Assembly (NCBI RefSeq): GCF_004010195.1 | Contig: NC_057751.1 | Coordinates: 8,747,611 to 8,811,610 of the forward strand | Direction: 5' to 3' | DNA from: Chiloscyllium plagiosum | Lineage: Eukaryota | DNA: 64,000 bases | Part shown: positions 1 through 64,000 of the stretch, one piece after another | How the letters are laid out: the number at the start of each line of letters is the position of its first letter | How positions within the stretch are numbered: position 1 is the stretch's first letter | Notes under the pieces: model-generated | Told to the model about the DNA's origin: nothing | Seen by the model: only the letters and a program-made list of their open reading frames with translations | Databases searched by the model: none | Translations under genes and position numbers: made by a program

Positions 1-2149
1 GCTTGGAGCAGTGAATAAGTTTGGGAAAAAAAAAACCTCAGTTCATCATTAATTGTGGGATTTCACTTTGTGACACAAGGTCACCACAGTTGTACAATAA
101 TCACTGTTTTCCAACGTAATTCATCATACATGAAATACTTGGACATGTTTCAAGGCAATGGGATCTATATATACATTATTTTTTTACCTCCATACATGGA
201 GCAAAAGATGCTGAATACCTTGTTGCTAGCAGAGTAGGTGAAGGTACTCAGGGGCTGCCAAACACACGAGGTCATAATTCAGATTCCTAGTTAGCAGGGC
301 TAATATTAAACACGTCAGCAATAATTTAACTGTTGCAACTGTCCTCCACATTGCTGTTGCCTAATCAGCAATTATTGGTCAAAATGGAAACTGGGAGAAT
401 GGCATGTCAGGATAGGATCAAACCAAACTATTATACACTCAGCATTCCAATAGTCAGTTGGCACTACCTTGACTTCAATAAGGATGAGTTCACATGCGGC
501 TTGTACTTGAAAACCTTAAACAAAAGCCAGCAATTAAAAGCACTAAAAGGAAATTTTAACCATTAGTATATCTTTTATTTTCACACAATTTCACACTCTC
601 TTTCATGGGAGACAGCATTTTTTTTGTTTCCATGTTACATACACAACAGGAAAATATAAATTTATGATTCAAACTTGTAATTTTGGATAATGGAAATCAA
701 TTCTGTTTCATGTGTGTTGCCAAGTCAATTATAAATAGCACCACAGTGCTGATAGGTTTCTGGAGAGACAATTGTCATGACATTCAACCAACCAGTGTGC
801 AGCACAACATCAGAACATGTAAATTTGTCCAATCACAGGATGTAAGCCCTGGAGCTATGGATTGGCCCTGTGCTTCAGATAGAGTTGCTCTTTTGGTCTG
901 GTCAATTTTTGAGCCTGATTCCTCCAGATTAACTGGAGTGAAGTCAGCCTGTTACCCTGGCCCCACCATGTCAGAAATAGCCACGATTTCAAGTTTGCCA
1001 GATGGCATGAAGCAATAATTGCTCCTGAAAAGGCAAAACTGCTTTTTCATCATCTCTGTATTGCTGGACAACTGCTCGATTACATAATATTGTTTATTTT
1101 TAAATGGTTTAATGGCCAATTTCATTAAAAAATGTGAAATTTCACAATATGCTTCAATCAAAACTTGAAATTCCTTGTGTCCGAATGATTTTCCACATGC
1201 AAAGTACTCAGTCCTCAATTCCGGGAATTCCATTATTTTCCAGGGGCAGTTCCACATGCGTCCCCAAATGCCCTTCGATTTCCTGGTCCTGTGAAGGTCA
1301 TCGGGATGGTCAGGGTTGCACGGCTGACCAGGGAAGCCGTGACAATTGGGATCCATTTCAGTGTGCAGCACACAAGATGAACAAGAGAGATGGTTTAGGG
1401 CAGGAAATCTATTCCACTTTGGGTGGAATTTATGTGCAGGCAGGGATGCAGCGAGATCATTTGCTGGCAAATGACAGCTCGTTGGAATAATATGTATTTT
1501 AGGCCCACATCCTACACCTCTATACTCTGCTGATACTCACTGCTTAGGTTCATACCAAGAATCATTAATTGCTAGAGCCAGCCAACACCAAAGAATCATA
1601 CCAGATCAAGGATATATAGCTCAAGCACATTTCACGTGTTAAGGCAGATTAGGTTCAGCCAGTGGACTTATCAATGGTCAATGCAACTCAAGTCATCACA
1701 TAATAATTCACATGTATAACAACTAAACATTATAGAAATTGAGGAACCAACATCAATGGCAAGAGTAGGAATGATATTCTTTGCTAAGTCCACCATACAT
1801 GAATATTTGCAATCATTAGGACTCATTATATCCTTGTCTGTCAACTTGCAGTCTTGTTTTCAGTCCAACAGCACATTTTGTGTTATAAGATTACTTAGTT
1901 GAACCAAGTGCTGAGAGTTCTTCGCACCGTTTTGAGTTTCTATCAATTTTGCTGACTACAAGAGACAAGGGGAGGAACACCCGAATGAACAAAGCAAGTA
2001 CTTCAGACATGATCATGTATTCCTGTGACAAGTGTCTGCCTGAAACTCAGATTATATTATAGTTAAGCACAAGTCAGAGGAGGATACATATGAAGGTATC
2101 AATTAGGAACATGAATAGGTACCCCTCTCAAAAACAGGATAAACTGTCA

Positions 2150-3040
2150 TGATTTGGAGATGCCGGTGTTGGACTGGGATGTACAAAGTTAAAAATCACA
2201 CAACACCAGGTTATAGTCCAACAGGTTTAATTGGAAGCGCACTAGCTTTCGGAGCGACACTCCTTCAACAGGTGATACTGGAGGGCTCGATCGTAACAAT
2301 TTAGTGTGACGTAACTGAAAATATACATTGAAAAATTGATTGTCTGTTAAGCCTTTCATCTGTTAGAATGCAGTGATAGTTTCACTTCTTTCATGTGTAA
2401 ATCACAAAACCTTTTTTTAAAGGTTGCATTCTCGGGTGAGCTGTTAACAATGGTGATAGGGAAACAATTGGTTGAAGGTGTTGGCCCCGTGTCCTCTGTC
2501 TATGCCATGATGATTAGATTGATTCTAATCTAAAAAGTGAGATAAGTTTTATATAAATTCATGCAGTTTTTGAGCTCAAGAGTTCTACATGAATGCATGC
2601 AGTTTTTAACCAAAGTACAATGTAACCCTGCAAGTACAAATTCACCCCACAAAATATGTGTGCATGTGGGTCTTTGTCTGTGTGTGCCTGTCTGTCTAGG
2701 GTGGGGGTTGAGAGTGTGTGTGTGTACAGAGTGTCTTAAGTCTGTGAGGGAGTGCATATGAGTGTGGGAGTGTGTGGGTGCCTGTGTGAGTGTCTGTGTG
2801 TACCTGTGTGTGTGTGTGTGTGTGTGTAGAGAAATATCTGTGTGTGTGTGTATTGCAATAGTGATCATCTGTAATGTGACATGAACCCAAGTCCCGGTTG
2901 AGGCCCTCCCTGTGGGTACCGAACTTAGCTATCAGCCTCTGCTCGGCCACTTTTCTCTGCTGCCTGTCCCGAAGTCCACCTTAGAGGATGGTCACCCAAA
3001 GGTCCGAGGTTGAATGTCCTGGACCACTGAAGTGTTCCCG
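2150..3040 (-). mobile_element. Penelope-like element 3' fragment (GIY-YIG C-terminus, (CA)n tract, pseudo-LTR with degenerate hammerhead)
   Basis: Minus strand reads EHFSGPGHS..L.VTIL..G.....RKVAEQRLIAKFGTHREGLNRDLG. The terminus matches the element at 32720. Hammerhead-like CTGTTGA-A-GGAG..CTCC-GAAAGCTA at about 2273-2246. Confidence 0.8.
2712..2851. repeat. Imperfect (TG)n microsatellite within the PLE 3' region
   Basis: Runs of gtgtgt visible directly. Confidence 0.9.
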
Positions 3041-3139
3041 AAAAGTGCACAGATTAATCAGGGATATAGCACAATATGCTAAGGAAAGGTTTTTCCTATC
3101 TTAAACAAAATGTTTTAAGTAACAAGAAAGTTTAATGAG

Positions 3140-4496
3140 GGAGACTCAAGAGTGACTCATGTAACACCCTTCTTCAGAAAAGGATAGGAGAGAAAAAATA
3201 TAGACAATTACAGACCAATCAGCCGAAGATCAGTAGTGGAAAAATGCAAGGTAAAAGTCATGTTAAGAGATCATGTGCAAAGCATGACTGGGATTTGAGA
3301 AGGCCTAGATGAATTTAGCAAAGACTAATCACATCTTTACTGCTATGAAAATGCAACTAGTAGAATAGTTAAGGGCCAACGAGTAGATACAGTCAATATG
3401 CATTTTCAGAACATTTTACAACTATGGAGCGCGTTTTTAAGGTGCAAACAAAGACATGAGGGGCATTATTTTTTTAAAAAAGCAGTTCATGTGTGGAATC
3501 AACAGCCAGAGGATGCGGCACAGTTAACAACATTTAAAAGACATTCATTAAGTTGCCAAAGAGGAAAGGCTTGGAGGGTTATGGGCCAAACGCAGACAAG
3601 TGAGACGAATGATTTGGGAAAATGGTCGACATGGATTAGTTGCTATGCTGTATGACTCTACGAGTGGCAGGCAGTGACTCATGGGAGCCACAACAATCGG
3701 TGTTTTGGCCCCAACTAATCCTACTATGTATAAATGACCGATATGATGGAACTACATGCAATATTTCCAAATTTAATGAGACAAAACTGGACGGATTGAG
3801 TGTTATGCAAAAGATACAAGGACACGTCAAAGTGACTTCAGCAGATGTAAAGAATGTGGCAAAGTGTTAAATCATGCTCTCCATATAAAAATCAGGAAGA
3901 GCCAGACTTAAACAGTCATAGATTAGCAGGAATGGATGTACAGACTGTCCTTGTGAACAAAGGACAATAAACAGGCAAATCAAGGCTTGCTTTCTTTGGA
4001 AAAGGAATTGCCTTCCAAAGTGGGGATGCCTTACTGCAATACTACTGGGCCTTGAAGACACTTGCAATATGCAGTGCAGTTTTGGTCTCCTGACCCAAGA
4101 AACTTGCCATTGAAGGACAGCAGAGGTTCACTAAGCTGATGCCGTTGATGTCATGACTGTCCAATGAGGAAAGATTGATTTGACTAGGCCTGCACATATT
4201 ACAGTTGAGAAGGATTAGTTTGAATCTGATTGACATGTATATGATTTAAACAAGGCTGGACAGACAAGATGCAGGAGAAAGCTTTTTCTGATTGACAAGT
4301 GCAGAACCAAGGTACACCATCTCAGGATGCTGGGTGAACCATTTAGGACTGAAATAAGGATAGGTTTCTTCACTCAGATGATGGCAAACCTGAGGAATTA
4401 CCCACCAAAGGAGGTCGGAGAGGCTAAGTCACTGAATATATTCAATAAAAAAACAAATAAATTTAAGAGTTTTAGAGGCAACAAAGGTGTTGGAAG
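3140..4496 (+). mobile_element. Degenerate CR1 (HER1-like) LINE fragments
   Basis: RT-like remnants and a CR1 3' tail (ctgtatgactcta at about 3660). The 3' end of a second copy is interrupted by the LTR at 4497 and resumes at 5115. Confidence 0.65.
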
Positions 4497-5114
4497 TTTT
4501 ATGGACCAGACCTGACCCCTCAAAACATTTTAGGCAGGTGGCCCGGACCACAACTTTACTATTAGCTTCAAGTATATAGTGGATAATCCTGAGGTACATC
4601 AGCTGGTCAGACTGCTGAGTTTTTTACCAAATTTATTCACAAAATTATGTAATGAAATACAACGAACCAAAAATAGAATACCCAAATAACTTATCCTATC
4701 TGAACCCTACAGGCTATTCCGACTTTAATGATGCTGTCCCAAAACACCTGCAACAATCTCAATAAACAAACCCCTGAGTACAGAATCAAAATGACACAAC
4801 ACTTACATGTTATGAAATCAGAAGGGCAGGAGGAGGGAGAGTACCAGTAGTCTTTCTTCACATACACACACAGAGCCGCTGAAGTAACTTTAATCTAAAC
4901 GAAGGCTAGCTTCACAGCTAGCTGCCCGTTCCCCTTTTATTATACTTTCTTTTTTAAAAACAGGAAAGCCTTTGGCCAAAGGCATTACCGATTCGGAGTA
5001 AACAAAAAGGTACCCAAAATCAAACCCAGGTCAGTTGGAGCCTGGCCAATTACACCCTGTCTGAAAACAACTCAACAGCACATTAACCTGGTAAAAAGGA
5101 CCAGCTTTGTGACA
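4497..5114 (-). mobile_element. Solo LTR (about 618 bp)
   Basis: Ends t[t]ttatggacc...gctttgtgaca; flanks gaag/ggag (degenerate 4-bp TSD). Minus-strand TATAATAAAA (4944-4935) and AATAAA (4637-4632). Homologous to 31953-33141. Confidence 0.7.
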
Positions 5115-8100
5115 GGAGAAATCAGAAATATGGCATTAAGGTAGGTGATCAGCAAGGTTCAGATTGAATGGTGGACCAATTTTTGTGAGGAAGGGATAAA
5201 ATAGTTAGAGTTTTCAACACTAGACTACATTTGACCAAAGCGTTAGTGATAGTCCCAAACACTTGTGTGTAAAACCATGATAAGGTTATTTGAAGAACTT
5301 TTGTGGTCACGTGTATGATCGCTCCAAGATGGTATCACATTTTCCCAACTAGATGCTTAAGTCAAAGAAATGCATCAAAGCATCGCAGAAAGGCATTTTT
5401 GGTTTGAGAAGTGTCAAGTGTATCAGACAGGGCTGAGCTTGTGTTGCAGTGGTAGCATCCATATCTTTGGATCAGAAGGCACAAATCCTAGCAGCTCTGG
5501 AGCGGTGTCATAACATCCCTGAACACAGACTTAAAATATCCACCATGCATGGCTGTTTTGCACACAGGAAATGAGTGTTTTGGGGATTCATGAGACTGCA
5601 TTTCACCACGTTTCAAATTATTGAATTCCATGTCTAATGGTCTGGTTTATTGTATTTTTATGATCACTCCTCATGCAAAACAACTTCTGTTCTGTAGTTC
5701 AACACACAATGGCAACATTATATGCTTATGGTGAAGTGAGAAACCATCTCATTAGAATCAAAGTGACACAATATATCAAGCCAGATTTCAGACTGTGATG
5801 TCTTGCCCAGTAAGAATAACAGCTGAGATCATATAACAGAAATAAAAATTGGTCAAGGTACGATGGATAACTCCCCTAAATAATGTGAAAAGATCTACTA
5901 CATCTTTGTTAACAAGACCAATGGTAGTCATTGGGTAGGAAATCCACACAAGCCATTTCTAGGTGTCTGTAGATCATTAAAGTTTTAAAGTTCAATATAA
6001 AGCTTGAATTTTGATGGGTCCTTGAATCAATTAAAGTTATTAATTCCTAATATACCTTAACATCTTCAAAATACTGAGATCATGAGGGAAACACAGTATT
6101 GGCAATTTCATATTAATTTTTCATCAAGCTTGATTAGTCCCAAGATTTGGTGAGTCGTTAAGAACGGTCTTACTCAGCAAAACAGGATAGTTCCATTGCT
6201 GTGTCCATGATCAACATTCTGACAATCTGGAGAACCAAAAGACATCAGTGTCCAATTTATTGCACAGGATTTGAACTCAGAAGTCTGAAATTTCACATTA
6301 ATGATTAAACTGTTGTTTTCACCACTTGTACCATTTCTCATCATGTTTATTGCACCATTTCTAGTTGTTCCTTGCCCCTATAGGCGGCTGAATTCAAAGT
6401 AAACCCAGTTCTACGCGAACCTGCCTTATGCAGGTCCAAATGTGCACTATTTTCAGAGACACTAATCAACTTGATTTCCTGGTGTACGACTGCTACACAA
6501 ATTTAAACCAGTAATACAAGTATAAATCTTCACAGCAACCTGCGCTTGGTAAAGGATTGGTCCAGCTTCAGAAAAGATTCTGCATTCAGTGACAAATCAA
6601 GCAACCTGTTTAAACATTACTGCATTTCAAATACCAACTTTACATGGCACTTGAATTATCCTATAGAGGAAGTCAACGTTTAAATTGGTTCCAAATCCAA
6701 GGGAAATAATAAATAATTAAAAACGTAGTCAGAAAGGTCGTAAAAACTCCCAGTGTGCTGTCACAAAAAACCCAGAAACCCAGATTTAAGTCATTATAAA
6801 GCAAGTTAAAACATGTCAGAATACCATAATTAAGAAAGCAACTCAGTTTTGGACAGAAGTTGAACTTTGATTTCTAGTATGAAAAGATTGAGTTATGAGG
6901 ATTAAAAAAAAAAATCCAGGCTTGCAGAATGCTGAAAAGGCAAGTTTGATTGAACACCCTGACAAGAGGATTATCAGCCTAAGTGGCAAGAGAAAAAGAC
7001 AGAGCTGTTTGAGTCAAGAAATTTCCCTTCAGAATAATTCCAAATAAGAGATTTTTACCTTAAAATGTTAATTGGTTTCTTTGTCCACAGATGTAGCCAA
7101 ACCTACTGACTTTAACCAACGTTTTCTCTTTTAAAGACTTGCACCAATCACAATATTTAGGTTTTATCTGGCTGGGAATAACTTCTATGTACAATAGCAA
7201 AGACCAGTAAAAATGTTAAAAACATTGCAATGCACAAAAAAAAAGACCTCTTCAAATTCTGCCATTCTACAAAGTTTTCCCCCTTTATTGCTAAAGCTGC
7301 TGACTCAACACAGAACATTAAGGTTTCCCCAGCTAACCTGTCATAACCAGATAGTCATAATGTCATATGAATATTGAAAGTTTATGTGACTAATAATTGA
7401 AGAGGGCAGGTTACTTGGGGTTCCTGACTACTATTGAGTGAGTCTGGCAGCTCAGTACACTTGCAAACAAACTGAGCAAAGGATCAAGAGGACAACTGCC
7501 AAGTTTAATGTTGGCTACATGTTATCGGAGGGGCTCGGTACCAGTGCTACCACACATCAACACCAATACTAATCTTGGAATTAAAATCAACACACATTTT
7601 GTTACATGTCCTATATAATGGCCTCAGAGTACAATTTTGTTCATCATACCACATAATAAAACTTAAATTAGGTACGAAACCCATCACCATACTACCTGAG
7701 CAGTAGAATAACCTTTTCATTCCGTTTGTCTCATGTTTAGACCTGCAAGTTCATGATCATTCTGTCCAGCAGCAAGCTTGGTTTTCTGATAGTTGTTTTT
7801 AACTGCACAAAAAAGTACTGCAGAGTACATCAGAGCAAATCAGATTTAAGGCCTTCAGTATTCAAAAACCAGAGTTGAAATAACATTGGAAAAAGATGGG
7901 ATTTATGACCAGAGAAGATGAACAGTTTAAAACACGAAGCTGAAAAGGCTCATTATCAATCAACTCCCTTTCAAGTTTCCAGAAACTTTTTCACCAAGGA
8001 ATCAATTCATGAGATGGACATCTAAGTCAAATACAGAAACCGAAAACTGACGTCATTGGATAAATTACTGATTATGCAAGTATCTTTTCTTCATCTCAAA

Positions 8101-9229
8101 GATCAGGATGAACAAAAAATACCAGATAATTGCAGCATTACCTGTCAATGGAGATATATACTAAGTTGCAATTCAAAGTATATTGCTTTCCAAAATACAG
8201 ATAGATTTTTCATAAACACCTTGTGCTGTTAGTCAGCATTGGAATTTGCCAGATACTTGGGAGCAAATGCCATCATGTTGCATACCCAAGCAAGTGTCCA
8301 ATTACTGCTTAAACTAAAACATTTTCATGCTTGCGTATCTGGTTTAGTTGAGCATGAAAGAGATTAGGGTCTGGTTATGAGGAATCTGATAAGGCAACTC
8401 GCCATGTTGGTGGCACAGTTCCATCTTGTTCAGAAAAGTAGGACACCTGTATCCCAACAGAATTTGGTCTTAACATCCAGTTCAAGCTGCCAATACAATA
8501 CTGACATGATGATAGTGTGGCAATCTTTTTCACATCATATGCTTCAAGGGGATGCAAAAAGATAAAAAGCCAAAGTTAAGAAGAGGAGAGAATTGCTTCA
8601 TAAAATCATTAGATCGCTTCCTTAGAAAAATAGCACGAAAGTAGCACATCAGCAGACATTCATCTCTCACGGTGTCACATTTCAGTTGACTCATCACAAC
8701 TGCAGTTACCGACAACTGCAATAATTTGCTGGACTAATTCAGAAGAGCTGTGGAAATATTTTATTTTCAAATATTTAAGTCACCATTCATTACTTGTAAC
8801 AAGGATATCACAAATCAAGACAGAGATCATACTTAGTGACTACATATTTCAGAGGAGGAAGAGGATTCTGTCACCAGCCACTCTGAGCAACTGTCAGGAT
8901 TCAGGATAGTTAAAATCCACTAAACCACATTAGCCAGTCTTAGAAGCAGTGAGAGAAACTTGATGCCTTCACAGCCTCAACTCTGTAGTGACCTCTACTG
9001 GTGATTGCACTTCAACTGTTTCAATTGCACAAAATCAGGTTTGTGGTCAAACATATGACTGTCGTCAACCTGACCATTTCCTGGGTCAATTCAAAAGGGA
9101 AACATTCTCATTATTGTGTGCTTTGTTTGGTATATGGAGATGCTCATCACAGAAGACTTAAAATTTCTATTGTTTTTACATTTTACAGCACAGGTGAAAA
9201 GCTTTCAATTTTTCTGGTGGAATTATTGC

Positions 9230-9840
9230 ATTTTACAGGAAAGGAGGCCATTCAGCCAATCGTATCTGCACGCACTCCCAAAAACTTTCCCAGTTCACCC
9301 CAATCGCCAGTCCTACCTGTGTAGCTCTCTAAATTTAACACCTTCAACTATATATTCAGGTTTTTTTAAACCTCCTGTAGCAACGACCTCAACCACTTCT
9401 GCAAGCAGCGAATTCCAAATCCTAACAACTCTGATGAATGAAGTTTCTTATCCAGTCACTTCCAGCTGGCTTGCCAACAACCTTGAAATTGTGACCTCCA
9501 ACTGAAACAGTTCTTTACTCTCTGAAACGTACATAATTCTGAATAATTACTTTTTCATCTTATCTCCTCCAAGGAGAGGAAGCCCAATTTCTCTGATCTT
9601 GCCTTGAATCTAAAATCCCACTATGTTATCATTCGACTGTATTTCCTTTGCAACCCTCTCAAGTCTTCAACATGTTTGTCTAAATAAGGTGCCCAGATGT
9701 GAATACAATACTCCAAATGCGCTCTGACCAATGATTTGTAGACATGTAGCATTACTTCCTTGCTTTTACATTAAATGCCTCTATTTTTCAACCCAAGGAT
9801 CCTACAGACCATCTTGAATAACTGTTTCAACTTGCCTGGC
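9230..9840 (-). mobile_element. Old CR1-like LINE 3' fragment
   Basis: aggccattcagcc tail and degenerate RT C-terminal sequence. Confidence 0.55.
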
Positions 9841-10379
9841 CTTACTACCCTTCTCATGAAACATAGTTTGCAATGGCCATTCTTGCAACATCCAACATCA
9901 TACACCATTTTGGCTGACAACAAACAACCGAGGAAAACTGGCAAAAAACAATGATAACTTCAAATGTACAGTGACTTCAAACCATAAATATACCAATTTC
10001 TGAAAACCCAGTTAAAATCTTAAACATCAACAAGGAAATATTATCTGGAAGTTTATTTCCTTACAAAGGTTTTTCCTTCCATCTCTCTCTGAACTAAAAG
10101 AACAGACTTCCTGCTTGGATACAGGAATATCCTGATAGGGCCAAAGAAAATTCTCTAAAGCAAAGACAATGGAGGAATTTTATGAGACAATCATCTTCAA
10201 CACAGTTTCTACAATCAAGACACTAGTTTCAAATAAATCATGCATGGGCCCAGCTTCCAACCAATTAAATGCAAAGTTCTCAGAACAAGTCTTGTTTGCA
10301 AACATTGAAACACATTAAAATTAAGTCAAAGGCATTTAAAAAAACTCATTACTCAAAAACTGACTTCACATAATCAAGT

Positions 10380-10505
10380 CCATAAGACACAGTAGCGGAA
10401 GTAAGGCCATTTGGCCCATCGAGTCCACTCCGCCAATCAATCATGGCTGATGGGCATTTCAACTCCACTTACCCGCACTCTCCCCGTAGCCCTTAATTCC
10501 TTGAG
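10380..10505 (-). mobile_element. Young CR1 3'-end fragment
   Basis: cataagac...aggccatttggcccatcgagtc...cccttaattcc tail with CpGs retained. Confidence 0.7.
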
Positions 10506-11844
10506 CCATTAATTCCGGAGCCCTTGAGTCAGGAGCTCAATGCAGACTTTCTAAAGTCATTTTCAATTGTTCGACCCAAATTCATAAAATCACATACATT
10601 CTTTAATTCAATTTGTTTTCCAAAAGTCATTTTAGATTATTGGATAGTCTTTGTTCTAAGATTTTACTTTTCAGCAATATGCATGTATGTTTAAATGGCA
10701 ACTTGAGCCAATTCCAAAACAAGCATTATTTCAACACAGATCACAACTGGTGCACACAATTCTCATTTCATGCATGTGAGACGTATATTGGTCCTTTTCA
10801 ATACCAGGGGTTAATTACAAACAGTTCTTGTCTTTCCAAAGATTTGATATTGAACCTGGAACGTTGTTGGTCTGCATGGCTTTCCTAATCCAGTACCTCC
10901 TGCATTCACTTTGTGAACTTGATAACACAAAGCACAGCACAAACTTAATAGTCTATCAATCCATGTTTCCGATTTAATGACACAATGTACAGTACGAAGC
11001 AGCAGGGCCTGGAACCCCATTTGTACACTTGGTTATGCTACAGTTTTTTCAGCAACAAGAAAATCATCTGTTGTTCAACATTGTTTGAACCGAGACAATA
11101 TTTTTTGTTTCATTCTGAGCAGCAAAAGAATGTTGAAAAAAAAATCAATGAATTTCAAGCAGACCACCTTAACCACACCAATGCAGCTTCATTAATTTAA
11201 CCAGGTTATCTAATTATGAAGAATATTCTGTCTTTAAAGATGAAAATTATTAAAAACCAATCACAAATTCTAATACTCAAATGCAGCACTGTCAAGGAAT
11301 GCTTCAAAAAGTACATATCATTCAACTTGTTATCCAGTCTTCAGACATGAATATGATTAATTGCGAAATGAACACAAGCGTGTCGAGTGATATGGAGATT
11401 TCAATGCTGTGGTCTAAATGAACTCAGCTGATCTCAGCAAAGTAGGAGCTGAAGCATGACCAATACCCTCAAATGGGGAGCAATAAGACAAGCGTCCATA
11501 TGTGATGTTTATCAGTAATCCTGGCTGAAAGGTGCATCATTCGAAAAGCCAAACAAGCTGTCTTAAGTCACCATACCACTTCTCAATAGAGGCTCATATT
11601 TGTGCAAGGACTGCTTGTCATGAACGTGCATGAGAAGGAAACATTTTCAAATCATAAGTTTCAAGCTTTTCCTTTACCCTTGAAAGAGTTCTTGGAACCA
11701 TTCAATTAGTGCACAGCAAAGACACTTATCTTGAAAAGGCTTCATGCAGTTTCCTTCAAGCAAATCAGAATTCTACTCCATACTCAAAAAAGCCGGGAGT
11801 TCCACCGTCATTTTTTTTTTAAATTCATTGACAGGATGTGCATA

Positions 11845-12120
11845 TCACTGGCCAATTAAGCTTTTATTGCCCATCTCAGAATCAATCAAGTCCCGAGATC
11901 CACACCAGCCAGAAAAGCAAAGAACAGCTGTTTCCTTCTCCAAAGCACATTCGCAAATCACAATCCAACATGTTTTTGTGGTCATTAGACAGAAGATTTC
12001 TTGCTTGAATTCAATTCCCACTTTCTGCACTTGAGGTGTTCGAACTTGGGCCCCCAGAACATTATCTGGATCATGGATTAATAGTCTATCAATAATACCA
12101 TTCAGCCATCAATTCTCCCT
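11845..12120 (-). mobile_element. tRNA-derived SINE (second family), decayed
   Basis: Minus-strand head with A-box-like TGGCTGAATGG and B-box-like AGTTCGAACACC. Confidence 0.6.
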
Positions 12121-12431
12121 TGATATTTTGCTGCTTTAAGTGCATGAATTAAGTTGTTTAAATGACAACTAATTTGAGATTGAGGTAGAGATTTGCAAAG
12201 AATACAGACTTGTATTCATGAGTTTAATGGCACAAAAATGGTTATGAAATACTTTTTACATAAATTTGCATACCAAGAGTACCAATAATCATTTTGACTC
12301 AAATGCATTGAACAGATGCACCTTGCAAATCCTGACCCAATTGCAAACTTAACAAAAGGAGCTTTAAATTGATATTTTTAACATAAAATTTGGTGCCTGC
12401 ATGCACTAAATACAATTGTGCAAGTGTGCAT

Positions 12432-14017
12432 TTTATTTTTCAGGTCCATCCAAACAGCTGTTCTCCAGATCAGGTTTTAAGATGTTTGTTGCACTCATGT
12501 TCAAAATGTAACAACATCCACTCTTAATTGGGAGACAATTGGATTGACCTTCTAAAACATGATCCTTTAAAGTCACGTTTCCACAAGTTGAACGAATAGT
12601 TATTTCTGGGACTGCCCATGGCTTCCCTTCAAGTGAAGTGAGTAAACTGGGTGATCAGAAGAGCTGGGATGTGTCCAGAAAAGAATACATGCTCCATATG
12701 CAACAATCTTTTCTTGACTACAAGCAGGCAAATTGATGAAGATTCTGTCCCCTCAAAAACAGTTTCAATCCAGTACATTTTTCAATGATCTTTAAGCAAT
12801 TCTGTTTCAACGTTGAGTTATCAGGAACTGTACAAAATCAGGAGCATTTTCAACAGTTTCGTGAAAGACAAAATTGCACCCAAGTACATTTTCTTGTGTG
12901 CAATACAGCATCACTTCTACATCTCAAAGCTGTCACTTCATTTGATGCCTTCATGAGCAAAGTTTCCAAAGTGATATATTCAAGCTGGGAAATGGAAAAC
13001 TTTTCACGATCGTGTGAGCATCAAGCCTTGCTTCAGGTGCACAGTGGAGCTTGGTCTCCATTGTTGCAGTCTTCTAATGCCTCTCTAGCTATTTGCCTGG
13101 TTTTCGCCAACATGATGGTCTGAGCAAGACTGTGAATCGAGTAAAGACATTCAGGCAATTGCATGTCATACACATTAAAAGTCAGGGATGAGATCCTTCT
13201 CACCATAACCTATTAATCCCATCAAATAAACTGAACATGATCTCAGATACCAGACACAAAAAGCCAAGCTATCTTAAACTTCTTTCAGTTCACAAATATG
13301 CATTCCCTGAACAGAATTTCCAAAGTGCATTGCGCCAAAAGCAACAAACTCAAACCTAAAAAGGTTACTGAAATGGTGTTTTCAATGTACCAATCTCCTT
13401 CCTATTAAAGGACTAGAACAAAAACAAAGATGGCAAATTGGTTTCACTAGATACTTCCCACATCTCGTCCAAGATTGACTAACATGATTGCATTTCAGGA
13501 GATCCAGAGTGAACAGCAAATTCTCCTCTGGTCTGCATAATTCCTTTTGGATGGCTGAAAATTCAGATCTTTGTTCTTCATACAATTAACAGTCTGGGCT
13601 GAATAAGCTTAATCTTCGTTAGAATGCTACAGCACCTAGTAGCAAGACAAGGTGAAGCTGAAATGAGATGATGACTTCTGCACATTCTGAACATTCTTGG
13701 GAGTTTATAGCAACACACTAGGATCAAAAAGATTGCTGCTAAGATTACGTGTGACATGAAAAGCACGTCACACATAATCTTAGCACTATCTTTGGAAATG
13801 TAAAGGATGGTCAAACACTGGTTCCCAATTCAACACCAAAAAACAACCAAGAAGAAACAACTTTGCTCAGAGAAGCATAATCAGAGTCCAACTACATGCC
13901 AACCATCCTGGCTTGGAGGACGTGAACATTCGAGGATGGTATGAAAAGTAATTTCTCATCAGGGGTGGAGGGAAATGTCAAATTTAAGAAAAGATTAACA
14001 ATCAAATAATGTTTATT
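12432..14017 (-). terminator. BNIP3L: Candidate BNIP3L polyadenylation signals (AATAAA at 14017-14012 and 12437-12432)
   Basis: Minus-strand AATAAA hexamers about 0.5 kb and 2.1 kb downstream of the stop codon, in AU-rich sequence with no repeat I recognise. Which one is used cannot be determined. Confidence 0.45.
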
Positions 14018-14533
14018 GTTACAATCTAAAAACAAATCCACCTGTCACTGTTCCAAACAGCAGCATGTTATTTCAGTTTTGTTGATGTCAGATTAAATGC
14101 TTTCTCTTGCCAAAGAGATGGTGAATCGCAAACAGAAGACTCCATTCCTTCTAAGCTTTGTTGATTCAATAAGGCTGAAAAAAGGATTCCCACCCATCCC
14201 CACTGGTACTTTGTGTTAACCGCATAGATTTCGCAATTTGATCCAAGTAGTGGGACTGCTCCTTGAATGAGTGTTTGTTGGTGAAGCAAACTATTAATTG
14301 AAACAAATTCGGCTGCTGTCACATAGTACACAGAGCTCAAGAAGTCCCAAATTCACGGCAAACAATGTTCGGCCAAGTCTGTGCTCAGGTGACCAAGCAG
14401 TTCCTTCAAAGGGAAAACATATTGGAATAGGATGTCTTGTGCTTGAAGTGGGTTTCTTTCTTCCTCCAATTCTAAAGTACTAATGGAGCAGCCACATAAT
14501 TTCACAAGCCATGTATAACTGTGATTCTGGATC

Positions 14534-14582
14534 TCAGAATGTGCTTGATGAAGACGTTGTCAGCCTTTTTCCAATGTAGATT
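14534..14582 (-). CDS. BNIP3L: BNIP3L last coding exon (IYIGKRLTTSSSSTF*)
   Basis: tttcag acceptor; TGA at 14536-14534. Total CDS 46+181+82+107+150+49 = 615 nt, i.e. 204 aa plus stop. Confidence 0.96.
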
Positions 14583-15399
14583 CTGAAACAAAAGGGCTCA
14601 AATTAGGAAACTTTGTCACATGAAACTCAAGCTTGCATGATAAAAATGACATGGTTTTAATTGATTTTAAGAATTGATGTCAATGAGTGCAATTATTTTT
14701 TACTAAATAAATTAGAAACCCCATGGAGACGTGTTAGTTGAATTCCAGTTGTACATTACTCACCAAATAAAGTCATGGAACTCTGTTTAAAACTAAAAGG
14801 TTGTTGATGCCAACAATTTTTCCTGCACTCCAGATTTTCCTCCTGGAGTTTTTAAGCATGAAATTCAAAAACTGAAATCATCCAAATGTTGGCAGTGCGA
14901 AACACATGATAGATGTGCCAAGCTAAGGTATAACTAATCATGCAATTCAATCCCTGCTGAGCGCGCAATCTCAGCTATGCCCTCCTATGGATATATCCAG
15001 CTCACGTTTGATATTCACACAATGGGATAAATAAAATGGTAAGAAGCTATTAAATGCAGCCAATGTGTCATGCACACCTTCACTTGTACAAAGACATAAA
15101 GGAGTTCAAAACATGGTCTGTCAAAACAACATTACACTAGTTCGAATGACATTTTATTCAAACTAGTAACTTATGTCTTATTTAGGTTTGTATTCCTTTC
15201 TGCCTGGCAAATGCAACAGTCCTCTATGCTTGTGTTCCACTCACTGTTGAAATTTATCACTCTCATGTCAAGTTTAAAATACGAAGATGATTCCTGCTGC
15301 TCTACCTGAACAATGTGCCACAGCTGAGTTTACAACAAGAGCTTAGAATCATAGATTCCAATCACTACAGTGCAGACACCATTCAGCCTATCAAGTCAC

Positions 15400-15672
15400 A
15401 CAGTCATAGCGAGGTACAGCATGGAAGCAGACCTTTCGTCTGCAACACAATGAAGAGCTTCCCACCAAGACCCCCCTCAAGCCCAGCATGTTGCCATGAC
15501 CCCACATGGTTAATCAACCTAACTTGCGCATCTTTGGGCTGCATGTGGAAACCGGAGGAAACCAATGCAAACTTGGGGAGAATGTGGGAACTACACACAG
15601 TCAGTCACCCAAGGATGGTATCGAACCAAGTTCTGTGGTGCTACGAGGCAGCAGCACTAACCACTGTACCAC
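15400..15672 (-). mobile_element. HE1-like V-SINE
   Basis: tRNA head (GGTGGTACAGTGGTTAGTGCTGCTGCCTC), V domain and CR1 tail. Confidence 0.75.
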
Positions 15673-18600
15673 CCTACTGCACCTTGCTGTTGTACCTTTA
15701 CTCTCAGTTCCTCATAACCAGAGAATAATGTCCAATTGCAGATGACATCTGATATCCTTCAGAAATCAGACTCCAGGCCTGCTTCTTTGGAAATATTTAA
15801 TTTCAAACCCGAACAAGAAGCCAAGATAAAATGGTCACAGTATGTATCTTAAATATTGGCAAGTTCTGTAGGTAATACACATGTTCGAACTCACCAAATC
15901 ACCAAGACCATTAACAGCTGTTCATGGGTCGTACATGATAAAAAAAGACTAACCATGATTACGAATTGCATCAACAATTCTCATCACTTTTCACCAATAT
16001 GAACGGCACAAAGTATTTTTCATTCTATTCTATTATGTTGGCTGCCTGCAGATTTGCTAGTTCAGGTCTGCATTTCCCAAAGCTGCTGCTCTGATGACAC
16101 AGCATCATAGATTGTGCACAAAGACAAAATAATTATTTAAATTCAGTGCTTCACGGCAACTGTACACAAAGGGTAGAAACAGTACAATTACAAAATAAAA
16201 CAACAATCTACTGTCAAGTCTACAACCTGATCCATCTCAATCAGCCCTAATTAATATCCATTAAAGTGAGGCACTGTATGGACATATCCACTGTCAGCAG
16301 ATAAACAGCTGCAGGGATGAAGCAGCAGTTCAGATGGCAGGTCCTCACAAATCCAAGACTAAGAGAAAATTGAGCAACTTTGAAATGCATTGAGGACATG
16401 GCATTTAGCTGACTATCTTAATGACAGCAAAGCAGTTGGTATGAAATGCTCTCAAATTATGAGGCCTGATATTATCAAAGCTACCTCTGGATCATGGTGA
16501 TGCACCTATGGTCAATTCTTAATCCACAATAATATATAATTAGCCTAAAAGCAAATGCGCCATGCGACTGAAAGCAGTTTTAAAAATGTTGCGCTTCAGA
16601 CATTTTGTTATGTTGATTACACATTTTACTTGAGTGGAATTTGCCACATTTTCAGTCAAATGTTTACCACATGCTGAAATAAAAATAATTGCCAATTTTA
16701 AATTCATCAGTTTCCCAACAAAATCAACTTGAGAAAACTAACATAAACTCTGGCTACATAAATTATTTTCATAATCTTTCTTGACAACTTTTTTGTTGCA
16801 TGATATTGAACAGTTTCAATTCAACTCTGAATATGTGGGCTATGCTAAGATCTCTGACATGGTTTATAACTGTCAAACTCGATAGAAGAGGTCACAGGAT
16901 GGCCAGCATGTCAAGTCTAAAGTGTCACACAAGTTTAACAGGGTGTTGCGCTTGTTTTTCATTTTTGCTTTTGGTAAACGCTGCATTTAACTATCTTACC
17001 GTTGAACAAGACATGATCAGCTCAGATTTTCCAGGCCCAAATTTGACCTTGGACAATCAATCACTCACCACAGGAACTAGGGTTTCGGCACTGTTTGCCA
17101 AGACCAAAGACAAATTGACAAAAATTACATGAACCAAGTCCCACAACAAATCAATGGCATGGTTGAGAGAAACTGCTCCAATTTTGAAAAACAGGATTTC
17201 CAATGTAATCTTTAGCTCAAAGAGCAGATGTGCTAGGTATATCAGGTGGAAGACAATGACAGAGTCAAGATAATGGAGTAGAGGCACTATTATCATCAGC
17301 CAACTAAGATGAGAGCCCCCAGCAAGATTGGAAAATCATACAATATTAGATTCACATGAAAAACAATTAGCCAGTTTGGTCCAACCACAGAATGAGGAAG
17401 GCTGGTAAATTTCAGGGTTTCCACTGTATTTCTGGAAATCAACTAATGATGCTCGGGCAGGAAACTATATTTTATGTCATTTGAGCAGGCTATTTACAGT
17501 TATTCCATGAGATATGCTACATTGTAAATGAAGCATTTCCCTGAATATTCACCCAAAAATGAAACAACACTAATACAAGATCAGCAACATGTTGAAACCC
17601 ATACCACCTGCTGTGGAGTGTGCTCCATGCTTAATTTATTATTTGGAAATCTGGAATTTAACAAATGAAATGATTATATTTTCAACTTTGTAAAAGGTAA
17701 CTTCCTTTTTGCATAGTCAAGAGTCCTTTTGTCCCTCTTATTGGGTCAAAATAGCCTTTCCAAGAAGTCATGTGATTACTGGTTTATATGCAAAATAATA
17801 CCTGAAGTAATGACTAATTAAAGAGATGTGACCACACAGACAGGTCCACTTCAAAGAAAATATCCACACCAGCACTAAGACAGGCACATTTTGGCATTTC
17901 CAGGCCATCAGCACTAGCAAGGCTGAAGCTGCTTTACCAGTCCAAGTAGACATGTGTGCAGACGATTACTTATGTTTCAAATTATTGATTGTGGACAGAA
18001 ATGTGAACAAGACTGCTAAAAATGACAACATTCATAGAAAGACAACTGTACTGTTTAAAGGCAAGTTGATTGATACCCACTTCAAGCACTGTGCAGCGGG
18101 GAAAGCCTAGTCACAGACAAAATAGAACCAGAGGCTGCGTACACATGGAGCTTCTGCTACTAGCTAGCTGACTGTCATTCAAACTGATCACGAGTCCATA
18201 GAACAAAGGCTTCCTGTACACCAAGAGCTGTCATTTGCTCACAAGCAAGTGACCAGCTTAGGGTGTGTTTGGGGGTGCGAATATTTTGACACAAATCATC
18301 AGAACCTCTGGAGGAGGAGGAACTACTTTTGCCCTGCAAAAACAAATCTCAGACCTTCAGATAGTTTATTTCTCATCAGCTGCAACTTTCAAATCAGAGA
18401 CCCCTCTCAGCGTAAAACAATGAACCAACAACCATGCACCTCTTGCAAATCAATGACAACTACCTGGAGAAGCAAGATCAAGCAGCACTTACCTGATCAG
18501 CAAAAGGATGATGTTAGCAAACCCTGTGGACATGGACCACTGAAGTGCTTCCCAGCCTTTTCCTACAAACATATCATAGATGACTTTTGTGTCTGTCCTT

Positions 18601-20289
18601 GTGTGCCTAATGGGGTTTATAAGTTAGTATCTTCTTCTGATAGTTCATAACTGTTGACCCGAAACTAGATTCTATTATTTATTTGCACTCAATCGTGCCA
18701 ACAATTTTCACTGGGCTAACAGTCATGATGCCAGAGCAGCTAGCCGTTACTCATGGGAACCCTGCCGAGTTACAATCTGAACACACTCAATAAATTGCCC
18801 TGGGGAATTGAATTTTCCACTGGGTAATTCCACTCCAGCTGGAGTACTCCCAAAATCTCCATTTAAAGTTAAGAGTTTGAAGGGTTTCAATGAAATTCAA
18901 ATTAGTTACTCAGGAAAAGTCAGACTTTGAAATGCATAGTTTAACTGACTTGTAACTGCAAAACAAACCCCAACCTATATTTCCCCCAGATCACAGACAG
19001 AACACTCCCCACATGGACCCTTGCCCCAGCTGGACCTAACCTTACCATCCTCCCCTTATCACAGAGGATAGGACCCAATGTGTCTGGACTCCCTTTCCCC
19101 CACCAACACCACCTAAGGCAACCAAAACTGACCCAACTCCTAGACCCGATGCAACACAACGTCACCGCCCCAACTACGCACAACCCAACACAAAACAACC
19201 ACTCCCCACTGAAGACTGATGAACCCGATGCAATTCACCTTCCCCCAACTCTGCCACCTTAACCAGGTCAGACACACTCCAGCTCACACAAGACCAGATT
19301 TCTCCCAAACACTCCAACCAACCCAAACACACCTTGTCATCTTGTACTTTGATATTCAACAAACATCACGCTTTATCCCCGATCCACCTGGTATCCATTC
19401 GCAGCATACCCACTCCCAAGTGGTTCCCTACTCATCTGACACCTTATCCCCTCACCTACCGGGCACCTACTTTCTCAGCACCCAAACATCACATTTAGCT
19501 TGCAAAGTTTTGGTTTGACACCATCTCCCAGTGGCTTTCAGTAACTTTAAATTTCACAATATAGCAGCTGACTGCTCTGAAAATGGAATGTCGTCTGCCT
19601 GCTTGATAAAACAGCTGTCAAAAATGGAAGGATGGCTCAGCATTGCTCAAAGAGAATTGAGCAAAATCCTTTATCAGATATGTGGAACGTCCTTCTGGAT
19701 AAGGATGCCTTTCATTGGAACATTAGGTCAAGGAAGTTGCAGGGTAAAAAAGCCTGGATCATGCTTTGTCAACTTGGATCTAAACAACAGCTAAGTTGGG
19801 AAATCCTGTGCATTTCTTCAAAAGGCTTCATTTTTTGGACAACCCTCAGAACAATGAAGCTTTATTTCAAGCACACTACGTCAGTGATGCAACACACAGG
19901 TTGGACGAAGGATTTCATTTTAGTTCTGGCTCTGGGAGCAAATGTCAGTGAGTTAGTCTGTCTCTATCTCAAAGTAACACTCACGGAACATCATCTCATG
20001 AAAGTGCAGAAACCTGCTCCAAGGAAATGCTCGTCAGTTGAGGAACAGATTAAACCATGAAGATAACAGCCAAACTATCTAGAAAGGATTTCACTGGGAA
20101 AATTGCCCAATAAATGGCCTTGTTTCTAATTTATCACTTCTGTGCAACAACTTTGGAACATTTGTCACAAAAACACTTGCATGCGAACACAACTATTTTC
20201 AGTTACTGACCGTCACAGCAAACAAATTTCCAAACTGAAATTTGTGGTCCATCAAGCCAGTTTTCTCTTTAGGATCAGAACTGAAGTAA

Positions 20290-20727
20290 ATAATAGGTAA
20301 ACACAGGCAAAAACAAAATCACAGGTACAGATGAAGGTTAAGAGTTTGAGAGTCCATTCAGTATTCTAATAACAGTAGGGAAGAAACTGTTACGAAACTG
20401 GCTGGTGTCTATGTTCAGGCTTCTGTACATTTCTCCCCAATGGGAGAGGTTGTATAAAAGCATTGAAGGGTGAAATGAATCTTTGAGAATGCTGGTGGTC
20501 TTTCTTTGACAACAGGTCTTGTAGATGGATTTTATAGATGGGAGGTTAGCCTTTGTGATCGTCTGGGCTGAGTTCACCACGTTTTGTAACCGTCTCCAAT
20601 CTTGAATGGTACAGTTGCCATACCAGGTAGTGATACATCCAGACAGAATGCTCTCGATGGTGCACCTAAGTAAGTTGGCAAGGTTATTCGCCGTCATGCC
20701 AAAATTTCCTCAGCTGCCTGAGGAAGC
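20290..20727 (-). mobile_element. Rex1/Babar-type non-LTR retrotransposon 3' fragment
   Basis: ORF 20338-20697 reads RCTIESILSGCITTWYGNC...RLQNVVNSAQTI...ILKDSFHP, typical of the C-terminal region of Rex1 RT. Confidence 0.8.
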
Positions 20728-21146
20728 AGAGAGGCTGTTTTCCCTGGAGCATCGGAGGCTGAGGGGTGACCTTATAGAGGTTTACAAAGTCATGAGGGGC
20801 ATGAATAGGGTAAATAGACAAAGTCTTTTCCCTGGGGTTGGGGAGTCCAGAACTAGACGGCATAGGTTTAGGGTGAGAAGGGAAGATATAAAAGAGACCT
20901 AAGGGGCAACTTTTTCACACAAAGGATAGTACGTGTATGGAATGAGCTGCCAGAGGAAGTGGTGGATGCTGGTATAATTGCAACATTTAAGAGGCATTCG
21001 GATGGGTATATGAATTGGAAGGGTTTGGAGGGATATGGGCCGGGTGCTGGCAGGTGGGACGAGATTGGGTTGGGATATCTAGTCGGCATGGACAGGTTGG
21101 ACCGAAGGGTCTGTTTCTATGCTGTACATCTCTATGACTCTATAAC
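20728..21146 (+). mobile_element. CR1 (HER1-like) 3' fragment
   Basis: LFSLEHRRLRGDLIEVYKVMRG...SRTRRHRF; tail ctctatgactctataact. Confidence 0.9.
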
Positions 21147-21308
21147 TTCACCCACAGCAGGGATCAAAAGCTAAGGTTACAAGAATATCAGAGTTTGTGA
21201 ACATCGAAATATTCCTGTCTGACTGAATAAGCATAACAGCATTATTCTGAATTAACAAGGGGTCACCATATTCAAAAAAGTCTTCAGAACAAGGGAATAA
21301 ACACCTAC

Positions 21309-21458
21309 CCGAGGCCAAGAGCCAAAATATGAGATAGCAGCAAAGATGGAAAGAAAATCTTCAGAAATTCAGCTGAAAATACGCCACCTTTCTTCAATGC
21401 TCCAGTCTTTCTCATACTGAGAGTAACTGAATGTTTTGGATGTTTGAAATGAAACTCC
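21309..21458 (-). CDS. BNIP3L: BNIP3L exon 5 ([50 protein letters not shown])
   Basis: ccag acceptor and gtaggt donor, 150 nt. Encodes the transmembrane helix with most of the SHxxAxxxGxxxG dimerisation motif. Confidence 0.97.
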
Positions 21459-22300
21459 CTGGTGGAAGAATCACAAAGAAACAATACTGTAAATAAAGAG
21501 TGTTCTGTGAATATTACATGTAACCACAGAACTCAAAATAAACTATTTCATTCCACCACTCATAAAACACACTGACAACAAAATTAACTTCAACGTGGGC
21601 CTTTACCAGGCAAAAAAACCAAGTGTACTTCATGAAAAAGTAACACAAGGAAAGGTGGTTGCACGTCTGGAAACAAATTGATAGGGACAAGTGAAAGAAA
21701 CCAAACAGCAGCTTGCTTTTTGAAGTTAACCTTTGAGACATGTGAGCTTAGCTTTGCTCTTTGCAGGTGCTGGTGGATGGACTCCATATTCATCATTTTG
21801 CTTTTCACCCAGGAAATCAGACACAGATTGGTACATGACATCAGGGTTTTTAAAAGTTACTTGCAATTTAGATGCCACAGTTCTCCCTCTTTAAATCATG
21901 TCACTATTAGAATCGGCAGAAATTTGCCTGGTCTCCTTTGCAAAGAATTTCCTGCATTGCTCATATTTTCATAAAACTACCATTAAATGTTGACATTGGT
22001 TAACCAATCTGTTCTTATCCAATTGCAGGTGAGCAAAATTCACAGAGAAGGTACTTGCTCCACCCACCTCTCACATCAACAAATTCAGCTTCAAAACAAG
22101 TACTAGTGCCTTTCTTAATTCGTTTTTCAAGATTCTGATGGTGCAAGGCAGATTCAGGAAACCCAATTCATGTAACACGAACACATTCTGAGCTCACATG
22201 CACATGTTTTAACCATAGTCCATATAAATTTCGCTCATCAGCAAATTTAGCTGATTAGGACACCACAGACTTCTTTCACAACAGATAAACCAACACTCAC

Positions 22301-22407
22301 TTTGGTGGAATGTTTTCAGGTCGACTTGACCAGTCAGATATCCATTCGGCGCTCCTTTTGATCATGATTTCTTCTTCTTGGTCTCTTTCCAAACAATCAT
22401 CTTCAGA
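22301..22407 (-). CDS. BNIP3L: BNIP3L exon 4 (SEDDCLERDQEEEIMIKRSAEWISDWSSRPENIPPK)
   Basis: ttctag acceptor and gtgag donor, 107 nt. Conserved DWSSRPENIPPK motif. Confidence 0.97.
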
Positions 22408-24768
22408 CTAGAAAGAAAGCTCAAGAGTAACTTTTGTCACATCCCAAATGTGCAAGACAAGCTTTTAACACTCAGCCTCAGTTTTCAATGATAAACTTTT
22501 TCAAGAAATTAAGTGCAACTCTAGGCGACAGAGTTGGGTTTACTCAAGATAAGGAATAACCAATAACATCACCTCAGAGGTTCGCACAACATGTCAAATG
22601 AGGTTGTGAAGGTCCAGTTCACAGTCACCTTAGAATTATGTTTATTTTTCACATTTATTCTCTGAAACCACATTTCACACAGGCTTCCTGCAGTGGTCTC
22701 ACCAATAAGGTGAAAATCTCAAGCATACCTCTTCACTGATGCATTCAATTCACTTCACAATACACAGTAACATACAATAAATTTTCCTTTTTACTTATTA
22801 TACATGCACACTAAAATCTTGCAACTCACCAGGACAAACAAGTCCCTGTTCATTGGAGAACTCGACAAGCTCACCTGCTTAAGTCGTCTGCTTCTGATTC
22901 ATTCTTCCTGCCAAAATGGTTAACTGCAATTTCTGACATTTTAAAACCCCAAGTTTTAAGAGAAGCAGCAATTTAAAGAGACCATGGCAAATTGATTAAT
23001 TATTAATTCCACTTTCCGACCTCAACACAACCATAACCCTAAATCTTGTCACGATTAAAAATCAGCCAGGAACACAGTGAAGGACCCAATTTTCTGCAAT
23101 GAACAATTCCACAAATTCACCACAGTCAGTTTTGCAACAGGTGCAGCAGCTTTCTTGAAATAACCAACATGTCCTTTTCTGTTTCATGCATTTCAATGGG
23201 GAGGAATTCAAGTATCAAGTTTTTCAGTCCATGCATGAGCTGATAACATGTTGTACAGATGGAACCACACCCTTACAGACCACATAACTCATGTTTCATG
23301 AATGCTCTTGTGTGAATGCTGAAAGCAAATTAAAACCAAGCTTCAAATATTTGCACGCAACTTCTGAGGCAAGGACACAACTGATTCAGCATTTCAGTTC
23401 ATTTTTAATCTATTCTAGAAAATGCTGTATCAGATCCATGCAGTTTGTTCCAGTCAACTTTAAGTCATGGTCACTACGTTTAAGTGAGGAGAGAAAGCCT
23501 GTAACTGTCAGTTAAACACTTCCATTTTTAACTCATACACTGCGTGTGCAATAAACTAAATTGTATTAAAACAAGCAACTGCAATTAGTCAAACATTCAT
23601 TCATTCTTTCTATTTTCTTTACCTGTCTTGACATAAGATCTTATCCCTGAACTGATTTCACAGCAATATCTAAGTGACAATATATGATGCAAATCAACAA
23701 TGTGAAAAGTCCAAAAACAAAACAGCATGACATTGATTTAGTTCTGGCCTCATTCTTTTCCTCACCTGTATGTCAAAAACAAAGGAACAGGTTATTGACC
23801 CAATCATGAAACATAGAGAATTAAAATTTGAAAGTGAGAATGCAACAATGAAGAAATAGGCGCATATTCAGATCAAAGGGCAAGGTGCCCTCATGCCTGC
23901 TCCATCGTTTGATACAATCATGGCTGATCTCATCTTGGCGTCAACTAGCCTGCCTGCTCTCCACCACCCTTCAAACCATTACGAATTACTTTATTCTGAA
24001 CAAACAATTAGAACATCAGACCCCTGAAAGAGGAGAGAGATTCGGAATGGAGGAATGAGTCGGAATGGAAGTTTTTTTTTACTCAAACAGCAGACAACAT
24101 CCACTCGAGTTCCAAGGTTTTTTTGTTTTTTTTAATCTGTTTTACCTTTGTGTTCTCACTCTATTCTCTTCTTATTTATTGTCATTTCCTGAGAGAATAC
24201 ATTTGCCTTTTGTAACCTGCTGTGCACCTATCCTCATTCAGCCAAGTATTTTCACCATTTTGGGGCCTAATAAATATCACTCAAATTAGACATGATGGAC
24301 TGAATTGCCTACTCCTGTTGTCATTATTTTCTAAGTCCAGTCTTCTATGTTGCTCTTAATCTTGCCTGTTCATCTTATTCCGTGCCTCTATCTCGATTGT
24401 CGCATTCTCCCTTTACTCACACCTTTGTCTCTCCATGCCTCACGTTTCTGTCAAGTGAGGCCAAACAACCAAACATAATAGCAATCAGAGTCTTCATTTA
24501 CATCAATATCAAGCTGTGGAATTCCCTGTAAATACATGGTGATCTCTCTCTCTGTCTCCCCCTCTCTTCACTTGTCATTCATAATGTACATCTGATTGAA
24601 GCATTTGGACAGGTGCGCTAATATCTCACGTGACCTGGTACCAACACTTGGGTGAATAAATTCCTGGTGAAGTGCTTCTCAAATTTTACCATATTCAAAG
24701 GGTTATTTTGACAGCAGTTTTATTTTGCAGAAATTAATTGAACAGACCATTGTACAACAGCAAGATAC

Positions 24769-24850
24769 CTGAGAGCTGCTGTCTCTGTTCCGCTGCAGCT
24801 CTAGTTCGAAGATTGCTTGAGCCATCTGAGGTGTTTGGGGGCGGGATTGG
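24769..24850 (-). CDS. BNIP3L: BNIP3L exon 3 (QSRPQTPQMAQAIFELELQRNRDSSSQ)
   Basis: ttgtag acceptor and gtatct donor, 82 nt. Phases 2 and 0 fit the neighbouring exons; ends in SSQ as in BNIP3 and NIX. Confidence 0.9.
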
Positions 24851-25625
24851 CTACAAAATTGAACATTTTGACAGTTAAAATCAATTCATACTTCGTGCAA
24901 CAAATGTTAAAAGACTTGTGAACATCAAGAGGGTAATACATACAAAGTGCAAAAGCCATCTGGTAAATGTATTGAAGCCAGGATAGTGTCTAAAACATTG
25001 TTGAGTCATTTGATCTGAGAAGCCTACCAGCAAGCCATTACAACTGTCACTTTTGAAAACATTCACCTCATGATCCAAAAGAACAAACCTCAGCTCAATA
25101 ATTCCAATGATCTTTCTGTGACATGAATTCAGGCAGTGGTATTAGGATCAACTCATTTTCTGCAAGTCAGAATTCAATGACAACAAAATCACTGGGTGGA
25201 AATTTCACAACACCATCACCCAAAATGTCAGAATTAGTACAAGGATACCTTTCTACATCCTACATTTGTCATGTGTATATTACAGTAAACGCTTGTGGAA
25301 TAGTGATAGTTACAGGGAAGGCATTGACATGACTGAAACAATTTGTCAAATGAAAATCATTTTGAATAGGAACTACTTCTACATAAACTTGACTGTTGTA
25401 AAAAAAGCTCCAGTTAAATCTTCCACAAGGAATAAAATAATGAGTTCACAAGCTTTTCATGAACAGGAATATGAATTTCACTCTTCAGTCAATACAAAAA
25501 TATTCAACTTAACTCACTGGCAATTAGATTATGGAGGCAATGTAAATAATCCTTGCAAAGGAAAAGCAACAGAATCAGAAACTCATTTCAATTTCAACGA
25601 GACACTAATTCTGAATACTCAATTT

Positions 25626-25910
25626 ATTAGATTTCCTACAGTGTGGAAACAGACCATTTAGCCCCACAAGTCCACACCAACCCTCCGAAGACTAACCCAC
25701 CCAGACCCATTTCTTTCTGATGGGCAATTTAGCACAGCCAATTCACTTGACCTGCACATCTTTAGACAGTGGGAGGGAACAGAGCACCCAGAGGAAACCC
25801 ACGCAGACATGGGGAGAGTGTGCAAACTCCACACAGTCACCCGAGGCTGAAATTGAATCTGAGTCCCTATTGCTGTGAGGCTGCAGTTCTTGCCACTGAC
25901 CACTGTGCCG
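25626..25910 (-). mobile_element. HE1-like V-SINE
   Basis: Homologous to 53540-53866. Confidence 0.85.
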
Positions 25911-26064
25911 TTATTAGACTGACATTTATTCTCAACAAAGCAACTATGGAGTGGAACTGAGTTGGTAGGAAATGTGATGGAGCCAAAGACACAAGTTTCC
26001 ATTTTTCCAATGCTTAAGTTGAGAAAATTGAACTCACCAAAAACTGGAAGTCAGATGACTGACT

Positions 26065-26333
26065 CCATGGTCAGCATCACAGACTCAGGTTCGATTGCAG
26101 CCTTGGGTGACTGCAGAGTTTGCACTTTTTCCACATGCCTGCGTGGGTTTACCCTGGTTGCTTTGGTTTCCTACCACAGTCCAAAAATGTGCATGTTAGG
26201 TGGATTGGCCATGGTAAATGTGGGACACTGACATAGGGTATGGTGGGGGGGGGCTGGGTCAGGTGTTCTTGCGAGCATCAGTGCAGAATTCATGGGCTGA
26301 ATGGTCTCTTTCCACACTGTCGGGATTCTATGA
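26065..26333 (+). mobile_element. HE1-like V-SINE
   Basis: B box GGTTCGATTGC, V domain gagtttgcac...ccacagtccaaa, tail gggattctatga. Confidence 0.8.
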
Positions 26334-26680
26334 CCATTTTCAGACATTATACAGGACATGTTAACTGAGAAAGGTATTTGGTCACAAATCAGATACCCCT
26401 TATTTCCATTTTTAGTACTGCACAAAAATTCCCAGTGATGAACAACCAAGATCAAATTAGGATATTCGACGGACATGGGTTAGTGGAAACCTCACAATGA
26501 ACTGAACTTCCTTCTAAGAAAACAGCATGCAACCAAGTGAACTGAATTAACCAGTGGAGCTTGAAACAAAATCAAAGACTTCCAGAGTATTCAGTTGGTC
26601 ACAGAACGACGTGAAACATTGAAGAAAACCATCCAAAGTTATTACCACTTATTTCTATGTAATTCTCAACTATTTCTCAC

Positions 26681-26861
26681 CTATCACAGTGGGAGCTTCC
26701 TCGAGAACTGCTCTGACCCGATTCATGCTGAGCATCCAGAAGTATTTTTTCCATGTCTCCATTATGAATGGAGGAAGATGAGGGCACATGCTCCAGTCCT
26801 CCAGTGCGGCTGGTGCCATTATCATTCCCATTGTTTTTCAACTGCAATTCCACCCAGGAGC
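26681..26861 (-). CDS. BNIP3L: BNIP3L exon 2 ([61 protein letters not shown])
   Basis: tttag acceptor and gtgag donor, 181 nt. Contains the LIR motif WVEL and the [10 protein letters not shown] segment. [16 protein letters not shown] and [12 protein letters not shown] are NIX-type. Confidence 0.97.
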
Positions 26862-27603
26862 CTAAAGCACAAAGAAATCACATATAACATCGTAAGTTAA
26901 TACTCCTTTTCTTGTGAACCAGACCAAAACCCTTGCAGATATATCAAGGAGACAGCCTAGACCATAACATTTATTTTATTTCAAGGCAAGTGTAAGGTGC
27001 TGTTTTTCACTTGTATTTCAATTGGTCATGCTACTCAGCTTCAAGTTAAACACACTTGATTCTTAGTCTTCAGTTAAAATATGAAGTGAAGAAATGGTTT
27101 AACTTGAACTCTGCTGGACAACTTAGAATAAAAGATTATTCAACTTCTCAACGTTACGTGTTCTGCACAGTAACCTCCCATAAATACACCCTTCGGAAAG
27201 GTAAATTCACTATAACAGTGGGTCTCAGATGCAATTCTGGTAGCAGAGAGAACTCCAGCTTTTAGGTCTGAGAAAAATTTAACAGCTTCCACAGCCAACT
27301 TAAAGAACTGTGGCAACTTTTGAAAGCTAAACTAAAACCATAATTCTGTGGGAATCTAACTCCATTCAATTATGCTTCTTGTAATGTTCCACATGTGAAA
27401 GAAAACTTGGAAGACATCACAAACTGTTTACTGGCTTGGAGGAGTTCCTTCAACACCGACGGCTCAAACCTCAAAAACTCAACCAAACATACCTCTAAAC
27501 GTCATATTATCATACTTTGTCAATCAACTTTGTCCCTTGTTCAAAATACCAACTCCTATTAGGGTTAGTTTTACACAGTAAAATGGTTTCCTGTACTTGT
27601 CAT

Positions 27604-27936
27604 GGGCAGCATGGTTGCACAGTGGTCCACATTGCTACCTCATAACACCAGGGATCTGGGTTTGATTCAAGCCTCAGGCAACTAAGTGGAGTTTGTACTT
27701 TCTCCCACGGTCTGCATGGGTATCTGCTGTGGGATTGGTTTCCTCCTTTTGTCCAAAAATGTACAGGTTTGCTCGATTAGCAAAGTATCTTACCCTGTCA
27801 TGGACACAGCTGTGAGACCAGGTCAATTAGCCATAGTAAATGCGGACTCATGAAGACAGAGTGGGATTCTCTTCACAGGGTGATGCAGACTCTATGGACC
27901 AAAATGACCTCCAACTACACCAGAGGGATTTTATGA
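27604..27936 (+). mobile_element. HE1-like V-SINE
   Basis: Head gggcagcatggttgcacagtgg; B box gggtttgattc; V domain; tail gggattttatga. Confidence 0.8.
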
Positions 27937-28189
27937 CTTCATCCAACTTGGTATTTATCAGTTCCTACTTCAGCTCCTCCTTATCAGTTCCTCTTTTACT
28001 TTTGAGCATCACATTGAAGAAGAAAGTAACTTCAGATATTGTCAAAATCTGGCGAAACGCATCCACTGCAGTTTGCAAAAAGAGGTACAATGCTCTTTCT
28101 TTTCCAAGTCTAATTCAGCTTCAGCTCCTGAAATCTGCGTGTCTCTCTTGACCACCTGTCAACTGACGTCAGCCAATGCCTACCTGGCT

Positions 28190-28480
28190 GACCTTGCACC
28201 TCTCACCCATGCATTTGAGCTTGTCCAAAACTCTCCTGCCCAAAGGCAGCATCACGTATCCCTCGCCCATTCATTCAGCCTTCCCTGGCCAACAATGACT
28301 CCAATTTCTGCACAACTCAAAATTAAAATTTTCATCCTTGCATGAACATGCCTCCATCGTCTCACAAAGGCCCTCAATCCCTCCAATCAATCCCAAAATC
28401 CTTTAAGAATCCTGTGTTCACTCAACACTAGCTTCCTGTCATTTTGGCTACAAACTCTTAAATTTCTTTCTAAGGCCACC
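28190..28480 (+). mobile_element. Old L2-like LINE fragment
   Basis: ELVQNS...LPW...KIFIL resembles the C-terminus of L2 RT. An L2-like tail also occurs at about 24590-24710. Confidence 0.5.
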
Positions 28481-28989
28481 AAATTTTAAACGAACGTATG
28501 CACAAGTTTTCACTGCTAATAATGCAAATAAGCAACATAAAAATTACTCCAAGGGAATAAACCAAATTTAAAAGGATCCAAATTCCAGAAGTTTCAGTGG
28601 AGTCTTCTCATGATTTTTCTGCCACGGAGGGTATTACAGAATGCCCAGAAATGTTGCTTTGCATCAGCCCCCTCTTCGCATATTGAGAGACATGCACAAT
28701 GTTTTTCTTTCTCCTTCTTAGTCAATAAGGGTAAAGACAAAAGCTATCACTTACAGTGCAAATTACTTAAATCTATGGCCCCTGTTAACCTCAACATAGC
28801 AAAATAAAGCAATTTGCTTCAGCAGTTTTGACTCATTTGCAGAATCTGCTCTGCCATCCACAACTCAAAATGTTTCGTTTAAATCAGATCAAGCAACTGT
28901 GACGTCAACTTTAAAACCTTTAATTACTCTTCATAGACTGAAAGAAACCGCAGTTATTCTTTGTCGACAAACTGTTTCCTGAAATAGAA

Positions 28990-29710
28990 GGACAAAACAT
29001 TGAACATTACAGTGCAGTACAGGCCCTTCGACCCTCAATGTTGCGCCACCCTGTGAAACCAAACTGAAACCCATCTAACCTACACCATTCCATTCTCCTA
29101 TCCAATGACCACTTAAATGCCTTTAAAGTGAGCGAGTCTACTACTGTTGCAGGCAGTGCATTCCATGCCCCTACTACTCTGAATAAAGAACCTATCTGTC
29201 CTATATCTATCACCCCTCAATTTAAAGCTCTGTCCCGTCATGCAAGCCATCAACATCCGAGGAAAATGGCTTTCACTGTCCAACCTACCTAACCCTCTGA
29301 TCATCTTATATATCTCAACTAAGTTGGCTTGCAACCTTCTTTTCCCCAACGAAAACAACCTCAAGTCCCTTAGTCTTTGCTTGGGAGACCTCCCTTCCAT
29401 ACCAGGCAACATCGTAGTAAATCTCCTCTGAACCCTTTCCAAAGCTTCTACATCCTTCCAATAATGTGACTAGAATTGTACGCAATACTGCCAGAGTTTC
29501 ATACATGGTTCTGAAACTCAAACCTCATGGTTCTGAAACTCAAACCCTCTACCGATACAAGCTCACACACCTTCTTAACAACCCTATCAACCTGGGTGTC
29601 AACTTTCAAGGATCTATGCGTCTAGACCCAGAGATCTCTCTCCTCATCTGCCCTACCAAGCTTACCATGAGCCCAGTCCTCTGCATTCCTGTTACAACTT
29701 CTCAAAGAAT
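28990..29710 (-). mobile_element. CR1 3' fragment containing a 22-bp tandem duplication (29504-29547)
   Basis: ERVQRRFTTMLPGMEG...LFSLGKRRLQANLVEIYKMIRG; catggttctgaaactcaaacc occurs twice. Confidence 0.88.
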
Positions 29711-30499
29711 TATGCCAATTAATCACTGCAGGGGAAAAGGTGAGATGAACGAACTGTTTCAATACCTGCTTGATAACTAGCTACCTTGTGACAAATGGCA
29801 AATTAAACATGCCAGCAGAAACAACGTCCTGAGGTGAAGAAACTCATGACAGGACACGCTCTGCTCCTGACAGACAACCAACACCAAATATAACAAGAAC
29901 AGGGAAGCTCAATTTACAACAACGTATTTTAATTCTCGGTACCAAAGTAACCTGCAGACTTGGTGACTTCAGAGGCATCTTACATGACGTCACACCATGA
30001 GCTTAACAAGACAGAAGATCCTCTAAGAATTCAACTTAGGGATTCATCAGCATCAGAACTCCAGATAACCACAGCGGACAATGATCGAATCCTGGACACC
30101 CACAGACAGACATTGTTGCTTGTAGCTCAATTCCACCATTACTTAGGTAATAGCCAAGTTGGGTTGTGAAGCTTAACTTGCTTACTTGGGGCCTTATTTT
30201 GGTTGCTATATGCAATGCAGTTGGTGTCTTTTTTTAATCTATAAAATTGCTTAGCAGGAGACAAATGAAAGGTAACTTGTGCTAACTTGCACACAAATAT
30301 GAAAGTCTGCAAACAAGAAATCAAACGTATCAATCATGACACGATTTGAGGTGCTTTCTATTCACCTGTCAAACTTCCATTAGCTGTCAAGTTTTGGGAT
30401 GACATATTCTGAATTACATCATGTAAACAAATCTTTGTTAATTATGCATGATATTTTGATTAAGGACTAGACACTCCAACCAACTTTTAAAACAGAAGT

Positions 30500-31610
30500 C
30501 CATTTAAAATAAGCTGTCAAGAAAGAAACCAGACTCTCAATTCCCAAAAAGGAAAAGGCAAATAGCAAACAAACTGCTAACGTTCTCTCATGAACTAGTG
30601 GCAGGGATTTTAGAAATTATCAAGGCAGAGTCCACTTGGCTTTGTGAAAACTAAGCATGTTTGACTTTCTTCATTTGACTAGTTTGATATGTTAAGAGGA
30701 ACCATTAGGAGGTACATAGAGAAATAAGAGGATTAATGAATTAAGGGAGTCAACATAAATGGGTCATTTTGGCTGTAACCAGTCAAGTAACACAGAATCC
30801 ACATGAGGACATGAAGCATTTACCGCAAATATTAAAGATTTGCATGAAGGGACAGAGTCTTGGAACCAAGCTTACTGACAAACAAAGACAGAAAGGCAAA
30901 CAGGCTACCAACAGTGTGCCCAGTTTGGCATGAGGAATTAAAATAAACCTTATTTAAATGGCGATGCATTGCAGAAAGTTTAATTTCAGAGCTTTCAATG
31001 GCACCGTTGTCCATGAAACACAGCTAACATCAAAGCACAGCAAGCAGTTAAGAAGAATAATGGAATTTCACAACATTGCAGGGTGGATCGAACATCATCG
31101 CTGATAAATCTTAGTGCAAATGCGCAGGGCAATGTAAAGCCACACCTTGAGTACTGTTGTCTAGCTTTGTTTTCCTTAATTAAGGAAAGGATACACTTGA
31201 ATTAGAAGCGATTCAGACGTGGCTTACCCAAGTGATTTAAGGATGCAACAGTTGTCTTATGGGTCACATTTGAGCAGGTTGGGTGTCCACTCTTTGACGC
31301 TTCAACAAATGATAAGAGATTTCGCTTGCCACATGCAAAATCCATAAGGGACTCGAAAGGTAAATGCCCAGAGGTTGCATCCTCTCAGAGAATCTGCAAG
31401 TGTGAACTGGTTAAAAAACATTTTCCCATTTACACTGGAAATGAGGCACAATTTCTTCTGAAAGGGTTGTCAGTCTTCAGAATTCCCTCAGATCAAGCAA
31501 TGAATGCTGGGTCAAGGCTGAGTTAGATACATTTTTCATCAATAAATGGAGTCAAATGGTTCAGCAAACGAACAGTCAGCTAAGTGCAGCTGAGGCCACG
31601 ATCAGAATTA
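30500..31610 (+). mobile_element. Highly degenerate CR1
   Basis: ccacaccttgagtactg and other RT and 3' remnants. Confidence 0.55.
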
Positions 31611-31975
31611 ACTTCAACATGAAAATCTGTCTGACTACCTGTTAAAGCTCATGAAGCAAGTTGTTCAGAAGATACAGAAGGTGGTTGCACAATAACATTG
31701 TCATCATAGACAACAGATTCGAAACAATGAAATTTCCCAACTTATTGCCCAGTGCAACATTGTAATTCAGCTTTTAATTTGCCACAATTTATTATCTCTA
31801 CCAAAATATATATAGAAAATACAGAGTATACAATATAAGCAACTGGCTCATAAGTTAACACGCACAAAGAATAAATGGTTTGAATACGGAGTAGTATAGT
31901 TACATGGTGCATTTTTAGTTATTTTACAATTCTACACTGAAGCTTTCGTAACTGTTCTGGACCATGCCATACTGC

Positions 31976-32149
31976 AGGGAGAAAGTGAGGACTGCAGATG
32001 CTGGAGGTCAGAGCTGAAAAATGTATTGCTGGAAAAGCGCAGCAGGTCAGGCAGCATCCAAGGAGCAGGAGAATCAACGTTTCGGGCACAAGCCCTTCTT
32101 CAGGATTCCTGAAGAAGGGCTTATGCCCGAAATGTCGATTCTCCTGCTA
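31976..32149. mobile_element. Fold-back PLE-type element, family A, with hammerhead motifs
   Basis: TSD catgccatactgc (31963-75 and 32150-62). 42-bp inverted arms (32064-32105 and 32107-32148). Confidence 0.85.
32071..32108 (-). ncRNA. Minimal type I hammerhead ribozyme motif (intact core)
   Basis: GAAUC-CUGAAGA-A-GGGC-UUGU-GCCC-GAAA-CG-UU/GAUUC. Stem I GAAUC:GAUUC, stem II 4 bp, palindromic ACGU stem III. Confidence 0.75.
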
Positions 32150-32719
32150 CATGCCATACTGCTCCAACATTGTTAAGCAGGAAGCTCAGACAGTAACTTT
32201 GCAATTTGTTTCGGGAAATGAATAGTGAAAATTACCCAGAGTAAGTTAGCTAGGTGACAACCAGGTTTTAGAACAAAGATTTGTACACAAAATTACATAA
32301 TGAAACAACAGAATAAAGAACACCTACATAACTCAGTCTATCCAAACTAGACTTCAATATGATGTTCTGAATATACACAACAGTTCCAATAAACAAACTC
32401 ATTATACAGTATAAATGAAACAAAGGCTAACAGATCGAAGTTAGAAGGGCAGAAGGGAAGAATCGAGCAGCCTGTTTCCACACAGACTACTACTGAACTC
32501 CAAGATAAAGTTTCAACTGAACTGCTCAGCTGGAGAGCTAGCCACACCCCCTCGACTTCCACAGATTAATTCTCAAACCATAAAGCTTTGGCCTAAACTC
32601 TCATCTGTTTACGAATAAACAAAAGGCCTTTCACTTCTGTACCAAACCAGTCAATTCAGAGCCAGAGTGATTTACAACCCCTCTGAAAAAAAACCAAGGA
32701 CAGTATCCTTGAGAAATGG

Positions 32720-33092
32720 TTTGGAGATGCCCGTGTTGGACTCGGATGGACAAAGTTAAAAATCACAACACCAGGTTATAGTCTAACAGGTTTATTTGGA
32801 AGCACGAGCTTTTGGAGCACTGCTCCTTCATCAGGTGGTTGTGAAGTATAAGATCGTAAGACAATTTATAGCACAAGTTCAGTGTGAGGTAACTGAAATT
32901 ACATATTGAACAAACAATCCTGGTCATTTTCAATATATAATTTCAGTAATATCACACTGTCAACTTTTTGCTATAAATTCTGTATCTTACAATCTTATAC
33001 TCCACAACTATATTAAGGACGAGAAGCGCTCTGAAAGCTCATGCTTTCAAGTAAACCTGTTTGACTATAACCTGGTGCTGCGTGATTTTAAA
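32720..33092. mobile_element. Fold-back PLE element, family B (same terminus as 2150-2300)
   Basis: Inverted arms of about 150 bp around about 32920. Degenerate TSD cc[t/g]tgagaaat[g/a]g (32707-19 and 33093-105). Minus-strand CAC-CTGATGA-A-GGAGC-AGT-GCTCC-aAAAGCTC-GTG (G12 lost). Confidence 0.8.
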
Positions 33093-33894
33093 CCGTGAGA
33101 AATAGAACAGCTTTTAGAAAAAAAGGACCAGCTTTGTGACCTAACTTACCAACATAAAACGTTACATTCAATGACACAAAGTAGTTTGTGACTTGTTGAC
33201 TAAGGGACACCACCAATGCAGCAATCATGCCTGAGAAAGGAACAGGATCACTATCTAACAAGTTAGCAAAACATGTTAACGTATACACTTTACATTCATG
33301 ACAGCTGCCTTCTTTTTCTCTGCCTCTCATCCATGAAAAGCAGATACCTGATCAATAAAATTTCTGTGTGAGATCACTGGTTTGAAAGAAGTTCACGTCT
33401 CAGTCGGGAGCCTGATTTTCCATTTCCTGTCTTGACTGGCCCCTCTACATTTCTGAAGGTTTGGGAGGCATTAAAGTGTTATTCTCACAAATGAATTCAG
33501 TTTCTGAAACTTACAGCTTCTTTTGCAACATTCATCTTTGCACAATAAGCTAAAAATAACATAATGCTAAACAACGGCTTCAGCCAAAAGGTAAGCCACT
33601 TGCACAGTTTATCTGAGGTAACAATACTTGGTTTTTCTTTGCACCAAACATTTGTTAAAATCACAGGTTCCGTTTCAAACAGTCGGTCTCTGTTGAACTA
33701 ATGTTTCCTGTGGGGGAAAATATCTTCCAAGCACTTGAAGGTGTTTGTCTTGTATAGAAGCATCGTCATTAGTAGGAGACAGTGGCTACGAACAGCTCAG
33801 AATGAGGGAGCCTGCATTTCACTGGCGCCTGCTCTGGAGCACATCTCTATCGTGCAAGAGCTTCACACAGCCTCTCAACAATGACGCCGATTGC

Positions 33895-34156
33895 TGATTA
33901 GATTAGATTCCCTACAGTGTGGAAACAGGCCCTTCAGTCCAACAAGTCCACACTGACCCGCCAAAGTGCAACACACCCAGGCCCATTCCCCTACATTTAC
34001 CCCTTCACCTAACACTACGGGCAATTTAGCATGGCCAATTCACCTAACTTGCACATTTTTGGACTGTGGGAGGAAACCCACGCAGACACGGGGAGAATGT
34101 GCAAACTCCACACAGTCAGTCGCCTGAGGCGGGAATCAAACCCAGGTCTCTAGCAC
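33895..34156 (-). mobile_element. HE1-like V-SINE (head partly missing)
   Basis: gattagattagattccctacagtgtggaaacaggccc tail, V domain and B box. Confidence 0.88.
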
Positions 34157-35049
34157 TTTAATGGTACAGAAACAGGACACTGGCAAAAATTAAAATTCAT
34201 GAGCTTTATTACAAATCACTTCACTTGATTGTAATACCAGTAATTATAAATTAGAGTATTTCATTCCAAATGAGCAACCTTGAAAGTTCCAGATTAAGGG
34301 TGAAGTTGAGCACAGCTGCATTTCACAGGTTTGTCAGAAGACCATAAAGACAGAGGGAGAAATTAGGTTATTCAGCCCATCAAGTTTGCTCTGCCATTCA
34401 ATCATGACTGACACGTTTCTTAACCACATTGGTCATTGTCCCGCTTTCTCCCCAATGAGGATGAAAAATATGTCACATTGTGTGAAAGTAATTCACATTC
34501 CAAAAAGTACTTGTTCAACCAAACACAATGTTTCAGTTGATGAGCGTTCGAATTTGCCAACTTGCCCAAAATGGCAACATCATACCATGACGGTTGAAAT
34601 GTAGCCAAGAAATCCCCTGCTCTGTTCAAATAGGGATACAAACAGATTAAGCCCAAGAACACACCTTGTTTTATTTCGGTCTTTCAGTGCGAGCAGCAGC
34701 CTGGACCACCCGCTTTTAATTTTTGCAATGCAGTCACAACCCAGAATCCTCTGACCCAAAGCTGAGTGTGCAGCCACCGTGATCTGGCTCAGGGACGAAG
34801 AGATGGAGGATATGATAACCCTATTGATTCCTATCGAGATTCACTCGTGCATTTACTCATGGAGTTCTTTGGGTATAAGTTTCTTTGTCACAGTCACAAT
34901 GGCCTACCTGAGCACGTAATGAAAAAGCAAATCCTAGGATGGGGACACCATCGGTCAGGCTTGCTGAGTTATTGATGCCACGTTGGTATCTACTTGTTCC
35001 CTTTTGCAGCTCCAGCTCCGCACTACCCCTTCCTCTGACATAGAGGACC

Positions 35050-35357
35050 CTTACTGTACAGAAAGAGGGCCAACAAAGGTTGACCTGCCGAAGAGTAACC
35101 CACCCAGACCCACTCCCGACCCTATTATCCTATATTTACCCCTGACTAATGCACCTCACCTACACATCCCCCAACCCTGGGCAATTTGTCATGGCCAAGC
35201 CACCTGCCTTGCACATCTTTGGACTGTGGGAGGAAACCCATAAGAAACCCGTGCAGAGACGCCACACACAGAGTGCGGCGGCCCGAGATGCAGTAACCGA
35301 AGCCGGGTCCCTGTCGCTGGGAGGCAGCATTGCTAACCACTGAGCCACCGCGCCGCC
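35050..35357 (-). mobile_element. HE1-like V-SINE at the edge of the CpG island
   Basis: Head GGCGGCGCGGTGGCTCAGTGGTTAGCAATGCTGCCTC; V domain. Confidence 0.85.
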
Positions 35358-35435
35358 TCCCTCCCTCGGCTGGGCCCACAGCTCCCATTGACTCAGGCCG
35401 CTGTCACTCACCCGGGCGACATTTCCGCCTGTCGT

Positions 35436-35524
35436 GTTTTTGTTTTTCTCCGGGAAACCTGTCCCGGCTCAAAAAAAACAAGTTTTTGTTTTTCTCCGGG
35501 AAACCTGTCCCGGCTCAAAAAAAA
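35436..35524. repeat. Direct tandem duplication, period 46 bp
   Basis: gtttttgtttttctccgggaaacctgtcccggctcaaaaaaaa at 35436 and at 35482. Confidence 0.95.
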
Positions 35525-35663
35525 ATCAATTAAATTCAACCGTCTCCCTCGTCATAATTCGGCAACCGTGCCGGCGACAGGCGTGAAGTTAAAAACGTAA
35601 CAACAGAACAAACTGTGTAAAATACAACCTTTGCGGGGGGGGGGGGTGCTTCTTGAAACTCAC

Positions 35664-35709
35664 CGTTCAGGCCAGCGTCCTCGCCGTTGGCCTGTCGCGC
35701 CGCTGCCAT
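35664..35709 (-). CDS. BNIP3L: BNIP3L/NIX coding exon 1 (MAAARQANGEDAGLN-G)
   Basis: ATG at 35709-35707 in strong context (GAAAATGG) inside a CpG island. 46 nt ending at a GTGAG donor; phase 1 matches exon 2. Confidence 0.88.
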
Positions 35710-36439
35710 TTTCTCGGTTTTTGTTTTGAAGAGCTTTGTTGTTACAGGCGGCCAGCCGTCACTCCGACCGAGCGCCGTTTGCCGTCTCCGACCGTTTGAA
35801 TTTTCCAACGGTCCCCTGCGCGAGCCTTCGGCCGCTCCCACCCAGCCGGACTGCGCGTGCTCCGCTCGTTCCACACGGATTTCCGGAGGGGGAGGGGGGG
35901 GTGGTGAAGAGAAGAGAAGGGAAGGATGCCACGTCGGCGGTGACATCACCGCTGTCCGCCCCGGGAGGCATCAGTTCAAGTTGCACCTGCTGTGCAACAC
36001 GCGGTTGCGACCTCACAGCCATGACAGACACCTCAATGCTCTTGCAGATGCTACAGGAACTAGAGAAAGCAGGTCTGAAAAATCGTCCAATGAAAGTTTG
36101 AAATAAAGGAATGAGCACCGAGATGGAATTGTACTATGATTTGGAGGTGCTGGGGTGGACAAACTTAATGAGGGGTTTTTAAACTTTGAGAATTGTACCA
36201 TAGTTCCCCCCACACAATCAATGTGGAAAAAAGATCAAACGTCTTTAAATTCTCAGATGCATGACTAAAATGTTGCAACGAATTCAATTTCAAAAACCTT
36301 GACTAGGACTATCAAAGTACTAATGCTTTGTGGAGAAGATTTTGTTAAAATGTGTTGGAGAAACTTTTTATCAATGTTTAAATGTTCCGATGAGAGAAGG
36401 AGCAAAACTTGGCGCTCTCTAGAAATAAGGCAATCAGGT

Positions 36440-37290
36440 ACCTGCAACCCAAGATCTTTGTTCAACAACATACCCTAGGGCCCTACCATTCGCTGTTTAA
36501 GTCTTGGTCTGGTTGGTCTTACTGAAATTAATTCAACTCCATTTGCCACTCCTCAACCCACTGGATTGAGTTGATCAAGATCTCATTTGTTATCTTCCAG
36601 CATCTTCTTTGTTGTCCACTATACCACCAATTTTGGTGTCATTTGCAATCTTACAAACTGATCACAGGCCTCCAGTTTTCTCATACCAATAGTTGGTGTA
36701 ACGATTGTCAATGTCAACAGCAGCAGACCCTTGCAGCACATCACTTGTTCACAGGCCTCCAGTCCAAACAACAACCTTCGACCACCACTCTATCTTCTTT
36801 TGTATCCAATTAGCTAGCTCTCCCTGGATCCCACATGATCTAACCATACTAACTAGTGTAGGCTAGGTGCATTAGTCAGGACTAAATATAGGGTCGGGGA
36901 ATGAATCTGGGTGGGTTACTCTTCGGAAAGTCAGTGTGGACTTGTTGGCCAAAGGACCTGTTTCCACATTAAGATTTCTAATACTAATTCTAACCAGTCC
37001 AGCACATGGAACCTTGTCCAGCCTTGCTCAAGTCCATGTAGATCATGTCCACCACTCTGCCTTGGTGAATCTTCTTCGTTAGCTCTATCAAGTTTGAGAC
37101 ATATAATTTCCCAAGCACAAAGCCATACTATTATCAGTCCTTGCTTTTCCAAATGCATACACATCCTGTCTCTCAGAATCTCCTCCAACAATTTTACCAC
37201 CACTGACTCACCAGTCTCTAGTTGCCTGGTATTTCCTTGCAAACTTTCTTAAATAATGGCTTAACATTAGCAAACTTCCAGTCTTAAGAA
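36440..37290 (-). mobile_element. CR1 RT fragment interrupted by a plus-strand SINE/LINE tail (about 36863-36985)
   Basis: Minus strand reads VVKLLEEILRDRMCMHLEKQGLI; the insert matches the HE1 3' region. Confidence 0.75.
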
Positions 37291-40200
37291 TGGATAAGAA
37301 TGGATGGCAACAAGAACCATAACTTCTTACCAGCTGTCGTGAACAAAGACAATACTAACTCTACATTTGAAATGCATGAGGCATGGTGTCAACAATTGCA
37401 GTACAGTTCTTGTTTCAAAGATTCTGAAATGATCAATTCTAAAGCTTTCTGGTCAATAAAACAGTTATCATTACAACAATTGCAACACATTTTCCACTTT
37501 ATTTCTCAATATTTGCTTCTGAAACAGGTTTCACTTGCAATTCCAGTACTTTAGAGCACAGAGGATGATAATATACAGTTTTGCTGCACTGAACCTGTAA
37601 GAAGGTTTAATGAAAAACTGTGTTTATCTTAGACAACTCTGTGGAGAACAGCACCCAAAGTAGTTTCTAACTTAGTATCTGTTATTCCCTTCCATTCTTA
37701 CCAATTGCACAGACTGGTTTTTGCAGTACTCCTGGGTTGTGTATGTCACCTACGCATAGGCAAAATAACACCCAAGTCAATTACTGGCTGATAAACCTGG
37801 CACATTCAATCCCAAATCCCAAAGAAGACATGAATCAGCCCATTTGAAAGTATAGAATGAGTACAGTGCTTTGTATTTAAAAAATATAAATTTTAAAATT
37901 ATAGAAAACATATTTGTACTTTATGAACACTATTCCAGTTGAGAGTATTTGATTCATGACTGAAATTGACAGGACATAAGATCCTATTCCATCTATCAGT
38001 GAAGGGCAGGAATATTTTCAGGAGCTACACTATTCTGCACCCGAGACATTGCAGTCTTGTCTCCCTTAATCAGAGATACAATATTAACATTAATACAAAC
38101 AATGACAATCATGAAATTTTTTACAATTGCCAAGTTTTTTGAGACTTTTGAAGATCAGCATATCAAATAACCTTACTGCCTTGTTCAGAAATCTCACAGA
38201 CGCTAAAATCATGCTGTCTCCCTCATGAGCTGTAACAAGCATGATTTCCAATTGGGACAACATTCTCAACAGGTCTCTTTTTCAAACACATTCAGTTGCA
38301 CCAAGTGATCAAATAATTTGAAGTAGTCAAGATGAGTGTTCACAAAAAAAATTTTTAAACTTGTCTTACCTCTACTCAGTTTAAGAGACCTGTTATTTCA
38401 CCACGTTACCAACTTCACCATTTAGGCTGTACAGCTTACTTCACTACTTCTGATGAGACACCAATTTATCCTATCATCAGGATAGTTGCATGTGGTTATA
38501 ACATTTAATCTTGTTAATTATAGATTAATGTACAAAGTCCAAGTCATTGTAACACCTCTGGTAATCTCTCGTGTTCGTTGACGAGTGCTCAAGCAAATCC
38601 AAGAAAATTAAACCCTTTGAATCGTCCCTTGAAGGGAATCTTTGAACCAAAGTCAGACATATGATGAACATCAAGGTTTTCCAATTGTTCCATGGTCTGA
38701 ATGAGATATGTATTGAAAGCTGAAATGAAACTGAAGACATCATGAACATTATCTGCTCCTGTTGGATCAAATGGACCATGCAGTATTGATCAATCACATA
38801 CGCACCTCATGACCCCGACTTTTTCTTGGGGGCAGGGAAGAGGAACCAAAGCAGCTGTTACTGGCAAAAGGAAGTTGATTGTTAAGTAGTCACTAGTCGG
38901 TGACGAGTCACCAAATCGGGAAACCAATGATAGATGTTTTTTGGATGCCAACAAGAATCCAATTGGCGCTTAGCTAAACAAACAACTTTGAGCTGTGAAC
39001 ACGTCAGAATGTGAGCGGGTAATCAGTTCTTTGTTCTGAGGTCAAAGCTCATGATCAATTTATACTTCCTGCACCAGTTTTTGTATGCGGTGACTTTTAA
39101 CTGGGAACTCAGAGACTTGCTCAAAATGTACTAGCCATTTTGGGTCTCTTCCAAACCAACGATCAAAGTGAGACAGGGGCACCTGAAGCCAAGTTCTGGC
39201 ATGTGTGATCACATTAACAACGATACCTGGGCACCAGGAGAATTGAACTGTTTTCCTGTGTCCTTGCTGGGGACCATACCTCACCCAAAACACTGGAGAA
39301 AGTGCACAGGTGCATAAGCCAAATCCAAATTTTGTTTCCTTCCTGACATGCATGTATATTGAGGGATGAACATGTGAAAAGCAGGCTGCAGGGGAAACCT
39401 GGACAGTAGTCTAACTGGTTGCCTTGAGACTTTGCAGATTGGTCCTTAAAGCCACAATATTACTAACAACTGTGCCGCAATAACTTTCCCAAACAATGTA
39501 TAAATTTCAAGGTGAAATTGAAGCAAACAATCTTTCTCTTTGCATAAACATGAACAAGAAAAGGTCAGTCAGCTCCGTTAATTTTCCCACCATTCAATTT
39601 GATTGTAGCTGATCTATTTATTCGTTCATTCAGGCTGTTTCATTAACTTGAATAAATCCGCAGGACCAGATCAGGTATACCCTAGAACTCTGTGGGAAGT
39701 GATAGGTGAGGCGAGACTGGAGGTTAGCTAGCGTGGTGCCACTATTTAAAAAAGGGGTGTAAGGAAATCCAGGGAACTATAGGCTTGTAAACCTGACATC
39801 AATGGTGGGCAAGTTGTCGGAGGGAAACCTTTGGGACAGTATTTACATGTATTTGGAAAAGCAGGGACAGATTAAGGATAGTCAACATGGCTTTGTGCGT
39901 AGGAAATCATGTCTCATGAACTTGAGTGAGTATTTGAAGAATTAACAAAGAGGATTGATGAGGGCACAGCTGTGGACGTGATCTATATGGACTTCAGTCA
40001 GACTTTGAATAAGGTTCCCCATGGGAGACTGGTTACCAAGGTTAGAGCACATGGAATACAGGCATAACTGGCCATTTGGATAAGGTAGAGACAGAAGGTG
40101 GTGGTGGAGGGTTGCTTTTCAGACTGCAGGCCTGTGACAAGGAGTGCCACAAGGATCGGTGCTGGGTCCACTGCTTTTCATCATTTATATACATCATTTG

Positions 40201-40733
40201 GATGTGAACATCGGAGGTATATCTATTAAGTTTGTAAATGATACCAAAATTGGAGGTGTAGTGGACAGCGAAGGTTACCTCAGATTACAACGGGATCTCT
40301 TATCATATGGGCCAATGGGCTGAGGAGTGGCAGATGGACTTTCATTTAGATAAATATGAGGTGCTGCATTTCAGAAAGGCAAATCAAGGCAGGACTTATA
40401 TACTTAACGGTAAGGTCCTCGGGAATGTTGCTGAACAAAGACCTTGGGGTGCAGTATCATCGTTCCTTGAAAGTGGAGTTGCAGATGGATAGGATAGTGA
40501 AGCCAGTGTTTGGTATGCTTTCCTTTATTGGTCAGCGCATTGACTAGAGGAGTGGAGAGGTCATGTTGTAACTGTACAGGACACTGGTTAGGCCACTTTT
40601 GGAATACTGCATGCAACCTTGTTCTACCTCCTATCAGGAGGAGGATGTGAAACTTGAAAGGGTTCAGAAAAGATTTACAAGGATGTTGCCAGGGTTGGAG
40701 ACTTTGAGCTCTGTGGAGAGGTTTTCCCTGGAG

Positions 40734-40953
40734 AAAGTGAGGACTGCAGATGCTGGAGATCAGAGCTTAAAAATGTGTTGCTGGAAAAGCGCAGCAGGTC
40801 AGGCAGCATCCAAGGAGAAGGAGAATCGACGTTTTGGGCATAAGCCCTTCTTCAGGAATCCTGAAGAAGGGCTTATGCCCGAAACGTCGATTCGCCTTCT
40901 CCTTGGACGCTGCCTGACCTGCTGCGCTTTTCCAGCAACACATTTTTAAGCTC
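40734..40953. mobile_element. Fold-back PLE-type element, family A: 95-bp near-perfect inverted repeat
   Basis: Arms 40763-40857 and 40859-40953 with 3 mismatches and a 1-nt spacer. TSD ggttttccctggag (40720-33 and 40954-67) inside the CR1. Confidence 0.9.
40856..40893 (+). ncRNA. Minimal type I hammerhead ribozyme motif (intact core, GUC site)
   Basis: GAAUC-CUGAAGA-A-GGGC-UUAU-GCCC-GAAA-CG-UC/GAUUC; predicted cleavage after 40888. Confidence 0.8.
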
Positions 40954-42332
40954 GGTTTTCCCTGGAGCATTGGAAGCTGAGAGGTGACCTTATAAAGGTT
41001 TATAAAACGATGAGGGGCATGGATAGAGAAGGTCTTTTCCCTGGGGTGGGGGAGTCCAGAATTAGAAGGCATAGGTTTTGGGTGAGGGGGAAAGGTTCCA
41101 AAGGGACCTAAGGGGCAACTTTTTCATGCAAAGGGGATGCATGAACAGAATGAGCTGCCAAAGGAAGTGATGGAGGTTGGAACTTATACAACATTTAAAA
41201 GGCATCAAGATGGGTATATGAATAAGAAGGGCTTAAAGGAATATGGGCCAAGTGCTGGCAAATGGGACTAGTTTAATTTAACATATCTGGTCAGCATAGC
41301 TGAGTTGGACTGAAGGTTCTGTTTCCATGCTGTACATCTCTATGACTCTATGATTCTTACTTGTCATAGACTTGCATACATTTTCCAATTAACCTCACCT
41401 CAACAGATTTTTGTGGTATGCAGAGAGTCCTGTTGGAGTTCAGGCATCCCAGGTTTCATTGCCTAGCATTTCCAAACTAAGACAACATTTGCTTGAAACT
41501 TTCAAGATTTGAAGAGGAACCCAGGAAGATATTGCAGAATCTGCTTCTTGTATCAGACTCTGCAAGTTAGAGCCAGATATTGAGAGAGAAGTTATCAAAG
41601 TACTGGTTCATAAATACATCAAATGTGGTAGTCAGTTTTGCTATAGCACAGTCGAACCATTCTCGTGCAATCCCACTTTATAAAATCATGTAATAGCAGC
41701 ACCATTTAAACTAATGGAGACAAAATTGCATTATAACCAACACGCACTCATGAAAGTGTCCCCTATTTGTCAATCGTGTTGAAGCATTTTTGTGTTTTTG
41801 AAGTGTGCATTTTAGCAGAGCGACCTGTACAAATTTATAACTCAACAAAATGTTATCAACACAGAAATGATCTGAAAGAGCATCCATAGCACTTAACCTG
41901 CAATGCATTACAAGGTTATCTCAAGGTAAAATGTGGCTCAAACCCAAAAGTAGGTCCAAAAATTGATTATAAAACATATTTCAGGGATGACAGTCAATCC
42001 GGCATTCGTAAATACCACATTAATTGGCGTGCATGTGTTCTGTTGATCTTTGTTTCAGGACGAGTGCTGGCACACAGCACATGATTTGACACCCTTATTT
42101 TGAATTTAACTGACCTTCTCTTGAAATAGTAAAATGAAATCAGTTTTACAAAAACTGCTGATGGATTACTATGACAATCTTGATTTCATTGTTGAGATGT
42201 GCCAACAAACTTCAAATTTCTTTCTATAGAGACACCCCTAAAAATCATGATACAATCCAGAGAGGACAACTGTCCTAACTTCCAAAAGACAAGGTACCAA
42301 TGAAATACAGTAGTCCAACACTGTACAAGATT

Positions 42333-42778
42333 CAAAGTTTGTGAGAAGATTTGTAGTTCGGGTGATCGTTGTTGTGGTTCTGTTCACCGAGCTGGGAATT
42401 TGTGTTTCGTCCCCTGTCCAGGTGACATCCTCAGTGCTTGGGAGCCTCCTGTGAAGCACTTCTGTGATGTTTCCTCCGACATTTATAGTGGTTTGAATCT
42501 GCCGCTTCCGATTGTCAGTTCCAGCTGTCCGTTGCAGTGGTCGGTATATTGGGTCCAGGTTGATGTGCTTATTGATTGAATCTGTGGATGAGTGCCATGC
42601 CTCTAGCAATTCCCTGGCTATGGAGAGGCATGGCACTCATCCACAGATTAAATCAAATGTCGGAGGAAACACCACAGAAGCGCTTCACAGGAGGCTCCCA
42701 AGCAGTGAGGATGTCACCTAGACAGGGGACGAAACGTCTGCAACACAAATTCCCAGCTCGGCGAACAGATCCACAACA
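42333..42778. mobile_element. Fold-back PLE element, family C, with a GIY-YIG remnant
   Basis: Minus strand reads ARELLEAWHSSTDSINKHINLDPIYRPL. Inverted arms; TSD actgt[a/c]caagatt (42320-32 and 42779-91). Hammerhead-like gTGAGGA-T-GTCACCT..AGGGGAC-GAAACGTC-TGC at about 42705-42741. Confidence 0.85.
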
Positions 42779-42789
42779 ACTGTCCAAGA

Positions 42790-43400
42790 TTGGTCCTCAT
42801 TCCAAAGTTACAATAGCCCATGTTTGGTACTGGAGCCATTACCTTTATGGCAAGGAGCTTACAAAGTAGTACGAAGGAGATTTTGCTGCAATTGTGCACA
42901 GCCTTAGTGAAACAGCATCTGGGATTTTGTTTGCAATTTTAAAGTATATATACTCAGTAAAGATTCAATCACATTTAATATAGCAACATTCTCTGAGCAG
43001 AGATTGGGTGTCTGGGCCTAATGAGCCCACAGTTTTCAACAACGAGGTGATGTCATTCAATCATACAAAGTTATCACAAAGATCAACAGGGTAGACAAAT
43101 ACACTATGTTACCCTTCGCTGAGAGATTTTGAATCAGCAACAGTCTCAGTAAACTACTACGCCACTTCAAATTAGTAATAAGAATTTCTTCATTTGGGGG
43201 TGGGAAACCTTTGGAATTCTCCCCTCGGCAGGCTATGCAGTTCAGCTGTCAAGTATATTCAGAAAAAAGATTGATAGGTTTGCATATACTACAGTCATCA
43301 AGGGATTCAAAGATAGTGCAAGAAATTCAACCATCAATGAAGTAAATGATGGAGGAGGCCTAAATGTTCAAAGAGGCATATTCCAGCTCCTAATTCTCAT
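42790..43400 (+). mobile_element. Degenerate CR1 3' region
   Basis: RT C-terminal and 3'UTR remnants. Confidence 0.5.
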
Positions 43401-46199
43401 ACTCCCATCATGTTAGGTCTCCAAATGTACAATTGTAGCAGGCATAATGGATAAATGCAGCATTGTTCATGCAGGAAATGGCTTACACTGGAACAGTGCA
43501 ATACTGGACAATGGGTGGAAAAAGGTTTAACTGCAAAGACATCATAGCACTATCGTTAAGTCCACGTTAATGTCAAAAACTGAGCTTTTGCAATTACATT
43601 CTTAGATGAAGTTCAAATTTTTGATCTGCCTGTACTTGAGAAAAATTTACTCTCCACGGACTGAGTGAATACCAATCCTGATATGTGCGTACACACTTCT
43701 TGCCATCACACACACATTTTCAAATCCAACTCAAAGTCCCTAGAAATAGTTTAGGACAAGCTTTGTTTACCTCCCAGAATGTGCATATGAAAAATGACAA
43801 GGACTTTGTACCGAACCATTCACTGTGGTCCAGTTTCATGCTGCACTCTTATTTTTGGACAGTGTTGGAAGGGTGAGAATGGGTGACATTTTTTTAATCA
43901 AAAAAAATGCAAGTCAGATTCAGCCAACCTTGTAAACAAATGAATCAACACTGCAGACTCAGCTTCTCCACAGGGCCTCCCCAGAGTTTTGTACTCATTC
44001 TTACAGCACTGCATTGTTGTTTTCTTCAACTGCAGATCTTAAACTCTGAGCCAGTTTCAAATTGGGTTTATGACATGGTGTGGGATATCAACATCGTAAA
44101 CAAGTTCTAATATCTGTGTACTTAATAAAATAAATGCAAAAACTTCCTACAGTTTTGATTTGACATTATACGACAGTTCAAAATGTTACAACGTAAAATT
44201 CATTTCATCGACTAGCTCACTTAAACTTCAATGTACTTGTTCTGGCCCAAGGTTAAAATCACTTGATGCTTCATGATACACGAATAAAATTTCACTCTTA
44301 CCTGGTTTTGCTGGTGAAATATCCAGATGGTGAACAGAAGAGCTTAGTTGAAGCTTCTCTTCTCCATTTACGAGATGCAATACCATTTCCCACGAATTCA
44401 ATTCATAGCTACACACTTTCCTCAGGCTGCTTTGATATTTTAGTCTAATGCTGTGCCACGTAATCACATCTGTTCTTCTGAACTTCAGAGAGACAATGAA
44501 CAAGAGAGATACAAGTTAAGATGGCGTCCAACTCTTTTCAGCTCATCCTGTTGTGCTTTCCTTTCACTGCCATTCATGCGGAAGATGAAGGACTTGTACG
44601 ATCATTGTCTGACCCACAACTCAAATGAGCAATGTTTAATATCAGGAATACTTAGGTAATCGGGAATCTGAACATGCATTGGGTAGCATTGGTGGCCCAA
44701 CCTTGAGGATGTGGTACAGAGAGAACAACATGAGAACATAACTTTTTGATTCAAATCATGCAGGACCTCATGGCCAAATAAAGAGATATGCACTTTGAGA
44801 GCAACAAATTCATACAAACGGCAATAAGCGAAGAACTGTTAGCTCATACTAGCTGGCATTTATTCTACGTTTCACAAATGTACATCAGGTTATTTTGTCT
44901 TCTTCCACACATCCATACCCGTCACTTACACGTCAAATGAAATGCCCCATGAGGTTTGTATCAGCCTCAAACCAAGATATAAATTCAGCAACCTCTTAAT
45001 TTTGCTGCTCTGCTCTAAATATTTTACATTTAGTCTAGAATCCTCCATCGTTTAACCAAAATTAGTGACTGCATACAAAGGTGGGAAAGCATGATCAGCA
45101 ACATAATTCTCAGAGAGTATTAAAAACAAACCAGGTTATGTATTCATGTTAGCATTAATGTATTGATCAATGGCAGAATTCCTCCCCTCAATATCAGTGT
45201 CCCACCTTAACCATGACCATTTCATGGGCATTTTTTTTCAAAAAAACATTACTTTAGGCTAGCACTTCAGCACAAGCCAAGAATCAAATCTGACTCACGA
45301 TAACAAGCAGGTGTCTCACCAACCAAGAAACTGGACAAGAAAAACAGTTCTGAAACTGAAAACCTGAGGATGCTAAACATTGAAAACAAAAATTACTTGG
45401 AGAAGTACTCAGATCTACCCATCCGTATTGAAACCACTCAGGGCAGGAGAGTAGGCCCATGTGGAAAGCTTATCCAATGGTGGCTCAATGGCTACATTAT
45501 TTAGCCACCATGCTGCTTTTTTGTAGTTCAATGCAGTGTTTGAAGCCCAAGAACGGCGCTGAGAATGTTCCATGGTTTCCCATTCACTCCCCTAATCTGC
45601 ACGAGTGCTTTGGGCACTGTCATACTTGACTTGACCTTTTAAATTTCTCCTTCAAGCTTTATTCCAAGTGGAATTCCAGACATTAGAGACCGCTTTAACA
45701 CACCTTCACAAAAAAAAACTCCTTTATAACAGCAATAAATGATCAGTGAACCTTGATCGAAAATAATCTCAAATAAAACCTCGAACCAACTGTCAATTTC
45801 AGTTAAATCAAGGCACACCTCGTATAGTTTGGCAATTTACTAACAGATCATGATCTCAGCACAATTTTTATTCTCGTGTTTTGAGGGCAACCATGTGAGA
45901 AGACTTTACTTCTTTCAAGTATCTTACACAACTTTAAGATGCCCTATGTGCATCGTACCCCAAGAAGTACACTTGTTTCAAGTGCAGTCACTCTCCTGCA
46001 GTAGCTATGCACTACAAGGTGACAAAAACAATCAAATGAAGGACTACATAATCTGTTTAGAGATGTTTCAACGAAGTGTTCAGCCACAGGAATAATGTCA
46101 GATTGTAATATTTACTGCTTACAATCTATCTTCAGTTATTGCACAGGTCAGAAATGACGTAATTTTCCATGAGTGTTACACTTCTTCAAGGAAACAATA

Positions 46200-47695
46200 T
46201 TGGAGGTAATCTAGATTGTTAACTGGAATGAGCAACTTATAATAAAGCTTAGAAAGGCTGAATTTGTTTCCACAGCTAAGACAACTGAGGAATAACTTCA
46301 TTGATGTATATACCATACTCAATGGTCTGTGAATTTGGAAAGGTGTTCTCTCTTGGGGATCAGTGAACAATTAAGGGACAGTGTTCTGCAACTAAATGAA
46401 TGCCCTTTTAAGTCAGGGATGCAAAGACTTTTGGTCTCCCAGAGGCTTGCGTAATTTTGGAACCCACTGCCTCAGAAGGTGGGTCATTAAATCTTTTTCA
46501 GGTTGAGGTAAGCTTCAGCAAGGGAACCACAGGTTATCGGGATAGCTAAGAACACAAAATTCAAAATACAAACCAATCAGCCATTTTGTTCATGCATGAC
46601 AGAGCAGCCTTGAAGGGCTGAATAGCTCATTTCTGCTCCTAATTTTGTATCGTTTCAACAATCAACTGGAATGTGTTAGCCGATTGAATACAGTCTCAAA
46701 GGTCTGAGACGGTCAGGGACCAGTGGTATGCCACAAATATAAATTCTGGATCCATGACATTTATATTAATGATTTGGATTTGGACATAAGAGGTATGGTT
46801 ACTAAGTTTGCACATGAAACCTGAATAGGGGGTGTTGCGGACAGTGAAAGTGGTTACCTCAGAATGCAATGTGAGCATGAACATATGGGCCTATGGGCTG
46901 AGTGGTTAATGGAGTTTAAATAAGATAAATGTGAGGTGTTGCATTTTGATACAGCAAATGTGGACAGGATCTGTACCATCATTGGCAGGGCCCTGGGCCA
47001 GAGTTGCTGAGCAATTGCATAGTTTCTTCTTGGTCGAGGCACAGATTAACGGGGTGGTCAAGGCATTTTGCTATGCTTGCCTTCATTGGTCAGTGCATGG
47101 AGTATGGGACTTGTGAGGTCACGTTGCGGCTGGACGGGACTTTGGTGAGGCCACCTTTGGAATACTGCCTTTCTGGTCACCCTTTTACAAGAAAAATGTT
47201 TCTGAACTTAAGAGGGTCCAATAAAGATACAAAAGGACATTGCCATGACTGGAGCATTTGAGTTCTAAGGAGAGGCTGGATAGGCAGGGGCTATTTTTCC
47301 TTCGAGTGTCTGAAGTTGAGGGGTGACTTTATAGAGGCTTAGAAAATCATGAGGGGCAGGAATAGGGCGAAAAGATAAGTCTTTTCCCAGGGTGGGGAGA
47401 GACCAAACCTCTTGGGCACAGGTTTACTGTGAGACGAGCACAATTTAATATGGACCTCGGACAACTTCTTCACACAGAGGGTGGTGCACACATGGGATGA
47501 GCTGCCAAAGCATGTGGTAGAGGTGGATACAATTACAACACTGAAAATCTATCTGGATGGGTGTATGAAGAGGAAGGGTTTAGAGGTATATGGGCAAAAT
47601 GCTGGGAAATGGAACCAGATTCATTTAGGATATCTGGTCGTCATGAACAAATTAGACTGAAGGGTCCATTTCAGTGATAAGCCACTCTATGACTG
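46200..47695 (+). mobile_element. Two CR1 fragments (about 46200-46650 and 46690-47695)
   Basis: TLVRPPLEYC, gagggtgactttatagagg and a ctctatgact tail. Confidence 0.8.
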
Positions 47696-50600
47696 TGTGG
47701 TTTTGTACCCTGTAAATGTAAATCTTCAGCAGAGAAAGGGAAGTGCAAATTAAGCAACAAACACCTAACAGCCAATAGTCATGTAATTAATTCCCACTGC
47801 CAAATCATATACAAGGACGAACTAGCCATTTGATTGCAACTTTCAAAGCTGATTTTACTCTTGGCCATTCACTTATTCAGGTTCATGTCATCACTGATTC
47901 TTTGATACTGACTGTTCAACAGAGTCTGTCAGGCTTGCCAGAAAGTCTCAATTCTGAGCCCCACCTTAGGTTCACTGATCTTAGGCAGAAAGAAAAGTAC
48001 TGTTTGTCATTATTGATCTGTCATCAGTGACCCCCAAGAGTAAAGATAGATATCCATTTAATGCCCATCAATACTCACCATACAGGATCACAAAGACTCA
48101 ACCTCTGGGCAAGAGGCAACGTAGTGGTACCAGTACTGAAACTACACCTCAAATAAGTTCCTTCAAGGAGAAAACTGCAAATAAAAACTCCAAGTTATCA
48201 TTTAAATTACGAGCAAAATGAGACATTCATCTTCTAAAGATTGACAGTGAGTAACTTTTTTTATATCAGTTTCACGCTTACCTCAATTTTAATGCTGCAT
48301 TTGTCCAGTGGTTACTTTTCAACACTTCAACAGGGCTTGAGATCTAATTTTAGACTAACTTGAAAATAGTTTCTAAAGGATACTGGGAACAGAAACAAAA
48401 AAGGCAGATGCAGGGGGTTGACCAATCAGGAAGGATTGAACTTGTATCATGCAAGCAGACAATAATCCCCCGGCTTTTAGAGGCACACACTTGGTGCCAA
48501 GCTTTTACGGTATTCCATAAGGTGCTACTGAAGCTGAACCATCACCAACCATGTGATGTACCAAATACTTGGAACATATTCAGCCATACCTAATAGACAC
48601 TCATTTCATTTAAATTCCCCAGGGAAAGCGAGTCATCCAGCAGACAAAATGGAGATCAAGTTCCCTTTCTACAGTGAACTGACAAGTCAAGTCCTGCTGC
48701 AGACGTAGCTGATTTAAGAGTAATAGGAGCAGAGGAAGAAACTACTTTAGTGCCCTTATAAAAAAAAATCACATAACTGTTTTCAGAACGTGTTGCGCTG
48801 TCTGCTGTTTGATAAATATTGGGATGGTTTGCATTCTGTGGCATGCTGATAGTGTGTCAACTTGTATGTGAAAAAGATTGCAATTTGAACCAGCATCCAC
48901 AGATCAATCAGGCATGGTGACAAAAATAAACAAAAAGTCCTAACGCTGAAGTTAGCATTTAGTTTGGATTAACACAAATCCTCCAACACTGTATTGCACA
49001 AGTCTGTTTCAACCCAACTCATCTTGCACTTCTCAAAAGACTTTTAAAATGTAAAAGCCATGAGAATAGCAATTTTTCTAATTTTGAAACAAAGTGCTAA
49101 CACAAAATTTATGATCAGAGTTAGTTCTGTCCAAAACTGTGCAATCCAAATGTAGTATTTGACTGTACAATTTCATTTTAAAAGCCCAACCATCTCATTG
49201 AACACACAAGTTAGGCTGAAATTTTACTTTTGAATTCAGCATATCTGAAAACCTCTGGGCAAAACAGATCAAAATTGGCTGAGCAGTTTGCCTCAGAGAG
49301 CCTAAATTCATCCCAAGTAACTAAATGTTTAACACCTCTCTTTCAGAGATCAATGAGCTCTTCTTGCCAGGGTGCAGGTAGAAAGTTTGTTTCCTCTTGT
49401 GAAAGAATTACAAATGAGGAATGCACAAAACTTATGGGTGGCCCATTTAAGATAGACAAGGTCTTGAGTTTTGCAAACACTCTTCCTCAATAGGGGGCTG
49501 AAGGAGACAAGTTTTTTTTAAGGCAAACATACATAGTTTTTTGATAAGCAAAGGTTATTGTAGTCAGCAGACACATGAATTAATCAGATCAACCATCACC
49601 TCACTGAATTGTGGAGCAAGCTCAAGCAACCAAGTGGTCTATCACTGCTTCTGATCAAGACATTTATTGATGCTTATAATTTTTGTGGAAAGGTGCCTTC
49701 ACTTGACACCAAAATGTCACCCTCACTAACCACTAAGGGTATTTCCATTCAGCATCCAAGTTTTCAAAATTCCAACTGCCTCTGGATAGTGACCATCAGG
49801 GAATAAAAAGAAAATCCATCTAAGAGTTTGCTGTGTTCCAGCATCACTGACACAAATACTCAGCATACCAGCAGGACAGCCTTCTAACAGCACAAGTAGC
49901 GACAAACCAATCTATTCAACACGAGGAACGCTTCCCAATGATGGGCACAAATCTGCAGAGGTGTGATACTATATGCTTTGCGTTGGATCAAATGGCCTGA
50001 GCCAGTGTGGCAGTTCAGAAGTCATTTGCCTCTGTTGACCAATATGAGTGTGGAAAACATACGAGGGAACCTTGTATATTTCATTATCAAAACCAGTTGG
50101 TGAAGGAAAGCTAGGATAAAATTAATGCTGTCCAGTGGTCACACAACCTGGCTGAGGTGAGGCCCGAGGATGCGTAAAATGCCCAAGTAGTGTCATTCTG
50201 CATAACCGATTAGAGAAGTGTTTTCTAATATCACGAAATGCATTTAAATTGACTATGATGCAGAATCAACATCAAAATTATGTTACAGCAATGGTTGAAA
50301 AACACTACTTAGCGACACGGAACCATTTCGGGTCTGCAAAGCAACTGCAAGAATCTCAGTTCCAGTGCGTGTTTTGGACTTCTTGCTCTTTAAAATTTGA
50401 GAACTGGATCAATTAGTCATCTGAGTTCGGTTTTCATTATCAAATATGATCATGGGAATGGTTCAAGACAGCAACACGAGGAACTGTTTGATTTTATTTT
50501 TCCACAGGTGACTGTCATATTAATTTCCTTTCTTGCTCATCTCGTGACAAGTGCACAAACACTCAATTCATAGGTTTCAAGAGCTGAGAGCTGATCACCA

Positions 50601-50936
50601 TATTACACAGCAGTTTCACTTCAGCTCTGACAGAAACTGCACAGATCAAAATGAGCCATAACAATGGATTGGACTTTTGACAAAAAAAAACCTCTCCCCG
50701 AGCTTCTCACTACTTTTGGATCCCAATCTCAGTCTCGTCAACCAGGTTGACCAGAAATGTTTTCTCAAGGAGAATGGGTAATAAAATTCCATAAATTCAG
50801 AGTTATAGAGCAAAATTCAGAGGTTCAAACCACTTAAGTGGTGTACATGACAACTACAGGAAACCAAAGTAAGAAAAAGAATAAAACAAATATGGACTTC
50901 ATTAAGTCCACTGCAGCCCCATTGAAAATGCACAAG

Positions 50937-51124
50937 TTTATTAACACCGAGTAAAAAATACTTAAGGTTCAGATTCCAGCACAAACATCAGTAAAACTTA
51001 CCGGTGTTAGACACATTCTTTAATGCATTCATTTAAAATAATAGTACATGGGTTTAACAGTTTACACATCATTTCAAAAAAGAAAAAGCACCAAATAAAG
51101 GAGCTATTTTTTATCATTTTTATT
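50937..51124 (-). terminator. PPP2R2A: PPP2R2A polyadenylation signal cluster
   Basis: Minus-strand AATAAA (51124-51119), ATTAAA (51024-51019) and AATAAA (50942-50937), 0.6-0.8 kb after the stop codon. Confidence 0.6.
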
Positions 51125-51743
51125 CAGTAGGTTTCTCTTGCGCCAGAAATGGCAAGGGCAGCAATATTACAGTTGGTTGTTAAAACATCTGTATGCAACA
51201 ATAACCACCTGACTCACTGACCCAACTCTGACCTGCTCATGTCCTTTACACTCCAACAGGGCCAGGAGGAGTCTGTGAGGTCAGAGGAGGAATGTCACAA
51301 GCGTTAACAACAAGCTGTCTGTCGATAAAAAGAGGAGCGGGGAGGGGGAAAAGAGAACATTACAGTAATCAGGGTACACAGTAAAACATTGCCATATCAT
51401 GACTGAAGGACTTCTTCTTCAAGACCTCACCACAATGGAAGGCAAAGGAGTGGATTAAATGAAGGTCTGATGCAGTAAAATGCTAATGTAGTGGCCCATA
51501 ATTTGTAATGAAGAGACAACCTCCCTCCCTGCCAAATGACGAGCGAACATGGCCTGAATTTTGAGTGGGGTAGGGAACAGGAGCAAAAGAAACTTGGATA
51601 ATGTGACTGGTGTGCGTTATAAATGGCACTGATTCAAGAGAGGAGCTGGGGAGGGGGCCGGTTTGGGCCTCTCTCTTACAAGATATAAAGGCTACGCTAT
51701 CTTAACTAGGCAGGAATTGGATTCTTGCTTCACTGCACTTGTT

Positions 51744-52023
51744 TTAATTCACTTTGTCCTGGAATATATACAGATTGTTGGTTGTGGCTACAGCAATGAT
51801 GTTGTCCTTCGGATGCCAAGCTGTGTGCAGGATCTTCTTGTTGAAGTCCAGACTATCAACACTAATCTCGTCCTTCTTCCTCTTGCCTCCTGAGCACACC
51901 CTGCGTGGCTTCAGGATAGCCCGTGGTTTGCTGTTCTCTCTTGAGGCCTCTAGCGTAATGTCCCGTTTTGTGTTTCTGTCGAACATTCTGAAAAAATTGT
52001 TGTACGACCCAGTCATGACAACA
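51744..52023 (-). CDS. PPP2R2A: PPP2R2A last coding exon ([29 protein letters not shown]...[18 protein letters not shown])
   Basis: 280 nt, tttag acceptor, TAA stop. SVVMTG, RDITLE, IIAVATT and QDKVN point to the alpha isoform. Confidence 0.96.
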
Positions 52024-52617
52024 CTAAAAGAGTTAGAAAAGAAAACAGCTATGAGCAAGTGAACAGGCATTTTAATAACTCTAAACACAAGATGCTGGCA
52101 CATTCTGAAATGTTTGCTTGGCACCTTGGGATGATATTGTACATGACTCTACTGGACATTTTCAATCTTGCAGTTTTGTTAAGTTCCTTCAAAGCAAATT
52201 TCAACAACCTCACCAAGGTAGTTTTGGGTTTCATCAGTGGGCAGGTAATGACTGCACTACCTTCAGCTCCCTCCCACCCTCTTTCCCCCCTACCCACCTC
52301 CACCCCCAACAAGGCTGGGTTATCAATATGGTTCCATACAAAAAAAGACCTGTGAGGCTCAAGGGTTCGCTGCCCATGACTACGAAGGAGCCAAAAATAC
52401 TGACCAACTGTTCTTACATGGCAAAATACACAAGACCTAAACATGTATTGCGCAAACTGGTGCTGAGCACTGGTTCAAACTGTACCTGCAACACATGCAT
52501 AAAGAAATCATCTGTGCCACGATACCGTACAGAGGCCACACAGTGTTAGCAGCAATAAGGACTGAACCAGAGGAAAATTAACAGTTGAAGATGTCATTGT
52601 AGAAGAATCAGCTGTAC

Positions 52618-52709
52618 CTATCACAACCATTCCAACAACATTCGAACTTGTCAAATATACAGTCGTTTTCATATAGCGAGCAGAGTTTGCTTCGGAGGTA
52701 TTCGTGCAC
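52618..52709 (-). CDS. PPP2R2A: PPP2R2A exon ([31 protein letters not shown])
   Basis: 92 nt with tacag and gtacag boundaries. Not in the ORF track but in frame with its neighbours. Confidence 0.97.
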
Positions 52710-53539
52710 CTGTAAGAGTGAACAGTCAATTAGTACTGACACAGACAAGTTGCACTCAGTGAAGAGCAAACGGAGGGTACAACCAAGACAAAGCTATTTA
52801 TGTGAACAACAATAGTGTTGTTTAAAACTTCAAACATGAAGGTAGATTTGGTGCAAGTGACAAAGCCAAGCGTCAAATTTAGAAATGAATTGTTTTTCCA
52901 TGACAAGTTGGATGCATTAGCAGAAACACCACAACCATTCTTTGTGCAAGCTTTTCTCCTCCATTTCTGCTTTTGTGATACATGGTTGCTCAGTCAAGAT
53001 CATTTGGTTTCTTTTGTTCTTCAAACTACAGCTGAAAACTGCTCTCCACTTGTCAGAATTCCACTGCAACATCCAAATCAGTCAGTTAAATTTGGACATT
53101 GCCGATAAGTGGCAATTAACCTCTCCAATTCAGCACTTGTCTCAGACTGAAATTCCTGCTTCTTTCATTACCATACAATGACAGCCTTGTGTGAGTACCA
53201 GCATGGAGACTCCAGCACTTCAAGCCAGCAGCTCATGCAGAATTACAAGCATGCAGGAGATTCTGGCCTTCCCAGTGATGCTCTCATCCCATGAATAAAT
53301 CATTGAAACCAAGTTATTTCAATCCCACACTGTGCTTCCTATTGCTCAAATTTAAGTACGGAAAAAAAACACAAATAATGTGAGGCAAACAGAGAAAAAA
53401 AGCAGTGTGATGGAACAGATACATTAATATCACAGGTACGTAAACAGCATAAGTGGTGGACCCAATCTTTATAAGAATAAATCCCAAACCTCAGGTTCAG
53501 GGCTGGTACCAGGCAATAAATTATATTGATAACGCTTCA

Positions 53540-53866
53540 ATTAGATTAGATTCCCTACAGTATGGAAACAGGGCCTTTGACCCAACAAGTGCACAGCAAC
53601 TCTCCAAAGAAAAACTCACCCAGACCCATTCCCCTGTCCTATATTTACACCTGACTAATGTACCTTACCCTGTGGGCAATTTAGCATGGCCAATTCACCT
53701 GACCTGCACATCTTTGGATTATGGGAGAAAACTGGAGTGCCCAGAGGAAAACTACAGACACGGGAACAATGTGCAAACTCCACACAGATAGTCCGAGGCT
53801 GGAAATGAGCCCAGGTCCCTGGCGCTGTGATGCAGCAGTGCTAACCTCTGAGCCACCGTGCCGCCC
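53540..53866 (-). mobile_element. Full-length HE1-like V-SINE
   Basis: GGGCGGCACGGTGGCTCAGAGGTTAGCAC head, V domain and (TCTAA)n tail. Confidence 0.9.
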
Positions 53867-55329
53867 AGATCTCTACAAGAATCTGACACATTGACAAGAG
53901 AATATGATCTTCACACACAACAGTGTTACTGTCAGTTTTATCTATCCAATACCACCATAATATTCTTTGGTCCTATAGTGTTCCAACATGTAGGCAAGTC
54001 AAGTTGCATTTGGAAGTAAACCTGGTTGAGTTGGTACTATCCTCACCTGAGCCAGAACAATTAATTTAGTTGCAACTTCAGAAGCAACCATCTTCAGCTA
54101 AGATTACCAAGTCCTGTAATGCCTTGGTGACACTACTGAGAAAAAGTGGGCAGACATGAGAAATGATACTGGACAAGGGAGTACATTATTCATTTATGAG
54201 ACTCAGTTTAACTTGCAGTTGCATAAACCAGATTCAGCTGGACCAGAACTGAGCAATGAAGATTTGATCCAACTATTTGGCACAATAGAGGCGAAATTAG
54301 AAACGGTTTCTGCTAGTTGGGTAGTCTTGCATAAAATTAGAACTGGATCCTTTTGGAATGAAACTAGGCAACTCACATACAAAGCATGATCCAAGTTGAG
54401 AATTCTCTTCTAAACATAGCAGTTGATACTGTAGGAATTGTAAATTTGAGATAATCGGATTTTCATTACCCTAAAGGCATTACAGCATCTGGCACTAAGG
54501 AACCAATGCAAATCAGCCATTGTCTCATTTAATGGCTCAACAAGTTTGTGGGGTAAATTCTGTTTTTATATTTGTGTGGTCGGTTCATGCAATTAATGTA
54601 CTGCAATTTTTCTAGAATTTTATTTCTTAGAAAACATGAGGTGCATTCTAGTTGTATGCTCTGTACAAAACAGATCCATTGTAAGGCAATGTATTGTGCG
54701 TATGTTTATAATCCCAGCGTTTAGACATCACCCAAACATGGAGGAGATCTTGTGGTGCAGTGACAGAATCCCTACTTATGAGTCAGTCGGCTTGGCTCAA
54801 GTCCCACTTCTTCTACAGATGTGTAATATCTATGAACTGGTTGATTAGAAATTAAAAAGTCATCCCAGAGTGAAGTACAATCATCAATGCCCACATGTTG
54901 AACATCAAGTTTAAAAATAAACTGCTGAGCAGCCACACTGTATTTGCACCATCAAGTGTACTTCACTGTCCACCATTCACCTAAGGGTGCCTTTGTGCAG
55001 CAAAGGTCAAGATATGTAAGCCTGCATTTCACATAAAGAGGATGCAGAACTAAAGGTACACATATTTGTGAACAAAGATAAACAACTCTCTTTCAGGTTC
55101 TGTGCTCACTTTGAACAATTTCTCCCGCAATCAGATTTGCAGAATCAAGTGGCCTGAATGCATCATAAGCTGACAGTTTCATTTGGTGGTTGGATATCCA
55201 TGAAAAACAATCACGTTATTTTTGCAAGTACTTGTGTTCTAATGCACCCAAGTCACTTCTAACTTGCGCTGCATCTGACCTGCCAATGTTAGACACATGA
55301 CATGTGGTGTATTTAGTTTCTGTGGCATC

Positions 55330-55790
55330 AATGATTCTCACCTTGGTAATAACAAAATAAGAAGCATGCCTTGACTATTTGCATTTCATGACCACTGGAT
55401 AACACAAAAGCATGTGACACCACTGAGTATTTTTAGCAGTGTAATCACCATTGTACTATAGGAAAGACAGCAGCCATGTGTTCAATGAACTCCCATAAGT
55501 CACAATGTGATAGGAAACAGACGATCAGTTCTTTTGTAACCTTGACGAGGGACGCACAGTGAACCAGCTAACAATAATTTATTGGGTATTGTGCTATGGG
55601 ATCTCTTAGGTCTAACTTCAACAGGTAGCTTGGGACTCAGTCTAACTTGCAGTGTAAAATATGACACCCCTTAACACTACAGCACTTCCTCAGTCCTTTG
55701 CCTGACTTCCATATTTTCCCTCAAGCCCTGAACTCAGGCTGGACCTGTAAACTAATGATTAAGATGCAACAAACTGAACCACAGCTGATA
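55330..55790 (-). mobile_element. Old Deu-SINE-like fragment
   Basis: gcagtgtaatcaccattgt...cagcacttcctcagt resembles the reverse complement of the Deu domain. Confidence 0.45.
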
Positions 55791-55863
55791 ACAGCACATA
55801 CAAGTAAACAACATCATAATCTCTCAGGAAATGCACATGAAAAAGTGATAGGACCCAGTGTAC

Positions 55864-56033
55864 CTGGTATGTCTCCACAGGTCTGCTTTCCATATTTAAA
55901 TCCCAGATTTTAACCGATAGGTAATCTCGCGTCATCATGTAACGACCACTGTGACTGAATTTGACATCTGATATTGAAGAAATTATTTCTGAGAAAAAGG
56001 ATCTGTTACTGGGATCTTCGGGTTCTTCAAACA
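55864..56033 (-). CDS. PPP2R2A: PPP2R2A exon ([57 protein letters not shown])
   Basis: 170 nt with cacag and gtac boundaries. Confidence 0.97.
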
Positions 56034-56239
56034 CTGTGGATCGAAATCAAAAGTTGGGATGTGAACAGATCAAGTTAACCCTACCATTCCTGTTCCATTT
56101 GTCCATATTCAACAAAATTTTGCCCTGGTTCTACTAGATATTCAGCATTACTTTTTCAGCAGAATTATGTTCAACTCCTATGATGGGCACACTGTTTTTG
56201 CAAGTAACTACAGTCCAAGTTAAGCAAGCAGAAAAACGA

Positions 56240-56375
56240 AGCCAATTCCGAAGAAGGGTCACTACTGGACCAGAAATGTTAAGTCTCATTTTTCTCCACA
56301 GCTGCTGCCAGACCTGCTGAATTTTTCTGGCAATTTCTGTTACCATTTCCAATTTCCAACATCCACAATTCTCTT
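56240..56375 (+). mobile_element. PLE-type short element, family D, with degenerate hammerhead
   Basis: CcGAAGA-A-GGGTC..GACCa-GAAAtGTT followed by ctgctgccagacctgctga; related to 63000-63184. Confidence 0.65.
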
Positions 56376-57807
56376 CACTTTTTAATGAAGCCATAAACCC
56401 TAGTCAAAATACCGAAGACTAAAACCACAGAATTGTTTTAGATAATTTGCAAACATTCATAATTATATGATGCTGCAGTACTCCAGGTGAATAACTTGTT
56501 CCATTCCATCATTGTGAAATTATCATTGCATTTTTCCAAGTGCCGATATTGTAGTCACGCAAATTAACACAAAAAATATATTTTGACGAGTAAATAATTG
56601 ATCAGTATAGAATAATCAAGATCAAACTGGTCACATGTTTGAAGAATTGAGAAACAAATGGTACCAATTTCAGATGATGACACATAAGGATGAGTGCAGA
56701 AAAATCCTTGTGATGCATCAAGTGATTAGGATCTGAAATGCACCATGGCTGATTTCGAAAGGTTCAACCACGGCTTTTAAAAGAAAATTCAATATGCACC
56801 TGCAAAAAAAAACTGCAGAGCTAAAATGACAAATGCGAGAATTCACAGAGTATGTCCAAGGGAGCCTGAACAGAGAAAAAAGGTCGAAGGTCCTATAATC
56901 ATCCCAAGATAGCATACCACTTCCATCAGGTCAGATTTCTCTCAGTGTTCCATTCATACACAACAATCTCGGACTTCTCTAAGAAGTAAAACTGTACAAG
57001 AGCAAATTCATCCAGAACAAAGATGGGATGGAGCAAGTTTGCGATGGGCAGAAGAGATTTTAAGGATTTGTTGAACAGAAAGGGACTTGGCAAGATGGCA
57101 GTGTTCACAGGCATTTGAGTGGAATGAGTCCCCATCGATCACCAAGCACAGAAAACATAACCATTTGTCGGTGGCCTCAATGAAGGACACAGAGCTAAGG
57201 GAGGGCAGAATGATGATTTTTAACACTTGGGAAATCGTGGGGCCAAGGGATCAAAGGGTATGAGAAGGAAATAGGAACAGGTTTGAGGTGGATGCTCAGC
57301 TGAAATCATATTGAACAGAGGAGCTTGATGGGCTGAACAGCCTACTCCAATGTTTCCATGAGAGAAAAAGATGAACGCATTGGTTTGGGGATAGAGACAG
57401 TGGGAAGCTTGGCATGATTACAAGTTTGAAGATAATGAAACACAGGACGTGAAGCTCCAGCAATGTTGTGTCACTGTGTAGTGCAGTAATCAAACTCAGG
57501 ACCATCAACACTGCAAACTCAAGCAGTGTATGTTACACACAGCCATCAAGGAGGCCTCATGTCATGTAATGCAGAAAATAATCAGAAAATAACAGCAAAA
57601 AACAATTTGGTGCCTGTCAGGCCCATGAATAGCTAGTCAGATTCCAACCACTCCTTGCAAACAGACTGCTTAAATCATAGTGGTTACCGAAAAATTACAG
57701 TTCGATGCTGTTAGCTTGCGATTTAAATACTTCAGTCTGATTGGTGCGAATGGAGCATTTGCAAAACACAATTCACTGAAGCATAAAGGTCTGAGTAAGA
57801 GACTTAC

Positions 57808-57972
57808 ATTTGGCATGTTTGTCACACAGGGCAGCTGCTCGCATGTCACACAGTCGAATGGTTCCCTTGCTACTGCTGTACACAAATGTGTTGCACTGAT
57901 TAGGGTGGAACTCCGCTGCTGTAATCACCTCAGTCAGCTCCTCCATGTTAGCAGGCTTGATATCTACAATAT
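57808..57972 (-). CDS. PPP2R2A: PPP2R2A exon ([55 protein letters not shown])
   Basis: 165 nt with ctcag and gtaagt boundaries; B55 WD40 sequence. Confidence 0.97.
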
Positions 57973-59854
57973 CTGAGACACAGGTCGTCAAGGACAATAC
58001 GCGAATTCCCAAATAGTCAAAACAACTTAAGACTGAGATAAGAAGGAAACTCTTTTCTCAGAGAGTTGAAAGTCTTGGCAACAACTTGCTACACAGGGCT
58101 GTTAGAATCAAGGGTTACAGGGAAAGGGCAGTCAAGTGCATGCTCTTGCTTGCATTTCTTATGGTTGAACATCAACCTGGCTGAAAGGTTGGAAAAGATG
58201 CCTACAACTAAAGCATTTTAAATTACAGCTCAAAATAAAAAAATTCCCTCTGGTTTCAAAGCAAGACAGAGTATGCACAAAAAGCCTTCAGGTTAAAAGT
58301 TTATCAGTGTTACGGGTCATATTGGCAATTCATTTACATTTTTCAGTCAAAGATCATCAGCCGTATCCTAGCCACCTTTGCAGACTTATTCTAGCTGTCA
58401 CCAACACCCACTAAGAATGTGTGGCCAAAGTATCAGGTATTTACATTTCCAACTAAATACACCCAAGTTTCAAATGTCTGTCAAGGCCAACCTGTTCTTC
58501 TCGCCATAATACCAAGCAGAACAATGGGATAACCTTTGTCAACTAGGCTCAACTTCTTTTCATGGCTTGTTACCAGGATCAAATCTTATGCAGGCACAAG
58601 TAAATTGCTTCCAACTGCATTTCCAAAACCAACACTGCCCTGTATTCACAAAAGACTGACTCATTCAGTGCTGCCCATCCCAGGACACATGCATACTTCA
58701 ATTGATATACCACTCACCCTTCTAAGCTCAACACTGAACTTTCCACCCATAAATATATCACTCCACAACAGCTCCAACTGACTATATCATCAAAACAAAT
58801 GCTCTGTCACAAAGGATGTGTCATGATTCAACCTATTGTGGCCTGCTCAGGCAGGCTACTGCTGTGTAACTTGCTAAGCAAGAAAGCAAGAGTACTCCAT
58901 CTGTGACTCATTTGCCTGACTTGACCGAATTGCTTTGCCAGTGTGGGGAAAATGGTAGAGACTAACCTAGTTTCAGTTCAGGACTAATAACTCTTCTTTT
59001 AAAATCAACTAACTGCACACTATAATCACATGGAAAACCCAGATGGCCAAGTAAATGGTAAGGACCCATTTTGAAGTGAGCAAAACATAACATTTTGGTT
59101 TTCTGCTCCATATTAATTCCTACCATAATCCCATTCCAGGGGTTTCAAAACACTTGTATTTCGCCAACAATGCAAAGCAATTCATAACTATTCATACATT
59201 TGAAGCAAACTCAATCAACAGCCAATATGCTCAGCTAACAACCATACACAGGGATGACAGGACAGTCATAAAATTCTCCCACCTCCAATTCCACTACATC
59301 TTCGACCAAGTTGTTTCTTTCTACCTCACCCAGAAGCCAAATACACGGAGGGGGAGTGACAAGGGGGCATCGGTTTGAGGTGAAAGGGGAAAAAATTTAA
59401 AAGGGACCTAAGGGGCAACTTTTTCATGCAAAGAGTGGTGCGTGTATGGAATGAGCTGCCAGAGGGAGTGGTGGAGGCTGGTACAATTACAATATTCAAA
59501 CAGCATCTGGAGGGTATATGAACAGGAAGGGTTTAGAGGAACATGGGTCAAGTGCTGGCAAATAGGACAAGATTAGGTTGTGATATCTGGTCAGCATGGA
59601 TGAGTTGGACCGAATGTTTCCATGATGTAAATCTCTATGACTCCAAGTGTCATATTATCAAATATGTCAAAACAAGCTCAAAACTCAGCACAAGACATTT
59701 ATAGCCTTCACATTTCAATTCCACACACATGTACACACCATTTTTGGAAATAATGTGCTGAACAATCCATTGCACATTGGAGGTCAGGTAGCCATTCATG
59801 CTGTCAAAAAATATTGGATCCAAAATCAATGCAAGTGCACTTCAGTAAGGATAC
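57973..59854 (-). other. PPP2R2A: U12-type (minor spliceosome) GT-AG intron
   Basis: 5' splice site GTATCCTTAC (59854-59845). Branch site TCCTTGAC (57994-57987) with the branch A about 16 nt from the 3' end; no long polypyrimidine tract. Confidence 0.92.
59345..59645 (+). mobile_element. CR1 3' fragment inside the U12 intron
   Basis: gacctaaggggcaactttttca...ctctatgact, the same family as 20728 and 41100. Confidence 0.85.
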
Positions 59855-60032
59855 TAAAACTTCTGTCTGTGATTTCTAAATGCCACAGGTTAATCCTAAG
59901 ATCATCCGCTGATAAGTAAGTTTCATAGTCACTATTGACTGAAATAGAGTTTATGTGATATGTATGTGCATTAGCAAATATCCTTCGCGGGCTTGCTTCA
60001 ACCATTAAATCCATTGGTTTGAATACTGGAAC
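59855..60032 (-). CDS. PPP2R2A: PPP2R2A exon ([59 protein letters not shown])
   Basis: 178 nt; ctag acceptor; followed by a GTATCCTT U12-type donor. Confidence 0.97.
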
Positions 60033-60903
60033 CTAGGAACAAGCAGAAACAACATGTTCAACTTGGGCCAATATTGAAGCAAATATAGTCCAGCCAAGAC
60101 ACGTCACTGTAAAGCAACTCTTTGAAGTTTTTTTCGAGGAGGAAAAACAGCCAAATCATCCAGGACATCACTTTTCAAACGAGGTATCAGCAACATAAAA
60201 ATGAGCAAATCCTGGCCATATCATCGACCAGGTTTGAGATTATGAAGGATTCTAAAAACAAAAAAATTGCCCTAGCTTTCGTGAAGTACAACTGAAAGGT
60301 CATTAAATTACAATCTCACATTTTCTGTACACAAGCAATCACTCAGGTGTGGAATGATATGTCATCTGCATTACTTGCATAAGACAGAGTGGATAAAATA
60401 GCAAAAAGGACAATTGTGAACTGCACAAGTGAAAAATTGACTCAGAAACAAGGGTCTGCCTCTTTCTGTGAAGTAAACTGTAGAAATGAAGTGTGAATGA
60501 AACACTAAATACAGACAAGTACAAAGACAAAAAAAAAGCCTTGAGGCATTCTCGAAAGCACCAAATACTGAGAACAGAAATAATTTTGCCTGAGCTATCA
60601 GAAAACCAAAAACCTGCAGAACATAATCGATTTCCTTTAAGTGGAGTGAAGACATGATAAAATTTCAAGTTTGTAGTATTCTGATTGCCTGGGACAGGAG
60701 CCACTGGTTTTGGTGATTAATAACAACTTGCCCTATGTTTGAATTTTGGGTTTCCAGATTTATTTTACCCCCCTCAAAAGAAAGGCCATTATTTACTTTT
60801 AACTTCACTCATCATAATGACAAGCACAACACACAAATAATTCTGGTCTGTGTACAAAATAAATTTGTTAAAGTCAAAAACACAGTTTGTACTAAGGACT
60901 CAC

Positions 60904-61016
60904 CTTAAGTGTAGTGACTGTGGCAGGGTCCCTGTATCGACCATCCTCTTCTTTCAAGTTATAACCTTCTGGCCGTTTGTCTCTTTCACTAATTTTCCAC
61001 AACTTTATTGTTTTGT
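60904..61016 (-). CDS. PPP2R2A: PPP2R2A exon, human exon 5 equivalent ([38 protein letters not shown])
   Basis: 113 nt with acag and gtgagt boundaries; near-identical to B55-alpha. Upstream exons are outside the window. Confidence 0.96.
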
Positions 61017-62878
61017 CTGTAAAACAAATTATTCAAGCCATTTATGATTAGTTGACTAAGTGGGATATTTTAACGTCTATCTGTGAAAACTTGTCCGCTT
61101 ATTATTTATTGATCCTCCACAAATTAAGTCATTGCTAGCATAATGCCCGTAGGTCAAGAAAATGGACATACTAAATTATTTGACAGACCCAGTTTAAATT
61201 CTTTCCTTAAAATGGATGATTGCCATATTTTAAAATGGCTGTGACTGAACCCTGAATAAGCAATTTAACTGCTATAACAATTGGCACGACAAAAGCAAAT
61301 GCGTTGCTCCTTGCATTGTATCAAAGGCAGAGCCCAACCAACAAAGAATCAGGAGTGATGTCTCTCCCAGCCAGTATGGAATGAGTAAGAGAATGGAAAC
61401 CCACGTGACGTGACTTGGTGCAAATGGTTCCATCGTTAACTACAAAATACACTGCACCTCATTACCTGCTTGTCTGAAATGGAAGCCTCAGTCACATGAC
61501 TGGATGTAATTTGTTTCAACTAGCTTCAATTAAAACAGCTTTACTTTTGTTTGTTGTTCTGCTTGCAACATGGAAACATTACACACAGAGGCTACATACC
61601 AACTTTTGTTCATAATACCTGTCAAAAAAAAAAAATCGGATTCCTGATAAGAAAGCTGTTCTCAAAATGTGAAGTGAACTACTTGACAGCTGTCAAGTTC
61701 TACAGCTTCACCAGCAACTAAACAGGTCTGAACTGCAGCAAAGACTAGTGTAGGGCCAACTTGAAAACTCTTGAAAGAAGACTGACTGTACTCCTCAACT
61801 CATGTTAACAGATGCTAATATCTTAGATTTCAAGTAATTGGCAACTTCTTATCTTGGTTTTTTTCTTTTGTCTTTCTCGGATGAATGTGTGTGAACACGT
61901 ATCCCAAACCATTCCCCTGGGTTTTGAATGCAGTCCTGAAATATTTTGCTGTGGGTCTTTTTGAATTTGTACTTCAATGACAGAGTTGGTAGAAATGCAC
62001 CATCGCTTATTTTTAAATGGAAAAGCAAATATGAAAACATAAGACATCTTTGTCATGGCAAGACGACAACAACAGGAACATGAAATTCATCTCTCCTTCT
62101 TATTCCTGACAATCAGAAACATCAAATAACATGCAACTTAAACATTATAATCACTGCATCACAGCAGGCAATTAAATCAATGCCCCAGCATCACCACAAA
62201 AATGCATACAAATTATGCAAGGTTCACAAGCAGCAGATCCAGAAAAAGACTCCAAAGATGTCATCATGCCGAACACAGCAGGAATCATTCTACAGCAAGA
62301 AAGCTGTAAACCCCACTCAAAAGCATTCAGGTTAATGGTCAGTTAATCTGTTTTTATTTTGGCTAACTTTAGACAAGATGGCACAGAGTTGCAATGATCT
62401 CCGCAAGATGATTGTGGGCACCGCTTCAACAACCTTTATGGAGTTTAACAGACATCTTGGCTCAAAAAGGGACAGAAATACATGACCCATGTATTACAAT
62501 CTTATACTCAGTTATGAGCACTTCACATAGGTAGCGACTCCACTCCTTGAACTTGTGTCATTTGTTCATTAACATAATACAACAAAAACGGTGTGTCCTC
62601 ACTGAATCCTGTGGTATTTGACAAAAACCTGGCAGAACTAACTGCACTCTGAATATATAAACTCCAACAAAGGTATAAATTATCCAAGCCAAACTGCTGA
62701 AAAGCTTCAAAAGTTTGATCTGCATTCTTCAATACAAACTTCAATACATGCTTCAGATGGCAGTACACAGTTTTACTGCTGAGTGAAAGACATTCCAAAA
62801 GCTGAAGGTGGCAGATTTCTTATCCAATGGAAGGTCATCAGACAACCAGGTAGCTTCCAACACCCTTATTTTCAAGTG

Positions 62879-63636
62879 TACTATGGACCAAACCCCCTGA
62901 AAATAAGAAGATAGCCGAGAGCCTAACTTGTTCTTATTTTAAAGGCAAGCATTCCAGATGCAATTTGATTGGTCAAACTATCAGTCTTACCACTTCTTTG
63001 ATACAAATTGCTGGTAAAGCTCAGCAGGTCTAGCAGCATCTGTGGTCAGAAATCAGATAACATTTCGGATCAGAGGAAGAGTCACTCGACCCAAAACGTT
63101 AAGTCTGATTTCTCTCCAAGATGCTGCTGAGTTTTTCCAGCAATTGCTGCTTTTGTTTGTAATTCACAGCATTTGCAGTTCTAGCAGTTCTTACACTTTC
63201 TTTATATACTATAGCAAAAATACAACAAAGATGAAAATAGAATAACTTAACACAAAAATAGATGCGCCAATGTAGTCACATCCCATAAACATACCCTTGG
63301 CAAAGGCAAATTCAGTCAACTAGATTGCCTCACATGCAATCCTCCAGTCCAGGAGGAAAAAGATCAAGAGAAAACTCCGATAGTGTGTGCTGCAGGTCAA
63401 TGTACTGCAGCAACTATGATTGAAAAATGAAAACTAAAAGCCCTGGTTCTATGGGAGCTACATTGCAGCCATCCAGGCTGCTTCTATTGTTCTTTAAATA
63501 GACTTTATATAAAACCCCAACGCCCTGACAAGCCACTTACTTTTTTGGATTCAAATTGACAGCTCAGCACCAATGCCCGGAAACATCAAGAAAAATCAGC
63601 ACAAAATATACCTCTTAAGCCCATAGTATTATCACA
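62879..63636. mobile_element. Solo LTR (related family) with a nested fold-back PLE
   Basis: tactatggacc...ttatcaca; perfect 4-bp TSD agtg (62875-78 and 63637-40). Confidence 0.7.
63000..63184. mobile_element. Fold-back PLE-type element, family D
   Basis: Inverted arms aattgctgg..ctcagcag and ctgctgag..ccagcaatt. Degenerate hammerhead CaGAGGA-A-GaGTC-ACTC-GACCC-aAAACGTT (63071-63100). Degenerate flanking duplication. Confidence 0.7.
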
Positions 63637-64000
63637 AGTGGTGTGACTTATTTAAGGTGCATACAATCCAATGTGCCCTTGCTTAAGATTGCACAGACAG
63701 CAGTAATGAGGGCAATACTTGGTGTTTTCCCCTAATTTAATAAGGGTGACTATAAAATAAGGAAAACTAAAGACCAGGTTTCGTGATTCTCAAAGTTCTC
63801 AATCAATTCACAGAAAACTAACTTCAAATCACAACAATAACTAAGCTCACCGAACAATGCACTGAAGCTCCTCTTTGCACCAACTTCTCGTTTCATGGCA
63901 CAATTATCAAGCTAATAAAAAAATTAGCACAAGTGATCCACATACAGTTTTTTCACTTCACCAAAGTAGATGAGGCAAAGCATTAGCGTATGAAATGAGA

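Follow-up and report, generated by a model that had tools for sequence, protein, structure and literature searches.

A 220-nt palindromic insert in a shark LINE is probably a dead end stump of a Penelope-like element (PLE) bearing a minimal hammerhead motif

Results

Features of the locus

The window, which here means the whole 64-kb stretch of DNA analysed, carries at 40734-40953 an insert of 220 nt within a decayed LINE (Table 1). The reading frame of this host LINE, which we take to be of CR1 type from its motif, was continuous across the insertion site; the first-pass annotation had placed the insert in a CR1, and the insertion itself was borne out. Pfam gave no match on the 54-aa piece of the host LINE tested. 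The nearest gene pieces were a last exon matching PP2A B55 and, near 35.7 kb, a GC-rich first exon that is presumably BNIP3-like. Compared with other copies, the host LINE copy lacked a stretch left of the duplication, at 40715-40721 (loose-end consensus behind 40700); since the right duplication matches the left one, this suggests that the deletion preceded the insertion. Further inverted-repeat pairs were noted at 32766-33080 (96 nt at 81%) and 25780-26165 (50 nt at 82%).

Table 1. Positions of the insert, its parts, and related features in the window
Feature	Positions	Strand	Remarks
Host LINE, decayed, 5'-truncated	39650..41357	+	left boundary approximate; from translation, with a depth step and loose ends behind 41353-41357
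Left target-site duplication	40720..40733		14 bp as read; each of the 4 runs has loose ends before 40730
One-sided 33-nt tail, fixed 3' end of the element	40730..40762	-	unpaired; without counterpart in the right arm
Left arm, tail-bearing pseudo-LTR copy	40763..40857	-	repeat comparison; 121/128 identity to the second copy over 40730-40857
Head-to-head junction	40857..40859		centre A40858; 3-nt loop when folded; left arm has parent letters through 40859
Right arm, inverted tail-less pseudo-LTR copy	40859..40953	+	stops exactly at the tail boundary 40762/40763
Right target-site duplication	40954..40967		exact direct-repeat match
Minimal type I hammerhead, core intact	40856..40893	+	predicted cut after C40888
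Minimal hammerhead, G12>A (40835)	40823..40860	-	parent-type stem I with a U.U mismatch
Second insertion of this family	31963..32162		13-bp duplication; tail and fixed left end as in the insert; T at the centre in place of A; 42-bp right arm
Neighbouring PLE of a different family	42321..42791	-	coding-frame end, hammerhead-like motif, inverted tail-less copy, ~35-nt one-sided tail

Anatomy of the insert

The two 95-bp arms (40763-40857 and 40859-40953) were centred on A40858 and differed at 3 of 95 pairs (40835/40881, 40822/40894, and 40808/40908), in full agreement with the annotation. The insert was flanked by an exact 14-bp direct repeat (40720-40733 and 40954-40967), with a chance of approximately 1e-9 for one fixed place. 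The first 29 nt of the insert had no pairing partner in the right arm, as judged from the self-comparison and the fold. Two minority variants, 40818/40898 and 40768/40948, were present in both arms; therefore, the arms derive from one source.

As RNA, the insert was predicted to fold at -188.2 kcal/mol (z -27), and none of 200 shuffles reached equal stability. A long dsRNA would be expected if the insert is read through, as had been proposed; the cruciform proposed along with it is possible, at a calculated cost of approximately +33 kcal/mol relative to linear DNA. The annotated 1-nt spacer holds as the single centre base A40858, but the loop of the folded form is predicted to be 3 nt, because a 1-nt loop cannot fold. 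The claim that the element has no coding capacity was right insofar as no RT is encoded by the insert, although a short frame does start at an ATG in loop II.

Fixed end, tail, and junctions in related sequences

Three DNA runs and one RNA run were aligned to 39400-41700. Loose ends before 40730 were present in 259, 262, and 254 contigs of the three DNA runs and in 555 RNA reads, and the flanks beyond 40730 agreed at only 0.35-0.45. Therefore, 40730 is a fixed element end found at many unrelated sites. It follows that the left duplication ends in 4 nt (40730-40733) that also belong to the element's own end, so that the annotated 14-bp duplication stands as an exact repeat but amounts to 10-14 bp as a target-site duplication. 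The 4-nt overlap is likely a primer-template match with the target. The second copy has the identical 4 nt lying outside its duplication and shows no such match.

A joint from 40762 back to 40730, found in all three DNA runs (7, 3, and 1 contigs), delimits a 33-nt unit whose inner edge coincides with the stop of the right arm. The same joint represents a tandem doubling of the 33-nt tail, which perhaps reflects the successive use of two RT start sites or an insertion into an existing pseudo-LTR (pLTR).

Moreover, 112 RNA reads ran past 40859 into a non-palindromic parent sequence without the mirror arm. The continuation of this parent beyond the hammerhead front had no match within the 64-kb window. 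Among the 15 joints listed (of 1473), 11 connected the hammerhead-front arm to a shortened mirror arm in an asymmetric head-to-head arrangement. Three of the joints listed led from inside the tail (40755, 40759, and 40760) to the hammerhead-front arm, the far ends of these contigs not being included. None of the 15 was an empty site, which was counted against the best explanation. The summed contig depth in run X1, which is not a copy number, was 4.9-6.8 million over the element versus 13-35 over the unique flank. Variant shares at 40835 were left out, being biased by two-arm mapping.

The element end was also seen abutting the 3' end of the host LINE family, at the joints from 41357 to 40730 (46, 50, and 22 contigs) and from 41351 to 40770 (24, 8, and 12 contigs), which suggests that the element preferentially inserts into LINE tails or the short repeats belonging to them.

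Other copies and relatives

The two copies of this family in the window differ from one another in both centre and right end. The parent's centre letters are on the tail arm in the 40734-40953 copy and on the mirror arm in the 31963-32162 copy. Only one of the four family arms in the window kept the full consensus core; the other three showed G12>A, C15.2>U, or C17>U, every change at a CpG. Older, diverged relatives of the element end (76-88% over 33-42 nt) were observed at 56250-56380 and 63008-63040, the former retaining a decayed hammerhead-like front.

The neighbour at 42321-42791 is flanked by a 12-bp duplication with 1 mismatch and bears the hammerhead-like motif in both arms, with a 9-nt deletion at the cut site in the left and C3>G in the right. 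Its frame shared 88% protein identity with P0004, a protein with an RT match. When Pfam was run on 8 proteins, RVT_1 was hit in P0004 alone (E 3.3e-6; 27.4 bits, below the 29.6 cut-off), and a GIY-YIG-like motif was seen in P0004 by eye. This link to an RT plus GIY-YIG-type protein was seen for the neighbouring family only; the neighbour is a positive control for the insertion pattern, not proof for the family under study.

A solo tail-less copy of the family forms residues 557-594 of P0007, the C-terminus of predicted FUBP3 isoforms of a bamboo shark. This captured copy is flanked by repeated LYLIA peptides resembling a target duplication and, by eye at the protein level, appears to end at the tail boundary between short repeats. 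The protein matches of both repeats, this family and the neighbouring one, name bamboo sharks, which points to a carpet shark as the host. The viral, metagenome, and prokaryote collections returned 0 loci for two exact patterns and appear to contain no such DNA.

Identity of the insert

We consider the insert probably a dead stump of an abundant shark PLE, made of two short hammerhead-bearing pLTR ends lying head to head, one of them tailed. Word searches and a full HMMER search with the translations of this family yielded no RT-endonuclease frame for it; PLE membership therefore rests on anatomy. A word search for a linked PLE frame gave 0 of 10 candidates, and another gave 2 of 15, which were two isoforms of a single host gene that has captured a copy of the element. 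A single HMMER match, an uncharacterised tandem-repeat protein, was judged spurious as a linked PLE frame.

The anatomy points to PLE in several respects: a pLTR with a minimal hammerhead; an inverted, head-to-head pLTR copy; a tail on one end only (33 nt at 40730-40762, within the 30-40 nt of PLEs); a fixed 3' end at 40730 with a variable 5' side; and short variable duplications of 10-14 and 13 bp. In addition, the element end lies 112 nt from the ATG in stem-loop II. The structure is of a known kind: the end of a PLE, left as a stub, together with the minimal hammerhead that such ends usually carry. Our literature search found no paper on this shark family, which may already be catalogued in Repbase or Dfam.

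Two other assignments were rejected. MITEs and fold-back DNA transposons have inverted repeats reaching both termini and a duplication of fixed length. Here, 29-33 nt of one end are unpaired, the second copy is strongly asymmetric, and the duplication length varies. A non-LTR retrozyme does not fit either, as the copies form an inverted pair and no long direct repeat occurs in 38-44 kb.

Origin of the palindrome

Within the PLE-stub reading, we propose that the palindrome arose by the joining of two cDNAs. The PLE protein would nick both target strands, 10-14 nt apart, and each nicked 3' end would prime a cDNA on the element RNA. One cDNA would start at an outer site, with the tail included and the 4-nt target match assisting; the other would start at an inner site, so that the tail is left out. 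Both cDNAs would reach the RNA 5' end just before the hammerhead and be joined via a 1-nt A:T overlap. On the PLE-stub reading, the palindrome is an insertion scar, and the hammerhead is a parental inheritance with no job at this locus. The joining of two cDNAs would explain the centres of both copies, as well as why one arm borders the host at the outer edge of the tail and the other at its inner edge. We put its chances against snap-back and a palindromic master at about even, because it depends on one base in one copy and on the three tail-internal joints; the centre argument involves one base in one of the two copies, and one A>T substitution would look the same.

The alternative closest to it concerns mechanism only and leaves the PLE-stub identity untouched. 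A single cDNA may have folded back over the 3-nt loop and copied itself, or self-priming may have occurred on an antisense template (PMC3846280). Such snap-back accounts for the minority variants common to both arms, and it fits the centre of the 40734-40953 copy exactly, with parent letters on the tail arm and a 3-nt loop. However, it leaves the second copy unexplained, whose mirror arm has parent letters absent from its tail arm, and the tail-internal joints to the hammerhead-front arm among those listed also speak against it, the far ends not being included. We regard snap-back as rather unlikely, though deserving serious consideration.

A further possibility is that the palindrome replicates in its own right as a non-autonomous element, or that it was copied from a master PLE whose 5' end is palindromic, with transcription running through both arms and mobilisation in trans. 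The two palindromic copies with an identical fixed left end within 9 kb, as well as the very high summed depth over the element, speak for it; pLTRs alone are mobilised in trans in rotifers (PMC3846280), and 5' truncation of a copy from such a master could have given the second copy. Nevertheless, the two copies differ in centre and right end, the second having a different centre base and a right arm of 42 bp. The asymmetry of 11 of the 15 joints listed (of 1473) and the 112 RNA reads that continue into parent sequence without a mirror arm are likewise at odds with it, and a -188 kcal/mol hairpin would be a poor RT template and bury the ribozyme. We therefore consider this possibility improbable, and the discrete non-autonomous unit of the first-pass annotation is not supported by the two copies in the window and the joints listed.

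If two-cDNA joining is correct, shark mini-palindromes in general may record PLE twin priming, with a dimeric protein, outer and inner RT starts, and a 1-nt-overlap join of the cDNAs. We offer this generalisation tentatively and give it somewhat less than an even chance. Twin priming, if true, would leave a random flip/flop centre and, as a side effect, one strand but not the other would have a perfect 5-bp stem I. It would also explain the inverted-pLTR-plus-tail structure that is called undefined in PMC8557442.

The hammerhead motif

A minimal-hammerhead descriptor found 3 sites in the window, all belonging to this element family, and 0 in 50 Markov controls. In the plus-strand motif, the core runs from C3 (40861) to A9 (40867), followed by an extra A (40868), stem II (40869-72/40877-80), G12-A14 (40881-83), A15.1 (40884), U16.1 (40887), and C17 (40888); stem I is 5 bp (40856-60/40889-93). 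The base-by-base check thus agreed with the annotated set of catalytic residues, the 5-bp stem I, and the extra A after A9. Among the marks of minimal hammerheads, the core, the extra nucleotide between 9 and 10.1, the G10.1-C11.1 pair, the palindromic 15.2-16.2, and a helix I of 4-5 bp are all present, whereas helix II has 4 bp and not the 7-8 bp of the schistosome consensus. The plus-strand stem I is perfect because the junction supplies its 5' strand. On the minus strand, the G12>A at a CpG was found at 40835 as annotated, and the U.U mismatch in stem I comes in addition. The Rfam search returned 3 matches, all to miRNA hairpin models and far under the gathering scores, and no hammerhead family; accordingly, the motif is neither named nor excluded by Rfam.

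The folding predictions depended on where the RNA starts. In the first-pass test RNA 40850-40900, the CUGA box was predicted to lie inside a 7-bp centre hairpin, with a stem I probability of 0.001; for RNAs starting at 40850 or further upstream, the box was buried and the probability was below 0.001. For starts at 40854-40856, it rose to 0.85-0.93. A parent-type arm with the U.U mismatch gave 0.18. In read-through RNA, the hammerhead is probably folded shut.

It had been argued that the ribozyme would need dimerisation through ACGU. This agrees with published PLE hammerheads (PMC4209133), by analogy with which the motif, having no helix III, could only work as a dimer. In nearest-neighbour terms, such a strand-swapped dimer would be feasible but not favoured (-21.5, whereas two monomers reach -22.6 and a non-catalytic dimer -25.2).

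A plus-strand hammerhead that is active or under selection at this locus would be consistent with the intact core, the perfect stem I, and the open fold of RNAs starting at 40854-40856. Against it stand the closed fold of all longer upstream starts, the dimer energies, by which the strand-swapped form is no better than two monomers and the non-catalytic dimer wins, and, as a weak test, a single poly(A) run (2% of it read) without any pile-up of read ends along the stretch. Furthermore, an intact core is expected anyway at approximately 2% decay per arm, and the PLE hammerhead of Anolis is protein-dependent and dispensable for insertion in vitro (PMC11167929). We consider this very improbable; with the CUGA box predicted to be buried in the test RNA, the working ribozyme implied by the first-pass annotation is not supported.

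Finally, a fold-back chimera of the assembly is extremely improbable: among the contigs listed, none spans the palindrome, but the exact 14-bp duplication, the 3 arm differences, the host frame continuing across the site, the right end at a family boundary, and two further similarly built insertions in the window all argue against an artefact.

Age of the insert

The arms differ by 3.2% (95% CI 0.7-9.0). Flank divergence was 4.0% (20/495) for organism B and 3.7-4.6% for organism C; in organism A the flank was identical over 291 and 371 nt. With a shark mutation rate of 7e-10 per generation (PMC10587355), the arm age would be approximately 23 million generations (4.7-64); the upper bound given in that source lowers it to 11 million (2.3-32). 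CpG decay and arm conversion blur the estimate. The left junction of the host LINE was present in organisms B and C; among the contigs and joints listed, none showed the insertion site either filled or empty. The claim of recent mobilisation is not supported, since the arm divergence is close to the 4.0% flank divergence from a relative and amounts to millions of generations. The insert postdates its host LINE, yet it is not recent, and the label 'young' is doubtful.

Discussion

Taken as a single locus, the insert matters little: it is an old remnant of a repeat that is abundant, and its ribozyme motif belongs to a class already described. It is of use as a clean specimen of a PLE insertion scar, which bears on the origin of the inverted ends and the one-sided tail. 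Counts over short copies in sharks whose duplications are intact could tell snap-back from twin priming and from palindromic masters. Sharks would, moreover, hold many near-perfect palindromes with 100-bp arms, a potential source of cruciforms and dsRNA.

Comparison with known systems

Animal non-LTR retrozymes, which are present in the sole cartilaginous fish sampled, resemble the insert in being non-coding and hammerhead-bearing and in their proposed PLE pLTR origin (bioRxiv 10.64898/2026.07.22.740005). They are, however, head-to-tail tandem repeats, whereas the insert is an inverted pair, which rules out dimerisation of its two motifs in cis on a single strand.

The minimal hammerheads of PLE pLTRs are marked by an extra base after A9, G10.1-C11.1, and a palindromic 15.2-16.2 (PMC4209133); their monomers are described as inactive and their dimers as of low activity, and opposite-strand pairs lie 100-700 bp apart (PMC4209133; review PMC6765202). 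The metazoan motifs are like those of the insert in the full core, the lack of helix III, the palindromic ACGU, and the 4-5-bp helix I. The insert differs in its shorter helix II, the 7-8 bp being typical but not required by the relaxed descriptor, and in that its two motifs overlap at their 5' edges. The part of the supplementary files of PMC4209133 that was covered contains no shark name.

The protein of PAc, the Poseidon element of Anolis carolinensis, extends both strands. Its RT starts at two internal sites that bound the tail; these lie 111-118 nt into the ORF, which itself starts at stem II (PMC11167929). The insert is similar in having an ATG at hammerhead stem II, an element end approximately 112 nt downstream, and two end points bounding a tail. 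The likeness is one of layout; PAc in vitro primes without target homology, whereas the insert at 40734-40953 has a 4-nt match.

The insert also resembles EN+ PLE insertions, for which an inverted head-to-head pLTR, palindromic junctions, a 30-40-nt tail that is often one-ended, and a short duplication are described (PMC3846280; PMC8557442). The insert differs in consisting of only two end copies without a coding body, and its duplication of 10-14 bp compares to 8-10 bp in the examples from rotifers, in which pLTRs alone suffice for mobilisation in trans (PMC3846280). It shares with the EN+ PLE architecture, as presented in these sources and in PMC8969392, the inverted end copies, the palindromic junction, the fixed 3' end, the extension on one arm alone, and the short duplication.
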